DNA from: Spirochaetia bacterium
Lineage (GTDB): Bacteria > Spirochaetota > Spirochaetia > WTKD01 > G963693115
DNA: 64,000 bases
Direction of reading: 5' to 3'
NCBI GenBank assembly: GCA_965226055.1
Contig: CBDDCA010000006.1
Span: forward strand, 128,001-192,000
Positions 1 to 64,000 of the stretch are shown here, piece by piece (position 1 is the first letter of the stretch; every line of letters begins with the position of its first letter). Both the position numbers and the translations under genes were made by a program. The notes under the pieces are model-generated. The model was given only the letters and a program-made list of their open reading frames with translations, ran no database searches and was not told where the DNA came from.

Positions 1-315
1 CCTAATATGCTCTATCTTGGGAGAACTATTGAATATACCAAGACCTACAATTTCATACCGATGCTTGAAGGACGTTCATCTATAGGGAGACTTGGGTTAT
101 ATGTGCATGTTACTGCTGGGTTTGGGGATGTTGGCTTTGAAGGATATTGGACCTTAGAGATGCATTGCATACAACCATTACGCATATATTCACATATTGA
201 AATTTGTCAGATTTTCTATCATACTATAGAAGGAGAGTATGATGCATATACTTCTTCAAAGTATCATAAAAACATTGGAGTACAAGGAAGTAAGTTATAC
301 CAAGAATTGCAATAA
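1..315 (+). CDS. dcd: dCTP deaminase, 3' part (5' end outside window)
   Basis: Motifs EGRSSIGRLGL, HVTAGFGDVGFEGYWTLE and ICQIFY of the dCTP deaminase family. Confidence 0.9.
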   Translation, partial: PNMLYLGRTIEYTKTYNFIPMLEGRSSIGRLGLYVHVTAGFGDVGFEGYWTLEMHCIQPLRIYSHIEICQIFYHTIEGEYDAYTSSKYHKNIGVQGSKLYQELQ

Positions 316-388
316 CATAATCAAAGTTATTGATACATACTTAACATTTTAATACATTTTTCACAACATACACAAAAGGAGTATTTGT

Positions 389-1645
389 ATGAACGCAGGA
401 TTTATTTCATTCCGATTTGCTGGCACAGATGGTGTTTCTTTAGAGGTACAAAAATGGGTTTCTGTTTTAGAAAGATTACAATGGAAAAGTCATTTTTTAT
501 GTGGAGAGGCAGACACTCCCGAAGAAGTCACTATAGTAGAGCCTGAATTTCATTTTAATCACCCAGAAATTCTAGAAATTACCGAAGAAAGTTTTACTCA
601 TCAATATAGATCCCCTGCACTTACAGAGAAAATTCACAAAAAAAGAAATGGCATTAAGGGACATATTCATCACTTTATAGAGACATTCAACATTAAGCTA
701 CTGATCATTGAAAATGCTCTGTCTATTCCCATGAACATTCCTCTTAGTATGGCAATAGTAGAGGTGATTGCAGAAACGAATATACATACTATTATTCATC
801 ACCATGATTTTTACTGGGAACGTGAAAGGTATTTACTAAACTGCGTACAAGATATTTTACAAGGATACTTTCCTCCTAATCTTCATAATGTAAAACACGT
901 TACCATAAACTCTCTTGCACAGCATCAATTAGGATTTCGATGTGGCATCACTTCTACTATTATTCCTAATGTTATGGATTACAAATCTCATCCCACAACA
1001 CAAGATGAATATGGAAAGACAGTGAAGAAAGCACTCAATATAGACGAAGATTCTTTTTGTATTTTACAGCCTACTCGTATTGTACAAAGAAAAGGCATTG
1101 AACATGCTATTGAAATTGCACAAAAATTAGAGAGAAACACTACACTCATAATCTCTCATGAGTCAGGAGATGAAGGCAACGAATATAAACAGAGAGTGCT
1201 TGAGTTTGCTGATTTACTGGGAGTTGATTTACGTCTTATCAGTAATCGTATTGGACAAAAACGTGATAAAAATGAAAATGGCAATATATATACCTTAAGC
1301 GATATATATAATATGGCTGATATTGTCACCTACCCTTCCCTTATAGAAGGGTTTGGAAATGCATTTTTAGAAGCTGTGTATTTTAAGAAATTGCTTATTG
1401 TAAACTGTTTTCCTGTATATGTAACAGACATCAAACCAAAGGGATTTCATTGTTTAGAGTTTCGCAATTTTATCTCAAATAACTTTATGCAGGCAATACA
1501 TACTACCATAGACGATACTGAGTTAGTGCATGATATGATTACAAAAAACTTTATGATTGCAAAAAAACACTACTCACTTAATAATTTACATCTTAAGCTA
1601 CAAAATATTATAGTGGAATATATAGGTGTATATAATCATTCGTGA
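389..1645 (+). CDS. GT4 family glycosyltransferase (mannosylglucosylglycerate synthase-like)
   Basis: N-terminal FRFAGTDGVSLE, HHHDFYWER, QPTRIVQRKGIE, YPSLIEGFGNAFLEA; AAAGGAG RBS upstream. Confidence 0.85.
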   Translation: MNAGFISFRFAGTDGVSLEVQKWVSVLERLQWKSHFLCGEADTPEEVTIVEPEFHFNHPEILEITEESFTHQYRSPALTEKIHKKRNGIKGHIHHFIETFNIKLLIIENALSIPMNIPLSMAIVEVIAETNIHTIIHHHDFYWERERYLLNCVQDILQGYFPPNLHNVKHVTINSLAQHQLGFRCGITSTIIPNVMDYKSHPTTQDEYGKTVKKALNIDEDSFCILQPTRIVQRKGIEHAIEIAQKLERNTTLIISHESGDEGNEYKQRVLEFADLLGVDLRLISNRIGQKRDKNENGNIYTLSDIYNMADIVTYPSLIEGFGNAFLEAVYFKKLLIVNCFPVYVTDIKPKGFHCLEFRNFISNNFMQAIHTTIDDTELVHDMITKNFMIAKKHYSLNNLHLKLQNIIVEYIGVYNHS

Positions 1646-2733
1646 ACATACAGTTATTTGTTACTGCTTTATGGGATGAAGCAAAAGAGTTTTATTACTG
1701 GTTACTCCATCATGCTCAAATAATACCTACGAGTACTGTATTGCCACGCAATACTTCTCTACGAGAAATTAAAAACTGCCTCCAATATCTTCAACATGAC
1801 AATAATAATAATGAATTATACCTCAGTCCTATGCTACAGTGTTTTGCGTACACAAAAGATCCTGACAATACTACTCATAGTCAAGGACAGGCACACACAC
1901 AGAATACTCCACTATACTGTATGCTCCTTGTAACAGGTGTTGGAAAAGTTTCATCAGCGAGTGCTGTATCAAATATTGCATCACAGATACCTGTTTCTAT
2001 TATAAAACTAGGTGCTGTACTGGGTGCAAGTAGTACATTACAACAAAGAGACATAGTATTTCCTCGTTTCTTTGCTCAACACGATATAGATTTAGGGAGT
2101 AACAAAAAAAACGAACAGTACTTAAAAGCTGCTAATATGCATATACTCGATTCATATGTATCTCACAACGATAGCTATGATTCTTCTGGAGATAATAGCT
2201 TTGCCTCCATTGTGCCTCATCTTCAAACAAAGCTCTATCATTCACTTCAGACAAGCAGTTTAGCTCCTGCATCACTCTATACAGATCCTGCTCTCTGTAT
2301 AAGTGGCGATAGTTTTGTTACACTGCAAAAAATAACAAAGAGAAACAACACTTCTTATTCTCTTACATACGAACATACTGCTTTATATGGTACTACTTTA
2401 TATGATACTGCCGAACAGGTATTTCAGTTACCAAAACCTTTACAGGCATTTATCTTACAATGCAATACCATACTATACAATCTGTTACAGAAGAAAAATA
2501 CATCTAACCTGCATGAACAGTCTCACAATATAGCTCCTTCTATTGCAGTCATAGATATGGAGAATGCCGCTGTAGTACAGGCTGCACATACCTGTGTTGC
2601 ACCTATTATAGTGATAGCTATTGTACTTGATCATGTTTCTGCATTAAAGAAAGTAAATTTCTATAAGGCAATACAAGATATTTCTAGCATAATTAAATAC
2701 AGCTGCCTCACTTACATTGATATAATCACATAG
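1642..2733 (+). CDS. Divergent MTA/SAH nucleosidase-like protein (PNP_UDP_1 fold) with long insertions
   Basis: TGVGKVSSA, QHDID, ISGDSFV, IDMENAAVVQ motifs; GTGA overlap with the upstream gene. Confidence 0.65.
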   Translation: MNIQLFVTALWDEAKEFYYWLLHHAQIIPTSTVLPRNTSLREIKNCLQYLQHDNNNNELYLSPMLQCFAYTKDPDNTTHSQGQAHTQNTPLYCMLLVTGVGKVSSASAVSNIASQIPVSIIKLGAVLGASSTLQQRDIVFPRFFAQHDIDLGSNKKNEQYLKAANMHILDSYVSHNDSYDSSGDNSFASIVPHLQTKLYHSLQTSSLAPASLYTDPALCISGDSFVTLQKITKRNNTSYSLTYEHTALYGTTLYDTAEQVFQLPKPLQAFILQCNTILYNLLQKKNTSNLHEQSHNIAPSIAVIDMENAAVVQAAHTCVAPIIVIAIVLDHVSALKKVNFYKAIQDISSIIKYSCLTYIDIIT

Positions 2734-2747
2734 TATATTTTATCTCT

Positions 2748-4100
2748 TTAAATTTGTAATATCAGTTTTGCTATAGAAAAATAGATGGATAAACCAATAA
2801 TATCTATTCCTGTCGCAATAAGAGGAGACGCTATAACAGTGGGATCAAAGCCCAATTTTGATATTATAAGCGGGGCAAGTATGCCAATAATTGCAGAAAA
2901 TAATACTACTGACAAAAGAGATACACTCAAAGCTACACCATGTCTAACACTAATGATAGGAGGCACAAATACCCCAATCAACAGCACAAGTATACCTAAA
3001 CAGAGACCGAGAAATAGCCCAACGATGAGTTCTTTCATTACAATTTTACATATATCCTTAAAAGAAAGTTCATTTTTAGCAAGTCCACTAATAATAAGGG
3101 CTGAGCTTTGTACTGCGGTATTCCCTCCAGTTGAAGTAATCACAGGAATAAATAATACAAGAAATGCAACACTGTGAATAAAAGATGAGAAAAAATTGAT
3201 AACATTGCTAGTAAAAGTACTTGCAATTAACAAAAGTCCTAGCCATGGTATACGTGCCTGAAATAACTGAAATACTGAACTATGTAAATACGACTTATCT
3301 TTTGTTGCATCACTTGTTACGGCACTCATTTTCAACATATCTTCTTTATGTTCTGCTTTACTAATTTCTATTGCATCGTCTATAGTGACTATTCCTAGTA
3401 AACGATGAAACTTATCTATTACAGGAATTGCAATTAAATCATGTTCATACAAAAGCTGTACGGTTTCTTCTTGATCTGTTTCTGGATGTGCATAATAATA
3501 TTCACTTACCATAAACTCTTCCAGACAAACGGTATCTTTTTTACGCATTAGATCGCGAAGAGACACCACTCCCTGTAGCTTGCCCATTCTATCAACTACA
3601 TAAATATAATAAATCGTTTCTACTTCGTCTATATTGTTGCGTATTAACTGAATGGTCTGTGCTACTGTTGCAGTTGATCGTGCTGCTACATAGTTTGGGG
3701 TCATTATGCCTGCTGCATCGTCAGCATCAAAAGTCAAGAGAAATTTTACAATGTGCTGAGTGTTTTGGGGCAACGCTTCCCATATCTTACTTTTTAGTGT
3801 ATCGCTAATCATTTGAAATAAATCTGCAAGATCATCAGGTTGAATATTATGTAACACTTCTTGTATGGTATTAGAGGCAATAAGCTGAGTCAGAAAATTT
3901 TCAAGATATTCTTGTTCAAGGGCAAATAGGATGCTCTTTTGTTTGTCAGTATCAAGGAGAGAAAAATAATCCTGAATGTTGTCAAGCTCTTGTTTCATTA
4001 GTTCACTAAACTGAACAATAAGCTCCTCATTGTCTGCTAGTGAGACCCAGTCTTTCCAATCTTCAATAGAAGTAATTTCTTTTTCTAATTCATATGCCAT
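2748..4100 (-). CDS. mgtE: Magnesium transporter MgtE
   Basis: PDDLADL, AAGIMTP, CBS pair (ETIYYIYVVD, LLGIVTIDD), ARIPWL, TGGNTAVQS, DPTVIASPLIATGIDI. Confidence 0.95.
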   Translation of the reverse strand: MAYELEKEITSIEDWKDWVSLADNEELIVQFSELMKQELDNIQDYFSLLDTDKQKSILFALEQEYLENFLTQLIASNTIQEVLHNIQPDDLADLFQMISDTLKSKIWEALPQNTQHIVKFLLTFDADDAAGIMTPNYVAARSTATVAQTIQLIRNNIDEVETIYYIYVVDRMGKLQGVVSLRDLMRKKDTVCLEEFMVSEYYYAHPETDQEETVQLLYEHDLIAIPVIDKFHRLLGIVTIDDAIEISKAEHKEDMLKMSAVTSDATKDKSYLHSSVFQLFQARIPWLGLLLIASTFTSNVINFFSSFIHSVAFLVLFIPVITSTGGNTAVQSSALIISGLAKNELSFKDICKIVMKELIVGLFLGLCLGILVLLIGVFVPPIISVRHGVALSVSLLSVVLFSAIIGILAPLIISKLGFDPTVIASPLIATGIDIIGLSIYFSIAKLILQI

Positions 4101-5005
4101 TGACTACTTTCTCCTAATAACTGTATTTCATGTTCTAAAGTAAATCCGTATGCTTCGTTTGCTTTTTGTTTCATATGCAAAGAAAGGGCATATACATCTT
4201 CTGCGGTAGCCGTGCCTGTGTTGATAATAATATTTGCATGTAACGGATGTACCATTGCTCCTCCATACGATGTTCCTCGAAACCCTAAGGTATCAAGAAT
4301 TTGTCCTGACGGCATACCAAAATCACGATTATTCTTAAATACTGATCCTGCACAAGGAGCAGTATAATGCCCTTTTATTCTTCTATCATATTCATATGAT
4401 AGCATCTTTTGCCATAACTCCTCTTGCTGTGCCTCTTTGATAGCAAATACACATTTAGTAATAATTATGTCTTGTTCTTGAAATGGTGATTTTTTATAAG
4501 AAAAATCCTTACTGTCAACTGTATAGCTCCAATGGATACCTTGCAAATCATATCCTTCCACCGAAATAAGGGTTTCACATATTTCTCTTCCATAGCATCG
4601 TGCATTCATCCAACATGCTCCTCCTACTGTGCCAGGCATACCGTACAGAAACTCTATGCTCTGTTTTCCTCTATTTGCAAGATATACACAAAGACTTCGT
4701 ACTGTAGAACCCCCTTCAACAGCTACTGTTGTCTCATTAAGCGATATATTGTTCATATGTACTGTACAGAGTACTAAACCTTTTATTTCATTGGTAGAAG
4801 CCAATACATTCGATCCTCCTCCTAATATAGTTATTGGCACAGCATATGCATGAGCTATTTGTAGTACTTTCTGTAATTGCAGTATACTATTAGGAGTACA
4901 AAAAAACTCGGCTTGAGACTTTGTCTGAAATGCAGTATAAGTAAATAAAGAAAACTTACTTTTTATAGGAATACTATATGCTTGTAATTCTGTAAGGAAA
5001 CTCAT
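4085..5005 (-). CDS. murB: UDP-N-acetylenolpyruvoylglucosamine reductase
   Basis: LGGGSNVL, GMPGTVGGACWMNARCYG, FSYKKSPFQ, AGSVFKN, HANIIIN, LEHEI; start chosen at ATG 5005 (ORF open to 5038). Confidence 0.93.
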   Translation of the reverse strand: MSFLTELQAYSIPIKSKFSLFTYTAFQTKSQAEFFCTPNSILQLQKVLQIAHAYAVPITILGGGSNVLASTNEIKGLVLCTVHMNNISLNETTVAVEGGSTVRSLCVYLANRGKQSIEFLYGMPGTVGGACWMNARCYGREICETLISVEGYDLQGIHWSYTVDSKDFSYKKSPFQEQDIIITKCVFAIKEAQQEELWQKMLSYEYDRRIKGHYTAPCAGSVFKNNRDFGMPSGQILDTLGFRGTSYGGAMVHPLHANIIINTGTATAEDVYALSLHMKQKANEAYGFTLEHEIQLLGESSQWHMN

Positions 5006-5056
5006 ATATAAAATAATATACGAATAGTATAGTAACATTCAATAGTAGGACATTTA

Positions 5057-6703
5057 ATGATTATTTCACAAAAAAGCATTATACGAATATTCATCATAGT
5101 ATCGTTTTGTACGATTTTTTTTATGGCATTGTTCTTGTCAATCAGGACACTTCCTCCTATACTTTTTACGATAGATCCTGTAGTAGGAACACGTGGTGAT
5201 ACTGTACGCATGAGCGGTATTGCCTTGTCTCATGCAGATATTCCTACTAAAATATTTATAAACGATACCCTTGTGCCTGAACAAGATATCATCAATCGAG
5301 GCTTCTTTTCTATTGATTTTAAGATAAATGTTGATAGTGGTGCTAAATATATATATCTTAAACAAAATAACACTACAAGCAAAGCAAAATTACTCATTGT
5401 GCGATCATTAGAGAATGAATTTTCCTTTGCAGACAAACCCACGTCACAAAAGCCCAGTGCCTCCCCTCTTTCAAATATATCGTTTACGTACCGTAATGCT
5501 GATACAAATACTTTTATTATTGATGAAAATACAAAAAAAATAGTTACTCACCCAATAGAAGAAATACAGTTTGAGGTTCCAAATACACAAATAATACAAA
5601 ATGTATGTTCCAGTACTGTGTTATCCAATGTGATGAACATAGAGTTACCAAAACATCTATGGAACATAAAAGATAGCACTACAGTATCTCTTGCTCTCCC
5701 TGAATTATTTTGGTTTAATTATAGCTCAGTTGCAAATACTTCTCTAAAATTTGATTGTAAAGATACACAGTTTACTTTCCCTTTAACGCTTAACTCTGTT
5801 ACTGTTGCTTCTCAAGATATTTCTTCGTCCTATGAACTAAATATCATATATCAAAAAAATAATAGTGGTAGCTACCTGTTGCCTATTCAAAACAGAAATC
5901 AACAACGAAGAATAGTGCTTGATAGTCAATATAATGTGTTTCTCTATAACTATTTTAACTCGTATGTTACTTATCCCGAATTTGATATGAGTCTTACTAT
6001 TACCCCGCTTATTGTAAAAGATATTGATTCTATACGCTTTGAACAAAACCCAGAACATATACTCACTCCTGCGTATTTGAATCTCAGTGAGAATGAAACT
6101 GTTCTTATTGATAAACTTTTTCGTACTTCTCTTCAATCTACAAGAGCAATAATACAGGCTATGCGCAATAATCCTTCATTACAGCTACAAGAAATACACT
6201 CTTTGGTTTCAACGCTATATCAGGAACTACACACTGTTTCTGAAGAATCAAAAGATGCGTATATAACACAACAACATGCTTCTACTTTACAATATTCTAA
6301 TACTAATACAATACACTTACTTCTTATGGCTCGCATACTGCATCGTTATGGTATCATTACTCGCACAATGCTTGGAGCTATGATTCAAAAAGTCCGAAAT
6401 CAAGATAACACTTTTGCTACTGTGCCTATAGATGCTTCAAAGGATCTTTTAGTATGGCTTGAGTTTTATAGTAAAGAGTACGGATGGGTTGCTATTCAAA
6501 ATGAGTATCGTATACAAGCGACTGCTTCTGTAGAAAAAAACGAGGCTTTTGACGAGTCGTTCAATGGAGCTTCTTTAGAAAATTCTATACAAGAACTTAT
6601 TATTCCTAAAAACCTACTTCGTCTTTATGTTCTTGAAGAATACCTTTGGCTTGAACACAATGCACAAAAAGCTATCCTTCCTGCACAGATCAATTTTCTG
6701 TAA
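5057..6703 (+). CDS. Membrane-anchored protein with IPT/TIG-like N-domain and degenerate transglutaminase-like C-domain
   Basis: N-terminal TM helix, PPILFTIDPVVGTRGDTVRMSG (IPT/TIG start), ARILHRYGIITR...VWLEFYSKEYGWV (transglutaminase-core-like). Confidence 0.55.
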   Translation: MIISQKSIIRIFIIVSFCTIFFMALFLSIRTLPPILFTIDPVVGTRGDTVRMSGIALSHADIPTKIFINDTLVPEQDIINRGFFSIDFKINVDSGAKYIYLKQNNTTSKAKLLIVRSLENEFSFADKPTSQKPSASPLSNISFTYRNADTNTFIIDENTKKIVTHPIEEIQFEVPNTQIIQNVCSSTVLSNVMNIELPKHLWNIKDSTTVSLALPELFWFNYSSVANTSLKFDCKDTQFTFPLTLNSVTVASQDISSSYELNIIYQKNNSGSYLLPIQNRNQQRRIVLDSQYNVFLYNYFNSYVTYPEFDMSLTITPLIVKDIDSIRFEQNPEHILTPAYLNLSENETVLIDKLFRTSLQSTRAIIQAMRNNPSLQLQEIHSLVSTLYQELHTVSEESKDAYITQQHASTLQYSNTNTIHLLLMARILHRYGIITRTMLGAMIQKVRNQDNTFATVPIDASKDLLVWLEFYSKEYGWVAIQNEYRIQATASVEKNEAFDESFNGASLENSIQELIIPKNLLRLYVLEEYLWLEHNAQKAILPAQINFL

Positions 6704-6709
6704 CAGTGC

Positions 6710-9226
6710 CTACGAAAGAGCATCTTTTATGATAGTTTCCACATCCTCAAGTGTTAATGCTTCTATTATCTTTGCATCTTTTTTATCTTCTGGTAGTTTA
6801 ACATTTTTACTTGCTCCTAATCGTAAAAATGGACCATAGGGTCCCTCATAAATGCCTACCTTTAATTTCTTGCTTGAATATACCCCAAGATCTTTTAGTA
6901 ACACAGACCCTCTTCGTCTCCTTTTTACTTCCTGATTAAGTCGTTCAATAGCTCTCTCTAACGTGATGGTATAGACATCATCATCTTTCGTGAGAGTTCT
7001 TGTGCTTTCTCCACATTTAATATATGGACCGAAACGACCAATATGTACAGTTATGTCTTCTCCACTTTTAGGGTGCTGACCTAGTACTTTCGGAATACTT
7101 AAAAACTTTAAGGCATCAGCTAATGTTATACTATGTGCATCCATTGTCTTTGGGACCTGTGCTCTTCGGGGTTTTGGAGTATCTTCACTTACTTCTCCTA
7201 ATTGTACATAAGGACCATATTTACCAGTAAGGCAATACACATTCATTCCTGTTTTTTCATCTACTCCAAGCGGTTCTTGACTTTTACGTTTTATGCCTAT
7301 GAGCGTATTGATATAACTAGGAGTTATATCTGATGGACTGCAATCTTCGGGGATTGAAATATGCTGTTCCTCGTCTTTGCCTTGCATAATTATGTACGCA
7401 CCGTATCGTCCTTCTCGTACCTCGTATTCCTGTGGTAAATTAGGTATGTATATTTTTTGAGATTTCTCTTTGTCTATAGCGCTTCCCTTGTCCACTTTAT
7501 ATGCTAAGCCATTCTCAGAAAGATAAAATTGACTGAGATACTGTAAAAAATTTTCTTGTCCTACTGCTATTTTATCAAGGCTTTCCTCTAGTGCTGCAGT
7601 AAAATCATAATCTACATATTCTGCAAAGTTTTTCTCTAAAAATTGTGTGACACTAAACCCTGTGAGCGTAGGCACTAATGCTTGATCAACTCTTTTTACA
7701 TATCCTCTCTCTATAAGAGTATTGATGATAGTGGCATAGGTAGAAGGACGACCAATTCCTAATTGTTCTAAATGCTTTACAAGCGAAGCATCATTATACC
7801 GAGCTGGAGCTTTTGTTTCGTGTTCTTGTATATCAAGCTGGTATATCGGTAGCTCCATCCCTTCTTCTAAACCAGAAGGCAATATAGTCTCATCAGCCTT
7901 AGTATCATTACTTAATGCCATAAACCCTGGAAAAGTTATGACTGAGCCTGTCGAACTAAAGGTATACTGTTTTACTTTTAACGTAATGGTTTGTATATCT
8001 TTTACTGCGGGAGCCATCTGTGAAGCAAGTGTTCTATGCCATATAAGCCTATAAAGACTGAGTTCTCTCCCTTGTAAAGAAGTATCATCAGGATCAATAA
8101 AGGTGTCTCCTGCTGGACGAATGGCTTCGTGAGCTTCTTGTGCATTTTTCGATTTCTTAAAAAATTGACGTTGCTGGGTATGTAAATAATTTGTATCAAA
8201 GCGTTTTAAGATACTATTACGAGCAGCACTCACTGCTTGTGAGGAGAGGTTAGGAGAATCAGTTCTCATATAGGTAATAAACCCTTGTTCATACAAGGTT
8301 TGAGCGGTACGCATAGTTTCACGTGAGGTGAGTTTTAATCTCCTATTAGCATCCTGCTGTAAAGTGGATGTTGTGTACGGAATGGGAGGCTGTATATTAT
8401 GTGTTTTTTTCTCTATGTTACTGATAGTCATATCAGTGCCTTGTAACTCTTGTACAATATTCTTGCAATCATCATGAGAAAGATGCACTACATCATTCTT
8501 TAAGTTTCCTTCATTACTAAAATCTGATCCTGTTGCAATTCTTTTACTGTCAACATAGGTAAGTTTTATTGGGAGTTTCTCATCATCTTTGTATGTAAGT
8601 GTCCCTGTAATATCGTAGTAGCGTACTGCCTTAAACAGAGAGCGTAAATATTCTCGGTCAACTAAAAGACGTAAGCTCGGTGATTGTACACGTCCTGCAG
8701 AGAGACGGTATGTTATCTTTTTCCAGATAAGCTCTGATAATCGGTATCCGTATAGTCTATCAATAATACGCCTTGTTTCTTGTGCACGAACCAGACTCAT
8801 GTCTAAATCACGATACGAGTCTATTGCTTTTTGTATTGCTGTCTTTGTTATTTCATGAAATACCATACGCTTTAATGGTACTTTTGGTTTCAGTAATTCC
8901 ACAATATGCCACGCTATACTCTCTCCTTCTCTGTCTTCGTCTGTAGCTAAAAACAACGCTTCTACTGATTGTAATTTTGCTTTGATTTCACGAATGAGCT
9001 TTGTTTTTCCTGTTACGGTAACATACAAAGGGGTAAAGTCGTTCTCAACATCAACCCCTAAACGAGCCCAAGCATGTTCTTTGTATTTTTTTGGAATATC
9101 ACTTGCTGAACGAGGAAGGTCTCGTACATGACCTATAGATGATACTACTTCATATTCTTTTGAAAGAAATTTTGATATTGTTTTTGCCTTAGTGGGAGAT
9201 TCCACAATCACTAAATACTTACTCAT
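6710..9226 (-). CDS. topA: DNA topoisomerase I with C-terminal repeats
   Basis: LVIVESPTKAKTI, ATDEDREGE, SAGRVQS, ITYMRTDS (catalytic Tyr), QEAHEAIRP, GRYG/GKYGPY/GRFGPY C-terminal repeats. Confidence 0.97.
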   Translation of the reverse strand: MSKYLVIVESPTKAKTISKFLSKEYEVVSSIGHVRDLPRSASDIPKKYKEHAWARLGVDVENDFTPLYVTVTGKTKLIREIKAKLQSVEALFLATDEDREGESIAWHIVELLKPKVPLKRMVFHEITKTAIQKAIDSYRDLDMSLVRAQETRRIIDRLYGYRLSELIWKKITYRLSAGRVQSPSLRLLVDREYLRSLFKAVRYYDITGTLTYKDDEKLPIKLTYVDSKRIATGSDFSNEGNLKNDVVHLSHDDCKNIVQELQGTDMTISNIEKKTHNIQPPIPYTTSTLQQDANRRLKLTSRETMRTAQTLYEQGFITYMRTDSPNLSSQAVSAARNSILKRFDTNYLHTQQRQFFKKSKNAQEAHEAIRPAGDTFIDPDDTSLQGRELSLYRLIWHRTLASQMAPAVKDIQTITLKVKQYTFSSTGSVITFPGFMALSNDTKADETILPSGLEEGMELPIYQLDIQEHETKAPARYNDASLVKHLEQLGIGRPSTYATIINTLIERGYVKRVDQALVPTLTGFSVTQFLEKNFAEYVDYDFTAALEESLDKIAVGQENFLQYLSQFYLSENGLAYKVDKGSAIDKEKSQKIYIPNLPQEYEVREGRYGAYIIMQGKDEEQHISIPEDCSPSDITPSYINTLIGIKRKSQEPLGVDEKTGMNVYCLTGKYGPYVQLGEVSEDTPKPRRAQVPKTMDAHSITLADALKFLSIPKVLGQHPKSGEDITVHIGRFGPYIKCGESTRTLTKDDDVYTITLERAIERLNQEVKRRRRGSVLLKDLGVYSSKKLKVGIYEGPYGPFLRLGASKNVKLPEDKKDAKIIEALTLEDVETIIKDALS

Positions 9227-9347
9227 ATTATTCCTTACTAATAATTATCTTTTTTTTAATTATACCTAAAAAACAATTTTTTTATATTCCTGCTATACTT
9301 ATACTAGAATACATTATCTCCCAATACCCTACTATTGTAAGCATTGT

Positions 9348-10751
9348 CTATAGTACTTCTTCTATGACTTCTATGCTCTTCCATTTTCCTTGTATATACC
9401 GTATCATCATGCCAATACCAACGGCAAATGCATATCCTATAAAGATAATCCATGCTCCTATTGGAGATACACTATTATTTTGTACTACAATATACAGGAG
9501 TACAACAAATACTATAGCGATACTAATAAAAATATACATAGATGCCTTAGTATCGCCTGCTCCTCTTAGTGCTCCAGAAAAGGTTAAGTGTGCTGCATCT
9601 GCAAGAAGATAAATACATGCGGTCCTTAGCATTGTCTTTGCAAGGGGATATACTTGCTGTGGTTCTTTCATAGTTGCCAAAAAAGGTACGATAAAATAAT
9701 GGGTAAATATCAAAAAACAAGCCATGATAAATAAAGCATAGAGTACCACCATAGAAAACGATGTTCTCACTACCCTCCTTACAGAAACTATATCTTTTGC
9801 TCCCATATAACGACCAACAAGGGAAGTGGTAGCAAACTGTGCTCCTATCATGGGAATAAAGAACATAGAGTCCCAGTTTATTGCTATGGTAACTGCTGAT
9901 CCTACAACAGCACCATAGTTGTTCATTATCAGAATAAAATAATTAAATGCTCCAACTCCTACTAATGCTTCAATTCCTGCAGGTGTCCCAAAACGTATAA
10001 GTTTCTTAAGTATTGATGTATCCAAAGAAAGAAAACTACGAGTGTTGTACTGAGCATGTATTTTTTTCCCAAAATAATGCCATAGCTGAATGAATAGTGA
10101 AATAACACTGCTCAATATAGTAGCTATTGCAGCTCCTACTATGCCAAGTTCTGGAAATACCCATATTCCATTGATAAGCATATAGTTTAGTGGTATGTTA
10201 ACAAGTAATCCTATAATATTGGCTATCATGACAATACTTGAGTTACCTATCCCAATAAAAAATCCACTAAATCCACTTCGTATTATTGAAAATAGTCCTC
10301 CCAGCAAAAGTATCTGTGTGTAAATGACTTGTAGTTCATTTTGTACAGGATCATGATCAAACAAGCCATACATAAGAGGCACAAGTAAATACAAAATAAA
10401 TACAATAGGGAATGTAAATATACCAAAATACAATGATTGTATTCCTACTTTTGCACATTGATGATATTTTTTCGCTCCAAAATACTGCGCTGTAATGGTA
10501 TTAGTAAAATTTGCAGTGAAAATAAACATGCCACATAAGAAAAAAAATGTTACTCCTCCTGTCAATGTCGCATTAAGATATAATTCTCCTTGACCTTCTT
10601 TATAATTTGTCAAAAATAATCTATCAGTAAAAAACATAAGCGTATCAGTGGCCTGAGAGACTACTATAGGAAATGCAATGGATAAGTATGTAAACAGTTC
10701 TTTACGAGTAAAGAACTGTCATTTAATAAAATTTCGTATCATTTTCATCAT
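9348..10751 (-). CDS. MATE efflux transporter; in-frame TGA at 10719-10721 separates the upstream ATGs from TM1 (possible pseudogene or alternative start)
   Basis: MATE motifs (NIPLNYMLING, LGIVGAAIAT, SGALRGAGDT); frame continues upstream of ORF start 10637 as RKELFTYLSIAFPIVVSQATDTL, then TGA, then MMKMIRNFIK. Confidence 0.85.
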
Positions 10752-10849
10752 AAAACTGCATGTAAATTATATATAGGGTATATGTTTTATCATTTAGTGT
10801 CAAATAAAGAGTATATTTTACAGAGAACAGCATACATTACGATGTATGT

Positions 10850-11575
10850 TTATGTACTGAGAGTACAGTGTACGAGATGTCGCTCCTTGCCATGTGAACA
10901 AAGAAGCGGAGTAATAGCATGTATATGTATATGCGCACTGTTCTTGACATGTTCTAGCTCTTGTTCAATATTTTCTTTTCTGCCTTTGTAGAGCAAGAGT
11001 GTTGCTTGTCCTACTGCATGGACTATGGCTTCTATAAGCGGCACAGTCAGAGGGCGAAATGCTCGTGCAGTAACAAGCACAGGCTGACACATACGGTCAT
11101 GAGAGAGAGACCAATGGTATAGATTGTTATTTATCACGGTAATGGGTAATTGTATAGAAAAAACATTGTTCAATGTACTAATACTATCTTGTAGAAACGC
11201 ACATTTTTTTGGAGATTTTTCTAATAAATACCAATGAGTTGGTATATTACACGCATAAAAACACAATGCAAGTAATATACCGGGAAATCCTGCTCCTGTT
11301 CCTAAATCTACACAAGGAATACTATGCTGTGTATCACAAGGAGATGCAAGATTTTTTACGATATGTTGTACTTGCTCATAAAAATACCCTAATGCAACTA
11401 AACAATCTTCAACATGATGTGCTACTATTTCGTTAGGCCCCATTATATTTAAGGTATTTCTTCTATTGTGTAATTCTTGTAAAAAGCACTGTATTGCTTT
11501 TTGAATAAACATATTTTCTTTTGGAGAAGAAAATGGAGCGGGCAAGGTGCTTAAAAAGGCTGAGGGTTCTATCAA
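10850..11575 (-). CDS. rsmG: 16S rRNA m7G527 methyltransferase
   Basis: HHVEDCL, DLGTGAGFPGI, LEKSPKKCAFL, VTARAF, LYKG, ERHLV. Confidence 0.9.
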   Translation of the reverse strand: MIEPSAFLSTLPAPFSSPKENMFIQKAIQCFLQELHNRRNTLNIMGPNEIVAHHVEDCLVALGYFYEQVQHIVKNLASPCDTQHSIPCVDLGTGAGFPGILLALCFYACNIPTHWYLLEKSPKKCAFLQDSISTLNNVFSIQLPITVINNNLYHWSLSHDRMCQPVLVTARAFRPLTVPLIEAIVHAVGQATLLLYKGRKENIEQELEHVKNSAHIHIHAITPLLCSHGKERHLVHCTLST

Positions 11576-11614
11576 TGATGTACTATAGTGGTATCATATA
11601 ATACCATGTATTTC

Positions 11615-11968
11615 TTATTCTTCTAATTGATCGTTAAAACCGTTATGATGTTTTTTATTATGGTGTTCCTTATGATGAGTGACTTTTTCATGTTCATCTG
11701 ATAAAATCTTTTTTAGTTTATGTACAAGATTTTCAATGGCGGGATAGAGTAATTCATGTTCAGTTTCACAATGTATCTTTTTATGATGACGTTTTGTGTT
11801 TATATCTGCTTCTATCTTAAATTGGTGAGATTCTTTGATAATGCGAATATCTCCACTTACTATAAATCCCTTAAGATAATCAAATTTTGATAGCTTTTCT
11901 TGTATAAATTCTCTTGTTGTATCGCCTAGGTGATAATGAATTCCATGCAGTTGTATTTGTTCTAACAT
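11615..11968 (-). CDS. raiA: Ribosome-associated translation inhibitor RaiA/HPF
   Basis: IQLHGIHYHLGDTTREFIQEKLSK...LYPAIENLVHKL pattern; GGAGG RBS; His-rich tail. Confidence 0.8.
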   Translation of the reverse strand: MLEQIQLHGIHYHLGDTTREFIQEKLSKFDYLKGFIVSGDIRIIKESHQFKIEADINTKRHHKKIHCETEHELLYPAIENLVHKLKKILSDEHEKVTHHKEHHNKKHHNGFNDQLEE

Positions 11969-12164
11969 GTTACCTCCATATGTTCTGCTCCTTATAATAT
12001 ATATATTTTACTACATTGCTAGTATATACTCATTGTATCAAAAGTAGTATTTTTATAAAATACTATGTACAAGTTTTATGTAGATTTAAGTGAAAATTCA
12101 AATGAGAATACCAACAAAGTACCTAAACATACTATAGGAATGCTTCCTTACTGCTCTTATGGTT

Positions 12165-12200
12165 CTATAGCAAGAAAGGAGCTATCCTTTCTTGCTATAG
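12165..12200. terminator. 16-bp perfect hairpin downstream of lipoprotein copy 1
   Basis: CTATAGCAAGAAAGGA-gcta-TCCTTTCTTGCTATAG, 21 nt past the stop codon; no clear U-tract. Confidence 0.7.
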
Positions 12201-12221
12201 GTATGTATTTCTATGTATTTA

Positions 12222-15200
12222 CTATGATGTACATGCTGAACTACCAACCTTTGGATACTTGCTTGTTTTGCCAGCCATAGCTGATCCTCGAAAGTCATCG
12301 CGATGTATTCTTGACACTTTACACAATTTCCATGATGACAAATCTTGATCAAAATTAGAAGCATTCAAAAATATAGCAAGAAAATTAAGATTCCTATCAG
12401 GTGTAACCTTCCGTACATCCCAATCTCCTATATCTTGATTAAAAGCACTTGCTCCACTAAACATCAACAATACCTTGGTAACATTACTCATATTCCAGTT
12501 TCCTATATCTTGATTAAATTTAGTAGCATCAGTAAACATATTAGTCATATTGGTTACTTTCCCCACATCCCAATCTCCTATGTCTTGATTAAATTTAGTA
12601 GCACTAGCAAACATCCCCCCCATATCCATTACATTACTGGTATTCCACTGTGTTATGTCTCCATTAAAAGTACTATCTCCACTAAATAAACTAAGCATAT
12701 CAGTAATAGCACTGGTGTCTATCATGTTGAGGTTAGGGCTATTAGTATTTTGTCTCCCTGCTCCTCTTTCTGCAGTAATAATATCTTGTAGTGCTTTCTT
12801 TGTTGTTGGTCTGTAATAAGTAGCTGACTGTCCTGCTAGTTTCACCAGTCCTGTCTCTACATTGATAGTCGCAAGTACCTTTTGTCCTGAGTATGCTCCT
12901 GCAGAAGTAATGGTACACTCCACTACCTCATAGTTATACTCAGTTATAGCAGTATCATGTATGTTTGATTTATTTGCTATGCCTGTTATTGTTACTGTAT
13001 TGGTATTTTTTGTAAACGATATTGTTAAGCCTGTTTCTTCTTTGAGTGTGCTATCATCTAAGGTGCTTTCATCACAGGTAAATGATAGTCCACTAGGACT
13101 GATACTGGTAAGTACTCTCGTTGTATTTTGTGCGAGTGCTGTGCCTACTGTTGCTGATACCTTTGTGGCATTTCCTATCGCTACTGCTGGCGTACTGGCA
13201 GATACTGCTGTTGCTTCTGCTGATACCTTTGTCTTTTTGAGGCTGTTTACTGCTACTGCGGTAATATAGTACTTTGTATTCAATCGTAGGTTGCGTATTG
13301 TATAGCTTGTTGCTCCTGTTGGTACATCGTCTTTTTCTGCTCCTTCTTGTGCATCGCTTGCTCCTTGTGCCTGTGTTTTTACTGTTGCTCCATCTATGTT
13401 TGTTTTTGAGGCTGCGTAGTATACTATATAGTCTATTTGATTATCTCTTAAATCAGTTCCATCTTCTGTCGTTCCTTTCACAGTAGGGGCTGTTATGGTA
13501 AGTACTATGGTTGCTCCTTGTGCATTTGCTTGTATGGTGGGCTTTCCTGGTGCGGCATAGGCTTCTTTTGCGATAAACTCCTTGCGTAGTCCTGTTGCTT
13601 CTTTGCTGGTATCGGTGCTGTTTACTGCTTGTACTACTATTTCGTAGCTTGTGCCTACTGTCAATCCTGTCAGAGTACTGTTGGTTGTGCCTGCTGCTAC
13701 TGTTGTGGAGCTTCCTGCTGCTGTTTTTATTTGTGCTGCTGTCCTCGTTGTACTGCCACTTTTGGCTACTTTGTATACTTTGTACGATACTTGTGCTGCT
13801 GTTAGGGTGTCTCCTTTGTTTGTTTTGTGGCTTGCATTGAGGCTGGGAGCTGTCCACGATACTGTTGCACTCCCTCCTGTTACTCCTCCTACTTGTATGG
13901 TGCTTACTTCTGCGGGGGCTGTCGCTTGTGATGCGGTTGTTACACTTGCCACTGTCGATACTGCTTTTTTGCTTGTGTCTGTTTTTACTGCTACTTCTAC
14001 CACAAAGTGATACTTTGTGGCTCCTTTTATTGCTACTACTGGTGCTGTGTCTTCAGATACGCCTAAACTGCTAAGGGCTTGTACTGTGTACACTCCGCTA
14101 CTTGCTGTGCCTATGTTTACTTTTCTGCCTCTTTGTACTTCTGCTACTGTTGGTGTTGTGTCTTTCTGTAAGCCGTATACTGTGTATACGAGCTCATCAT
14201 TGCTTGTCACTGTTGTGCCATCTTTGTTTTTTGCTCCTGTTATTGTGCTTAACTGTGTGAGTACGAGCTTTATTGTTCCTGTCGTGTTTGTTGAGGGTGA
14301 TACTACCAGCTTGCCTGTTAAGGACGATGTAGGGGCTGTTGCTTTTGAGGTGGGGATAGTGCTTAATTCTAGTTTTTGTATCAGTGCAGGGTCTTTGCTT
14401 TGTGCTTTCTTTGTGGCATAAGGATTGAGGCTGTTTATTGCTTCTATGCCTATGGTATATACTGCTCCTTTTGTTCCTATAAATGTTCCTCGTAAGCTGC
14501 TGTTTCCTGCTATCTCTTGTGTTTGTACTCCTCCCATTGCTTTTATTTCCGCTATAGTTTTAGTACTCTGGTCTCCTGCTACTATGTATACTTTGTACTG
14601 TATTTGTGCCTGTGTGAGTTGTCTGTCATTGGGTGCTTTATGATTGCTGGTAATTGTTCCTTTTTGAAACTCGTACTGTACGGTATCGCTTGTCTGTGTT
14701 GATGTTTCGATAAACAGAGTGAGATTTTCTGGTGCTGGGGGGACAGTGGATACTGCATCATATACTGCTACTTTTTCAGTGAGCGTTGTTGGGGGACTTA
14801 CTCTGTTATTTTCTACTGTGAGAAAGGTAAAGCTATAGCTTTTTGCATTTGCTTGTGTTGAGGATACTTCTATGCCATCTGCTATGCCAAAGCTAATGGT
14901 GGTTGCTGTACTTGTTATGCTTTTTTCTGCTACCAGTGTTGTGCCATCTAACATACGCAGAGTGTAGTACTTATTTGATCCAGGAGCTTGCTTAAAGGTT
15001 GCTTTTATTTGTATTGCTCCTGTTGTTGTAACTAGGGCAGGCTTGCTTTGAAAGAGATCTTCTGAGGGAGCTGTAAGTGAGTTGGGCGTGCTTATGTCTT
15101 TTGTTGCTTGGGTGCTTTTATTTTCTGAGTAATCATAGGTGAGTATTGTTATGGTATATGTTTTTCCTTGCACAAGTTCTTCAACAGAGAGTGACTTTGT

Positions 15201-16896
15201 GGGATAGGGTATTTTCTTCTCGCTCAGTACTGTGGTACTTGTGCCTTTCTCTTGTATGCTTATGCTGTATTCTTTTATGTCTTTGTTATTGGCTTTTGTT
15301 GTATCGGGAGCTGTCCATGTTATCTGTGTGCCTATCTTTGCTGCTGATACAAAGGGATAGCTTGCTTGTATGTTTGTCACTGCATCGGGGGCGGTGCTAT
15401 CTGCTGCTGTGCTGACTGTGGCTGTTGCTTCTGTTCCTTTGTTGCCTGCACTGTCCATTGATACGACTGCCACTGTATACTCGGTAGTTGCTTTGAGGCC
15501 TGGTATCTGTGTGTTGCGTACTGTTCTCTCTGTTATTGTTACTGTCTTTGCTGCTGTTGTGCTGTCCTTTTCTGTTGCTGTTATAGTCACTCCTGCATAG
15601 TCTCGTACATCGGGGGCTTGCCAGCCTACTACTATGCTTGTTGCTCCTCCTACTGCACTCACATTGGTCGCTGGCTCTGTGCTTTTATCGGTTGTTGCTT
15701 GTTCTTTTGACACTGCAGTGGAGTACTTTCCGTTTTGAGAAACATACACCTCTACTTTGTACGTAAGCGTGCCGTAGAGTTTTGTGAATGCTATGCCATC
15801 TTTTGCTACATACACAGTGGCGTATTCTTTGTTTTGTGCGGTTGCACTGCTGAGTGTTGCAGTACTGCTATTGTTCACAGTTTCCTCTGCTACTACTGTA
15901 TTTGTTGCAGTTGCTATAACGCGTACTAAGAGGCTTTTGTCTGTAAAGGTAACATTTCCCCATTTGATAAGCAGGCTTTCATCGGCTGGGCTATTGCTTT
16001 TATCGTTTGCTGTTACTGTAAGATTTGCCTCTGGCAGTGGCGTTACTGTTTGTGAAAGCTGGGATGCTTGCACGCCTGTCAGTACTGTTGTAGGACTGCT
16101 TGTGTTGTCATTTCTGTCTTTGTAGCGTATTTCTACATCATAGGATATGCCTGCAAGCGTGGAGACATTTGAAAGTATAACTTCTCCTTGCTGTAGGTTC
16201 TGCACGGTAGCTTGCGCAAGCACTATGCCACCAGTCGTGCTTTTTACCACTATTGTGGCTTCGGCTATATCTGTCTTGCCTAGAGCAAGTCGTTCTTTAT
16301 CCCATGTTATCTTTATGCCATCCCCCGACTTCTCTACTCCTACCTGTGTCAATGTGTCCTGTGGTGCAGTAGTATCTATCAGTGTTGTCACAGAGCGTGT
16401 TGTTTTTGGTGATACTTCTGTGTCTTTTTGTGCCTCTATCTCTACAGTGTAGTTGGTGAGTGCTTGTAAGCCTTTGAGTTGGTACGATTGTCCTTGTTGA
16501 AAGAGTGTTTGATATTCTATTGCAGGAACACGCACCTGTATTGATTGTGCTGGTGTCGATGATGTAGCTTTTACGACTACATGTGTGGCTTCGCTGGGAG
16601 CTTCCCAGCGTAATGCAAGTGTCCCATCGTTGCTTGCTACTTGTATCTGCACATTGGACACTGATGCGAGTGTCGGGGTTACCTGTTTTCCCCCTCCGCC
16701 TGATGAGGAACTGCTACTGCCCTCCGAACATCCTACGAGTACGAGGGTAGTCATTGCTAGCACTAAAAATAATGCTACTAGAGTTAGGTTTTGCTTATAT
16801 CGAGAGTGTACCCCCCCCCCCCCCGATTTTTTTCATGCTGTATAGCTCTTTGCTTTTGTAGCTATCGTTTATCCATATTTTCATAAAAACTTTCAT
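12222..16896 (-). CDS. Large surface lipoprotein copy 1 (FN3-like stalk + C-terminal DUF285/BspA-like repeats), out of frame at a G14 tract in the leader
   Basis: AAGGAGAT RBS and ATG at 16896; G14 frameshift; lipobox LVLVG-C followed by Ser/Gly linker; FN3-like W...Y.V.V motifs; [15 protein letters not shown] 25-aa repeats. Confidence 0.85.
16811..16824 (-). repeat. G14 homopolymer (C14 on + strand) in the leader-coding region
   Basis: Directly read; G13 or G16 would join ATG 16896 to the 1513-aa ORF. Confidence 0.9.
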
Positions 16897-17013
16897 AAAA
16901 ATCTCCTTTTATTTTATTATCGTATATAGTAATTATAGTACAAAATGCTATTAATTATTCCGTGATACAAGTACTATTAGATACAGATAGCACATAAGAG
17001 AGCAAGAATACAA

Positions 17014-18075
17014 TCATCCTGCTTCCATCATTGTAATAGCTTTATGTACTCCTTGCATTGGCATATCAGATTTCTGTAAAGAGCATGTAAGACTGTATCG
17101 CCATTTTCTTGCTCCTGATTGTCCGTTAAAAAAAGGAATAAGATGACGTATAGCATGTAAGATATATGATCTCTCTTTCGTTTTTTGTGTGCTTGTCATA
17201 CAAGATTCCAGATATTCAGCATAGCACTGAGCAATAGTAAATATCACCTTACGTGAAATAGGAGTATTGTTATTTTCCATTGCACATACCTTATTATCTG
17301 CTTTCTCTCCAAAAAATAGACTATCGGCATGATAGAATAGCATAGGATTTTCTATTGCTAATCGCCCTATCATAACAGCAGAAACATGATGTAAATGCTC
17401 TTTCGCCTGTACAAAATTTTTTATTCCTCCATTTATTTCTATAGGAACAGGAGCAGAAATAGCAATACGATATACATCATCATAGCGAAGTGGCGGAATA
17501 TCTCTATTCTGCTTAGGACTGAGCCCTCCAAGTATAGCAATACGAGCATGTATTGTAAGAGCATCTATCCCAGCATTACACATTGAGGAAACAAAATGCT
17601 CTAAATATTCATATGTATCATATACAGGCATACCAAATTTAGTACCGTCAAGCCCTAAGCGACATTTAAGCGTAATAGGAACATCTACCGCTCGTAGCAT
17701 TTTCTCAACAATAGTAGCTGTATTAGAAATATCAGCCATCAGGCTTACTCCAAAACGACCTTGCTTTACTCTTTCACTAGGACACCCTGCATTGATATTT
17801 ATTCCATCATATCCATAATCAACAGCAATTTTTGCTGCCTCTGCCATATCATCTGCATTGTCTCCCCCTAACTGTAGAATAACTGGCTTCTCTTGTAAAG
17901 AAAAAGAGAGATGCCTCTTTGTATCACCATGAAGAATAGCTCCTGTGCTTATCATTTCAGTATAGAGCAATGTATATTTTGTGATATACCGCATGAGCAT
18001 ACGAAAATGTCTATCCGTATAGTCCATCATAGGAGCTATACTTATAGGATGTATTGCTTTTTTATCAGAGTACAT
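17014..18075 (-). CDS. dusA: tRNA dihydrouridine(20/20a) synthase
   Basis: SIAPMMDYTDRHFR, LYTEM, QLGG, NINAGCPSERV, IHARIAILGGLSPKQNRDIPPLRY, INGGI. Confidence 0.95.
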   Translation of the reverse strand: MYSDKKAIHPISIAPMMDYTDRHFRMLMRYITKYTLLYTEMISTGAILHGDTKRHLSFSLQEKPVILQLGGDNADDMAEAAKIAVDYGYDGININAGCPSERVKQGRFGVSLMADISNTATIVEKMLRAVDVPITLKCRLGLDGTKFGMPVYDTYEYLEHFVSSMCNAGIDALTIHARIAILGGLSPKQNRDIPPLRYDDVYRIAISAPVPIEINGGIKNFVQAKEHLHHVSAVMIGRLAIENPMLFYHADSLFFGEKADNKVCAMENNNTPISRKVIFTIAQCYAEYLESCMTSTQKTKERSYILHAIRHLIPFFNGQSGARKWRYSLTCSLQKSDMPMQGVHKAITMMEAG

Positions 18076-18188
18076 ATTGTTAGGAAATTATGTATTTTAC
18101 TCAGCTAAAGCAAATTGAAAGAACTAGCTGAAAATTTCGATAATCTATGTTGATTGTGCTATTTATTTTTGCTTGCATTTGAATAAAG

Positions 18189-19168
18189 TTATCCATTCTT
18201 TATTATCTCCTTTTGCAATCTTTTTCTTATAATATTTATGTACTTTGATTCTAACTCATATCCTATTATTTTTCTTTTGTTTCTATAACTTGCTATTGCT
18301 GTGCTACCACTCCCTAAAAATGGATCTAGTACCGTTTGCTTCTCTTGAGTAAATATTTTTATGAGATGCTCTAATAATGCAACTGGTTTCTGTGTAGGGT
18401 GTTCGGTTCTATCTTCACCTGCAGGTTTTTCAACTTTAATTACATTAGAGGGAAAATAACCATCCATAGTAACTTTTGTATCAATAAGCCCTACCTCCCA
18501 TTTATCAAAGTTATCTATAAATGTTCCTTCTAGTGGTTTTTGTGCTAACATCATTGGCTCAAAAGCAGGTTTTAATTGAGGTGTTTTTCGCCCATTTATC
18601 TTGTTTTTTAGTCGTTTTTTTCTCTATCTGATATATCTTTTTTGTCTATAAAATGATCTAGTGTAAATGCCTTTGGTTGTGCTTTTTTTGTATAATGCCA
18701 TGTCAACATATCTTTAATCCAAAATCCAGCATCTTCGCTAGCTACCGCCATTCTTTGATACAATCTCCCTTGACTAAAGGATATAAAAAAGCCACCTGGA
18801 ACTAATACTCTATAAATTTCTCTTGCAACCTTTTCAAAAAAAATTCCAAAGTTTATACTCTGCTCGGGGCTAAACTTCATGCCAGCAGGTAAATTTCCAA
18901 CTGTGTTACTGTTAGTAGTATTTATTTTTTTATCGTTCCATGTATTATCTAGCTTATCTATAAAATAGGGAGGATCAGTTAAAACAAGATGTATAGAATT
19001 ATCTGCAAGTGTAGGTAAAAAGTCAAAGCAATCTCCATCTCTTAATTGTATTCCTTCATGGAATTGTATTCCTTCATGGAAAGGGTTATCTTGAGGAGAT
19101 TTTATTGCCTCGCCTAGTAATTGATCAAAGCTCATTGGAATAGGATCATTAAATACTATTTCACTCAT
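18189..19168 (-). pseudogene. N6-adenine/N4-cytosine DNA methyltransferase (beta class) split by a 1-nt frameshift at an A7 run
   Basis: GDC...LVLTDPPY in the 5' ORF; HPTQKPVALLEHLI and VLDPFLGSGSTA in the 3' ORF; one extra A at 18615-18621 fuses them via EKKRLKNKINGRKTPQLKPAFEPMMLAQKP. Confidence 0.85.
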
Positions 19169-19692
19169 CCTATTAGCTCCTTGTAGCTTAGTTTAATACC
19201 ACTCCCTTGTTTTAGTTTTTTATTTTCATGCTTATTTTTTTCTTTTTCACCTATACACATCTCATCTATCTCTACTATTCCTGTAAGAGATTTTGTAAAA
19301 TCTACATTTTCTATTATCATTCTTATTCTGTGCATGAGAAACCATGCTGACATTTGCTGTAATCCCAACTCGTTGCTTAATTGTACAGAAGATATACTTT
19401 TTTTACTTGATGTTATCAACCATAAAGCAGCAAAGCATTTTTGTAAAGGTAACTTACAACCTTCAAAGATAGTTCCTTTTTTAATACTAAATTGCGTTTT
19501 GCATCTTTTACATTTATACACATTTCTAGTATTCAACAGAGTACTTTCATTGCATGATTTACAATTATGACATACAACACCATTAGGAAACCTTAATTTT
19601 TCCATATACTTAATACAAGTTTCTTCATCTTTGAATACTCTAAAAAAATCAGCTATACTTTTAACGATTGTACTTTTCATAGTGTTATTCAT
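19165..19692 (-). pseudogene. IS1595-family transposase with internal deletion of most of the catalytic core
   Basis: Zn ribbon CHNC/CKRC, GTIFEG, ISSVQL HTH, VEIDE then KNKH..KK..GSG joined directly to the terminal motif KLSYKELIG. Confidence 0.85.
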
Positions 19693-19812
19693 ATTACATA
19701 TAGTAGTATATTTTTAGTGGTGTGTCAATTTTTATTCACACCACACTCACGCTATATTTATGGTGTGAGTAATAAAATTTAATTTTCTATTGTTACTATA
19801 GTACCTTTACTA

Positions 19813-20967
19813 TTATAATGATATACGAGCAGCTCCTAAGCATTCGTAAGCCTGCACATTACAAGTCTCATTTTCCGTAGTATCTAATACCACAGCTGGC
19901 TCATGTTTATAAGAGATACCCTGCATCGTATCTGTATAAAACACAATGTACTGTCCATCTGCAATGCCATAATCTTGTTGTGTTAAATATGCTACCCCAT
20001 TTGTCATACTATTATTCCAATCACAGCGCACTTTCATCAATTCAGGGCCATGACGTATTTTGACATACAGTGATGACAAAGCCAAATCTTTCTCTCCTAT
20101 CCAATGAGAACGAGAAAAGTGTACCCTATCTGACTCTTGTTCGTGTAATAGATTGGCATGACATACCCACACAATATTTTCTTCAAACGATTTTTTAGCT
20201 ACATACCAAGGCCCTCCTCCTAACCCTAACCCAGTCCGTTGCCCAATAGTATAAAACCAACTTCCTTCATGTGTTCCTAAAATCTGGTTAGAATGTATAT
20301 CTACTATAGTACCTGTTTTGATACCAAGATGAAATTTCACAAAATCACGATATTTTATCTTGCCAAGAAAACATAATCCTTGACTATCCTTTCTATCCAT
20401 AGTAATTATATTATGTTTCTTTGCATATGAACGTACCGCAGTTTTCTGCATATCACCTAAAGGCATTACTAATTTTGAAAGCTGTTGTTGATTTAGCATA
20501 GAAAGAAAATAGGTTTGATCTTTTCTCATATCACTTGCTGTCAATAAATGGCATATTTCGTTCTTATCTTTGTATATCCTTCCATAATGCCCTGTAATTA
20601 CAGTATCTATATCAGAAACTCGCTCTAAAAATACCCCTAATTTTATATGACTATTACAAAAAATATCTGGACTTGGAGTTCCTCCATTTCGTAACTCATT
20701 AAGCGTATAGCTTACTATTTTCTCCTGATACTCTTGTTGTAGTGATATTACTGTATATGGTATATCTAAATCTTGAGAAATTTTTTTCACATAAGACAAA
20801 TCTTCTTCCCATGGACATTCACCTAAAAAAGAAAGCTCATCTTCTAACCAAATCTTAAGATAGTATAAATGAATGTGTCTTTTAAGAGATGGATGATCAC
20901 TCATAAATCTGTGTACTGCTACAGAACTATCCACTCCACCAGAAACAAGCGCTGCTATATGTTTCAT
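19813..20967 (-). CDS. mnmA: tRNA 2-thiouridine(34) synthase
   Basis: SGGVDSSV, TPSPDIFCN, TGHY, KDQTYFL, DSQGLCF, YTIGQRTGLG. Confidence 0.96.
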   Translation of the reverse strand: MKHIAALVSGGVDSSVAVHRFMSDHPSLKRHIHLYYLKIWLEDELSFLGECPWEEDLSYVKKISQDLDIPYTVISLQQEYQEKIVSYTLNELRNGGTPSPDIFCNSHIKLGVFLERVSDIDTVITGHYGRIYKDKNEICHLLTASDMRKDQTYFLSMLNQQQLSKLVMPLGDMQKTAVRSYAKKHNIITMDRKDSQGLCFLGKIKYRDFVKFHLGIKTGTIVDIHSNQILGTHEGSWFYTIGQRTGLGLGGGPWYVAKKSFEENIVWVCHANLLHEQESDRVHFSRSHWIGEKDLALSSLYVKIRHGPELMKVRCDWNNSMTNGVAYLTQQDYGIADGQYIVFYTDTMQGISYKHEPAVVLDTTENETCNVQAYECLGAARISL

Positions 20968-20971
20968 ATAT

Positions 20972-21085
20972 TTATGAAAAGAGCATTTGTATTAGTGATG
21001 AAAATATAACAGCAACAGTTACCCCAGCAATAGCCACTACAAACAATATCCATTTTTCTTTTGTATTTAATCGTTTCTTACTCAT
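20972..21085 (-). CDS. Small single-TM protein (37 aa)
   Basis: MSKKRLNTKEKWILFVVAIAGVTVAVIFSSLIQMLFS; stop lies 4 nt before the mnmA ATG. Confidence 0.5.
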   Translation of the reverse strand: MSKKRLNTKEKWILFVVAIAGVTVAVIFSSLIQMLFS

Positions 21086-21285
21086 CTTATTTAGTATACC
21101 ATACAGGACATTCTTGTAAGAAAAATGAATCACAAATTCAAGCATTACATACGACAAAGGAAAAAAAGTAGTTTGTAATGTCAATATTAGCCATTGAATC
21201 TGCAATTTATCTTGTATTTATTACAGTTACTACAGTAATTCATACTGTCTTAAACATAATAAAAGAAATATAAAGGAGTATTTTA

Positions 21286-21969
21286 ATGAGCACAGAAAAT
21301 ACAATAAATCAAGATACAATAGATTGGGACAAAATAGACCTAGAAGCATTAGATGACAAAAAAGTAGAATTCTTTTATAACAATGCAATACAACTTGTTA
21401 ATAATATAAGAAAAACATCAGATACCCATAGACAAAAATCAGGTCTTTACTTGACAGGATGTATACTATTGCTAACAATAATAATCCCTTTAGTAATGCA
21501 AATAGTACCTTCAATATCCAAAATAACATATACAATATTTAAGGAGAATACTACATGCTTATTTATATTTGTTGTTTTATTAATTACTATCGGTATACTA
21601 GTAATGTTTATTATCATAACAGGATTTTGGAAAGCAATTAAACAATTTCATATAACATTACAAAATAAACATTTTATCAGACCATATTTACCACCGCGAA
21701 GCTTTTTTGAAAATGAAGTATATAAAAAAGAGATGAAAGAAATAAAAATAGATACAATAAAATTATTAGAAAATAAAATAATCCCTGAAAACTTTAATAC
21801 CCAAATAGAGAATACTAAATCATTAGACAAAGGAATAAAGTATTTTATAAAAGCATTCTATATGCTTATAATTTCTCCTATAATACTTTCTATATTGATA
21901 ACAATACTATTAGTTCTACTTCAAATATATAATCCTCAATTACTATATACTATTTCTTACCATTATTAG
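21286..21969 (+). CDS. Hypothetical 3-TM membrane protein, very AT-rich
   Basis: AAAGGAG RBS; helix-TM-TM-soluble helices-TM topology. Confidence 0.7.
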   Translation: MSTENTINQDTIDWDKIDLEALDDKKVEFFYNNAIQLVNNIRKTSDTHRQKSGLYLTGCILLLTIIIPLVMQIVPSISKITYTIFKENTTCLFIFVVLLITIGILVMFIIITGFWKAIKQFHITLQNKHFIRPYLPPRSFFENEVYKKEMKEIKIDTIKLLENKIIPENFNTQIENTKSLDKGIKYFIKAFYMLIISPIILSILITILLVLLQIYNPQLLYTISYHY

Positions 21970-22105
21970 ATATTGGAGGATCATAACTTTCTCGTTCTAT
22001 CATTCTTGGATCAATTCTCAAAGTAGTCCTAGCAGTATATCTGCCATTATCAGAAGACACCTTTTGTGGTTGAGGTGTCTGTTTAGTTTGTTTATTCTTA
22101 CTCAT
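21950..22105 (-). CDS. Putative 51-aa hydrophilic peptide convergent with the 3-TM gene
   Basis: Manual translation MSKNKQTKQTPQPQKVSSDNGRYTARTTLRIDPRMIERESYDPPISNNGKK; TGCTATAAT 6 nt upstream of the ATG. Confidence 0.4.
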   Translation of the reverse strand: MSKNKQTKQTPQPQKVSSDNGRYTARTTLRIDPRMIERESYDPPISNNGKK

Positions 22106-22350
22106 AATTATATTATAGCATATTTACACTATTTTTATTATCTCTCTTCTGCAAGTTTGCGGATTCAAGGACTAATTGCGACAGCAAAGGCTTTAGTAGT
22201 AATCCAATAGAATATTCGACTCATCCTTTTTCTTATAATACAATATACAGCACAGGAGCTTTTGAAGAAGAGCCAACAAGATCTATTTTACGTAATGAAC
22301 GCAGTGCAGAAGTAGACAAGCAATGTCTTCCAAAAAGACTACCTATAAAG

Positions 22351-22379
22351 AAAAAAGAGAGTGCTATGCACTCTCTTTT
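22351..22379 (-). terminator. Rho-independent terminator of lipoprotein copy 2
   Basis: AAAAGAGAGTGC-tat-GCACTCTCTTTT hairpin with T-run on the minus strand, 12 nt after the stop. Confidence 0.85.
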
Positions 22380-22391
22380 AGCTACACTACC

Positions 22392-25300
22392 CTACGATGA
22401 GGGACATGCTACTTTATCACTTTTATCCTTTGGGTACTGTGCTGTTTTGCCAGCCATAGCTGAACCGGAAAAAGTACTATTAAGTATTTGTACCTTACAT
22501 ACTTTCCACGATGATAAATCTTGGTTAAATGAACTAGCTTGAAAAAACATAATATTAATAGCAGTAACATTCTGTACATTCCAACTCCCTATATCTTGAT
22601 TAAATTTAATTGCTCCTGTAAACATACCAATCATAGTAGTAACTTTACTCGTGTCCCAATCTCCTATGTCTTGATTAAATTTAATTGCTCCTGTAAACAT
22701 ACTAATCATAGTAGTAACTTTACTCGTATCCCAATCTCCTATGTCTTGATTAAATACACTTGCATCAGTAAACATAGCCCCTGTACTCTCTACATTACTC
22801 ATATTCCACTGTGTTATGTCTCCATTAAAAGTACTATCATCATTGAATAAATTACTCATATCAGTAATAGCACTGGTATCTATCATATTGAGGTTGGGGC
22901 TAGGGTTACTGTTTCCTCCTGAACCTTGCCTTGTTTTTTCTTCGCTGATAATAGTTTGTAGTGCTGATTTTGTTGTTGGTCTGTAATAGGCTTCTGCTTT
23001 TCCTGATGGTGCTGTTCTTATATCTGTCCGTATAACGATAGTGGCTGGCACTTTTTTCTTTGAAGCGGTTATTGTACACTGTGCTACATCATAGCTATAC
23101 TCAGTAATGGCAGTGTCTCGTATATTGGACTTATTTGCTATGCCTGTTATGGTAACTGTTTTGCTACTCTGTTCAAACGATACTGTAAGGCCTGTTTCTT
23201 TTTTGATTTTCTCTGCATCTGCCTCTTGTATATTGGCATCACAGGTAAAGGCATTGCCACTGGGTGTGCTGGTAAGTACTCTTGTAATATTTGATGCTAG
23301 TGCTGTACCTACTGTTGCTGATACTATGCTAGTGTTTCCTATAGCTATTCCTCTTGCTTCAAACTCGTGGCGTAGTCCAGTGGATGCTTTTGTGTCATCG
23401 GTGCTGTTTACTGCTTGTACTACTATTTCGTAGGTCGTTCCGTTTGTCAATCCTGTCAGGGTAGTGTTTGTTGTTCCTGCTGCTATGTTTTTTGTTGCTG
23501 TATTAGCATTTGCTTTTATCTGTGCTACGCTTCTCGTTGTATCACCACTCTTAGCAATGCTGTATACTTTGTACGATACCTGTGCTACTGTTAGGGTAGC
23601 TCCTGTATTTGCTTTGTGGCTTGCACTGAGGCTGGGAGCTGTCCATGATATTCTCATACCTGTCTGGGCTACTCTTGTCTGTATAGTTGATACTTCTGCG
23701 GGGGCGGTCGCCTGCGATGCTGTCGTTACACTTGCCACTGTTGAGGATGCTACTTTCTTGCTTGGGTCTGTTTTTACTGCTACTTCTACCACAAAATAAT
23801 ACTTTGTTGCTCCTTTTATTGCTACTACTGGTGCTGTGTCTGAAGATAAGCCTAAACTCGCAAGGGCTTGTACTGTGTACACTCCGCTACTTGCACTGCC
23901 TAGGTTTACTTTTCTGCCTGCAAGTACTTCTGCTACTGTAGGGTCAGTGTCTTTCTGTAAGCCATACACGGTGTATACTAGCTGATTGCTTGTTGTTACT
24001 GTTGTGCCATCGTAGTCTTTTGCTCCTGTAAATGTATTTAGCTCGGTAAGTACCAGCTTTATTGTTCCTGTAGTGTTTGTTGACTGTGATACTACCAACT
24101 TTCCTGTCAGTAATGACTGGCTGGGTGCTACTGCTTTGGAAGTATAGATTTCTTTTATTTCTGTTACATCGGTGTAAAAGCCTGCAGGAAAGAGCTTGTC
24201 GCTATTTGTTGCATCGTAATTGGGAGATGTTGTGTTGACTATCCTCACTCCTATGTAGTAATCTTTGGCTGTTTCTATGGGGGTTGCTCCTGCATTGCTT
24301 CCACTGGCGCTGTCTACTATTGGTATGGATATGGTTGATTGAGTTGTTCCTGTTGCTTTTGTGTACTTTGCTACTTTTACACTACTTTTTTCCACTGCCC
24401 ATAAAGCTGATACACTGGCAGGCTTTCCAGTAGTATCTTCTTTCTTGAGGTATAGCACATAGTACGCAAGGTCTGTTGCTGCAAGGGCATTGCCGTTTGC
24501 CTTGCTCACTCCTGCTATGTCTGAGGCATTTACTTGTACTGTTATGACTTTTTTCCCTCTATTGCCTCCTGTGCTAGGCACTGCAAATACTACTGCATTA
24601 CTATTAGTGTAGGTGGTGCTTTTTGGGGTATTTGGTGGTGCAGTAAGCGTTGCTTTCTTTATTGTTGCTGATGCTCCTGTACTATACGAGGGATTGAGGC
24701 TGTTTATTGCTTCTACTCCTGCGGTATAGTCTGCTCCTTTTGTTCCTATAAATGTTGCTTTTAATGGAGTGCTATCTCCTGCTAGCTCCCGTGTTTGTAC
24801 TCCCGCAAGGGCTTTTATTTCTTCTAGTGTCTTTGTGCTGTGGTCTCCTGCTGCTATGTATACTTTGTATTGTATTTGTGCCTGTGTGAGTTTTGCTCCA
24901 CTAGGTGCTTTGTTATCATTAGTAATAGTACCTGCACTAAATGTATAGGCTGCTTTTGCAGTTGTTTGGGTTACTGACTCTACGGAGAGCTTTGCATCTT
25001 TTGCAGCGGGCGGTGCTGTCGAGGTGCTATCGTATACTGCTACTGCATCAGCAAGTGCGGTTACGGGGCTTACTCTGTTATTTGCTATTTGCAGAAAATC
25101 AAAGCGATAATTCTTGGCATTTGCTTGGCTCTTGGGTACTTCTACGCCATCTGCTATCCCAAAGCTAATGGTGGTTGCTGTGTTTGTTATGCTTTTTTCT
25201 GCTATTAAGGTAGCTCCATCTTTCATACGCAGAGTATAGTATCGTCCTATGCCTGGAGCATTCTTAAAAGTTGCTTTTATCTGTATAGCTCCTGTTGTGT

Positions 25301-27134
25301 CAAGTGTAGGCTTGCTTTGAAAGAGATCCTCTGAGGGAGCTGTGAGTGAGTTGGGGGTGGTTATGTCTTTTGTTGCTTGGCTACTTTTGTTTTCTGAGTA
25401 ATCAAGCGTGAGTATTGTTATGGTGTATGTTTTGCCTTGCACAAGTTCCTCAACAGAGAGTGATGTTGTGGGATAGGGTATTTTCTTCTCGCTCAGTACT
25501 GCAGTGCTTGTGCCTTTTTCTGCTATGCTTATGCTGTATTCTTTTATGTCTTTGTTGTTGGCTTTTGTTGTATCGGGGGCTGTCCATGTTATCTGTGTGC
25601 CTATCTTTGCTGCTGATACAAAAGGATAGCTTGCTTGTATGTTTGTTACTGCATCGGGGGCGGTGCTATCTGCTGATGTGGTTACTGTGGCTGTTGCTTC
25701 TGTTCCTTTGTTGCCTGCACTGTCCATTGATACGACTGCCACTGTATACTCAGTGGTAGCTTTGAGGCCTGGTATCTGTGTATTGCGTACTGTTCTCTCT
25801 GTTATTGTTACTGTCTTTGCTGCTGTTGTGCTGTCCTTTTCTGTTGCTGTTATAGTCACTCCTGCATAATCTCGTACATCGGGGGCTTGCCAGCCTACTA
25901 CTATGCTGGTTGCTCCTCCTATGGCACTTACATTGCTTACAGGCTCTGTGCTTTTGTCTGTTGTTGCTTGTTCTTTTGACACTGCAGTGGAGTACTTTCC
26001 GTTTTGAGAAACATACACTTCTACTTTGTAAGTAAGCGTACCGTAGAGTTTTGTGAGGGCTATGCCATCTTTTGCCACATACACAGTGGCGTACTCTTGG
26101 TTGTCTGCACTTGCTCCGCTGACATTTGTTGCACTTGTATCTTTGTCTATTGTCTCTTCTGCTACTACTGTATTTGTTGCGGTTGCTGTGACTCGTACTT
26201 GGAGACTTTTTTCTGTACTTCCTGTTCCAAAGTCAAAACTCCCCCACTTAATAAGCAGGCTTTCATCGGCTGGGCTATTGCTTTTATCGTTTGCTGTTAC
26301 TGTAAGGTCTGATGCGGAAAGTGGCGTTACTGTTTGTGAGAGTGCTGATGGCACTATGCCTCTGAGTGCTTGCTTTGCCGTGCTTTTGTTACCATTGCTA
26401 TCTTTGTATACTACTACTATATCATAGCTGATGCCGTCTATAGTGGGTACTGCAATAGTTACTTCTCCTTGTATTACATCTTGTACTGATACTTCTGTCT
26501 TTACATTAGTAGTTTTTTCTATCACTTGTATTGTGGCTTCGGCTATGTCTGTCTTGCCTGACGAGAGCAGTGCTTTGTCCCATGTTAGCTTTATACTATC
26601 GTTTTGTGCTTTCTCTACTGCTACCCGTGTAAAGGTGTCCTGTGGTGCAGTTTCATCGGTTAGTGTTGTCACAGAACGGGTTGTTTTTGGTGATACTTCT
26701 GTGTCTGAGCCTGAGTCTGATTTTTGGGCTTCTATCTCTACAGTATAGTCAGTGGTAGCGTGCAAGCCTCTGAGGGTGTAGGGTCTGTTTTGTTGAAACA
26801 ATGCACGATATTCTATTGCAGGAACACGCACCTGTATTGATTGGGCTGGTGTTGTTGATGTAGCTTTTACGACTACATGCGTAGCATCACTGGGAGCTTG
26901 CCAGCGTAACGAGAGTGTCCCATCGTTGCTTGCTGCTTGTATCTGCACATTGGACACTGATGCGAGTGTCGGTGTTACTGAATTTCCCCCTCCGCCTGAG
27001 GAACTGCTGCTACTCTCTGCACATCCTACGAGTACGAGGGTAGTTATTGCTAGCACTAAAAATAGTACTACAACTATAAATATGTTCAGCTTACCATTTA
27101 GCTGATAGTTTAGTTTTTTCATTACTTTTTTCAT
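22392..27134 (-). CDS. Large surface lipoprotein copy 2 (FN3-like stalk + DUF285/BspA-like tip), intact
   Basis: AAGGAG RBS, lipobox LVLVG-C, paralogous to copies 1 and 3; unique ~180-aa domain; five DUF285-type repeats. Confidence 0.9.
22594..22755 (-). repeat. 75-bp tandem duplication of a DUF285 repeat unit
   Basis: Units 22594-22668 and 22669-22743 differ at 2 positions; [17 protein letters not shown](S/G)MFTGAIK twice. Confidence 0.9.
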
Positions 27135-27188
27135 AATATTCTCCTTGTTGGTATCTCTATTGTGTAATTATTATTACACCTAAGCATC

Positions 27189-27246
27189 ATTATAGTACAA
27201 ATACTATTTTTGTGTGTCATATCTACAAAAAAAAAAAAAAAAAAAA
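27189..27246 (-). promoter_or_regulatory. Putative sigma70 promoter of copy 2 preceded by a T20 tract
   Basis: Minus strand: T20 (27227-27246), GTAGAT, ATGACA-N17-TACTAT(AAT). Confidence 0.6.
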
Positions 27247-27375
27247 TGCGATGAAATACACAAAAATACACAATAAAAAAATGATAATAATGCTACAATA
27301 GAGATGCTATGAACAAAAGAGCAAGCACACAACTTCTTTACTATCATTAGTATGAAACAATACTATGTAGTGAAG

Positions 27376-29379
27376 CTACATAACATTCATAGGATCGGGA
27401 TCTATTTCAATATGCACCTTATTTTTTAGTGCTATATCCGATATGCTAGGCAATAAAACAGTGCGAGAAATATGGAGTAGCTGTTTCTGGCTGCGAGCAT
27501 ATAATATAATATGCATACGATAATTTTTTGATAGCTTATACAAAGCACACGGGGCTGGTCCTAAAAAAGAGAGAGTACTCACTTTACTACTAAGAATGTT
27601 TGCACAGGTATTGGCAGTACTCACCACAGCATCTTCGTTTATGCCACGAAACACTAAACGTAACATACGACAAAATGGAACAAGATTATATTGTTTTCTT
27701 TTTTGTAACTCCTCTTCATAAAATGCTACTTGATCCCGATTGATAAAATGCTGTAAAAAAGACTTATCTTCTGCATAGCTTTGTATAATAACATGTCCTT
27801 TTTCAGAAAATCTACTTGCTCGTCCAGTCGCTTGTTCAAGCAACGCATAGGCTTTTTCGTATGCTCTAAAATCAGGAAGGGTAAAAAGACTATCACAAAA
27901 TAAGATGCCAACAAGATGAAGGTTTGGTATGTTAATGCCTTTTGCTATCATCTGTGTACCAATCATAATAGAATACTGTTTATGATAGAAATCAAGTAAT
28001 AATTGTGTACTCTGTCCTTTCTTTTTGGTGCTATCTGAGTCAATACGCACAATGTTTTCACGTGGAAATAATGTATGTATCTCATGTTCTACTCTCTGTG
28101 TTCCCCAACCACGCAAAGAGAGTGCTGTGTACCCACAACTAGGACAAAGCTCTGGTTCATCCATACTGTACCCACAATGATGACACAAAAGAAAACGCTT
28201 TTTACTTCTATGACTTACGAGTGATACCGAACAATTAGGACACTCAAAGTAAGTACCACAGTTATCACATAAGAAAGCATGGGAAAAACCTCTTTTGTTT
28301 ACTAACAATATTACTTGTTTATCAAGAGAAAGACTATGTTGTATTGCTTTTTCTAACTCTTCGGAAATAGCACGTGTTGATCCCCGTAAAGACACTATAT
28401 TCACAGTAGGAAATCCAGTAGATGAAATACGTTCAGGTAAGGATATACATCGTATATTTTTTTCTTGTATATTATACCAACTCTCTAACGAGGGGGTTGC
28501 TGACCCCATAAGTAAAAGAGCCTTTGCTTTCTTACTCCGCCACATTGCTACTTGACGTGCATGATAGCGAGGAGCTTTATCCGATTTATATGAGCCATCA
28601 TTTTCTTCATCAATAATGATCAATCCTAAACGGTTACATGGAGCAAAGATAGCACTACGTACTCCCACCACTATTGAAGTTTCGGTATGTAAGATACGAT
28701 TCCACTGATATAATTTTTGAGCAGCACTGAGTCGAGAATGAAGTACAGCAACATTTTCTTCTCCAAAACGAAACACAATAAGAGGTAATACCTGCTCTAG
28801 CAAAGCAATCTCAGGCAAAAGATAAATAACTTGCTTTCCTTGTCGAATAGCATGTTGCATGCTTTGTAAATATACCTCTGTTTTCCCTGAACCTGTTACC
28901 CCATGTAAATACACATATTCACTGGTATTGGCATCTATAGATGCACTGATGGAAACAAGGGCTTTTTGTTGATTATCTGTTAAACGAGGAAAGTCTTTTG
29001 GAAAATATGAGATAAGTGTTTTTGAAAAAGTGAGTTCTTTTGCTTTTGTATCAGTAGCAGAAATTAAGGTAAACAAACACTGTCCAAGTGAGCATACATA
29101 ATAATCAGACATCCACTGTGCTAATGCTATAAGCTCAGCAGTATACACTCTTTGAGCGTACCCTTTATCTTTTGTATCTTGCTCTATCGTTTTAATATGA
29201 ATATTCTTATCCTGTAACTCCTTTACTTTTTTATCATCTTCCTTAGACACTATAACAGCAGGAAGAGCCACACTATGTAAGCGAGCTTTTACTCTTGAAC
29301 CTATGGTAAGTTCTTGCTCACTTGCATATGTATAAGTAGAACGTAAAGGACGATTGAAAGCAAGCTGATAATAATGCAC
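27376..29379 (-). CDS. priA: Primosomal protein N'
   Basis: LHGVTGSGKTEVY, IIIDEE, SATPS, CxxC clusters, GTQMIAKG. Confidence 0.96.
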   Translation of the reverse strand: MHYYQLAFNRPLRSTYTYASEQELTIGSRVKARLHSVALPAVIVSKEDDKKVKELQDKNIHIKTIEQDTKDKGYAQRVYTAELIALAQWMSDYYVCSLGQCLFTLISATDTKAKELTFSKTLISYFPKDFPRLTDNQQKALVSISASIDANTSEYVYLHGVTGSGKTEVYLQSMQHAIRQGKQVIYLLPEIALLEQVLPLIVFRFGEENVAVLHSRLSAAQKLYQWNRILHTETSIVVGVRSAIFAPCNRLGLIIIDEENDGSYKSDKAPRYHARQVAMWRSKKAKALLLMGSATPSLESWYNIQEKNIRCISLPERISSTGFPTVNIVSLRGSTRAISEELEKAIQHSLSLDKQVILLVNKRGFSHAFLCDNCGTYFECPNCSVSLVSHRSKKRFLLCHHCGYSMDEPELCPSCGYTALSLRGWGTQRVEHEIHTLFPRENIVRIDSDSTKKKGQSTQLLLDFYHKQYSIMIGTQMIAKGINIPNLHLVGILFCDSLFTLPDFRAYEKAYALLEQATGRASRFSEKGHVIIQSYAEDKSFLQHFINRDQVAFYEEELQKRKQYNLVPFCRMLRLVFRGINEDAVVSTANTCANILSSKVSTLSFLGPAPCALYKLSKNYRMHIILYARSQKQLLHISRTVLLPSISDIALKNKVHIEIDPDPMNVM

Positions 29380-30207
29380 TTAATATGAACCTGCTACCTC
29401 ATGAAGTATTTTTTGTAATTTTTGTAAATCTAACCATACAGGACGGCGATAATCAGGATTACGAAGCACCGCACTGGGATGATATGTGGCTATCATAGGA
29501 ATGGAGTTATAGCTTAAGTGCTGCATACGTAAAGAAGCCATTGATTTTCCCCACTGCTTACTTAAAAACTGTGTTGCAATTCTTCCGACACAAAAAATAG
29601 CTTTTGGCTGTAAAATAGCAAGCTGTTTATGTAAAAAACTACTACAAGCAATACATTCCTGCTCCTGTGGGTCTCTATTTTTAGGAGGACGACATTTCAC
29701 GATATTAGCAATAAAAGCATTTGTTTTTCGACTTAACTGTATAGCTTCAAGCCATTTATCAAGATATTTTCCTGCCTTCCCTACAAAAGGACTTCCGCTT
29801 CTATCTTCATCTGCACCAGGAGCCTCGCCTATGACCATCACTAAGGGTTCAACTACTCCTTCGCCAGGCACCGTGTATGTTCTTCCTTTTGAAAGCTCAC
29901 ATTTTGTACAATGAGCTATATCCGACTGAATTTTTTGAATAGCCTCTAATTTTTCTTGATATGTCGAAACAGTATGTTTATCAGTAGAAGTATATGCTCT
30001 CACTTGCATATGCTCTGCATCAAAACTATGTGTTATATCTGTTTTGCCTGTATACGGAACTGCTTCATAGGAAACAGTGTCATCAATTTCTAGCATATCT
30101 TTCCCAAAACAAAGCCTTTCTATCATAGACGCAACAATATGAGATAGCTGTTTTCGTACAGGGAGTTTTGTCTGTTTCTTTGCTACAGTATTAGATATAT
30201 CTTCCAT
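29380..30207 (-). CDS. Family 4 uracil-DNA glycosylase
   Basis: CTKCEL, IGEAPGADED..G.PFVG, NIVKCRPP.NR, TYHPSAVLR. Confidence 0.92.
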   Translation of the reverse strand: MEDISNTVAKKQTKLPVRKQLSHIVASMIERLCFGKDMLEIDDTVSYEAVPYTGKTDITHSFDAEHMQVRAYTSTDKHTVSTYQEKLEAIQKIQSDIAHCTKCELSKGRTYTVPGEGVVEPLVMVIGEAPGADEDRSGSPFVGKAGKYLDKWLEAIQLSRKTNAFIANIVKCRPPKNRDPQEQECIACSSFLHKQLAILQPKAIFCVGRIATQFLSKQWGKSMASLRMQHLSYNSIPMIATYHPSAVLRNPDYRRPVWLDLQKLQKILHEVAGSY

Positions 30208-30275
30208 TATTTCTTTCTTCTGTTCTTTATTATAATTGTTTTTATGAAAATACTTGCATATATTCTTATATATTC

Positions 30276-31046
30276 CTACTCTTTCTTTAGTGTAGCGTAT
30301 TCAACATCACAAAGACAAAGCCCTTTTGCTGCAACAACAGTCGCACAAAGGCTATTATCTCGTGCCTGTAATATATCCTTTACCACATACTCTATAGATT
30401 TAGAGAGCTTACGATAATACGCATTCTGTAATAAAGTACCTACAATAGAACGAATCATTTTCCATAAAAAAGCATTAGCACTAATATACAATCGTATAAT
30501 ATTTGTATCATGAGAATAACTCATATGTATATTGTATATTGTACGCACAGTATTCTGCTGAGTATTAGCATGTACTGTAAAAGATTGAAAATCATGAGTA
30601 CCCACTAAGCCCTGTGCTTCGTCTTCCATTGCATTAAAATCTAATGCTGCATCAACCCCCAAAGCGTATAATCGATATATAGCAGGAACCTGCCTTCCTC
30701 GATAAAACTGATAGTAATAGCAACGCTGTATTGCAGAATACCTTGCATGAAATGTCTCTTCTACCTCCTTAGAATAGAGTACTACTATATCATCTGGCAA
30801 ATAGGAGTTTAACACAACATTTATTTTTTCCGCAGGAATATGACTACGTGTTACATAAAAATTTACATAACTTTTTTCTGCATGTACTCCTGAGTCAGTT
30901 CTCCCTGATCCAATAATTCGTATTGGAACATCATAGACTTTGTGTAATGCTTTCTCAATAGTATCCTGTACAGTTATACAATCTGATTGTGACTGAAACC
31001 CATGATACTCAGTACCATCATAAGAAATACACAGTAATATATTCAT
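30276..31046 (-). CDS. truA: tRNA pseudouridine(38-40) synthase
   Basis: YDGTEYHGFQ, GSGRTDSGVHA, FHARYSA, GTHDF, AFLWKMIRSIVG. Confidence 0.95.
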   Translation of the reverse strand: MNILLCISYDGTEYHGFQSQSDCITVQDTIEKALHKVYDVPIRIIGSGRTDSGVHAEKSYVNFYVTRSHIPAEKINVVLNSYLPDDIVVLYSKEVEETFHARYSAIQRCYYYQFYRGRQVPAIYRLYALGVDAALDFNAMEDEAQGLVGTHDFQSFTVHANTQQNTVRTIYNIHMSYSHDTNIIRLYISANAFLWKMIRSIVGTLLQNAYYRKLSKSIEYVVKDILQARDNSLCATVVAAKGLCLCDVEYATLKKE

Positions 31047-31933
31047 TCAGATTGTATTTCCTTTAGCTCTTGCTCAACTAAATCAAATGTATCTCGTGCT
31101 TGCCATAATAATGCCGAAGGTTTTTCTTTTGTTGATTTCCCAAACCCAAATACTCTACTAAGAGTCGAACGTATTTTCATAAGTGCCTTTTCTCGCAATT
31201 CACGTTCCTGTATTTCACCATAATGAAACTGAAGCCACGCATTCATATAGACAAAACCATCAAAGCCATAATCTCTATCTGTATCAGGACCATAGGTCTT
31301 CATATCTCTATAGTCTTCCTCCCCTTTCTCCATCATATCCATACTCTTTTGATAAAGAAACGCTGCTTTTCTATAAAATATTTTCATAAGCTGTTCTGTC
31401 CCTTCGTACCCAAAACTATGCATTAACTTACATATCCATGCACAGCGTAAAGTTACTATTGCAAGACGAAGTGTGGGAGATTCCTCCTTTAAGAAGCGAT
31501 TATAACTTGCAATAGCAAGAATATAAGCAGCAAGCCCCATCACTATATTTCTCTTAAAAGAAAAATTTGGTATCTCTTTTATAATGCCCTTTAATAAAGA
31601 AATTCTTTCTTCTCTTGCTTCCTCTTTTTTTAAGGCCATAATAGTCCGCTGTTTCACTCTACTAAGATCATCCGAAACCAAATAACTAAAATAACAAAAA
31701 TTACAAGAAACAACATTGTACAAAATAGGCAGTACAGTTCCATATTCTTCAGTACCAATATAATGTCGATGCAAATCTAAATCTAACTTACCTGCATCAA
31801 TTCTCCCTCTCCCTGTACGTAATTCTTCTTTATAGTTTTTTTCCTTGCATACCATACAGGTAAAAGGATCTTTATGAAAAAAACTTATATTCTCAAGTAT
31901 TTTTTCAGTCCCTTTCATATGTACACTTAACAT
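31043..31933 (-). CDS. DUF2225-like protein
   Basis: CMVC and CNFC pairs, LRTGRGR, LRCAW, GPDTDRDYGFDG; position between acpS and truA as in spirochaetes. Confidence 0.75.
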   Translation of the reverse strand: MLSVHMKGTEKILENISFFHKDPFTCMVCKEKNYKEELRTGRGRIDAGKLDLDLHRHYIGTEEYGTVLPILYNVVSCNFCYFSYLVSDDLSRVKQRTIMALKKEEAREERISLLKGIIKEIPNFSFKRNIVMGLAAYILAIASYNRFLKEESPTLRLAIVTLRCAWICKLMHSFGYEGTEQLMKIFYRKAAFLYQKSMDMMEKGEEDYRDMKTYGPDTDRDYGFDGFVYMNAWLQFHYGEIQERELREKALMKIRSTLSRVFGFGKSTKEKPSALLWQARDTFDLVEQELKEIQSE

Positions 31934-31948
31934 TTCATCCTCCCATAA

Positions 31949-32308
31949 TTAACATATAACTACTGTTGCTATTGCAAACTCTTTCTCATGTGCAATGGAT
32001 ACCCATGTTGTAGTAGCTGCACATGATACAAGTGCCTTTTGTGCGCTTCGTTCTAAACGTAAGCGCGGAGCTCCTTGTATTTCCTTCTCTATAACAATAT
32101 CTTTCAGTATTACTTTCTTTCTTACTGCTTTTATAAACGCTTCTTTTGCAGCAAAAAACCCTGCCAATGTTTCCAATGCTTTATGTTCAATTTCTGACAA
32201 AAGATCAATCTCGGCTTTTGCAAAATATCTCAACAAAAGATTTTGATTTCTCTGCCACCTTTGTAAACGCATTATCTTTACAATATCAGTACCAAGTCCA
32301 AGTATCAT
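31949..32308 (-). CDS. acpS: Holo-ACP synthase
   Basis: GLGTDIV, FAAKEAFIKA, VSIAHEKEFAIA. Confidence 0.93.
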   Translation of the reverse strand: MILGLGTDIVKIMRLQRWQRNQNLLLRYFAKAEIDLLSEIEHKALETLAGFFAAKEAFIKAVRKKVILKDIVIEKEIQGAPRLRLERSAQKALVSCAATTTWVSIAHEKEFAIATVVIC

Positions 32309-32362
32309 ATAACATAGTATACCAAACCTATCAAATAAACATACTTATAATAATTATCAATT

Positions 32363-33427
32363 TTACTCTCCATCTGTTTCCACATTTTCTTGCAATGATG
32401 TAGATGTTTCTTCTTTTTCATCTACTATTGTCGCTGGAGGCTCATCGGTAACAATATCATCAAGAAAATCAATATTGGGTACAGCGGGAGATTCAATAGG
32501 TTCAATATTTTTTGTTTCCACTTCAATAAGTACTGATGTAGGCGATAAAGAAATAATTTCAATATTCGTTGCACGTGATAATGTAGGAATAAGTGTATAA
32601 GTACCACTTTCAGATATAGATGATGCATCTAGTACAATAGTAGGAGTAAAATCATTCACATTCACTCTTCTTCCTTGCACAATAAGAGAAGCTGTTGGTA
32701 TATCTGTAGTAACAAGCAGATCGTCAGAAAGATTTACTAGCTCCATACTTACTTCATTAATTGTTCTTACGGTAATAACCTGTTGTATGTTTGCAGTTAC
32801 TTCCACTTCCTCAGGCTCTACATCCAGTGCTACATTAGTCATGTTAATCACTCTTACAATACTTGTAAAGTCTCTTGTTTCGTTTGCTAGATTTATTTCC
32901 TGTGTTTCTACTACTTCAATAGGAAGAACAACTGAACGAGGCCCTGTTACTTTAATATCCGTAGGAACAACACTAAACCCTTGAAATCCATATTGCGGAG
33001 GAGGAGCATTAACAAACACAGGTAACACACTCACTGTTTTTGTAATTTTCCGTTCAATATTACTTTCTACAGTACTGGGGTTTGGGGCTACTTCTATATT
33101 ATTCAAATCAAGAAATACACCACTACGGATAATTTGAATATTCTCAGTATATATTCCTTCTGCATCATATAAACTAAAATCAATAACCGCAGCTACATTG
33201 TCTACACTAATTCTTGACAAAGCAGCACGACTCCCTTTTAATAATACAGTCACCGACTTAGGAGGAGGCTGAATAAATGTAAAACGAGTATCAATCTTTG
33301 CAGTAAGAGGTACTGTAACATATTTTTCTTCTGTATTTATTACTACAGAAAAAAACAAATATGTTATCAGAGCAAGACCTAAAGCAAAAATATATTCAAC
33401 TAAGGTTTGAATACGTTTAGTGTTCAC
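32363..33427 (-). CDS. cdaR: CdaR/YbbR-domain protein
   Basis: N-terminal TM, repeated YbbR-like beta domains (VTVLLKGSR, IKVTGPRS); GTGA overlap with cdaA. Confidence 0.8.
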   Translation of the reverse strand: MNTKRIQTLVEYIFALGLALITYLFFSVVINTEEKYVTVPLTAKIDTRFTFIQPPPKSVTVLLKGSRAALSRISVDNVAAVIDFSLYDAEGIYTENIQIIRSGVFLDLNNIEVAPNPSTVESNIERKITKTVSVLPVFVNAPPPQYGFQGFSVVPTDIKVTGPRSVVLPIEVVETQEINLANETRDFTSIVRVINMTNVALDVEPEEVEVTANIQQVITVRTINEVSMELVNLSDDLLVTTDIPTASLIVQGRRVNVNDFTPTIVLDASSISESGTYTLIPTLSRATNIEIISLSPTSVLIEVETKNIEPIESPAVPNIDFLDDIVTDEPPATIVDEKEETSTSLQENVETDGE

Positions 33428-34239
33428 TGAGTATCCTCTGTACTAAGATAGTTTTCTAACTCTACATTTACAAAAGAATCTTCAAGGATAAGTTTAGCAT
33501 AATGGCATATTTTTTCTATAGGCAAGTCATAAAATAACTGACCTTGATATACCAGCGTAATTGCTTTTGTTTCCTCAGACAATACAATAACTACTGCATC
33601 GCTATTTTGGGAAATACCTACTGCAGCTCTATGTCGAGATCCAAGCTGTGGTGGAATATCAGCCCCTAATTCCAATGGAAGAAAACAGTTAGCAAACACA
33701 ATTCTATTGTGTCTAATAATAACCGCTCCATCATGTAAAATAGTATCATGAGAAAAAATAGAAACCAGTAGCTCTGCAGAAATAGTAGCATCTAAAGCAA
33801 CTTTATTAGAAACTAATCCTTCTATATCAATATTTTTCTGCAAGATAATAATAGCACCCCGATTAAGTTTTTTTAACAAATTGATAGCACGAGCTATATA
33901 AGTAAAATTAGGAAGCAATATTTTTTTCTTAAATACATTGAGAGTACTACTAAAAAACCTTCTTGTGATCATTACTCGTAACTCGGGCTGAAATATAATT
34001 AAAGCACCAAGTAATATAATACCAATGGTGTTATTCAACACCCATAATAATGTTTGAAGATTTAATAGAAAAGCAAGCGCATATAAAACAAAAAAGAAAA
34101 CAAGACGTATAAAAAATATATTTGAACGAATTGTCTTTAATAACTTATAAGCATAAAAAAAGATGATACTTAAGCTAAATACATCTAACACCTGTCTTAT
34201 AACATTATAGATATTAAGCTGTATTACATCGTTTAACAA
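33424..34239 (-). CDS. cdaA: Diadenylate cyclase CdaA
   Basis: Three N-terminal TMs, IIFQPELR, LHDGAVII and LGSRHRAA catalytic motifs, LSEET. Confidence 0.93.
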   Translation of the reverse strand: MLNDVIQLNIYNVIRQVLDVFSLSIIFFYAYKLLKTIRSNIFFIRLVFFFVLYALAFLLNLQTLLWVLNNTIGIILLGALIIFQPELRVMITRRFFSSTLNVFKKKILLPNFTYIARAINLLKKLNRGAIIILQKNIDIEGLVSNKVALDATISAELLVSIFSHDTILHDGAVIIRHNRIVFANCFLPLELGADIPPQLGSRHRAAVGISQNSDAVVIVLSEETKAITLVYQGQLFYDLPIEKICHYAKLILEDSFVNVELENYLSTEDTQ

Positions 34240-34337
34240 AGCTACTTCTTACCCTAATACATAGTATCTATAAGATACAATAGGCAAATATACCTATCTA
34301 ATAGAGGATACATACATGAGTCATACATTTATAAGAA

Positions 34338-34430
34338 TTATTTTTTCTTTTTATGTCTATTTTTTCGCAATCTTTTCTTAAACTTATGCTTAGAAATTTT
34401 CTTTCTTTTTCTTTTTCTACCACATGGCAC
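34338..34430 (-). CDS. Small basic ribosomal protein bS22 (AURKAIP1/COX24-like), 30 aa; absent from the ORF track
   Basis: GTG start with AAGAGGT RBS; MPCGRKRKRKKISKHKFKKRLRKNRHKKKK. Confidence 0.88.
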   Translation of the reverse strand: MPCGRKRKRKKISKHKFKKRLRKNRHKKKK

Positions 34431-34581
34431 AGATAGTTACCTCTTTTTACCTTATAATACTATTAGTGTAGCATAAACTATAAATTATAGCAATATACTA
34501 GCATATAATTTTTTGGACTGTTACTCTCTCGTACACTCTATAGAAATACTGTAGTAACAGCCCCTTACTGCTCTTTAGGTT

Positions 34582-34616
34582 CTATAGCAAGAAAGAGCTA
34601 TCCTTTCTTGCTATAG
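34582..34616. terminator. 14-bp hairpin downstream of lipoprotein copy 3 (homolog of the copy 1 hairpin)
   Basis: CTATAGCAAGAAAG-agctatc-CTTTCTTGCTATAG. Confidence 0.7.
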
Positions 34617-34635
34617 GTATGTATTTCTATACTTG

Positions 34636-37600
34636 CTACGATGAAGGACATGCTACTTTATCAGTTCTATCCTTTGGCCACTGTGTGCCTTTTGTATTTT
34701 TATCAGCCATAGGAGAACCGGCAAAATAAGTAGAAGTTATCTGTGTCTTACATAGTCTCCATTTTGATAAATCTTGATCAAATGAAGAAGCACTGTGAAA
34801 TATAAAATCAGCTGCAGTAATTTTACTCACATTCCAATTTCCTATGTCTTTATCAAATGCAGTAGCCCTAAAGAACAAAAGCTGCATATTTGTCACTTCA
34901 CTTACATTCCAGTTTCCTATATCTTGATTAAAGGCATTTGCATTATTAAACATACCATTCATACTCTGAACTTGACTTACATCCCAACCTCCTATGTCTT
35001 GGTTAAATGTAGTCGCACTACTAAACATACTACCCATAGAAATAACTTTACTCACATCCCAATCTCCTATATCTTGATTAAATACAAAAGCAGATTCAAA
35101 CATAGAATTCATACTCTCTACATTACTGGTGTTCCACTGTGTTATGTCTCCATTAAAAGTACTACTATCATTATTGAATAAACTACTCATATCAGTAATA
35201 GCACTGGTGTCTATCATGTTGAGGTTGGGGCTATTGGTGTTTTGTCTCCCTGCTCCTCTTTCTGCAGTGATAATATCTTGCAGTGCTTTCTTTGTCGTTG
35301 GTCTATAATAGCTAGCTACTTGTCCTGCTAGTTTCACCAGCCCTGTCTCTACATTGATAGTCGCAAGTACTTTTCCTCCTGAATAAGATCCCGAAGTAAT
35401 TGTACACTGCACTACCCCGTAGTTATACTCAGTTATAGTAGAGTCATGTATGTTTGATTTATTTGCTATGCCTGCTATTGTTACTGTATTGGTATTTTTT
35501 GCAAATGTTACTGTTAGGCCTGTTTCTTCTTTGAGTGTGCTGTTATCGTTATCTATTGTGCTTTCATCACAGGTAAAGGTAAGTCCACTAGGACTGATAC
35601 TGGTAAGTACTCTCGTTGTATTTTGTGCGAGTGCTGTGCCTACTGTTGCTGATACCTTTGTGGCATTTCCTATCACTACTGCTAGCGTGCTGGCAGATAC
35701 TGCTGTTGCTTCTGCCGATACCTTTGTCTTTTTAAGGCTATTTACTGCTACTGCGGTGATATAGTACTTTGTATTCAATCGTAGATTGCGTATTGTATAG
35801 CTTGTTGCTCCTGTTGGCACATCGTCTTTTTCTGCTCCTTCTTGTGCATCGCTTGCCGCTTTTGCTTGCGTTTTTACTGTTGCTCCATCTATGTTTGTTT
35901 TTGAGGCTGCATAGTATACTATATAGTCTATTTGATTATCTCTTAAATCAGTTCCGTCTGCTGTCGTTCCTTTTACGGTAGGGGCTGTTATGGTAAGTAC
36001 TATGGTTGCTCCTTGTGCATTTGCTTGTATGGTGGGCTTTCCTGGTGCGGCATAGGCTTCTTTTGCGATAAACTCCTTGCGTAGTCCTGTTGCTTCTTTG
36101 CTGGTATCGGTGCTGTTTACTGCTTGCACTACTATTTCGTAAGTTGTGCCTACTGTCAATCCTGTCAGAGTGCTGTTGGTTGTGCCTGCTGCTACTGCTG
36201 TGGAGCTTCCTGCTGCTGTTTTTATTTGTGCTACTGTCCTTGTTGTACTGCCACTTTTGGCTACTTTGTATACTTTGTACGATACTTGTGCTACTGTTAG
36301 GGCATCTCCTTTGTTTGTTTTGTGGCTTGCATTGAGGCTGGGGGCTGTCCACGATATTGTTGCACTTCCTCCTGTTACTCCTCCTACTTGTATGTTGCTT
36401 ACTTCTGCGGGGGCAGTCGCCTGTGATGCGGTTGTTACACTTGCCACTGTCGATACTGCTTTTTTGCTTGTGTCTGTTTTTACTGCTACTTCTACCACAA
36501 AATGATACTTTGTTGCTCCTTTTATTGCTACTACTGGTGCTGTGTCTTCAGATACGCCTAAACTGCTAAGGGCAGAGACAGTGTACACTCCGCTACTTGC
36601 TGTGCCTATACTTACTCTTCTGCCTCTTTGTACTTCTGCTACTGTAGGGGTTGTGTCTTTCTGTAAGCCGTACACTGTGTATACTAGCTCATCATTGCTT
36701 GTTACTGTTGTGCCATCTTTGTTTTTTGCTCCTGTTATTGTGCTTAACTGTGTGAGTACGAGCTTTATTGTTCCTGCTGTGTTTGTTGATGGTGATACTA
36801 CCAGCTTGCCTGTTAAGGACGATGTAGGGGCTGTTGCTTTTGAGGTGGGGATAGTGCTTAATTCTAGTTTTTGTATCAGTGCAGGGTCTTTACTTTGTGC
36901 TTTCTTTGTTGCATAGGGATTGAGGCTGTTTATTGCTTCTATGCCTATGGTGTACACTGCTCCTTTTGTTCCTATAAATGTTCCTCGTAAGCTGCTGTTT
37001 CCTGCTATCTCTTGTGTTTGTACTCCTCCTATTGCTTTTATTTCTGCTATGCTTTTAGTACTCTGGTCTCCTGCTACTATGTATACTTTGTACTGTATTT
37101 GTGCCTGTGTGAGTTGTCTGTCATTGGGGGCTTTGTGCTTGCTGGTAATTGTTCCTTTTTGAAACTCGTACTGTACTGTATCGCTTGTTTGTGTTGATGT
37201 TTCAATAAACAGAGTGAGATTCTCTGGTGCGGGTGGGACAGTGGATACTGCATCATATACTGCTACTTTGCCAGTGAGTGTTGTTGGGGGGCTTACTCTG
37301 TTATTTTCTACTGTGAAAAAGGTAAAGCTATAGCTTTTTGCATTTGCTTGTGTTGATGATACTTCTATGCCATCTGCTATGCCAAAGCTAATGATGGTTG
37401 CTGTTCCTGTTATGCTTTTTTCTGCTACCAAGTTTGTGCCATCTAACATACGCAGGGTGTAGTACTTATTTGATCCAGGAGCTTGCTTAAAGGTTGCTTT
37501 TATTTGTATAACTCCTGTTGTTTTGTCTAGAGCAGGCTTGTTTTGAAAGAGATCTTCTGAGGGAGCTGTGAGTGAGTTGGGGGTAGTTATGTCTTTTGTT

Positions 37601-39336
37601 GCTTGGGTGCTTTTATTTTCTGAGTAATCATAGGTGAGTATTGTTATGGTGTATGTTTTTCCTTGCACAAGTTCTTCTACAAAGAATGCTGTCGTGGGAT
37701 AGGGTATTTTCTTCTCGTTCAGTACTGCAGTGCTTGTGCCTTTCTCTGCTATGCTTATGCTGTATTCTTTTATGTCCTTGTTATTGGCTTTTGTTACATC
37801 GGGGGCTGTCCATATTATCTGTGTGCCTATCTTTGCTGCTGATACAAAAGGATAGCTTGCTTGTATGCTTGTCACTGCATCGGGGGCGGTGCTATCTGCT
37901 GATGTGGTTACTGTGACTGTTGCTTCTGTTCCTTTGTTGCCTGCACTGTCCATTGATACGACTGCCACTGTATACTCGGTGGTTGCTTTGAGATCTGTTA
38001 TCTGCGTGTTTCTTACTGTTCTCTCTGTTATTGTCACTGTCTTTGCGGGAGTACTACTGTCCTTTTCTGTTGCTGTTATAGTCACTCCTGCATAGTCTCG
38101 TACATCGGGGGCTTGCCAGCCTACTACTATGCTTGTTGCTCCTCCTACTACACTTACATTGGTCGTAGGCTTTGTTGTCTTGTCTGTTGTTGCTTGTTCT
38201 TTTGACACTGCAGTGGAGTACTTTCCGTTTTGAGAAACATACACCTCTACTTTGTAAGTAAGCGTGCCATAGAGTTTTGTGAGTGCTATGCCATCTTTTG
38301 CTACATACACAGTGGCGTATTCTCTGTTATCTGCACTTGCTCCGCTGAGTGTTGCAGTACTGCTATTGTTCACAGTTTCTTCTACTACTACTGTATTTGT
38401 TGCGGTTGCTATCACTCGTACTAAGAGGCTTTTGTCCGTAAAGGTAACATTTCCCCACTTGATAAGTAGGCTTTCATCGGCTGGGCTATTGCTTTTATCG
38501 TTTGCTGTTACTGTAAGGTCTGCCTCTGGCAGTGGCGTTACTGTTTGTGAAAGCTGTGATGCTTGCACGCCTGTCAGTACTGTTGTAGGACTGCTTGTGT
38601 TATCATTTCTGTCTTTGTAGCGTATTTCTACATCATAGGATATGCCTGCAAGCGTGGAGACTTTTGAAAGTATAACTTCTCCTTGCTGTAGGTTCTGCAC
38701 GGTAGCTTGCGCAAGCACTATGCCACCAGTCGTGCTTTTTACCACTATCGTTGCTTCTGCTATGTCTGTCTTGCCTGATGCAAGTCGCTCTTTGTCCCAT
38801 GTTATTTTTATGCCATCCCCCGACTTCTCTACTCCTACCTGTGTCAATGTGTCCTGTGGTGCAGTAGTATCTATCAGTGTTGTAACAGAGCGTGTTGTTT
38901 TTGGTGATACTTCTGTGTCTTTTTGTGCCTCTATCTCTACAGTGTAGTCGGTGAGTGCTTGTAAGCCTTTGAGTTGGTACGATTGTCCTTGTTGAAAGAG
39001 TGTTTGATATTCTATTGCAGGAACACGCACTTGTATAGACTGTGCTGGTGCAGTTGATGTAGCTTTTACGACTACATGCGTGGCTTCGCTGGGAGCTTCC
39101 CAGCGTAACGAGAGTGTCCCATCGTTGCTTGCTACTTGTATCTGCACATTGGACACTGATGCGAGTGTCGGGGTTACTGGTGTTCCCCCTCCGCCTGATG
39201 AGGAACTGCTACTGCCCCCCGAACATCCTACGAGTACAAGGGTAGTCATTGCTAGCACTAAAAATAGTGCTACAACTATAAATATGTTCAGCTTACCATT
39301 AAGCCGATAGTTTAGTTCTTCATTACTTTTTTTCAT
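34636..39336 (-). CDS. Large surface lipoprotein copy 3 (FN3-like stalk + DUF285/BspA-like tip), intact
   Basis: AAGGAGAT RBS before ATG 39336 (MKKSNEEL); lipobox LVLVG-C; stalk colinear with copy 1; six DUF285-type repeats. Confidence 0.9.
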   Translation of the reverse strand: MKKSNEELNYRLNGKLNIFIVVALFLVLAMTTLVLVGCSGGSSSSSSGGGGTPVTPTLASVSNVQIQVASNDGTLSLRWEAPSEATHVVVKATSTAPAQSIQVRVPAIEYQTLFQQGQSYQLKGLQALTDYTVEIEAQKDTEVSPKTTRSVTTLIDTTAPQDTLTQVGVEKSGDGIKITWDKERLASGKTDIAEATIVVKSTTGGIVLAQATVQNLQQGEVILSKVSTLAGISYDVEIRYKDRNDNTSSPTTVLTGVQASQLSQTVTPLPEADLTVTANDKSNSPADESLLIKWGNVTFTDKSLLVRVIATATNTVVVEETVNNSSTATLSGASADNREYATVYVAKDGIALTKLYGTLTYKVEVYVSQNGKYSTAVSKEQATTDKTTKPTTNVSVVGGATSIVVGWQAPDVRDYAGVTITATEKDSSTPAKTVTITERTVRNTQITDLKATTEYTVAVVSMDSAGNKGTEATVTVTTSADSTAPDAVTSIQASYPFVSAAKIGTQIIWTAPDVTKANNKDIKEYSISIAEKGTSTAVLNEKKIPYPTTAFFVEELVQGKTYTITILTYDYSENKSTQATKDITTPNSLTAPSEDLFQNKPALDKTTGVIQIKATFKQAPGSNKYYTLRMLDGTNLVAEKSITGTATIISFGIADGIEVSSTQANAKSYSFTFFTVENNRVSPPTTLTGKVAVYDAVSTVPPAPENLTLFIETSTQTSDTVQYEFQKGTITSKHKAPNDRQLTQAQIQYKVYIVAGDQSTKSIAEIKAIGGVQTQEIAGNSSLRGTFIGTKGAVYTIGIEAINSLNPYATKKAQSKDPALIQKLELSTIPTSKATAPTSSLTGKLVVSPSTNTAGTIKLVLTQLSTITGAKNKDGTTVTSNDELVYTVYGLQKDTTPTVAEVQRGRRVSIGTASSGVYTVSALSSLGVSEDTAPVVAIKGATKYHFVVEVAVKTDTSKKAVSTVASVTTASQATAPAEVSNIQVGGVTGGSATISWTAPSLNASHKTNKGDALTVAQVSYKVYKVAKSGSTTRTVAQIKTAAGSSTAVAAGTTNSTLTGLTVGTTYEIVVQAVNSTDTSKEATGLRKEFIAKEAYAAPGKPTIQANAQGATIVLTITAPTVKGTTADGTDLRDNQIDYIVYYAASKTNIDGATVKTQAKAASDAQEGAEKDDVPTGATSYTIRNLRLNTKYYITAVAVNSLKKTKVSAEATAVSASTLAVVIGNATKVSATVGTALAQNTTRVLTSISPSGLTFTCDESTIDNDNSTLKEETGLTVTFAKNTNTVTIAGIANKSNIHDSTITEYNYGVVQCTITSGSYSGGKVLATINVETGLVKLAGQVASYYRPTTKKALQDIITAERGAGRQNTNSPNLNMIDTSAITDMSSLFNNDSSTFNGDITQWNTSNVESMNSMFESAFVFNQDIGDWDVSKVISMGSMFSSATTFNQDIGGWDVSQVQSMNGMFNNANAFNQDIGNWNVSEVTNMQLLFFRATAFDKDIGNWNVSKITAADFIFHSASSFDQDLSKWRLCKTQITSTYFAGSPMADKNTKGTQWPKDRTDKVACPSS

Positions 39337-39391
39337 AATGATCTCCTTGTTGGTATCTATTATTGTGTAATTATCATTACACCTAAGCATC

Positions 39392-39452
39392 ATTATAGTA
39401 CAAATACTATTTTTTGTGTTATCTCTATAAATTAAAAAAAAAAAAAAAAAAA
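39392..39452 (-). promoter_or_regulatory. Putative promoter of copy 3 preceded by a T19 tract
   Basis: Minus strand: T19 (39434-39452), then ATAACA-N16-TACTATAAT; homologous to the copy 2 upstream region. Confidence 0.55.
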
Positions 39453-39833
39453 TGCGATGAAATACACAAAAATATACAGCAAAAAAAGTGATAATAATGC
39501 TATAATAGAGATATTATGAACCACAAAGAACCTATGCAACTCATTGTTGCCAGCTCAAATATCCATAATAATACAAGAGATACATCAAATACTTCCACAT
39601 AAGATAAAGCAGAGAAATCTGTGACATAGATATATCAAGAACAATATTTGTACTTGGCAGGTACAATTTTCAATCAAAACAATACTTATACATAGTATTA
39701 CAATATGAGTAATAGTGTAAGGAACTGAGGATAGCTACCGCCCCCCAGCCCCCTGCTGACTCCCGTGTAAACATCTTACAACAGGAGAAAAAACATAATT
39801 ACATCAGAAAAAAAATGGAGAAAGTAGTATACT

Positions 39834-40418
39834 ATGCATATGGCAGAACAATATGTAACAACAAAAAACAATAGCAAAGATACGAAAAAAACGAATAAAG
39901 CTACCTCTATCAAAAAAAAGCCATCCTCAAAAAACACAGAAGATAAATCATTAAAAAAACCTACTACTCACTATGAGTTATTATCCAAAGAGATACATCA
40001 CGTAGAAGACAAACTATCAGAAAAAATAGACAATGTAGAAAATAAGCTATCAGAAAGAATAAATCATGTAGAAAACAAACTATCAGAAAGAATAAATCAT
40101 GTAGAAAACAAACTATCAGAAAGAATAGACCATGTAGAAAACAAACTATCAGAAAAAATAGACAATGTAGAAAGTAAGCTATCAGAAAGAATAGATCATG
40201 TAGAAAACAAACTATCAGAAAAAATAGACAATGTAGAAAGTAAGCTATCAGAAAGAATAGATCATGTAGAAAGTAGAGTATTAGAAAAGATAGACGGTGT
40301 AGAGAATAAACTTGATAGAGCGATAAAAAACTTAAGTGATAAACTTACTCCTATTTATTGGATTCTTGGAATACAAATAACAGCAATATTAGGACTTATA
40401 TTTTATCTTCATAGATAA
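39834..40418 (+). CDS. Bdr-like repetitive coiled-coil protein with C-terminal membrane anchor
   Basis: Ten 11-aa KLSE(K/R)I(D/N)xVE repeats; C-terminal YWILGIQITAILGLIFYL. Confidence 0.8.
   Translation: MHMAEQYVTTKNNSKDTKKTNKATSIKKKPSSKNTEDKSLKKPTTHYELLSKEIHHVEDKLSEKIDNVENKLSERINHVENKLSERINHVENKLSERIDHVENKLSEKIDNVESKLSERIDHVENKLSEKIDNVESKLSERIDHVESRVLEKIDGVENKLDRAIKNLSDKLTPIYWILGIQITAILGLIFYLHR
39993..40322 (+). repeat. 33-bp coding tandem repeat, about 10 units
   Basis: Consensus ATAGAYMATGTAGAAAAYAARCTATCAGAAARA; units 5-6 and 7-8 form a near-identical 66-bp pair. Confidence 0.92.
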
Positions 40419-40490
40419 ATATAGGTTTGTATAAACAAATAAATAGCAGTAAGAGAAATACCAAACTCCAAGAGCCTTCTTTATTACAAG

Positions 40491-41000
40491 CTAGTGCGTA
40501 TAAGATATTGTAGAGGATGCACCTGAACACAAACCTTCATATATACTATAAAGGAAAAGAATTGTAAAAAGTATGATAAAAAGGGTAGGGATAAAACGTT
40601 CTATTGTTGTCAACAAGGAATATTTATTAGATCTATTTTCTGTATGTTTCAATATTTTCCATTCTTCTGTAAAGCATGCAAAAGACAGTTTTTCTTCTAT
40701 CTTTTGAATAACTTGAAATTTTCCAGCATTTAAACATTTGTATGAGCGTATGTTAAAAAACCACACTATAGAAAAAAGCAATCCAAAAACACTCATTCCA
40801 ATAATCAATAAAGTATCTACTATTTTTAATCTAAGAAAAGCATAGCTTGTAGTAACAAGAAGAGAACAAAGAGTAAGATAAAAATTATTACTCCGTAATC
40901 TTCTATCGCTAACATTCTCTGCTGTTTGTACATACATTTTGTATATTTCTATCAGATCATTCTTTTCATTATCTTTATCTGTATTATTATCAGTATCCAT
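40491..41000 (-). CDS. 3-TM membrane protein, putative TIR-associated effector
   Basis: EIYKMYVQTAENVSDRRLRSNNFYLTL, two TMs, SYKCLNAGKFQVIQKIEEKL, F.EEW..L, IERFIP + TM; 6 nt downstream of the TIR gene. Confidence 0.75.
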   Translation of the reverse strand: MDTDNNTDKDNEKNDLIEIYKMYVQTAENVSDRRLRSNNFYLTLCSLLVTTSYAFLRLKIVDTLLIIGMSVFGLLFSIVWFFNIRSYKCLNAGKFQVIQKIEEKLSFACFTEEWKILKHTENRSNKYSLLTTIERFIPTLFIILFTILFLYSIYEGLCSGASSTISYTH

Positions 41001-41006
41001 TATTAC

Positions 41007-41411
41007 CTACCTATAATACCTAATAGCTTGCACTATACTATTAGTATTCCATCCCACAATTTCATCAGCACAATCTTTTGCATGCTGAGATGTATATATG
41101 CTTCCCCATGGTGCTATAGCTATAATCGGCTTTTTCCATGTGTTCTCTGCGATATCTATTTCAATATCTATCCAATCACTATAGGTACAATACACTCCAG
41201 CAAGCACCAAAAAAACATGACAATTTCTTATTTTTTCTTTTATTTTTGCTCTTAGTTGTTTTTTTGTTCCATTAGTATGAATAGGATCATCTCTTGGCGC
41301 AGATAAATTTTTGTAAGAAAAATAACCACGCTTATTTAGTAATGCTATTAAGTTATCATATTGATATTGATATTTCCATGAATGGCTTATAAATAAATTA
41401 CATGTTCTCAT
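41007..41411 (-). CDS. Stand-alone TIR-domain protein (ThsB/MTH538-like)
   Basis: LFISHSW, VFLVLAGVY, SDWIDIEI (catalytic Glu), KPIIAIAPWG, ADEIVGWN. Confidence 0.88.
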   Translation of the reverse strand: MRTCNLFISHSWKYQYQYDNLIALLNKRGYFSYKNLSAPRDDPIHTNGTKKQLRAKIKEKIRNCHVFLVLAGVYCTYSDWIDIEIDIAENTWKKPIIAIAPWGSIYTSQHAKDCADEIVGWNTNSIVQAIRYYR

Positions 41412-41545
41412 ATTATGATACCTCTTAGTATTACTTACTATACTATTAGTATACCATAATTCAAGGTTTCTTAAATATGTTTTCCAAAATACATCGTACT
41501 AGGAAACCATAGTATGCAAAATACTGTATAATAATTACATACATA

Positions 41546-43039
41546 ATGCTACATACAGAAGAAGCTATACAAGAAATATCCGTGTCACAGCTTACTGGCA
41601 GTAAGTACTTTACACAAAGTCAGGCGTGGGCAAAATTAAAATCCAGCACTGGATGGATGACACATGCATTTAAGCAGACAATACATCCGACCATTGATGA
41701 AAAATATCTTATTTTTATAAAACAAATTCCATATCTAGGATATTTAGCATATATCCCAGACGGACTTCTTTCTTCTTTAGAACACTTTAGTGAAACAACT
41801 CCTATTACGCAAAAACAAGATTCTTTGGACAATGTTCTTGACAATAAAGCAAAAATCAAAATACTGCAAAAACACATCACTCAAGCACTTGAAATACTCT
41901 CTCATACCCATATATTTTTACAAACAACATACGAATATAAGCTCATAAGTGTACGATGGGATGTTCCACCAATACTAGAAATAAATCGTACCTTAGCATC
42001 AATATATAAACCAGAAAAATTTTTTAGGAAAATAAAAGAAAAATTTCACACCATATACACAAAATCGTCTAAACAAGTACAGTACAGCATAGATTTACAA
42101 AATACTACCCAAGCTCCAGCAACTGTATTTATTCATCTTAATAAGAGAGATGAATACAATATCATCCAAAAGAAAACAAACAGTGATCTTTTACTTCAAT
42201 GTAAGAAAAAAACTCGTTATAACATTCGCTTAGCAGAAAAAAACAATATCGAAATTAGAACAGATGTTTCTCTCAAAGATTTTCATGCTTTACTACTCGT
42301 TACTGCAAAGCGAAATCGCATTGCAGTTCATTCACTTGACTATTTTCATGCACTCCAGCAAGCAGTACAAAAAGAAAAAACAATGGAGCTGATAGTATAT
42401 GGAGCATACTTTCATTCACAGCTTATAGCAGCTATTGTAGTCTTGTATCAGTATAATGATCTAACAAAAAAGTTACATTCAGAAAGACATTTTAAGCACT
42501 GTGTAAAAGATTATACTACTCAAAAAAACAAAGAAGAACCCGAAGACCTAGCAGAGGATGATGAAAGCAATATACACACTTCAACTCGTACTATGTATCA
42601 AGATGTATCTCTCCATGACATAGACAATATAGAACCTAGCATTCAAGAGCAGAATACACACAGTGATAAACATACAGGAAAAGTAACATACTTGTATGGA
42701 GCGTCAAGTAATCAGCACAGAGAACTTATGTCTACATATCTTTTACAATGGCATGCTATAGTTGATGCAAAACTGAAAAAATGTGATTACTATGATTTAT
42801 ACGGAATATCACGTGGAAAAAATACCCTCAAAAAATCTAGCAACAGACTGCAGGGGCTTTACAAATTTAAAACAGGTTTCACAAAAAATGTATGGATACG
42901 ACCATTTGCGGTGGATATATATGAAAAAAATCTCTCTTCTGCAGTACGTAAAAATATATTCAATACCTTGAACAAACTAAGGTTATGGTATTATCATAAC
43001 TTTAAGAAAAAATCCATCACACACAACAACAGTAGCTAG
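41546..43039 (+). CDS. FemABX-family lipid II aminoacyl (peptidyl) transferase with an acidic insertion
   Basis: FTQSQAWAKLK, KKKTRYNIRLAEK, TYLYGASSNQHR, YLLQWHAI, YDLYGI, GLYKFKTGF. Confidence 0.88.
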   Translation: MLHTEEAIQEISVSQLTGSKYFTQSQAWAKLKSSTGWMTHAFKQTIHPTIDEKYLIFIKQIPYLGYLAYIPDGLLSSLEHFSETTPITQKQDSLDNVLDNKAKIKILQKHITQALEILSHTHIFLQTTYEYKLISVRWDVPPILEINRTLASIYKPEKFFRKIKEKFHTIYTKSSKQVQYSIDLQNTTQAPATVFIHLNKRDEYNIIQKKTNSDLLLQCKKKTRYNIRLAEKNNIEIRTDVSLKDFHALLLVTAKRNRIAVHSLDYFHALQQAVQKEKTMELIVYGAYFHSQLIAAIVVLYQYNDLTKKLHSERHFKHCVKDYTTQKNKEEPEDLAEDDESNIHTSTRTMYQDVSLHDIDNIEPSIQEQNTHSDKHTGKVTYLYGASSNQHRELMSTYLLQWHAIVDAKLKKCDYYDLYGISRGKNTLKKSSNRLQGLYKFKTGFTKNVWIRPFAVDIYEKNLSSAVRKNIFNTLNKLRLWYYHNFKKKSITHNNSS

Positions 43040-43053
43040 TCTACAATAGCAAC

Positions 43054-43551
43054 ATGGTTACTATTTTTATAGACGCAGATGCCTGTAAAAAACATATACG
43101 AGAATATCTTATCAAATTTATCTTAAGGAAACATAATAGCTTTATTCAACTTATGATAGTATCAAATAAAGTAATTCCTAACATACCTAAACAGACAAAT
43201 ATTCACTCTATACAAGTCTCTCAAACACCAGAAGCTACTGATACATATATCCTATCATGTGCGAAAAAAGGAGACTTAGCCATAACACGAGATATTTTGC
43301 TTGCACAAACACTCATAGAAAAAGAGGTAACAGTAATAAACGAGTTAGCCGAAATATATACGAAAGATACAATTATAGCAAGAAAACAACGTGCAACACA
43401 AAATGCTGAACATAGAACCTTCATACGAAAAGAAGAACAGCTACATTCAAAACATGCAACATTACCTCCATATGTAGAAAAAGAAAAACAAAAAAAGAAA
43501 GAGATTGCAAAATTTGCACACTACCTTAACACATGGAAACAATGCATGTAA
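43054..43551 (+). CDS. YaiI/YqxD (DUF188) family protein
   Basis: IFIDADAC, ATDTYI, GDLAITRDILLA. Confidence 0.85.
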   Translation: MVTIFIDADACKKHIREYLIKFILRKHNSFIQLMIVSNKVIPNIPKQTNIHSIQVSQTPEATDTYILSCAKKGDLAITRDILLAQTLIEKEVTVINELAEIYTKDTIIARKQRATQNAEHRTFIRKEEQLHSKHATLPPYVEKEKQKKKEIAKFAHYLNTWKQCM

Positions 43552-43609
43552 TGGTGCTTTTTATAAACACTTCCTCCTATAGAAAATGACACAATATTCC
43601 ATAAATCCC

Positions 43610-44407
43610 TTATAAATACTTCTGTAAGAAAGATACAGATATGAGCTTTCTTCCTAATAACTGAACCCATTGATGCAACAAAAAATGCACAAACTGTGAC
43701 AGCAACTGAGAATCAATGCAAGAAAACATTTCAATGGCACTGTTAGTTTCTCTGTGAGTTTCTAATGGTGGAGTCCTTAGTTGTGATACAGTTTGCAATA
43801 CAGAAACTAAAGAAGCAGAAAGAATACATTTTTCTTTATCAAAAAGAGGCACATTATTATGTAGCAAAGGAACAATTTTGCCACTATGATATAACAGCCA
43901 CCGTTGTGTATCATTACCATGCGGTTCAATAGCTATTGTCGAAACATCAGGTTGCCACCCATTATTAGAAAGACTTTGCCATAGAAAAAAAGCAAGACTT
44001 TCTTTCCAGTATGCATCATTCGAATCAATAAGATATAACAATACATCTACCAATAACTTAAACTGTGCACGATGATCTGCTCCCACCACATACCGCACTA
44101 GTTCTACACAAACACAAGCAGTATAATACAATAAAAGACTGTAACCAAGATACTCACCATTTCTATACACATCAATATCCTTAAAAGTGTAGGTATTGTT
44201 TTTCTTTTTTGTAACAAATACCTTCCCCATCGTAAATACAGAAAGAGTTCTTTTATGTAAATTACTGCTTTTACGAGCACCATACGCAGTAGCATACACC
44301 ATGCCATGTTCAGTATAAAACCCTAACTGCTGATGAATATCTGCTTTTTGTGCCATATATACAAGCACCCCTCTAAAAGAATGGTTATACTCTCCCATAC
44401 ATACCAT
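43610..44407 (-). CDS. recO: DNA repair protein RecO (divergent)
   Basis: N-terminal OB fold FYTEHGMVYATAYGARKS; central helical region; GWQPD. Confidence 0.65.
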   Translation of the reverse strand: MVCMGEYNHSFRGVLVYMAQKADIHQQLGFYTEHGMVYATAYGARKSSNLHKRTLSVFTMGKVFVTKKKNNTYTFKDIDVYRNGEYLGYSLLLYYTACVCVELVRYVVGADHRAQFKLLVDVLLYLIDSNDAYWKESLAFFLWQSLSNNGWQPDVSTIAIEPHGNDTQRWLLYHSGKIVPLLHNNVPLFDKEKCILSASLVSVLQTVSQLRTPPLETHRETNSAIEMFSCIDSQLLSQFVHFLLHQWVQLLGRKLISVSFLQKYL

Positions 44408-44429
44408 GATATGATATACTTATGTATAT

Positions 44430-44864
44430 ATGCAAGAAATAACATCACTTATTCCTCATCGACATCCATTTCTCTTTGTTGATGAAATTTCAGAATATAA
44501 CCAAGACAAAATTATTGGTTTTAAGACATTTACTGATGATGAATTTTTTTTCCAAGGACATTTTCCTCAATACCCTATTGTACCGGGAGTACTTCTTGTA
44601 GAAGCAATGGCTCAATGTGGAGGAGCAGGAGTCAAAGCATTACAAGAAAATTCTGAAGATACATTATTTTTTCTCGCCACAGTACAATCAGCAAAGTTTC
44701 GTTCACCAGTATTACCAAACAATAAAGTGCGTTTTGAAATAGAAAATATCAAAATAGGAAAAAAAATCATTAGCCAAAAAGGAAAAATTTTTATCGATAG
44801 CAGTAATACTATTGCAGCCGAAGCACAATGGATGTGCATTGTAAGCAATAAAGACAATCTTTAG
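44430..44864 (+). CDS. fabZ: 3-hydroxyacyl-ACP dehydratase
   Basis: IPHRHPFLFVD, FFQGHFPQYPIVPGVLLVEAMAQ. Confidence 0.95.
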   Translation: MQEITSLIPHRHPFLFVDEISEYNQDKIIGFKTFTDDEFFFQGHFPQYPIVPGVLLVEAMAQCGGAGVKALQENSEDTLFFLATVQSAKFRSPVLPNNKVRFEIENIKIGKKIISQKGKIFIDSSNTIAAEAQWMCIVSNKDNL

Positions 44865-44874
44865 GAGTATCCTT

Positions 44875-46803
44875 ATGTATAGCTCAATTCCACAACGAAT
44901 AAAGACAATAAGCGATGAGTTTCCGTACAATACCATATGCTACACAAAAAATACCGACAACAACTACGAAGAAGTGTCTTATTCTCATTTTATGAGTGAT
45001 GTATACCGAACTGCATACTTTTTAAGTAAACAATGTAAAGTAACAAAAGGTACTCGTGTAGGAATAATAAGCGAAAATAGAAAAGAATGGCTTGAATGTG
45101 ATATTGCCATTTTATCATTACGTGCCATTGATGTCCCTCGTGGCACTGATACGAGTATTGCTGATATTTCATTTATACTTGAACATACCGAAGTAAAAGG
45201 AGTTATTTTTGAAAAGTACAGCTCATACCAAGCATTACTCAAATACAATGCTCCCCTTTGTAAAACATTTTCTTTTGTTATTTTTCTTGACACTCCTCCT
45301 CAAAAATTCTATAGGCAGATTAACGCAGTAAAAACAACAACAAGCATAACAAAAGATAACTGCTCTTTTTATACCTACCAAGACATAGAAAAAATAAAAC
45401 TAAGCGTAAAAGAAAGTGATAGTATAGAAAAAAAAATAGCATCAGTTGAATTAGATGATACTGCCACCATCATCTATACATCAGGAACAACACAAAACCC
45501 AAAAGGAGTATGCCTTAGTCATCGCAATTTTTTATTTCAAATCGATAGAATTTGTCCAAAAGTACTTTCAATAGAATTTACCACACGACTCCTCACAATA
45601 TTACCAATTTGGCATGTGTTTGAAAGAGCCGTAAACTACATCATCACGTGTAGAGGAGGAGCACTTGCATACTCTAAACCAATAGGAACAATTTTATTAG
45701 AAGATATCAAAAAAATAAACCCTACTCACCTTACCTCTGTTCCTAGAATATGGGAAAGCATTTATAATTCAATACAAAAAAAAGTAAAAAATAGCTCTTT
45801 TATCAAGAGAGCTATTTTTTCTCTTGCTTCCATTATTGGACACGCATTCAATTATGCTCAACACTTAAAAAATAATACTATTCCAACATTTAAGCAACGA
45901 TCCTTCTTTCTTGACACTTTCATAGGAACTCCACTCTTCTTATTACTATATCTCCCTCATGCACTCTTTGATCTGCTTGCTTTCAAGAAGATTCGCACTC
46001 TATTAGGAAAGCATTTTGTAGCTGGAATATCAGGAGGAGGAACACTTGCTCCTAAAATAGATCATTTTTTTCAAGCTGCAGGCATAAAAGTACTCAATGG
46101 ATACGGACTTACAGAAACCTCTCCTGTCATTGCAGTACGCAATGAGTATACACCCGAAATGTCTGGTGTAGGAAAATTTCTACAAGATATTCTCTATAAA
46201 GTAGTAGATAGCAATGGCAACATTGTGCCAGTAGGAGAAAAAGGCACTCTCTACATTAAAAGCGAACAAGTAATGCAAGGATATTATAAAAATAAACAGG
46301 CAAGTTCCGAAGTACTCAGTGACGATAGATGGTTTAACACTGGAGATTTAGTTCGTGTTTCAGAAGAAGGAGACCTTGATATTATAGGACGAATGAAAGA
46401 CACCATCGTATTAGCAAATGGAAAAAACATCGAGCCAGAACACATAGAAAATCTTTTATGTCAATCTCACTATATCGATTCAGCTATGGTAATTGGACAA
46501 GATCAAAAAACGCTATCTGCCCTTATCGCTCCAAACCATCACCATATACTTGAATATGCAAAAAGCATACAAAAATCAGAACTAACGGTAAAACAATTAT
46601 GTAATGAACAAGCAATTACCCATCTTATTCGTAAAGAATTACATAATCAATCTACACATCTCTCACAATTTGAAAAAATTGGAGATTTTATTTTAATTTC
46701 AACCCCTTTTGAAATAGGAAAAGAATTAACTCAAACGCTAAAACTAAAACGATTCTATATTCAAAATATATATAAAAAAGAAATTGCTTCTATAACGAAA
46801 TAG
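44875..46803 (+). CDS. Long-chain fatty acid-CoA ligase (AMP-binding)
   Basis: IIYTSGTTQNPKGV, GYGLTETSP, WFNTGDL, GRMKDTIVLANGKNIEP. Confidence 0.92.
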   Translation: MYSSIPQRIKTISDEFPYNTICYTKNTDNNYEEVSYSHFMSDVYRTAYFLSKQCKVTKGTRVGIISENRKEWLECDIAILSLRAIDVPRGTDTSIADISFILEHTEVKGVIFEKYSSYQALLKYNAPLCKTFSFVIFLDTPPQKFYRQINAVKTTTSITKDNCSFYTYQDIEKIKLSVKESDSIEKKIASVELDDTATIIYTSGTTQNPKGVCLSHRNFLFQIDRICPKVLSIEFTTRLLTILPIWHVFERAVNYIITCRGGALAYSKPIGTILLEDIKKINPTHLTSVPRIWESIYNSIQKKVKNSSFIKRAIFSLASIIGHAFNYAQHLKNNTIPTFKQRSFFLDTFIGTPLFLLLYLPHALFDLLAFKKIRTLLGKHFVAGISGGGTLAPKIDHFFQAAGIKVLNGYGLTETSPVIAVRNEYTPEMSGVGKFLQDILYKVVDSNGNIVPVGEKGTLYIKSEQVMQGYYKNKQASSEVLSDDRWFNTGDLVRVSEEGDLDIIGRMKDTIVLANGKNIEPEHIENLLCQSHYIDSAMVIGQDQKTLSALIAPNHHHILEYAKSIQKSELTVKQLCNEQAITHLIRKELHNQSTHLSQFEKIGDFILISTPFEIGKELTQTLKLKRFYIQNIYKKEIASITK

Positions 46804-46843
46804 CCCCAGCACCATAGTAGATACAATCATATACTCGTGCTTT

Positions 46844-47839
46844 CTAGCTTCCTTTTCCATACACTACATACGCATCATCAAAACCATTTTTTCTCCAACG
46901 TAGCAACTCAACTCCTACTTCCGATGAAGAAAAAGGACCAACAAGTACTCTATAGTATTTTGAATGAACTGCTTTATACACTTGTAATCTTTCTCTCATA
47001 TTTGCCGCAGCAATGATTTGATTGTTTACAAATATATCCGTTGAAGGTAATTTATTATAGCTGATAATTTGAATGTACATTCCTGTACTCAATACAGAGA
47101 TAAGGCTCATTTCTCCTTTTATCTCCCTGTTAACATCAGTAGGCTGAGAAGCAATATATGTTTGAGAAGGATTTTCTACGATAACATCTTTTTTCGGACT
47201 TTCTCCTTCAAACTCACTCGGTTGCACAGACACAATATCTCCATAAGGAGCCTCACTTACCACTCCACTAGGAGTATCAAGAGGGACATATTGAGGAGTA
47301 ATTTTTTCAACTAAAAAAGTATTCTCTGGTTCTGTTACAGGAACATTTGGTTTTTCATATGTATATATTGCACTAGGATCACTTTCCAATATACCAGCAT
47401 CCTTTGGAACATCCATATCCTCTGCATTTTCTGGCATCACAGAAAATGTTGCTCTATCAGGACTATCAGAAGGATACTGAGCTGGTGCTACATCCTGACC
47501 ATCATTGCGAGAAAGTGTATGTGCATCAGGAGGAGATACAATACCTATAGGCTCCTTGTCTAATAGAAACTCATCTACTTTTGGACTCATAGGAGGAATA
47601 TCAATATCAGAACTAGGAGGAGTAGCATGTAGATCTAAACTTGGTATAGGATCATTAGTCTGCCCTTCTGGTATATAAATATACTCATCTTGAGGAATAA
47701 TATCTGGTAAAGAACGCTGACCAGGAGTAAGCTGAAAATTTGACTTTACATTTGTTTGTGATGAAATAGGAACAACAACCATCATAAAAAATAAGAGATA
47801 ACAGAATAAAAAATAGCTATTATTATTTTTTGCACTCAT
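46844..47839 (-). CDS. Exported Pro/acidic-rich protein with C-terminal SPOR-like domain
   Basis: Signal peptide, disordered P/D/E-rich middle, YIQIISY...YRVLVGPF...GFDDAYVV. Confidence 0.75.
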   Translation of the reverse strand: MSAKNNNSYFLFCYLLFFMMVVVPISSQTNVKSNFQLTPGQRSLPDIIPQDEYIYIPEGQTNDPIPSLDLHATPPSSDIDIPPMSPKVDEFLLDKEPIGIVSPPDAHTLSRNDGQDVAPAQYPSDSPDRATFSVMPENAEDMDVPKDAGILESDPSAIYTYEKPNVPVTEPENTFLVEKITPQYVPLDTPSGVVSEAPYGDIVSVQPSEFEGESPKKDVIVENPSQTYIASQPTDVNREIKGEMSLISVLSTGMYIQIISYNKLPSTDIFVNNQIIAAANMRERLQVYKAVHSKYYRVLVGPFSSSEVGVELLRWRKNGFDDAYVVYGKGS

Positions 47840-48008
47840 CTTCTATTACAATCGACATAATTATAGAGTAATTAAAGTCTAATTTTTTTAATATCAATAT
47901 AACATATTATACACTATTAAAGAGTAAAGGAAAAACAATACATAAAACACTATAATAAGAAAAGATAATTGATAAATTACATAATCAGAAAATTACACAA
48001 ACTACAAC

Positions 48009-49541
48009 ATGAAACATCATTACTACTTTATTGGAAATACCCCAAGCACTCATTCTCTTATCACAGCATTACTATCAAAAAATAATGATACTAAACATGT
48101 ACCTATCCATATTCTTAGTACAGTACATAATGATAATCAAAACAATACCAATCATAGCATCCATAATAAACAACAATGCTCTATAATAACAGCCCCTTTT
48201 ACTACACAAACATTACAACAATCCATTGATACAGTAAACAAAGAGTATACTCATACCACACAAATACATATTATTATTACATGCTCTTCTCTTTCCTTAA
48301 AAGAATTACAATATATCTACTCCTTATCGTTAAAGTACACCCATTGTGTAGTCTCTATGTTACCTCACATGTTTTCAAAAATAGAACATATCACCTTTGC
48401 ACACCTCAAAAAACTTTCTTTAGAAGATACATTATTCAATGCCTCTCCAATACAATTAGATCCCATACATCTTTCCTATTTTAATACAAAACGAGTACTT
48501 ATCACAGGAGCAGGAGGAACCTTTGGATCAGAAATAGCCATTCAATTACTCCATACAGATATATCAGAACTATACCTATTAGGACATGGAGAATATTCCG
48601 TTTATAAAACATATAGAAAATTAACCCACCTTCAATCTCTTGGAATTGGCACACATATACAATGCATCCCCCTATTATGTGAACTACAAGACAAAGATAT
48701 GATTGAACATACTATGAATACAATACAACCACATATTGTATTCCACACGGCAGCCCATAAACATGTAGATCTCATTGAACAGAATCCTATCATTGGTATT
48801 AGCTCTAATATTTTTGTAACTCAATTTACTATAAATGCTGCAAAAAAAGCAGGAGTAGCATACTTTGTATACATTTCCACCGATAAATCAGTTGATCCTG
48901 CCTCTGTATATGGTGCAAGCAAGCTCGTTGGAGAAGAGATAGTATATACTTCATATACTCCCCAAGATCATTCCCCTATGCATACAGTCGTTGTTCGTTC
49001 AGGTAACATACTAGGATCAAGAGGAAGTATCTTACCTCTCTTTCATCAGCAAATAAAAGACAATAGTCCAATAACGGTAACCTCTAAAGCGTGTAAACGA
49101 TTTTTTATCCACTGTAATGAACTCATAAGTACATTACTCCACTATATTCAACAATACCATACACACAAAAAAGCAATCATTGCTATATATAAAGATCCTG
49201 AAACTTCAATATATGATGTAGCAACAAGTATACATAGCATATACAATGCTATACTCCCCAACCAGCCAGCAATAAAGATAATAGGATTACGCAAAGGAGA
49301 AAAGATCACCGAAACATTTACATTTCCTCAAGAAACAAGCCTTGCTTTAGAACTCCCTAATACATATACTATAACAAGAGACAATACTTTTTCTCCTATC
49401 AATAATATCGCAACATTATGCAACACACTCTATAGCATATGCTACAAGGACCCAACACAGGCTACCTTATATTACGATCATACAAAAGCCATCTCATTAC
49501 TAAAAAAACATATACCATCATTTTGCCCTTATTCCTATTAG
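48009..49541 (+). CDS. Polysaccharide biosynthesis protein (CapD/FlaA1-like nucleotide-sugar dehydratase)
   Basis: VLITGAGGTFGSE, FHTAAHKHV, ISTDKSV.P.SVYGASK, GNILGSRGSILPLF, GLRKGEK. Confidence 0.85.
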   Translation: MKHHYYFIGNTPSTHSLITALLSKNNDTKHVPIHILSTVHNDNQNNTNHSIHNKQQCSIITAPFTTQTLQQSIDTVNKEYTHTTQIHIIITCSSLSLKELQYIYSLSLKYTHCVVSMLPHMFSKIEHITFAHLKKLSLEDTLFNASPIQLDPIHLSYFNTKRVLITGAGGTFGSEIAIQLLHTDISELYLLGHGEYSVYKTYRKLTHLQSLGIGTHIQCIPLLCELQDKDMIEHTMNTIQPHIVFHTAAHKHVDLIEQNPIIGISSNIFVTQFTINAAKKAGVAYFVYISTDKSVDPASVYGASKLVGEEIVYTSYTPQDHSPMHTVVVRSGNILGSRGSILPLFHQQIKDNSPITVTSKACKRFFIHCNELISTLLHYIQQYHTHKKAIIAIYKDPETSIYDVATSIHSIYNAILPNQPAIKIIGLRKGEKITETFTFPQETSLALELPNTYTITRDNTFSPINNIATLCNTLYSICYKDPTQATLYYDHTKAISLLKKHIPSFCPYSY

Positions 49542-49560
49542 AACAAATACCCTATTATTA

Positions 49561-50229
49561 TTACTCTCCATCAATATAGTACACCATATTTTTATCATAT
49601 ATATCTTCTTCATCATGGCTTACTAACAATGCAGGTATACCACTATCTTGTATATTTTTCCATACCCAATCACGCATAGTTTTTCGTAAAGAAGTATCAA
49701 GTTTAGCAAAAGGCTCATCCAATAACAAAAATTTAGGAGCAGAAAGCATTGTGCGTATAAGTGCTAGTCGCGACTGTTGTCCACCCGACAGAGTATGCGG
49801 GTACATACCAGCTACATACTGTTCAAGCTGTGCTTTTTCAAGCATATTGTGTACAAAACCTTTCCTTTCATGTTTTGGCAGTGGCTGAGACAAAGCAAAC
49901 AATAAGTTTTGGGCAACAGTCATATGAGGAAAAAGCAATCCTTCTTGTGATAGTAACCCTATTCTTCGTTCATGTATTGGCTTTACATCAATACGCTCAC
50001 CATCAATACGCACTTCACCACTTGTATCAAACACCGAAGTATCAATAATCCCTGTGATAAAATTGAGTAATGTACTTTTTCCTGAACCACTGCTTCCCAT
50101 GATAGTAAGCACTGAACCACCGTATAAATGATACTGCAAATTATGAACAAGCACTCTACGAATTTCATGCTTTTTGGGATATTTTACTATTTGCCTATGT
50201 ACAATATGTATATTGTTTAGCTCAACCAT
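49561..50229 (-). CDS. ABC transporter ATPase (YnjD-like)
   Basis: GSSGSGKST, LSGGQ, LLLDEPF. Confidence 0.88.
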   Translation of the reverse strand: MVELNNIHIVHRQIVKYPKKHEIRRVLVHNLQYHLYGGSVLTIMGSSGSGKSTLLNFITGIIDTSVFDTSGEVRIDGERIDVKPIHERRIGLLSQEGLLFPHMTVAQNLLFALSQPLPKHERKGFVHNMLEKAQLEQYVAGMYPHTLSGGQQSRLALIRTMLSAPKFLLLDEPFAKLDTSLRKTMRDWVWKNIQDSGIPALLVSHDEEDIYDKNMVYYIDGE

Positions 50230-50264
50230 ATTACTTTTTCATATATGCTATCATATCTCTATAC

Positions 50265-51989
50265 TTACAAAGATACCTTACGCATTCCTTTTTGTAAATG
50301 AGAGGTATAATGCCCTACTAATAAAATCGTTCCATTCAATACCATCAATAAAATCCCTAGTATACTAATTACTTGCCTGTTTGCCCCCGAATATAAAGCA
50401 ACAATCAACTGAGTAATAGTTTCCCATCTTCCTTCTCCAATAAACTGTGTAGTAACATATTCAGCAATACTCACTAACATACCAATAAGCATAGCATGAC
50501 TTATCGGAGTAATGATCATAGGCAACTTTATTCTAAAAAATGCAAGCCAATACTTTTTACCAAGGACACGTGCTTGTATCATATAATAATTATTATATGT
50601 CTTAAAAGTACCATATAATAAAAATACTATATAAGGAACAATACGCAAAGTATGTCCCCACAGTAACGCAAAGTAGCTTCCATTTATATTGATATACAGA
50701 AAAAAAATATGCATGCCAGTAATATACACAATAGTAGGCATAAGGAGCGGAAACATAATAAGCGTTAAAATAGGAAACTGAAAACGCCAACGAAGATAAT
50801 TCAACAATTCTAGAAGTATCACTGCAAAAATAGTAGACAATACAGTACTATAAAATGCTAAACATACAGTACTGACAACTGAGTTAAAAAAACGGAAAAA
50901 GAAAGAAAATTGTCTATCAATACCAAAAACATTGGGTATTATCAAAGGAAAATCCCACCGAATGATCCAACACCATAAAAACAGCAATGCAGTAGAAAAA
51001 ACAATAACACAAGAAAATACCATAAACGCAGATACAGACAAGTAGTTTGCCACTGTATCATGTACTACTACCTTACTTGCATTGACATAATTTTTGTGTA
51101 ACATAAAATGAAATACCTTAAACAGTGCATACCATATCACAAGACTTATAAAAGAAACAAAGCATAACCCTACGCAAAGAATGTTTGCAGTAATATATTT
51201 TTTTTGAGAATACTGAGACAACAACTCTTGAATAATCACTCCATATGAAGACGGATTTTTAGGACCAAGAATCATTGATATATCAACTGGCGCAAGAGCA
51301 TAAGAAACAGAAATAAGCGTTGGAACAAATAATTTAGGCAAAATCTGTGGAATGATAACAAACACCCAAGTACGCAACTTATTATGTCGTAACAGCTTTG
51401 ATTGCAGTACATGATGTTGTAAATTGTATTCTTGTAACACAGCAACTAAAATAAACAAAAGAAACGTAATCAATTTAATAATTACTACAATAGACATACT
51501 TATACCATAAGAATCGTATACCGTTGTAATAGATCCAACAACACTCTCTCCCTTGAAAAAAGCAAGTATCCTAAATATAATCCCAGAAGGCATAATTAAA
51601 AATGCAAACCCAGTAGCTAACGACACGTGAGGAATAGACAAAAAATACATAATCCACTGTATGAAAGCATTATTATAGTTACTACTCAGCAAGTACCCAA
51701 ACAAAAATATAAAGAACAAAGTAATAAGCACAATACACTGTGCTCGTATAAATGTTTTTATGAGCTGAAAAAAATATATAGGATCAAACAATACTTCAAA
51801 AAAAGACACTGTTTGTTCAGAAGCTGTCCATATTGGAGTAATACCCATTGAAGTAAGAAGAGAAAATACCATTCCTAACAAAAAAGGAAATATAAAAATA
51901 ATAACAAGAACAAAAAGTAATATAATACTCCTCAGTTTTTTATTATTCTCTACTTCCTTCTTCATGGGACGTAAAAACAAAAGTGCCAT
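50265..51989 (-). CDS. ABC transporter double permease (YnjC-like)
   Basis: About 12 TMs, SIPHVSLATGFAFLIMPSG, VDISMILGP, GEGRWET. Confidence 0.82.
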   Translation of the reverse strand: MALLFLRPMKKEVENNKKLRSIILLFVLVIIFIFPFLLGMVFSLLTSMGITPIWTASEQTVSFFEVLFDPIYFFQLIKTFIRAQCIVLITLFFIFLFGYLLSSNYNNAFIQWIMYFLSIPHVSLATGFAFLIMPSGIIFRILAFFKGESVVGSITTVYDSYGISMSIVVIIKLITFLLFILVAVLQEYNLQHHVLQSKLLRHNKLRTWVFVIIPQILPKLFVPTLISVSYALAPVDISMILGPKNPSSYGVIIQELLSQYSQKKYITANILCVGLCFVSFISLVIWYALFKVFHFMLHKNYVNASKVVVHDTVANYLSVSAFMVFSCVIVFSTALLFLWCWIIRWDFPLIIPNVFGIDRQFSFFFRFFNSVVSTVCLAFYSTVLSTIFAVILLELLNYLRWRFQFPILTLIMFPLLMPTIVYITGMHIFFLYININGSYFALLWGHTLRIVPYIVFLLYGTFKTYNNYYMIQARVLGKKYWLAFFRIKLPMIITPISHAMLIGMLVSIAEYVTTQFIGEGRWETITQLIVALYSGANRQVISILGILLMVLNGTILLVGHYTSHLQKGMRKVSL

Positions 51990-52014
51990 ACCTTATACTA
52001 TACAGTGTAATACA

Positions 52015-53298
52015 TTACTTGAGATACCGATTTTTCCAAAATTCCTGTATAGGTTCTTCCCACGTACTATGAAACTCTCTAATAGTTGTTTTTCCTATAT
52101 CTTTTGGAGGGCCTGCAGGGTGTGTACTAGAATCATTTCTAAATACATATTCATCCTCTCTCTCTAAAACATCCCTATCTAACACAGTAGGATCTCCCCA
52201 GTACTGAGGATCAGCCTTACGAGCTTGTGCTTCAGGAGAAATAAGAAAATTTATGACAACAAGTGCTGCTGGCTTAGAGGTAGCATTGAAAGGCACTGTC
52301 AAGAAATGAGCGTTTGCTATCGTCCCTTCATCCAATAAAAACATCCTTACATCATCAGAAAATTCTTTACTAAGCACTTTACTTACCGCATCATAAGGAT
52401 TAAATGTAAGCCCATACTGTATTTCTGAATCCTTAAAAAGCGTTATCATTTCTGAATAACTATTTGGAAACGATGTTCCTTGTTTCCATAGATACGGATG
52501 TATAGTATCAAGAAACAACCATACCCCATTATTAGCAATAAAGTGTTGCTGTTCACTACTAGCAGTATACGGACTGTACAGCATGGCCATGCCTTGTTTA
52601 TCAGCAAAAAGATACATCATGTTTTTGAGAAATGTATTTCCTGTAAAATCAAGATATGGGACAGGATACGTAAACATTCCAGGATGTTTCTTTACCTCTT
52701 CTTGTAACTGAAACAGATTATAAAACGCACTTGTTTTGCTTGAACGATGAAAAAAACTTAATTGAGCCGTCCCCCACGGAACCTCTAAGCCATCAGTTTT
52801 TATAGTAAAATCTTCGTACAATACAGGATTATTCTCATCCAAATACTTTTTGTTAGGAAGAATATCTAAAATATTCCCTAAAAACATATCCTCATTTTTC
52901 ATAACATTAAACGCTTCTCCATTAAGCCACACAATATCAATACTTCCCGTATCATAATTACCAGCAGCTTTTTCCTGATGCAAACGCCTTATTGTCTCCA
53001 TAGTATCTTGTACAAGCACGTGGACAAGATTGATATTATAGATTTGCTTAACTTGCTTTCTTACCCACTGTATATACTGATTTATTTGATTAGATCCCCC
53101 CCATGCATTAAAATACACCGTCTTCCCTTTAGAAAACTCCTCTATTGTTTGCCAATCTACAGAAAACACATCAACACTTGCCTTTTCTTTCGCAGCACAA
53201 GAGAGAAACAATACAGCATATAATACAATACATACACTCATACATATTGAAAAACAGAGAGCTGTCTTACTTTTTTGAAACCTATATGTAGTACTCAT
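52015..53298 (-). CDS. ABC substrate-binding lipoprotein (YnjB-like)
   Basis: Lipobox LFLSC, VYFNAWGG, DIVWLNGE, DFTGNTFLK, NFLISPEAQARKADP..WGDPTVLD. Confidence 0.88.
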   Translation of the reverse strand: MSTTYRFQKSKTALCFSICMSVCIVLYAVLFLSCAAKEKASVDVFSVDWQTIEEFSKGKTVYFNAWGGSNQINQYIQWVRKQVKQIYNINLVHVLVQDTMETIRRLHQEKAAGNYDTGSIDIVWLNGEAFNVMKNEDMFLGNILDILPNKKYLDENNPVLYEDFTIKTDGLEVPWGTAQLSFFHRSSKTSAFYNLFQLQEEVKKHPGMFTYPVPYLDFTGNTFLKNMMYLFADKQGMAMLYSPYTASSEQQHFIANNGVWLFLDTIHPYLWKQGTSFPNSYSEMITLFKDSEIQYGLTFNPYDAVSKVLSKEFSDDVRMFLLDEGTIANAHFLTVPFNATSKPAALVVINFLISPEAQARKADPQYWGDPTVLDRDVLEREDEYVFRNDSSTHPAGPPKDIGKTTIREFHSTWEEPIQEFWKNRYLK

Positions 53299-53582
53299 GA
53301 TATACCTGCTATAGTATGTACAAACACTTAAATATAAAAGAAAATCTCATTACCATATTTACATTTTAGCATATAGTGAGATAAATACTATACATATCCT
53401 GTCAAAAATACAATCACATCAATAGCAAAATATGAGTATATAAGATTTATCAATATTTTTAATACGCATCTTGATTTTTTATATTATTATACTAAATTAT
53501 ATATTGTAAAAAAATATAATGTATCAATATGTGATTTATCTCTATATTACACCATACATTGATATAAAAAAGGAACGGTATT

Positions 53583-54392
53583 ATGAATAAAATATCTCCT
53601 CTATGCACCTTGTTTATAACAAGCATTATGCTATTACTTAATAGCTGTGATATCATAGATCCTATTGATCTTCAATTACAACCACACTCTTATTCTCCTC
53701 CAACATGGATACAAGGAAAATGGGAACACGAGCAACTTACTATAACAGCTCTTGAAAATAACATTATTATTTGCGAAACAAAATATGTAGAAATAACTAC
53801 TAATTTTTCAAATATGATGAAATATAATGTAAAAGAAAACAAATCAACATCTCACCCCACATATCGTATTTCATTTAAGGAACAAGATTCACATTTGGGA
53901 GAAATAAACAACATCTATGAATTTATTAAGCAAAATGATAACACATTAATCTATAATCATTCAATTGAAATTGAAAACCAACAGCATAATTCAAGTAAAG
54001 CTACCTATACACTAACAAAACAAACTCCTCTTTATTCTTATTCTCCTCCAGCATGGATACAAGGCTCTTGGACATATAATGATATCACAATTACGCTGTC
54101 AAAAAATAATATTACAATCGTCAGTAACGATCTATGGATTGATTTCTCAAAACATATGATAGATAACATAATAGAAACAATACATGAAAATAATAATACA
54201 TATAGTATTGCTACTCAACAATACCATGAAGGTATAGGAAAAACAACTCAACAATTTACATTCATGAAGCAAGATAACTCCACATTAGTCCATACACATT
54301 CATCAGTACATTTAGAGAGCATATCAGACATAACGATTTATATACTAAAAAAGCAACAAAACACTCCTCCAATACTATACTATAACAAATAA
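53583..54392 (+). CDS. Lipoprotein with two tandem ~115-aa domains
   Basis: Lipobox LLLNS-C; SYSPPTWIQGKW and SYSPPAWIQGSW; FIKQNDNTL and FMKQDNSTL. Confidence 0.75.
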   Translation: MNKISPLCTLFITSIMLLLNSCDIIDPIDLQLQPHSYSPPTWIQGKWEHEQLTITALENNIIICETKYVEITTNFSNMMKYNVKENKSTSHPTYRISFKEQDSHLGEINNIYEFIKQNDNTLIYNHSIEIENQQHNSSKATYTLTKQTPLYSYSPPAWIQGSWTYNDITITLSKNNITIVSNDLWIDFSKHMIDNIIETIHENNNTYSIATQQYHEGIGKTTQQFTFMKQDNSTLVHTHSSVHLESISDITIYILKKQQNTPPILYYNK

Positions 54393-54405
54393 AGCACTTT
54401 ATTTA

Positions 54406-55158
54406 TCAATGTATCAATTTTTCTGGATTACTGTATCGTATAAGTGCCTTCGCTAACACATCTGTTGCATCAATAAGTAATGTATCTACCATGTTTTGAA
54501 ACAGAACCACTGGTATTTCAGTACAGCCCATTATAATCGCTTGTACTGTATACTCATCTTGCAAATCCTTTGATACCTGTTGTAATATCATCCTAGCTTC
54601 TTGTGAAGGAGGAGAAGACTGTGCCTTTATACCATATGCAGCATTGTATATACTTTGATGTACAAGCTCTTTTTTCTTCTCATTTGGTACACATAGCTCA
54701 ATATCATATTTTTTGAGTATATCACTATATAACTTAGATGCATATGTTCCTTTTGTTGCAAGTAACCCTACTCTATATATACTATTCTGTACAAGATACT
54801 CTGCAACTTCTTCAATCATATGGACAAAACGCATATCAGACATAGTATGTTTCTGTAATAAACTATCAATCTCTTCATGTATAGGAGCAATATGTGCCGT
54901 ATTACAAGGAATACCAACCGTATAACATCCTAGTCCATATAATTGAGTAATAACATCAAATATATCAAGTGCTGGATTACGTAATGTTCTATCATAAAAA
55001 TACGCTGTTCTATCTTCTATTGCATGAGCACAAGAAATATGATAGATAGGAATATGATCTTGATCTTGAACTGCTTTTGTATTTTTTATTACTTTAGCAT
55101 GTAAATCAACTCCAGCGAAAGGGCCAACTCCGCCAATAATGCCAATCTTATTTAGCAT
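54406..55158 (-). CDS. Aspartate/glutamate racemase family protein
   Basis: IGIIGGVGP, DQDH, IPCNTAH and MGCTEIP (both catalytic Cys), GLLATKGT. Confidence 0.92.
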   Translation of the reverse strand: MLNKIGIIGGVGPFAGVDLHAKVIKNTKAVQDQDHIPIYHISCAHAIEDRTAYFYDRTLRNPALDIFDVITQLYGLGCYTVGIPCNTAHIAPIHEEIDSLLQKHTMSDMRFVHMIEEVAEYLVQNSIYRVGLLATKGTYASKLYSDILKKYDIELCVPNEKKKELVHQSIYNAAYGIKAQSSPPSQEARMILQQVSKDLQDEYTVQAIIMGCTEIPVVLFQNMVDTLLIDATDVLAKALIRYSNPEKLIH

Positions 55159-57352
55159 CTAATATCTCATCACTATCAAAATAAAGAGTATCATACTCAT
55201 GAGATACTTCACCTTCATCCTCACGAAGCAACGCATCTATAGGATCAGAAATTCCTAAACCATAGCTATTTTCTTCTATTGTTTTTTCTATTGTATCACT
55301 CACTGTACTATCACTACTCTCTTCTTCTATAGAGCTTCCTTGCTTGACATATCCAAACAACTGGTATACGCTCGTAAATTCCTTCTTTCCTTTTAATTGC
55401 ACTGCTTCTAAGGCCTTATACTTAAACTCAGGACCCAACATTGATTTAGTTGTTTCTGAAATCAATATTTTTGTACTATATTCTTTATTGAGACCTTCTA
55501 ATCTACTAGTAACATTCACCGTATCACCTAATACAGAAAAATTAAATTTCTGTACAGAACCAAGTACTCCTACAAGAGCATGTCCCGAATTTACTCCAAT
55601 ACGAGTTGCAAACCGTATCCCGCTTAATGAAGCAATTTTTTCATTTATTATCTTATGAGCAAGTTGCATCTTTAATGCTGCTAGACACGCTTGTTCAGCA
55701 TGATTTTCATTTTCATCAAACACACCAAACAGTGCCATAATAGCATCTCCAATAAATTTATCAATGATACCATTTTGATCAGCAATAACATTACACATCT
55801 CCGTAAAATAGATACTCAATGCATCCGAAAGCTGTAGCGGAGAAAAATTTTCGGTAATACTAGTAAAAGAGACAATATCACTAAACAAGATACTAATATT
55901 TTTTTTATGTTCCATTCGTAACGATATTTCAGTATTCTTTTGTATGGAATCCACAATAACTTCTTGCGGTACAAATTTCTTAAAGGAAGACAGACTCTTT
56001 ATAACTCGATTATAGACTTCTCCTATATTTTTTATCTCTGTTACTTTCATCTTGCTCTGGTTATCTTTATACGAATTATCTAATTGTAATGAAATTATTC
56101 CTCCCATCAGATCAGATATATCCCCTATTTTATCTGATATGTTTTGTGTAAGCCTTGAGTACAGAACAAGGGCTATAATAAACATGATAGTCAACAATAC
56201 AATACCCAACTTTAATGTATTATAAAAATCTCCTACTAAGGTTGTATCTTCTAACACAAAAATGAGATTCCAATCTATACCATTAAATGTGTTCATATTG
56301 ACAGACGTATATATATACTTGCTTCCTTCATAAGAAAAAATATCGGTAAATGTATTTGAATTTATATTGATATTCCCTAAACTATTAAGAGACGAAGAAG
56401 GAAACAAAATATCAGTAAGAATCCTAACAATACTTTTTTTATCTAATTGATCCACTTGCTGTTCTCTCCTTTGAGAGAGATTATAAAGCATGTACTTTAT
56501 TTCACTACTTACAGCATAATCATCAACCTTAAATAACTGTATACCAGAAGCACGATTAGTCGTTCTTTGTTGTAATGTTGATCTATTATTCAAAAATATA
56601 TCATGATACGCTATAATGTTATCGTTATTATCACTGATAAGAGTAGCTCCTATATTACTAAAAGGTAACTGTACTATAAAATCAGCCAAATAGCTTAGGC
56701 TTATATCAATGGATATAACTCCTTCAAAGCCATCTACATTCACCTTTCTTGTCCCCGTTATTCCTAAAATTTTGTCCGAAAAGAAAATATAAGGTTCTGT
56801 CCATTTAATGTTACTAGCATTAGCATTTTGATACCATGGTCTTTTTCTTGGATCGTAGCCTTGTTCTAAACTTGATTCAGAGTATTCAGGAAATATAAAT
56901 CTGTTTTCTTTATTTTGATGTATCCATTCACTCACTATCTTTGACTCTGTCCTATATACATAGCGTTTACTAATACTATTATCAACCATTCGCTTGGCCA
57001 TATAAAAATTACCATTAAAATCAGCCATGTACAAGGCATTGATATTCACATCCGACTCTAAGAAACCAGACATAACATCATACCAATAATTAGGATCTGT
57101 TACCTCAAATATATCGCTACGGGCAATGTTATATAAAGAGTCAAGGGCATTTTCAGCATTAACAAAATATGCTTCAAGTTCACCTATTATATTTGAAGTT
57201 GCCACTGCTCCAAATTCTTTTGCTACTTTTAAGGATATAGAAGAATTTTGACTATAAAAAAGAGATATTATTGTAATAAACAACACTATAATCACTGTCC
57301 CCATCACAGTAATCAATAGAGCTTTTAAGGAAATTGATGTTCTATTTTTCAT
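55148..57352 (-). CDS. Membrane class III adenylate cyclase with extracytoplasmic Cache domain
   Basis: TM - YDPRKRPWY, WTEPYIF (Cache) - TM - HAMP-like - ILFSDIVSFT, DKFIGDAIMALFG, LGDTVNVTSRLEGLNK. Confidence 0.92.
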   Translation of the reverse strand: MKNRTSISLKALLITVMGTVIIVLFITIISLFYSQNSSISLKVAKEFGAVATSNIIGELEAYFVNAENALDSLYNIARSDIFEVTDPNYWYDVMSGFLESDVNINALYMADFNGNFYMAKRMVDNSISKRYVYRTESKIVSEWIHQNKENRFIFPEYSESSLEQGYDPRKRPWYQNANASNIKWTEPYIFFSDKILGITGTRKVNVDGFEGVISIDISLSYLADFIVQLPFSNIGATLISDNNDNIIAYHDIFLNNRSTLQQRTTNRASGIQLFKVDDYAVSSEIKYMLYNLSQRREQQVDQLDKKSIVRILTDILFPSSSLNSLGNININSNTFTDIFSYEGSKYIYTSVNMNTFNGIDWNLIFVLEDTTLVGDFYNTLKLGIVLLTIMFIIALVLYSRLTQNISDKIGDISDLMGGIISLQLDNSYKDNQSKMKVTEIKNIGEVYNRVIKSLSSFKKFVPQEVIVDSIQKNTEISLRMEHKKNISILFSDIVSFTSITENFSPLQLSDALSIYFTEMCNVIADQNGIIDKFIGDAIMALFGVFDENENHAEQACLAALKMQLAHKIINEKIASLSGIRFATRIGVNSGHALVGVLGSVQKFNFSVLGDTVNVTSRLEGLNKEYSTKILISETTKSMLGPEFKYKALEAVQLKGKKEFTSVYQLFGYVKQGSSIEEESSDSTVSDTIEKTIEENSYGLGISDPIDALLREDEGEVSHEYDTLYFDSDEILDAK

Positions 57353-57396
57353 ATATTTTTTAGTAGTTTAGTAATTAGAATAGCAACATCACATAC

Positions 57397-58677
57397 CTAC
57401 CGTATATCCTGATATTTCTTAGTAAAATTATTATACAGTACACTCGTTAAAGCTGTATTTGTATGCATAATAATAGTTGAACGTAAAGGCTCTATAACAA
57501 TATCAATAGATATTAAAAATAATAGCGTTGTTTCAACAGGAATACCTATTGAAGATATAACTACCGCTAAAATACTTAATGTAGGAGTACCTGAAATACC
57601 AAATGTAGCAAGCCCTGCAAATATCACTGCTACAGCAAGAAACATATAAATCATGCCACTTAACTCTATATCATATAACTGAGCAGAAAAGATAGTTATC
57701 AAAGAAAAGTAAAAAATGTTCCCAAAACGACCTATCACCATCAATATAGGTAATACTGATTTTGAAAATACATAATTCACCTTAAATTTTGAAGAGAGTG
57801 TATTGATAAATATAGGCATAGTAACTATGCTGTTTCTCACTACAAACAGAGCAACTAAAGGATGAAAAGAAGCCATAGCTGAAGGTAACAATTTCTGTTT
57901 TGAGCTTACTGCGAGCATAACAACATTAGCACATAATAAGAGAAATCCAAAAATATAAAAAATAAGCACTAACTTACCAGTAGCAAAAATAACATTCATA
58001 TTCATCTTTGCAAATTCTGAAGCGGTAATACAGACTACAAAAATTGGTAACAATACCATTAAATATGATATTAATGTTGAAAATACCTCATATATTTCCT
58101 CAAAAAAACCAATAATAAGATATTTTCGACGCACCCCTCTTTTAGGAAGGGAGCCAATTGATAAGCCAAATAAAATAGAAAAGATGAGTATAGAAAAAAT
58201 ATGACTTGAAGACAATGAATTAAAAATATTTGAAGGGATAATCTTCAATAAAAAACTAATAAATCCTGTCTCAACCGTATCTTCTCCTGACAAATTTACT
58301 TCTACCACCTCACTCCGTAAATTTACCTGCTGTGATAGAATATCTTTACTCTCTGTAGATATATCCCCTGGAGTAAATAATACCCCCACCAGTATCCCTA
58401 ATAGAGCATATATAATTGATACAATTCCTACAAATAAGATAATTCTACCAAAAAAGCGCTTTAAGTAATCATTAGTAATAAATTTTCCTATACTACAAAT
58501 TATCGCAGATACAATTACAGGGATAACTGCCATGTTTAATAGTAATAGATAAATAGTAGAATATACAGAAAGATATGTTCCTATAATTTTATGTGAAGAA
58601 CCAATATAGATTCCTATTATTATTGATAATAGTAAGGTTATTGGGTTTTTTAGAATGTAAACTATATATTTTCTCAT
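57397..58677 (-). CDS. DAACS (dicarboxylate/amino acid:cation symporter) family protein, atypical motifs, copy B
   Basis: LLNMAVIPVI, IIPSNIFNSL, IFSILFGLSI, VRNS, IGRFGN, IDIVIEPLRS. Confidence 0.85.
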   Translation of the reverse strand: MRKYIVYILKNPITLLLSIIIGIYIGSSHKIIGTYLSVYSTIYLLLLNMAVIPVIVSAIICSIGKFITNDYLKRFFGRIILFVGIVSIIYALLGILVGVLFTPGDISTESKDILSQQVNLRSEVVEVNLSGEDTVETGFISFLLKIIPSNIFNSLSSSHIFSILIFSILFGLSIGSLPKRGVRRKYLIIGFFEEIYEVFSTLISYLMVLLPIFVVCITASEFAKMNMNVIFATGKLVLIFYIFGFLLLCANVVMLAVSSKQKLLPSAMASFHPLVALFVVRNSIVTMPIFINTLSSKFKVNYVFSKSVLPILMVIGRFGNIFYFSLITIFSAQLYDIELSGMIYMFLAVAVIFAGLATFGISGTPTLSILAVVISSIGIPVETTLLFLISIDIVIEPLRSTIIMHTNTALTSVLYNNFTKKYQDIR

Positions 58678-58685
58678 ATGTATTC

Positions 58686-59537
58686 TTACTGCTTATTTCT
58701 TACAAAATCTCTAAAATTATACTCATCAAGAAGCCTTCTTGTATCCTGTTGAATATTCATTGACTCTAGTACCCTATTTAAGTAAAACACAAAATGGAAT
58801 TCAGAAGGATGCACTGCTATAGCAATTGGATCTATTTGATCTTCAAGTATCACTGGCTTCAAAGTTAAGTTACTACTAGGCTGTGACTGCATTATTTTGA
58901 ATATCTCAAGCTCATCCCGATATATTGCAAACACTTCTCCATTTATCCCTGCATCTATAACATTTTCCCATGAATCTAATGAATCTATTTTAGCATGAGG
59001 AAAATTCAAATTTGCATATCGTTCATACGAAGAATTTTTAATGACACCAATATTCTCCTCAAAACTTTTTAAGAAAGATTTTAGCTCATTGTCTTTTACT
59101 CCAAACTTTGCTAGTTTTACTTTATTTATCAGTAATGCTTGACTAAACACAATATAGGGATCGGTATACAATACCCGTCTACTCCTCGCTAAGGTAAGAC
59201 TCAATTTAGAAGAAGCAAAATCAATCTCTTTATTAAGTACTAAAGGAATAAGATCATTAAATCCTTGTGCTGCCCTACTAATTCTCAAATCTACCCCAAT
59301 ACGGTTTGCTACTTCTTTTGCTATATCTACATCTAATCCTACCATAGTCCCATCAGAGCTTTCGTAATAAAAAGGAAACTGATCTACTGCAGTCATACCA
59401 ACAACAAGATATCCTCTTTCCTTTATCTCATCTATCTTAGCAGTGCTTATGCTTCCTGGTGTCTGAGTAAAAGCAGATATAGCACCTATTACTAATAAAA
59501 ATACCAACATTAACGATTTATTCATTCTCATCTCCAT
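58686..59537 (-). CDS. Amino-acid-type solute-binding protein (family 3), copy B
   Basis: Signal peptide, IDEIKERGYLVVGM, GLDVDIAKEVA, SKLSLTLARS. Confidence 0.87.
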   Translation of the reverse strand: MEMRMNKSLMLVFLLVIGAISAFTQTPGSISTAKIDEIKERGYLVVGMTAVDQFPFYYESSDGTMVGLDVDIAKEVANRIGVDLRISRAAQGFNDLIPLVLNKEIDFASSKLSLTLARSRRVLYTDPYIVFSQALLINKVKLAKFGVKDNELKSFLKSFEENIGVIKNSSYERYANLNFPHAKIDSLDSWENVIDAGINGEVFAIYRDELEIFKIMQSQPSSNLTLKPVILEDQIDPIAIAVHPSEFHFVFYLNRVLESMNIQQDTRRLLDEYNFRDFVRNKQ

Positions 59538-59548
59538 ACTTAAAATAG

Positions 59549-60850
59549 TTACTCTTTAGGTTCAATAACAGGCCCCTCATGTATTGATTGACCTGTTTTT
59601 TGATACTGTGAGTATAAAATTGCTGTTAATACTGTATTAGTATTAACAATTATAGTGGTACGTAAAGGATCAATAATAGTATCAATAATCAACAATATTA
59701 CTAACACAGTTTCAAAAGGAATACCAAGCGGTTCTACTATTAGCCCTAAAAGACTTAATGTGGCAAAACCACTTGCTCCTGCCGTAGCTACTCCTGCAAA
59801 CACAATACTTATACAAATAACTACCAATGCAGACACAGACAAATCAGTGTAATAAAGCTGAGCTGCAAAAAGAGTAACAAGAGCAAAATAAAAAATATTA
59901 CCAAAACGTCCTAATACTGTCATCAATGGCATAACAGATTTTGCAAATGAATGATCTACTCCTAAATCTTTTTTAAGAGAATCAATAGCAACAGCCATAG
60001 AGGCAATACTATTTCTTGTGGTAAATGCAATAATAGAAGGGTAGGCAACTATTCCAGTAACCTTAAAAAAACTTTTTTTCACACTTACTGCAAGTGCCAC
60101 ACTATTTGTTACTAACAATAGTATACCAAATATGTAAAAAGTAATAATCAATTTCGCACTTGCAAAAATAATATTAAATCCTGACCGTGCAACCTCTGAT
60201 GACATAATACATATAAGAGCAAAAGGGAGCAGCAACATAACATATGAAATAATACTTGAAAATATAAGATATATTTCTTCAAAAAACTCTACCACATATG
60301 CTTTATCACCCTTTTTAGGAATAGCCCCCACTGCAAGTCCAAATATAATGGAAAACACTAATACTGCCAGCACCTGATTTGAAGCTAAAGAGTTAAATAT
60401 ATTATCAGGAATTATCAATAGTAAAAAATCTTGAAGCCCATTATCCTGAGCTGTATCGGTTTCATCCAATCGTATACGTAATATCTCACTTTGTAAACTT
60501 ACTTGTTCAGACATTATTTCTCTACTTTCTTCGGATATATTACCGGGACGAAATACTAAGCCAATAACAATTCCTATAATAGCATACAAAATTGATACGC
60601 CAATAAGTACTAATATAATCTTCCCCAATAATTTCTGCATGCGAGAATTAGATACAAAACGACCTAAACTGGTAACAATGGCAGATATAAGGATAGGAAG
60701 TACTGTCATTTTAAGTAAAATTTGATATGCGTCACCATAAATTGACAAAGATAAACCTAATCCTTTATAGTATAAACCAATAAAAATACCTATCCCCATT
60801 GCAACAATTGATGTCAATGGATGTTTAATAAACTTCACAATAGTGTTCAT
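59549..60850 (-). CDS. DAACS family protein, atypical motifs, copy A
   Basis: LLKMTVLPILI, IIPDNIFNSL, VLVFSIIFGLAV, AFTTRNS, LGRFGN, IDTIIDPLRT. Confidence 0.87.
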   Translation of the reverse strand: MNTIVKFIKHPLTSIVAMGIGIFIGLYYKGLGLSLSIYGDAYQILLKMTVLPILISAIVTSLGRFVSNSRMQKLLGKIILVLIGVSILYAIIGIVIGLVFRPGNISEESREIMSEQVSLQSEILRIRLDETDTAQDNGLQDFLLLIIPDNIFNSLASNQVLAVLVFSIIFGLAVGAIPKKGDKAYVVEFFEEIYLIFSSIISYVMLLLPFALICIMSSEVARSGFNIIFASAKLIITFYIFGILLLVTNSVALAVSVKKSFFKVTGIVAYPSIIAFTTRNSIASMAVAIDSLKKDLGVDHSFAKSVMPLMTVLGRFGNIFYFALVTLFAAQLYYTDLSVSALVVICISIVFAGVATAGASGFATLSLLGLIVEPLGIPFETVLVILLIIDTIIDPLRTTIIVNTNTVLTAILYSQYQKTGQSIHEGPVIEPKE

Positions 60851-60864
60851 AATTATCCTCTTCT

Positions 60865-61725
60865 TTATTTATTTTCTTTATATAACTGTAAAATTATTTG
60901 GGAATCAGTCTCTAAATCTATAGTCTCTAATACTCTGTTAATGAAAAATAAGAAATGGTATTCATTAGGATGTACTGCTATTGCTATAGGATCAGTGTTA
61001 TCTTTTAATAATACAGGCTTTAGCACTAAATTGCTATTAGCATTTTCTTGTATTACCTTAAATATCTCTACTTCATCTCTGTATATTGCAAAAACAGAAC
61101 CAGTAAGAGCAGCATTTACCACTTCTTCCCATGTATCAAATAATTCAATCTTTGCAAAGGGAAAATTACTCTTTGCATAACGAACATAGGAAGATCCTTC
61201 TACTACCCCCAAAGTACCAGAAAAACTTTTTAGCAAAGTATTTAATTTATTATTATCAATATTTGCTCTTGCTAGTTGTACTCTATTAAGAAATAACGCT
61301 TGACGCAATACAATATAAGGGTCTGAATATAATATCTTCTTTGATCTATCAAGGGTTCTGCTCAATTTTGATATAACTAAATCTACTCTCCTCTCTACTA
61401 CTAATGGAATAAGCGCATCAAACGAGGGAGCTTCACGATTTATTCTCAATGCAACATCCAATCGTGCCGCTATTTCAAGTGCTATATCTATGTCTATACC
61501 TGCCAGATTTGTTACATTTGTTTCAACTTCTGTATCTCCTACCTTGCTAGTATCAAGAGTATAATAAAATGGATAATTATCTACTGCTGTCATACCAACA
61601 ATAATATACCCTCTTTCTTTTATTTCTTGAATTTTTTGTGCATACTCTAATTGAGAAAAGAGAGCAGGAGATACAAAAAATATCATACATATGCTAATAA
61701 TGTTACATATATGTCGTTTTATCAT
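60865..61725 (-). CDS. Amino-acid-type solute-binding protein (family 3), copy A
   Basis: Signal peptide, IQEIKERGYIIVGM, GIDIDIALEIA, SKLSRTLDRS. Confidence 0.87.
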   Translation of the reverse strand: MIKRHICNIISICMIFFVSPALFSQLEYAQKIQEIKERGYIIVGMTAVDNYPFYYTLDTSKVGDTEVETNVTNLAGIDIDIALEIAARLDVALRINREAPSFDALIPLVVERRVDLVISKLSRTLDRSKKILYSDPYIVLRQALFLNRVQLARANIDNNKLNTLLKSFSGTLGVVEGSSYVRYAKSNFPFAKIELFDTWEEVVNAALTGSVFAIYRDEVEIFKVIQENANSNLVLKPVLLKDNTDPIAIAVHPNEYHFLFFINRVLETIDLETDSQIILQLYKENK

Positions 61726-61832
61726 AATTACTCATTTCTTTTTAAATTACTTACCGTTATTATCGCCATATTTCTGGGATTCCTTTATATTTTTTTATAT
61801 ATCTTCATATATAAAACTGCATTACCAGTAGT

Positions 61833-61861
61833 ATTATAATAATATTTACACACTTTTTCAA
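61833..61861 (-). promoter_or_regulatory. Sigma70-type promoter of the SBP/DAACS/cyclase/racemase operon
   Basis: TTGAAA-N17-TATAAT on the minus strand, about 108 nt upstream of the first ATG. Confidence 0.7.
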
Positions 61862-61900
61862 GTAGCATGTAACAAAATTGTGCAAAAAAACCGAAAAAAA

Positions 61901-62374
61901 CTATTTTTTTTGTTCTGTTGTATTACTGGTAAGCATCTTATTATCATTTTTAAAATAAATAGGAAACAAAAGACTACAGAGTAATACTGTATAAACAATA
62001 AGTGTATATGTTATAACTCTTAGGAGTTGTGTATGCGGTATTATATAGTATAATAGGATATGTATTATTACAGACAGAGATATTATACTTAGAGCTATTA
62101 GTTTGATAATACCGATTCTTATTAGTGTTTTTCTAAAAAAAGGTTTGTTGTTTGTTACACTTGTTACTATTGTTGTAAATATATGTTGTAGTAGTTTATA
62201 CACAAAAGGGAGTGTAATTATCAGTATAGTTATTATTCCTGTGGGAATAACATAGCTAACTAAAAAATCTGATAAGGGTATTGAGTTATATATCATATGA
62301 TTTATCCCTATCATAGGGATAAGCAATATAGCGAGTACCACTAATATTGTAGTATATATAGTTGATTTTTTCAT
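61901..62374 (-). CDS. Hypothetical 4-TM membrane protein
   Basis: GAGGAG RBS, four hydrophobic segments. Confidence 0.65.
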   Translation of the reverse strand: MKKSTIYTTILVVLAILLIPMIGINHMIYNSIPLSDFLVSYVIPTGIITILIITLPFVYKLLQHIFTTIVTSVTNNKPFFRKTLIRIGIIKLIALSIISLSVIIHILLYYIIPHTQLLRVITYTLIVYTVLLCSLLFPIYFKNDNKMLTSNTTEQKK

Positions 62375-62499
62375 AAAAAACTCCTCTATGATTATTTGTT
62401 TATATCAATTATCGTTTATTGCTGCCTTTAGTATAGTATATTGGTATACTATTATTGTAGATTCAAGCATTGCATGTGATACACACATTGTACTATATG

Positions 62500-63684
62500 T
62501 CAAATAGTACATTTATCTAAAGCACATAGTATATCAGTATTTATATGTAACTGTACTATCTCTCCTTCTTGAGGCCATTGTTTGCCTATGTCTTGTAATG
62601 TAATAATTTTTAAGCCCCTAAACATAGGATGTTGACTTTCTACTATGACTTTATAATGATTTCCCATAAAATACTTTTTTTCAACAAGCCAATTTTCTCC
62701 TTGAAATCGAGCAGATATATTGGAACGTATGTCTACCATATGGGGACGTACACATACAAAAAACTCTTTCGTTGTCTTAAAATCTTGATAGTTTAATACT
62801 TTCTCTTCAGGAATAAAACCACATGGAGAGCATAGTTGACCACAAATGCTTTGTTGTATAGGCAGAAAATTGACATCATCAAAATATCGTGCTATTGCAT
62901 GCGTTTTTGGACTATTGTATAGCTGAGAAGGACTTCCTTCTTGTATAATTTTTCCTTCACTGAGTAACATAATTTTATCAGCTAAATACATTGCTTCTGT
63001 CGATTCATGGGTTACCATAATCACTGTAGTATTTGAGGCTTTAATCTCTTGTAATTCTTCAATCAAAGCAAAAGAGGTAGCACTATCAATACTGCTAAAG
63101 GGCTCATCAAGCAACAAGAGGCGCGGATCTATTACTAATGCACGAGCAAGTGCAACTCGTTGAATTTGTCCTATTGATAGCTGATCAGGATACCGTTTTG
63201 CGTACCCTGCAAGCTTTATCTTATATAAAATATTCACTGTTTTTTCATATCGTTCATCTTTTGGCAAATGAGAAATACCGTACTGTATGTTCTGTTCGAC
63301 AGTAAGCTGTGGAAACAACGCATGATCTTGAAATAAAAATCCAACACTACGTTTTTCAGGAGGGACACATACAGTAGGTGATGAATATATTTTCTTATAC
63401 ATACTGATAGTTCCTTGAGAGGGCTGCTCAAAACCTGCAAGTAAGCGTAGTATAGTACTTTTTCCTCCTCCACTTGCTCCTCCTAAGACTGCGTATTCCC
63501 CTTCTTTCAACAAAAAAGAAAGGTTTTTTAGTACTTGTGGGAAAGCCTCTTTCTGTGCTTGTGTGCCTTGGGTTCTATTACGAGAAAAAAAATGCTGTAT
63601 CTTAGAAATACTGTTATGGGAAGCATATGAAAATGAGAGATTAGTAACATTAAGAAATTCTTTTTTTATATTGCTCATATACAC
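62500..63684 (-). CDS. Fe3+-type ABC transporter ATPase (FbpC-like)
   Basis: GASGGGKST, PPEKRSVGFLFQDHALFP, LSIGQIQRVALARAL, LLLDEPF. Confidence 0.88.
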   Translation of the reverse strand: MYMSNIKKEFLNVTNLSFSYASHNSISKIQHFFSRNRTQGTQAQKEAFPQVLKNLSFLLKEGEYAVLGGASGGGKSTILRLLAGFEQPSQGTISMYKKIYSSPTVCVPPEKRSVGFLFQDHALFPQLTVEQNIQYGISHLPKDERYEKTVNILYKIKLAGYAKRYPDQLSIGQIQRVALARALVIDPRLLLLDEPFSSIDSATSFALIEELQEIKASNTTVIMVTHESTEAMYLADKIMLLSEGKIIQEGSPSQLYNSPKTHAIARYFDDVNFLPIQQSICGQLCSPCGFIPEEKVLNYQDFKTTKEFFVCVRPHMVDIRSNISARFQGENWLVEKKYFMGNHYKVIVESQHPMFRGLKIITLQDIGKQWPQEGEIVQLHINTDILCALDKCTI

Positions 63685-63688
63685 TTTA

Positions 63689-64000
63689 TCATACCCTTCT
63701 TTGTTTCATAAGTCCACCATATACGGGCAAACTTACTATAATACCAAGCCCAACTAATACTAAGGCTACCACACTTGCCTCAGCGAGCTGTTCATTGTTC
63801 ACTAAATTGTACACTTTTATCGCAAGAGTTTCAAAATTATAAGGCCGCAGTATATTCGCTATGGGAATATCCTTTATCATTTCAATAATAGTCAGCATAG
63901 TAGCAGTAAAAATAAATCCTTTGTTTATAGGAAGACATATCTTCCATAATGTCTTAATAGGCGATATTCCCATAGATCGTGATGCTTCTTCATATCGAAC
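63689..64000 (-). CDS. Fe3+ ABC transporter permease (FbpB-like), 3' part
   Basis: EEASRSMG EAA loop, IEMIKDIPIANILRPYNFETLAIKVY. Confidence 0.85.
   Translation of the reverse strand, partial: VRYEEASRSMGISPIKTLWKICLPINKGFIFTATMLTIIEMIKDIPIANILRPYNFETLAIKVYNLVNNEQLAEASVVALVLVGLGIIVSLPVYGGLMKQRRV

Follow-up and report, generated by a model that had tools for sequence, protein, structure and literature searches.

A candidate SBP-linked SLC1-type amino-acid uptake and signalling module in a Spirochaetia bacterium

Gene organization at the locus

The window analysed here is a stretch of 64,000 nucleotides from the genome of a Spirochaetia bacterium, and positions are given in its own numbering. 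On its minus strand lie six co-oriented genes (54406-61725), in which two binding proteins (SBPs) alternate with two carriers of the DAACS type and are followed by a receptor cyclase and a racemase. In gene order, the features are:

61833..61861, minus strand: promoter-like site TTGAAA-17-TATAAT upstream of SBP-A, 11/12 matches
60865..61725, minus strand: SBP-A, secreted family-3 (polar amino acid type) SBP, 286 aa; Pfam SBP_bac_3, 54.5 bits
59549..60850, minus strand: DAACS-A, divergent SLC1/DAACS carrier, 433 aa, with GRFGN replacing NMDGT; Pfam SDF, 236 bits
58686..59537, minus strand: SBP-B, paralogue of SBP-A, 283 aa; Pfam SBP_bac_3, 68.2 bits
57397..58677, minus strand: DAACS-B, paralogue of DAACS-A, 426 aa, directly upstream of the cyclase; Pfam SDF, 176.3 bits
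55148..57352, minus strand: membrane receptor cyclase, 734 aa, with TM, periplasmic dCache_1, TM and class III cyclase domain; Guanylate_cyc, 109.1 bits
54406..55158, minus strand: PLP-independent amino-acid racemase of the aspartate racemase type, 250 aa; Pfam Asp_Glu_race, 94.4 bits

The ORF coordinates bear out the initial annotation as to the co-orientation of the six genes, the intergenic gaps, which in gene order are 14, 11, 8 and 44 nt, and the 11-nt overlap of cyclase and racemase. A strong promoter had also been claimed. The TTGAAA-17-TATAAT site is indeed present, is the top-scoring promoter-like site of the region, and sits in the 175-nt gap 5' of SBP-A, but the region is not enriched in such sites, with 71 found versus 71.3 +/- 7.1 expected from shuffled sequence, so that the site is plausible by its position and not by statistics. 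The statement that the unit lacks an ABC permease and ATPase is true of the six genes, though ABC genes do occur close by: an ABC ATPase gene lies at 62500-63684, and 49561-53298 holds a separate ABC system, complete and of a different type, made up of SBP_bac_8/PRK11622, a BPD_transp_1 permease and its ATPase.

The carriers

Both carriers exceed the Pfam SDF (PF00375) cut-off of 27.9 bits, and they share 46% identity, with DAACS-B on the longer branch. Residues 16-414 of DAACS-A align to PDB 9BGZ (E 8.6e-33), the closest solved structure among 45 PDB sequences at E <= 0.001. DAACS-A and DAACS-B thus belong to the same Pfam family as GltPh, GltTk, EAAT, GltP and DctA, and align with them over the full length. 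In contrast to these carriers, the proteins described here do not reach the NCBIfam equivalog cut-offs for GltP (best 109.5 bits, cut-off 513) or DctA (93.9 bits, cut-off 638), they have an altered serine motif in HP1 (RNSI), and they come with a dedicated SBP. The N[MLIV]DG[TS] motif was found in none of the 150 nearest cluster representatives. Arginine occupies the 311-equivalent position in 119 of these 150. In DAACS-A this Arg is R315, which is invariant in 31 orthologues, as are G317, N318, D390 and R397; D394 and T398 are at least 90% conserved.

The TM8 Asp/Arg/Thr residues are retained, DTIIDPLRT aligning with DRILDMART so that D390, D394, R397 and T398 are kept; we take the equivalents of D394, R397 and T398 to be substrate-binding residues. 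The GASG stretch of HP2 is likewise conserved as in working carriers.

What of ion coupling? PMC12668577 lists N310, M/S311, D/E312 and D/E405 as Na+-site residues. In the alignment to 9BGZ these are lost from DAACS-A, with GRFGN in place of NMDGT and Asn at the D405 equivalent, and the presence of Arg instead suggests that transport is probably not ion-coupled. By the lists in that paper, DAACS-A carries neither the Na+ nor the H+ signature set in full. Asn at the D405 equivalent is however among the H+-coupling signature residues given there, so that DAACS-A may still be coupled to protons.

The binding proteins

SBP-A and SBP-B are both above the SBP_bac_3 cut-off of 26.4 bits; they are 53% identical and are sisters in the tree (99/99). 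Read directly from the sequence, SBP-A has a hydrophobic N-terminal signal sequence and SBP-B a classical signal peptide, and SBPs of the family generally carry signal peptides or lipoboxes. The motifs SKLS.T..R and YRDE are invariant in the family and align with the ligand Arg/Asp region of solved amino-acid SBPs; with them, the SBPs of the DAACS-linked clade make up a family of their own. [quoted passage not shown] The nearest solved SBPs are ABC SBPs whose ligands are glutamine or basic, rather than acidic, amino acids, so the guess at a substrate made below comes solely from the carrier and the racemase.

The receptor cyclase and the racemase

The class III cyclase motifs FSDIV, DKFIGDA and GDTVNVTSR are all present, and we take them to be catalytic, providing the metal Asp residues, the Lys/Asp for ATP and the Asn/Arg pair. 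The periplasmic domain scores 29.2 bits against dCache_1, below the cut-off of 45, while orthologues score 59.5-69.6 bits (66.9 for P0017). The domain contains YDPRKRPWY, followed by a Tyr at +14 and an Asp in SIDIS, the later Tyr and Asp being placed by spacing and not by structural alignment. [quoted passage not shown] The protein had been labelled Cache-HAMP-cyclase; the HAMP part of the label finds no backing in Pfam, as the window's cyclase has no HAMP match at E <= 0.001, and an orthologous fusion (L008) has a weak one at E 0.0056.

The racemase scores 142.8 bits against TIGR00035 (cut-off 93.1), which places it in the aspartate racemase subfamily. Its alignment to PDB 1JFL (E 5.7e-27) brings the two catalytic Cys motifs, IPCNTAH and MGCTEI, into register. 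Against the model for the cysteate racemase CuyB (NF052483) it scores 155.2 bits, below the cut-off of 190.

Conservation of the linkage

The initial annotation had named a lack of conserved linkage among homologues as a result that would count against its proposal; a gene-neighbourhood survey shows that the linkage is conserved. The survey covered 36 non-self loci, retrieved by the DAACS motif and not through the SBP; many of them are from related termite-gut MAGs and hence are not independent. Of the 34 loci that allow a judgement, 32 have an SBP gene immediately upstream of the carrier gene, and one more has it two genes upstream. By comparison, 27 control loci, which are Pfam-SDF loci of the phylum outside this set, have no SBP match in their flanks. 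A dCache cyclase is found in 29 of the 36 loci and a dCache chemoreceptor takes its place in three, for a sensor in 32; an Asp-type racemase is likewise found in 29. Six further genomes all have the SBP upstream, one of them with proteins identical to those of a locus already counted. The SBP-DAACS gap, 14 and 8 nt for the two pairs of the window, is 0 to 2 nt in three related loci (L004, L008, L010) and a 4-nt overlap in a fourth (L014), and the two genes remain neighbours across phyla at 30-45% identity. The SBP-DAACS linkage is not due to chance, and the module recurs in the Spirochaetota and a few other bacteria. There are exceptions to the full set. SBP-DAACS sets without any sensor occur in Holosporales and Thiotrichales (L061, L068) and in the Wallbacteria fusions described below, and an alphaproteobacterial MAG (L064) has a DAACS of the clade without adjoining SBP, cyclase or racemase.

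In the trees, both SBP-A/SBP-B and DAACS-A/DAACS-B are sister pairs, and the main groups match in the two trees, the proteobacterial group included; SBP and DAACS duplicated together. Clusters with two DAACS copies have more than one origin. The window's genome has, elsewhere, a third and very divergent SBP-DAACS pair, followed by genes for a K+ channel and a cNMP-binding protein, and a fourth DAACS-like gene that has no SBP.

Natural fusions, which the initial annotation had suggested looking for, join the SBP to the carrier and the carrier to the cyclase. The layout signal peptide-SBP-extra TM-DAACS occurs in P0071, P0096 and P0101, and twice in tandem on a Candidatus Wallbacteria contig, and agrees with the known topology. 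The layout DAACS-TM-dCache-cyclase occurs in 9 of the 36 loci, and in addition in L008, in the cluster representatives P0016, P0017 and P0027, and in the database proteins P0151-P0155. Many relatives carry an SBP-like domain at the cytoplasmic C-terminus of their DAACS, joined to it with no extra TM helix, an arrangement that a simple delivery model leaves unexplained.

A proposed uptake and signalling module

What might these genes do together? We propose, with a probability of roughly 60%, that they encode an SBP-dependent and probably ion-uncoupled SLC1-type amino-acid uptake module that works with a racemase and feeds into signalling by cAMP (or chemotaxis). Its four parts are the family-3 SBP, the divergent elevator-type DAACS, a dCache receptor for amino acids, which is an adenylate cyclase in this operon, and the cytoplasmic Asp-type racemase. 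The domain content, the conserved linkage, the fusions and the residue patterns are observed, whereas we infer that the SBPs bind ligand, that transport depends on them and is uncoupled, which substrate is moved, and that cAMP is produced. Each SBP would catch a periplasmic amino acid, most likely an acidic one (D-/L-aspartate or a close analogue), and pass it to its own DAACS partner. The carrier, with a conserved Arg in place of Na+-site residues, would then move the substrate, probably without ion coupling; affinity and direction would come from the SBP, and the racemase would be a metabolic sink or interconvert the D and L forms. The dCache cyclase would sense an extracellular amino acid, and its physical joining to the carrier in the fusions of relatives suggests that cAMP output may be tied to substrate availability or flux. 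An acidic D/L amino acid as substrate fits the TM8 Asp/Arg residues and the Asp-racemase-type enzyme. A literature search found no published description of such an SBP-DAACS-cyclase-racemase system, and the recurrence of the set in other bacteria, in places as fused proteins, points to an undescribed system for uptake and signalling.

One might go further and imagine a transporter-receptor of a new class, an SLC1-fold elevator with a built-in Arg for the Na+ sites, gated by a family-3 SBP and coupled to a dCache adenylate cyclase, as a fusion in relatives and as a complex here, so that substrate flux is read as cAMP. Repeated independent duplication of the carrier would then have divided transport and signalling between the two copies. 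We regard this bolder version as tentative, and doubtful on present evidence.

Alternative explanations

Does the DAACS transport at all? It might instead have become part of a sensor complex, in which the liganded SBP docks on a non-transporting DAACS, whose conformation controls the attached or neighbouring dCache cyclase, somewhat as DctA modulates DcuS and DctB. Such a complex would account for the recurring carrier-cyclase fusions, the loss of ion-coupling residues, the presence of a cyclase or chemoreceptor at nearly all of the surveyed loci, and the position of the genome's third pair ahead of a K+ channel and a cNMP-binding protein, and the repeated origin of two DAACS per cluster would fit a division of labour. 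Against it, the TM8 Asp/Arg/Thr residues and the GASG stretch of HP2 are conserved as in working carriers. The racemase is cytoplasmic, and its company with the pair implies that the substrate reaches the cytoplasm. The sensor-free SBP-DAACS sets also speak against a purely sensory role, as does the dCache domain's own complete amino-acid motif, its later Tyr and Asp assigned by spacing. We consider loss of transport unlikely, and note that a sensory role for the complex is compatible with the uptake module and does not exclude it.

The SBPs might also belong to other partners. If they assisted the dCache receptor, and the DAACS were independent carriers of the same compound that are merely co-regulated, then a Cache gene directly upstream of the SBP gene, as in L004, L010, L038, L045 and L058, and the order SBP-cyclase-DAACS of L063, would be understandable. 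But SBP-DAACS pairs or fusions occur with no Cache protein (L061, L068, L069), the N-terminal SBP-TM-DAACS fusions tie the SBP to the carrier and not to the sensor, the apparent dCache motif would allow direct amino-acid binding (again with the later Tyr and Asp taken from spacing), and SBP and DAACS duplicated jointly; we think this explanation improbable. Least probable is that the SBPs are ordinary parts of ABC importers whose permease and ATPase lie elsewhere, and that adjacency to DAACS reflects only shared regulation of uptake genes. Family-3 SBPs do normally serve PAAT-type ABC importers, the nearest solved relatives are ABC SBPs, and the genome encodes PAAT-type permeases. No PAAT-type permease or ATPase genes accompany the SBP genes within the six-gene unit, however, and the three polar-amino-acid permease loci of the window's genome each have an adjacent family-3 SBP of their own, so that the ABC partner elsewhere, which the initial annotation had named among the results that would refute its proposal, is not borne out. 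The persistence of the adjacency across phyla, the SBP-DAACS fusion proteins, the SBP-free control loci and the invariant motifs of the clade SBPs all weigh against an ABC role as well.

Relation to known systems

How does the proposed uptake module compare with systems already described? The pairs DctA-DcuS and DctA-DctB link a DAACS carrier in function to a sensor with a periplasmic domain, as is proposed for the operon described here; those sensors are histidine kinases, the carrier is a normal ion-coupled DAACS, and there is neither SBP nor fusion.

The nearest precedent for the SBP-carrier pairing is TAXI-GltS of Bordetella pertussis (Jaques et al. 2025, PMC12344293). According to that paper, TRAP and TTT were the only SBP-dependent secondary transporter families known before TAXI-GltS. 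In TAXI-GltS, translational coupling links the SBP gene to that for an elevator-type secondary amino-acid carrier, of a kind that normally needs no SBP, and rare natural SBP-carrier fusions were the key argument. There, a TAXI (TRAP) SBP serves a Na+-coupled GltS of the ESS family, whereas here a family-3 (ABC type) SBP accompanies an SLC1/DAACS carrier that lacks Na+-site residues, with a cyclase and a racemase in addition; a term search of the paper found no mention of DAACS. The coupling of SBP and carrier genes and the natural fusions are features shared with SBP-dependent secondary transporters, and TRAP and TTT systems likewise have an elevator-type membrane part, though SBP-dependence is established for them and only proposed here. 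Their SBPs (DctP/TAXI, Bug) and membrane folds (DctQM, TctAB) have no homology to the parts of this unit, in which Pfam gives SBP_bac_3 and SDF only and no DctP/TAXI/Bug binding proteins or DctQM/TctAB/GltS membrane parts were found. TRAP transport needs Na+.

The closest solved structure to DAACS-A belongs to the uncoupled Ext-Int clade/AncInt (PDB 9BGY/9BGZ/9BH0). PMC12668577 describes AncInt-type transport as independent of Na+ and H+, states that uncoupled homologues tend to adjoin genes for amino-acid-metabolising enzymes, and, in the passages on coupling and gene context, mentions no SBP partner for them. AncInt keeps NMDGT and every residue of the sites, and owes its lack of coupling to allosteric changes, in contrast to DAACS-A, where the site residues themselves are replaced.

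Finally, the periplasmic domain of the cyclase resembles dCache_1AA receptors such as PctA, whose AA_motif is given in PMC8915833 as Y121, R126, W128, Y144 and D173, in having YxxxxRxWY and, as placed by spacing, a later Tyr and Asp. It differs from PctA in that its output is a class III cyclase and that, in relatives, the receptor follows a DAACS carrier within one fused protein.

The six-gene unit

Six co-oriented ORFs lie on the minus strand from 54406 to 61725, as the initial annotation had it, and the coordinates agree with its spacing: gaps of 14, 11, 8 and 44 nt, and an 11-nt overlap of the last two genes. The unit reads, in order:

61861-61833, minus: promoter-like site TTGAAA-17-TATAAT, the top-scoring of the region, in the 175-nt gap ahead of SBP-A
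minus: SBP-A, family-3 substrate-binding protein (SBP), Pfam SBP_bac_3, 54.5 bits
minus: DAACS-A, SLC1-type carrier, Pfam SDF, 236 bits
minus: SBP-B, Pfam SBP_bac_3, 68.2 bits
minus: DAACS-B, Pfam SDF, 176.3 bits
minus: cyclase, Pfam Guanylate_cyc, 109.1 bits; dCache_1, 29.2 bits, under the cut-off of 45
minus: racemase, Pfam Asp_Glu_race, 94.4 bits

The SBPs, carriers and cyclase match no curated NCBIfam model at its cut-off, and a Pfam search at E 0.001 finds no HAMP domain in the cyclase, so that this part of its earlier label is not supported by Pfam. The strong promoter proposed for the unit stands in part: the site is present and best-scoring, but promoter-like sites across the region number 71, against 71.3 expected from shuffled sequence. 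Because that count is not above the shuffled level, the case for a promoter rests on the position of the site.

The two SBPs are paralogues, 53% identical, as are the two DAACS proteins, at 46%. The genome comprises 2.25 Mb in six contigs, the window being positions 128001-192000 of contig 6, and a 97%-identical locus was found in a Spirochaetia MAG chromosome.

Conservation of the linkage

How widely is this arrangement conserved? A first scan with DAACS-A alone as query gave 14 loci, and the same gene set as in the unit was recovered at 27-47% identity in the 13 non-self ones by tblastn with the six window proteins. A second scan, with a 14-row DAACS alignment and the carrier motif [GL]RFGN[IV][FIL]YF as its sole pattern, gave 37 loci including one near-identical relative, leaving 36 non-self. 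HMMs derived from the window proteins and from the loci of the first scan were run against all ORFs of these loci, and key cases were checked by Pfam. The SBP-DAACS linkage, central to the initial annotation, proves to be conserved: an SBP gene lies directly upstream on the same strand in 32 of the 34 assessable loci among the 36, the upstream side of L066 and L067 being unassessable because the contig start cuts the DAACS gene. The order at L063 is SBP-cyclase-DAACS, and at L064, from an alphaproteobacterial MAG, the HMM search of locus ORFs finds a DAACS of the clade (the divergent GRFGN-type carriers) and no SBP. Two loci come from the first scan only, L005 with SBP-DAACS-cyclase and L008, where a 1199-aa DAACS-cyclase fusion comes after the SBP. 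The space between the SBP and DAACS genes is 0 to 2 nt in L004, L008 and L010; in L014 the two genes share 4 nt.

Of the 36 non-self loci, 29 have a dCache cyclase, which in 9 of them is fused behind a DAACS. In three others it is replaced by a dCache_1 methyl-accepting chemoreceptor, upstream of SBP-DAACS-racemase:

L038:2881-5019: dCache_1 chemoreceptor
L045:1047-3176: dCache_1 chemoreceptor
L058:2937-4985: dCache_1 chemoreceptor

The HMM search of locus ORFs finds no sensor at the remaining four (L061, L064, L067, L068). The racemase is likewise present in 29 of the 36, and the contig ends first in 3 of the 7 others. The majority of loci are from Spirochaetota MAGs, and they are not independent, since many source MAGs are related. 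Two Thiotrichales MAGs and a Holosporales MAG have the set too, as racemase-SBP-DAACS or SBP-cyclase-DAACS. A few genes are broken: at L048:8055-12258 the DAACS-cyclase and racemase genes are each in pieces, and at L039:5097-5981 the SBP gene is split over two ORFs, through either frameshifts or MAG assembly errors.

Controls were drawn from a Pfam-SDF search of 61 Spirochaetota genomes, which gave 30 loci; three are clade members (G019, G045 and the window's own), and the other 27 served as controls. In none of the 27 does the SBP HMM hit any ORF of the flanks, about 1.4 kb each, at E <= 1e-3. A related profile, made from an SBP alignment, picks up ordinary ABC SBPs among PDB entries (the 60 best shown reach down to E 1e-11), so the SBP HMM should be general enough to see ordinary SBPs in the control flanks. 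By comparison, all six clade genomes from a phylum-wide profile search (G019, G045, G068, G077, G088, G097) have an SBP directly upstream, G068 having proteins identical to those of L033, a locus counted already. The clade is rare: among 401 genomes sampled from the phylum, DAACS-part matches were listed for 7, one of them the genome of the window; the DAACS alignment contained fusion proteins and drew many cyclase-domain matches, and this count takes DAACS-part matches at E <= 1e-120 only.

The trees speak to joint inheritance of SBP and carrier. SBP-A and SBP-B are sisters with support of 99/99 in a maximum-likelihood tree, and DAACS-A and DAACS-B are sisters at SH-aLRT 97 in a quick maximum-likelihood tree for which SH-aLRT is the only support value. 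Sister pairs in both trees indicate that the SBP-DAACS pair was duplicated as a unit in the window lineage. The main groups common to both trees are the proteobacterial loci, the termite Treponema, and L035 with L036. Elsewhere, the second, cyclase-fused DAACS derives from separate duplications (L035_2 with L036_2; L057_2), so two carriers per cluster evolved more than once.

Fusion proteins

Among 1.84 billion cluster representatives there are 4827 relatives at E <= 0.001, of which 317 reach E <= 1e-30. From the best 150, ten picked by length were examined by Pfam scan and a check of hydrophobic segments. Three (P0071, P0096, P0101) consist of signal peptide, SBP_bac_3, one added hydrophobic helix and DAACS, a layout consistent with a periplasmic SBP anchored to a carrier with a cytoplasmic N-terminus. 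The source of P0096 is a Candidatus Wallbacteria MAG with two such genes in tandem:

L069, 3523-7961, Candidatus Wallbacteria contig: tandem signal peptide-SBP_bac_3-TM-DAACS fusions, 728 and 751 aa

At this fusion locus the contig has neither cyclase nor racemase; an HD-domain protein lies upstream, an FGE-sulfatase-like one downstream.

A second group (P0016, P0017, P0027; 1154-1206 aa) joins DAACS, TM helix, dCache and cyclase, and a word-based search for longer proteins added five more DAACS-dCache-cyclase proteins of 1184-1249 aa, one of which its source annotates simply as 'cation:dicarboxylase symporter family transporter'. We considered whether the L008 fusion is a sequencing artefact, and reject this in view of nine further fused loci and eight fused database proteins. 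Three more proteins (P0009, P0014, P0018) have a C-terminal SBP_bac_3 domain that should be cytoplasmic, because no helix is added. The carriers of termite-gut Treponema (DAACS of L034, L040, L042, L044-L046, L049, L050, L052-L056, L058, L059 and L062; about 560-660 aa) end in an extra C-terminal stretch of about 150 aa, similar to half an SBP_bac_3 domain, again without an added TM helix and presumably cytoplasmic. In seven loci (L035, L036, L043, L047, L048, L057, L065) the genes run SBP, DAACS~SBP-like, DAACS~dCache-cyclase, racemase; their six domains follow the order of the unit's six genes.

Other SBPs and carriers of the genome

Family-3 SBPs usually partner ABC importers of the polar-amino-acid (PAAT) type. 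The window's genome has three PAAT-type ABC permease loci above the model cut-off, and a family-3 SBP adjoins each. The only other SBP_bac_3 matches are the window's two and a weak one on contig 5, which is directly upstream of a weak SDF match. ABC genes flank the unit on both sides, neither set being of PAAT type.

49561-53298, minus: complete ABC importer of another type, downstream of the unit (PRK11622-family SBP_bac_8, 574-aa permease, ATPase)
62500-63684, minus: PotA/PhnT-like ABC ATPase, upstream of the unit
L030:3637-8525 (contig 5, ~529636-534525), minus: third SBP-like/DAACS-like pair, SBP_bac_3 22.3 bits, SDF 22.5 bits
L031:6573-7931 (contig 4), minus: fourth DAACS-like gene, 452 aa, SDF 68.4 bits, TM7 motif CRAGT

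The third pair is 20-25% identical to the window proteins; the TM7 motif of its carrier reads ARMGN, a Lys sits at the equivalent of TM8 D394, and the pair may carry a substrate other than an amino acid. Downstream are an RCK-domain K+ channel, a 194-aa cNMP-binding protein and a D-2-hydroxyacid dehydrogenase, possibly cAMP effectors. The fourth gene has no SBP alongside, and the 264-aa ORF upstream of it matches no family. About 3 kb from this gene, C4:141892-142419 gives a weak cyclase-domain match (26 bits).

Carrier residues and ion coupling

The top solved match of DAACS-A is AncInt (PDB 9BGZ, E 8.6e-33), a reconstructed aspartate transporter whose transport the available text of PMC12668577 describes as independent of Na+ and H+. 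Compared with AncInt, DAACS-A has GRFGN in place of NMDGT, TRNSIASMA in place of TCSSAATLP in HP1, and DTIIDPLRTTIIVNTN in place of DRILDMARTTVNVTGD in TM8. The same text gives a Na+ set of N310, M/S311, D/E312 and D/E405 and an H+ set that includes L311 and N405 (PMC12668577); the window carrier departs from the former at all four positions, and of the two H+ residues has N405 only. An NMDGT-like motif occurs in none of the 150 nearest cluster representatives, 119 of which have Arg at the M311 equivalent and 105 Asn at the D405 equivalent. In GltPh, TM8 Asp, Arg and Thr bind substrate, and all three are retained in the window carrier; 31 orthologues show no variation at R315, G317, N318, D390 and R397. 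We infer from these residues that the Arg may stand in for the bound cation and that transport would proceed without ion coupling; a proton-coupled carrier is still conceivable.

DAACS proteins are trimers. A complex of DAACS-A (1-425) and SBP-A (26-286), predicted from a 31-row alignment for each protein with a monomeric carrier and without controls, scored 0.29 at best against a mark of 0.32.

According to the available text of PMC12668577, uncoupled homologues tend to adjoin amino-acid-metabolising enzymes, and a pairing of uptake with enzymatic use has been proposed; the racemase beside the carrier fits this idea.

Binding proteins, cyclase and racemase

The 31 SBPs make up a separate family in which the motifs SKLS.T..R and YRDE are invariant. 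Their export signals are signal peptides or, in termite Treponema, a lipobox-like LxSCG. The family profile fits amino-acid ABC SBPs best: AncCDT-1 (E 1.5e-33) comes first, followed by binders of arginine and glutamine type. In those proteins a motif holds the ligand's carboxylate and amino groups, and the invariant Arg and Asp of the family align to it. Cyclohexadienyl dehydratases are also among the PDB matches; a role of the SBPs as enzymes was set aside, since binding proteins head the matches, neither the ligand Arg nor the ligand Asp varies, and the SBP gene goes together with a carrier gene.

The cyclase domain has the motifs FSDIV, DKFIGDA and GDTVNVTSR, presumably of adenylate-cyclase type. 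The periplasmic part of the protein has YDPRKRPWY and, placed by spacing, a Tyr 14 residues on and the Asp in SIDIS, in agreement with the amino-acid motif of dCache_1AA domains as given in the available text of PMC8915833. The racemase falls in the amino-acid/aspartate racemase subfamily (NCBIfam TIGR00035, 142.8 bits against a cut-off of 93.1), scores 155.2 bits with the cysteate-racemase model CuyB, below its cut-off of 190, and aligns to the aspartate racemase of Pyrococcus (1JFL, E 5.7e-27), whose two cysteine motifs it retains.

Discussion

We put at about 0.8 the probability that SBP and carrier act as a functional pair, because of their adjacency and translational coupling, their co-duplication, their joint occurrence across phyla, the third, divergent pair, and the N-terminal fusions with fitting topology. 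The recurrent DAACS-cyclase fusions and the exchange of cyclase for chemoreceptor show a dCache amino-acid sensor to be part of the module.

What, then, does the pair do? Amino-acid import is the most economical reading and a reasonably probable one: the SBP would give affinity and direction to an uncoupled elevator carrier, and the racemase would act on the imported compound. The main rival is a transceptor, in which the state of the carrier would control the cyclase; such control is compatible with transport. The retained TM8 Asp and Arg and the type of racemase point to an acidic D- or L-amino acid as substrate for the importing pair, at even odds at best, because the nearest solved SBPs bind other amino acids. 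One might speculate, given the cAMP control of motility reported for a Leptospira in the abstract of PMC9043183, that the cyclase and chemoreceptor versions are two routes to the same behaviour.

Before TAXI-GltS, only TRAP and TTT systems were known to use a soluble SBP, according to the available text of PMC12344293, in which Jaques et al. 2025 propose SBP partnership as a property of elevator-type carriers and call for more classes; a term search of that text finds no mention of DAACS. A full-text literature search, covering papers outside supplements and subscription journals, found none on SBP-DAACS pairs or DAACS-cyclase fusions. The module would resemble TRAP, TTT and TAXI-GltS in being SBP-dependent secondary transport, but with new partner families and a signalling link, and the latter is without a described counterpart in the literature searched.

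For elevator transport and Na+ coupling, the SLC1/DAACS carriers, GltPh and the EAATs among them, serve as the reference model. If the present reading is true, a natural SLC1 branch without Na+ sites, with Arg at NMDGT and an ABC-type SBP, would constitute a new class of secondary transporter that depends on an SBP, and would offer a direct test of the proposal set out by Jaques et al. 2025 in the available text of PMC12344293. The carrier-cyclase fusion or chemoreceptor pairing would add a direct link from nutrient uptake to second-messenger or motility control in spirochaetes, and the natural fusion proteins are ready targets for structure determination.

Flanking ORFs

Two further ORFs border the unit:

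61901-62374, minus: 157-aa strongly hydrophobic membrane protein without known family, 175 nt upstream of the operon
53583-54392, plus: convergent 269-aa ORF, putative lipoprotein with a lipoprotein-like N-terminus

The 269-aa ORF, for which Pfam and NCBIfam searches give no match, contains an internal duplication, with two copies of a YSPP.WIQG.W...ITIT-type segment.
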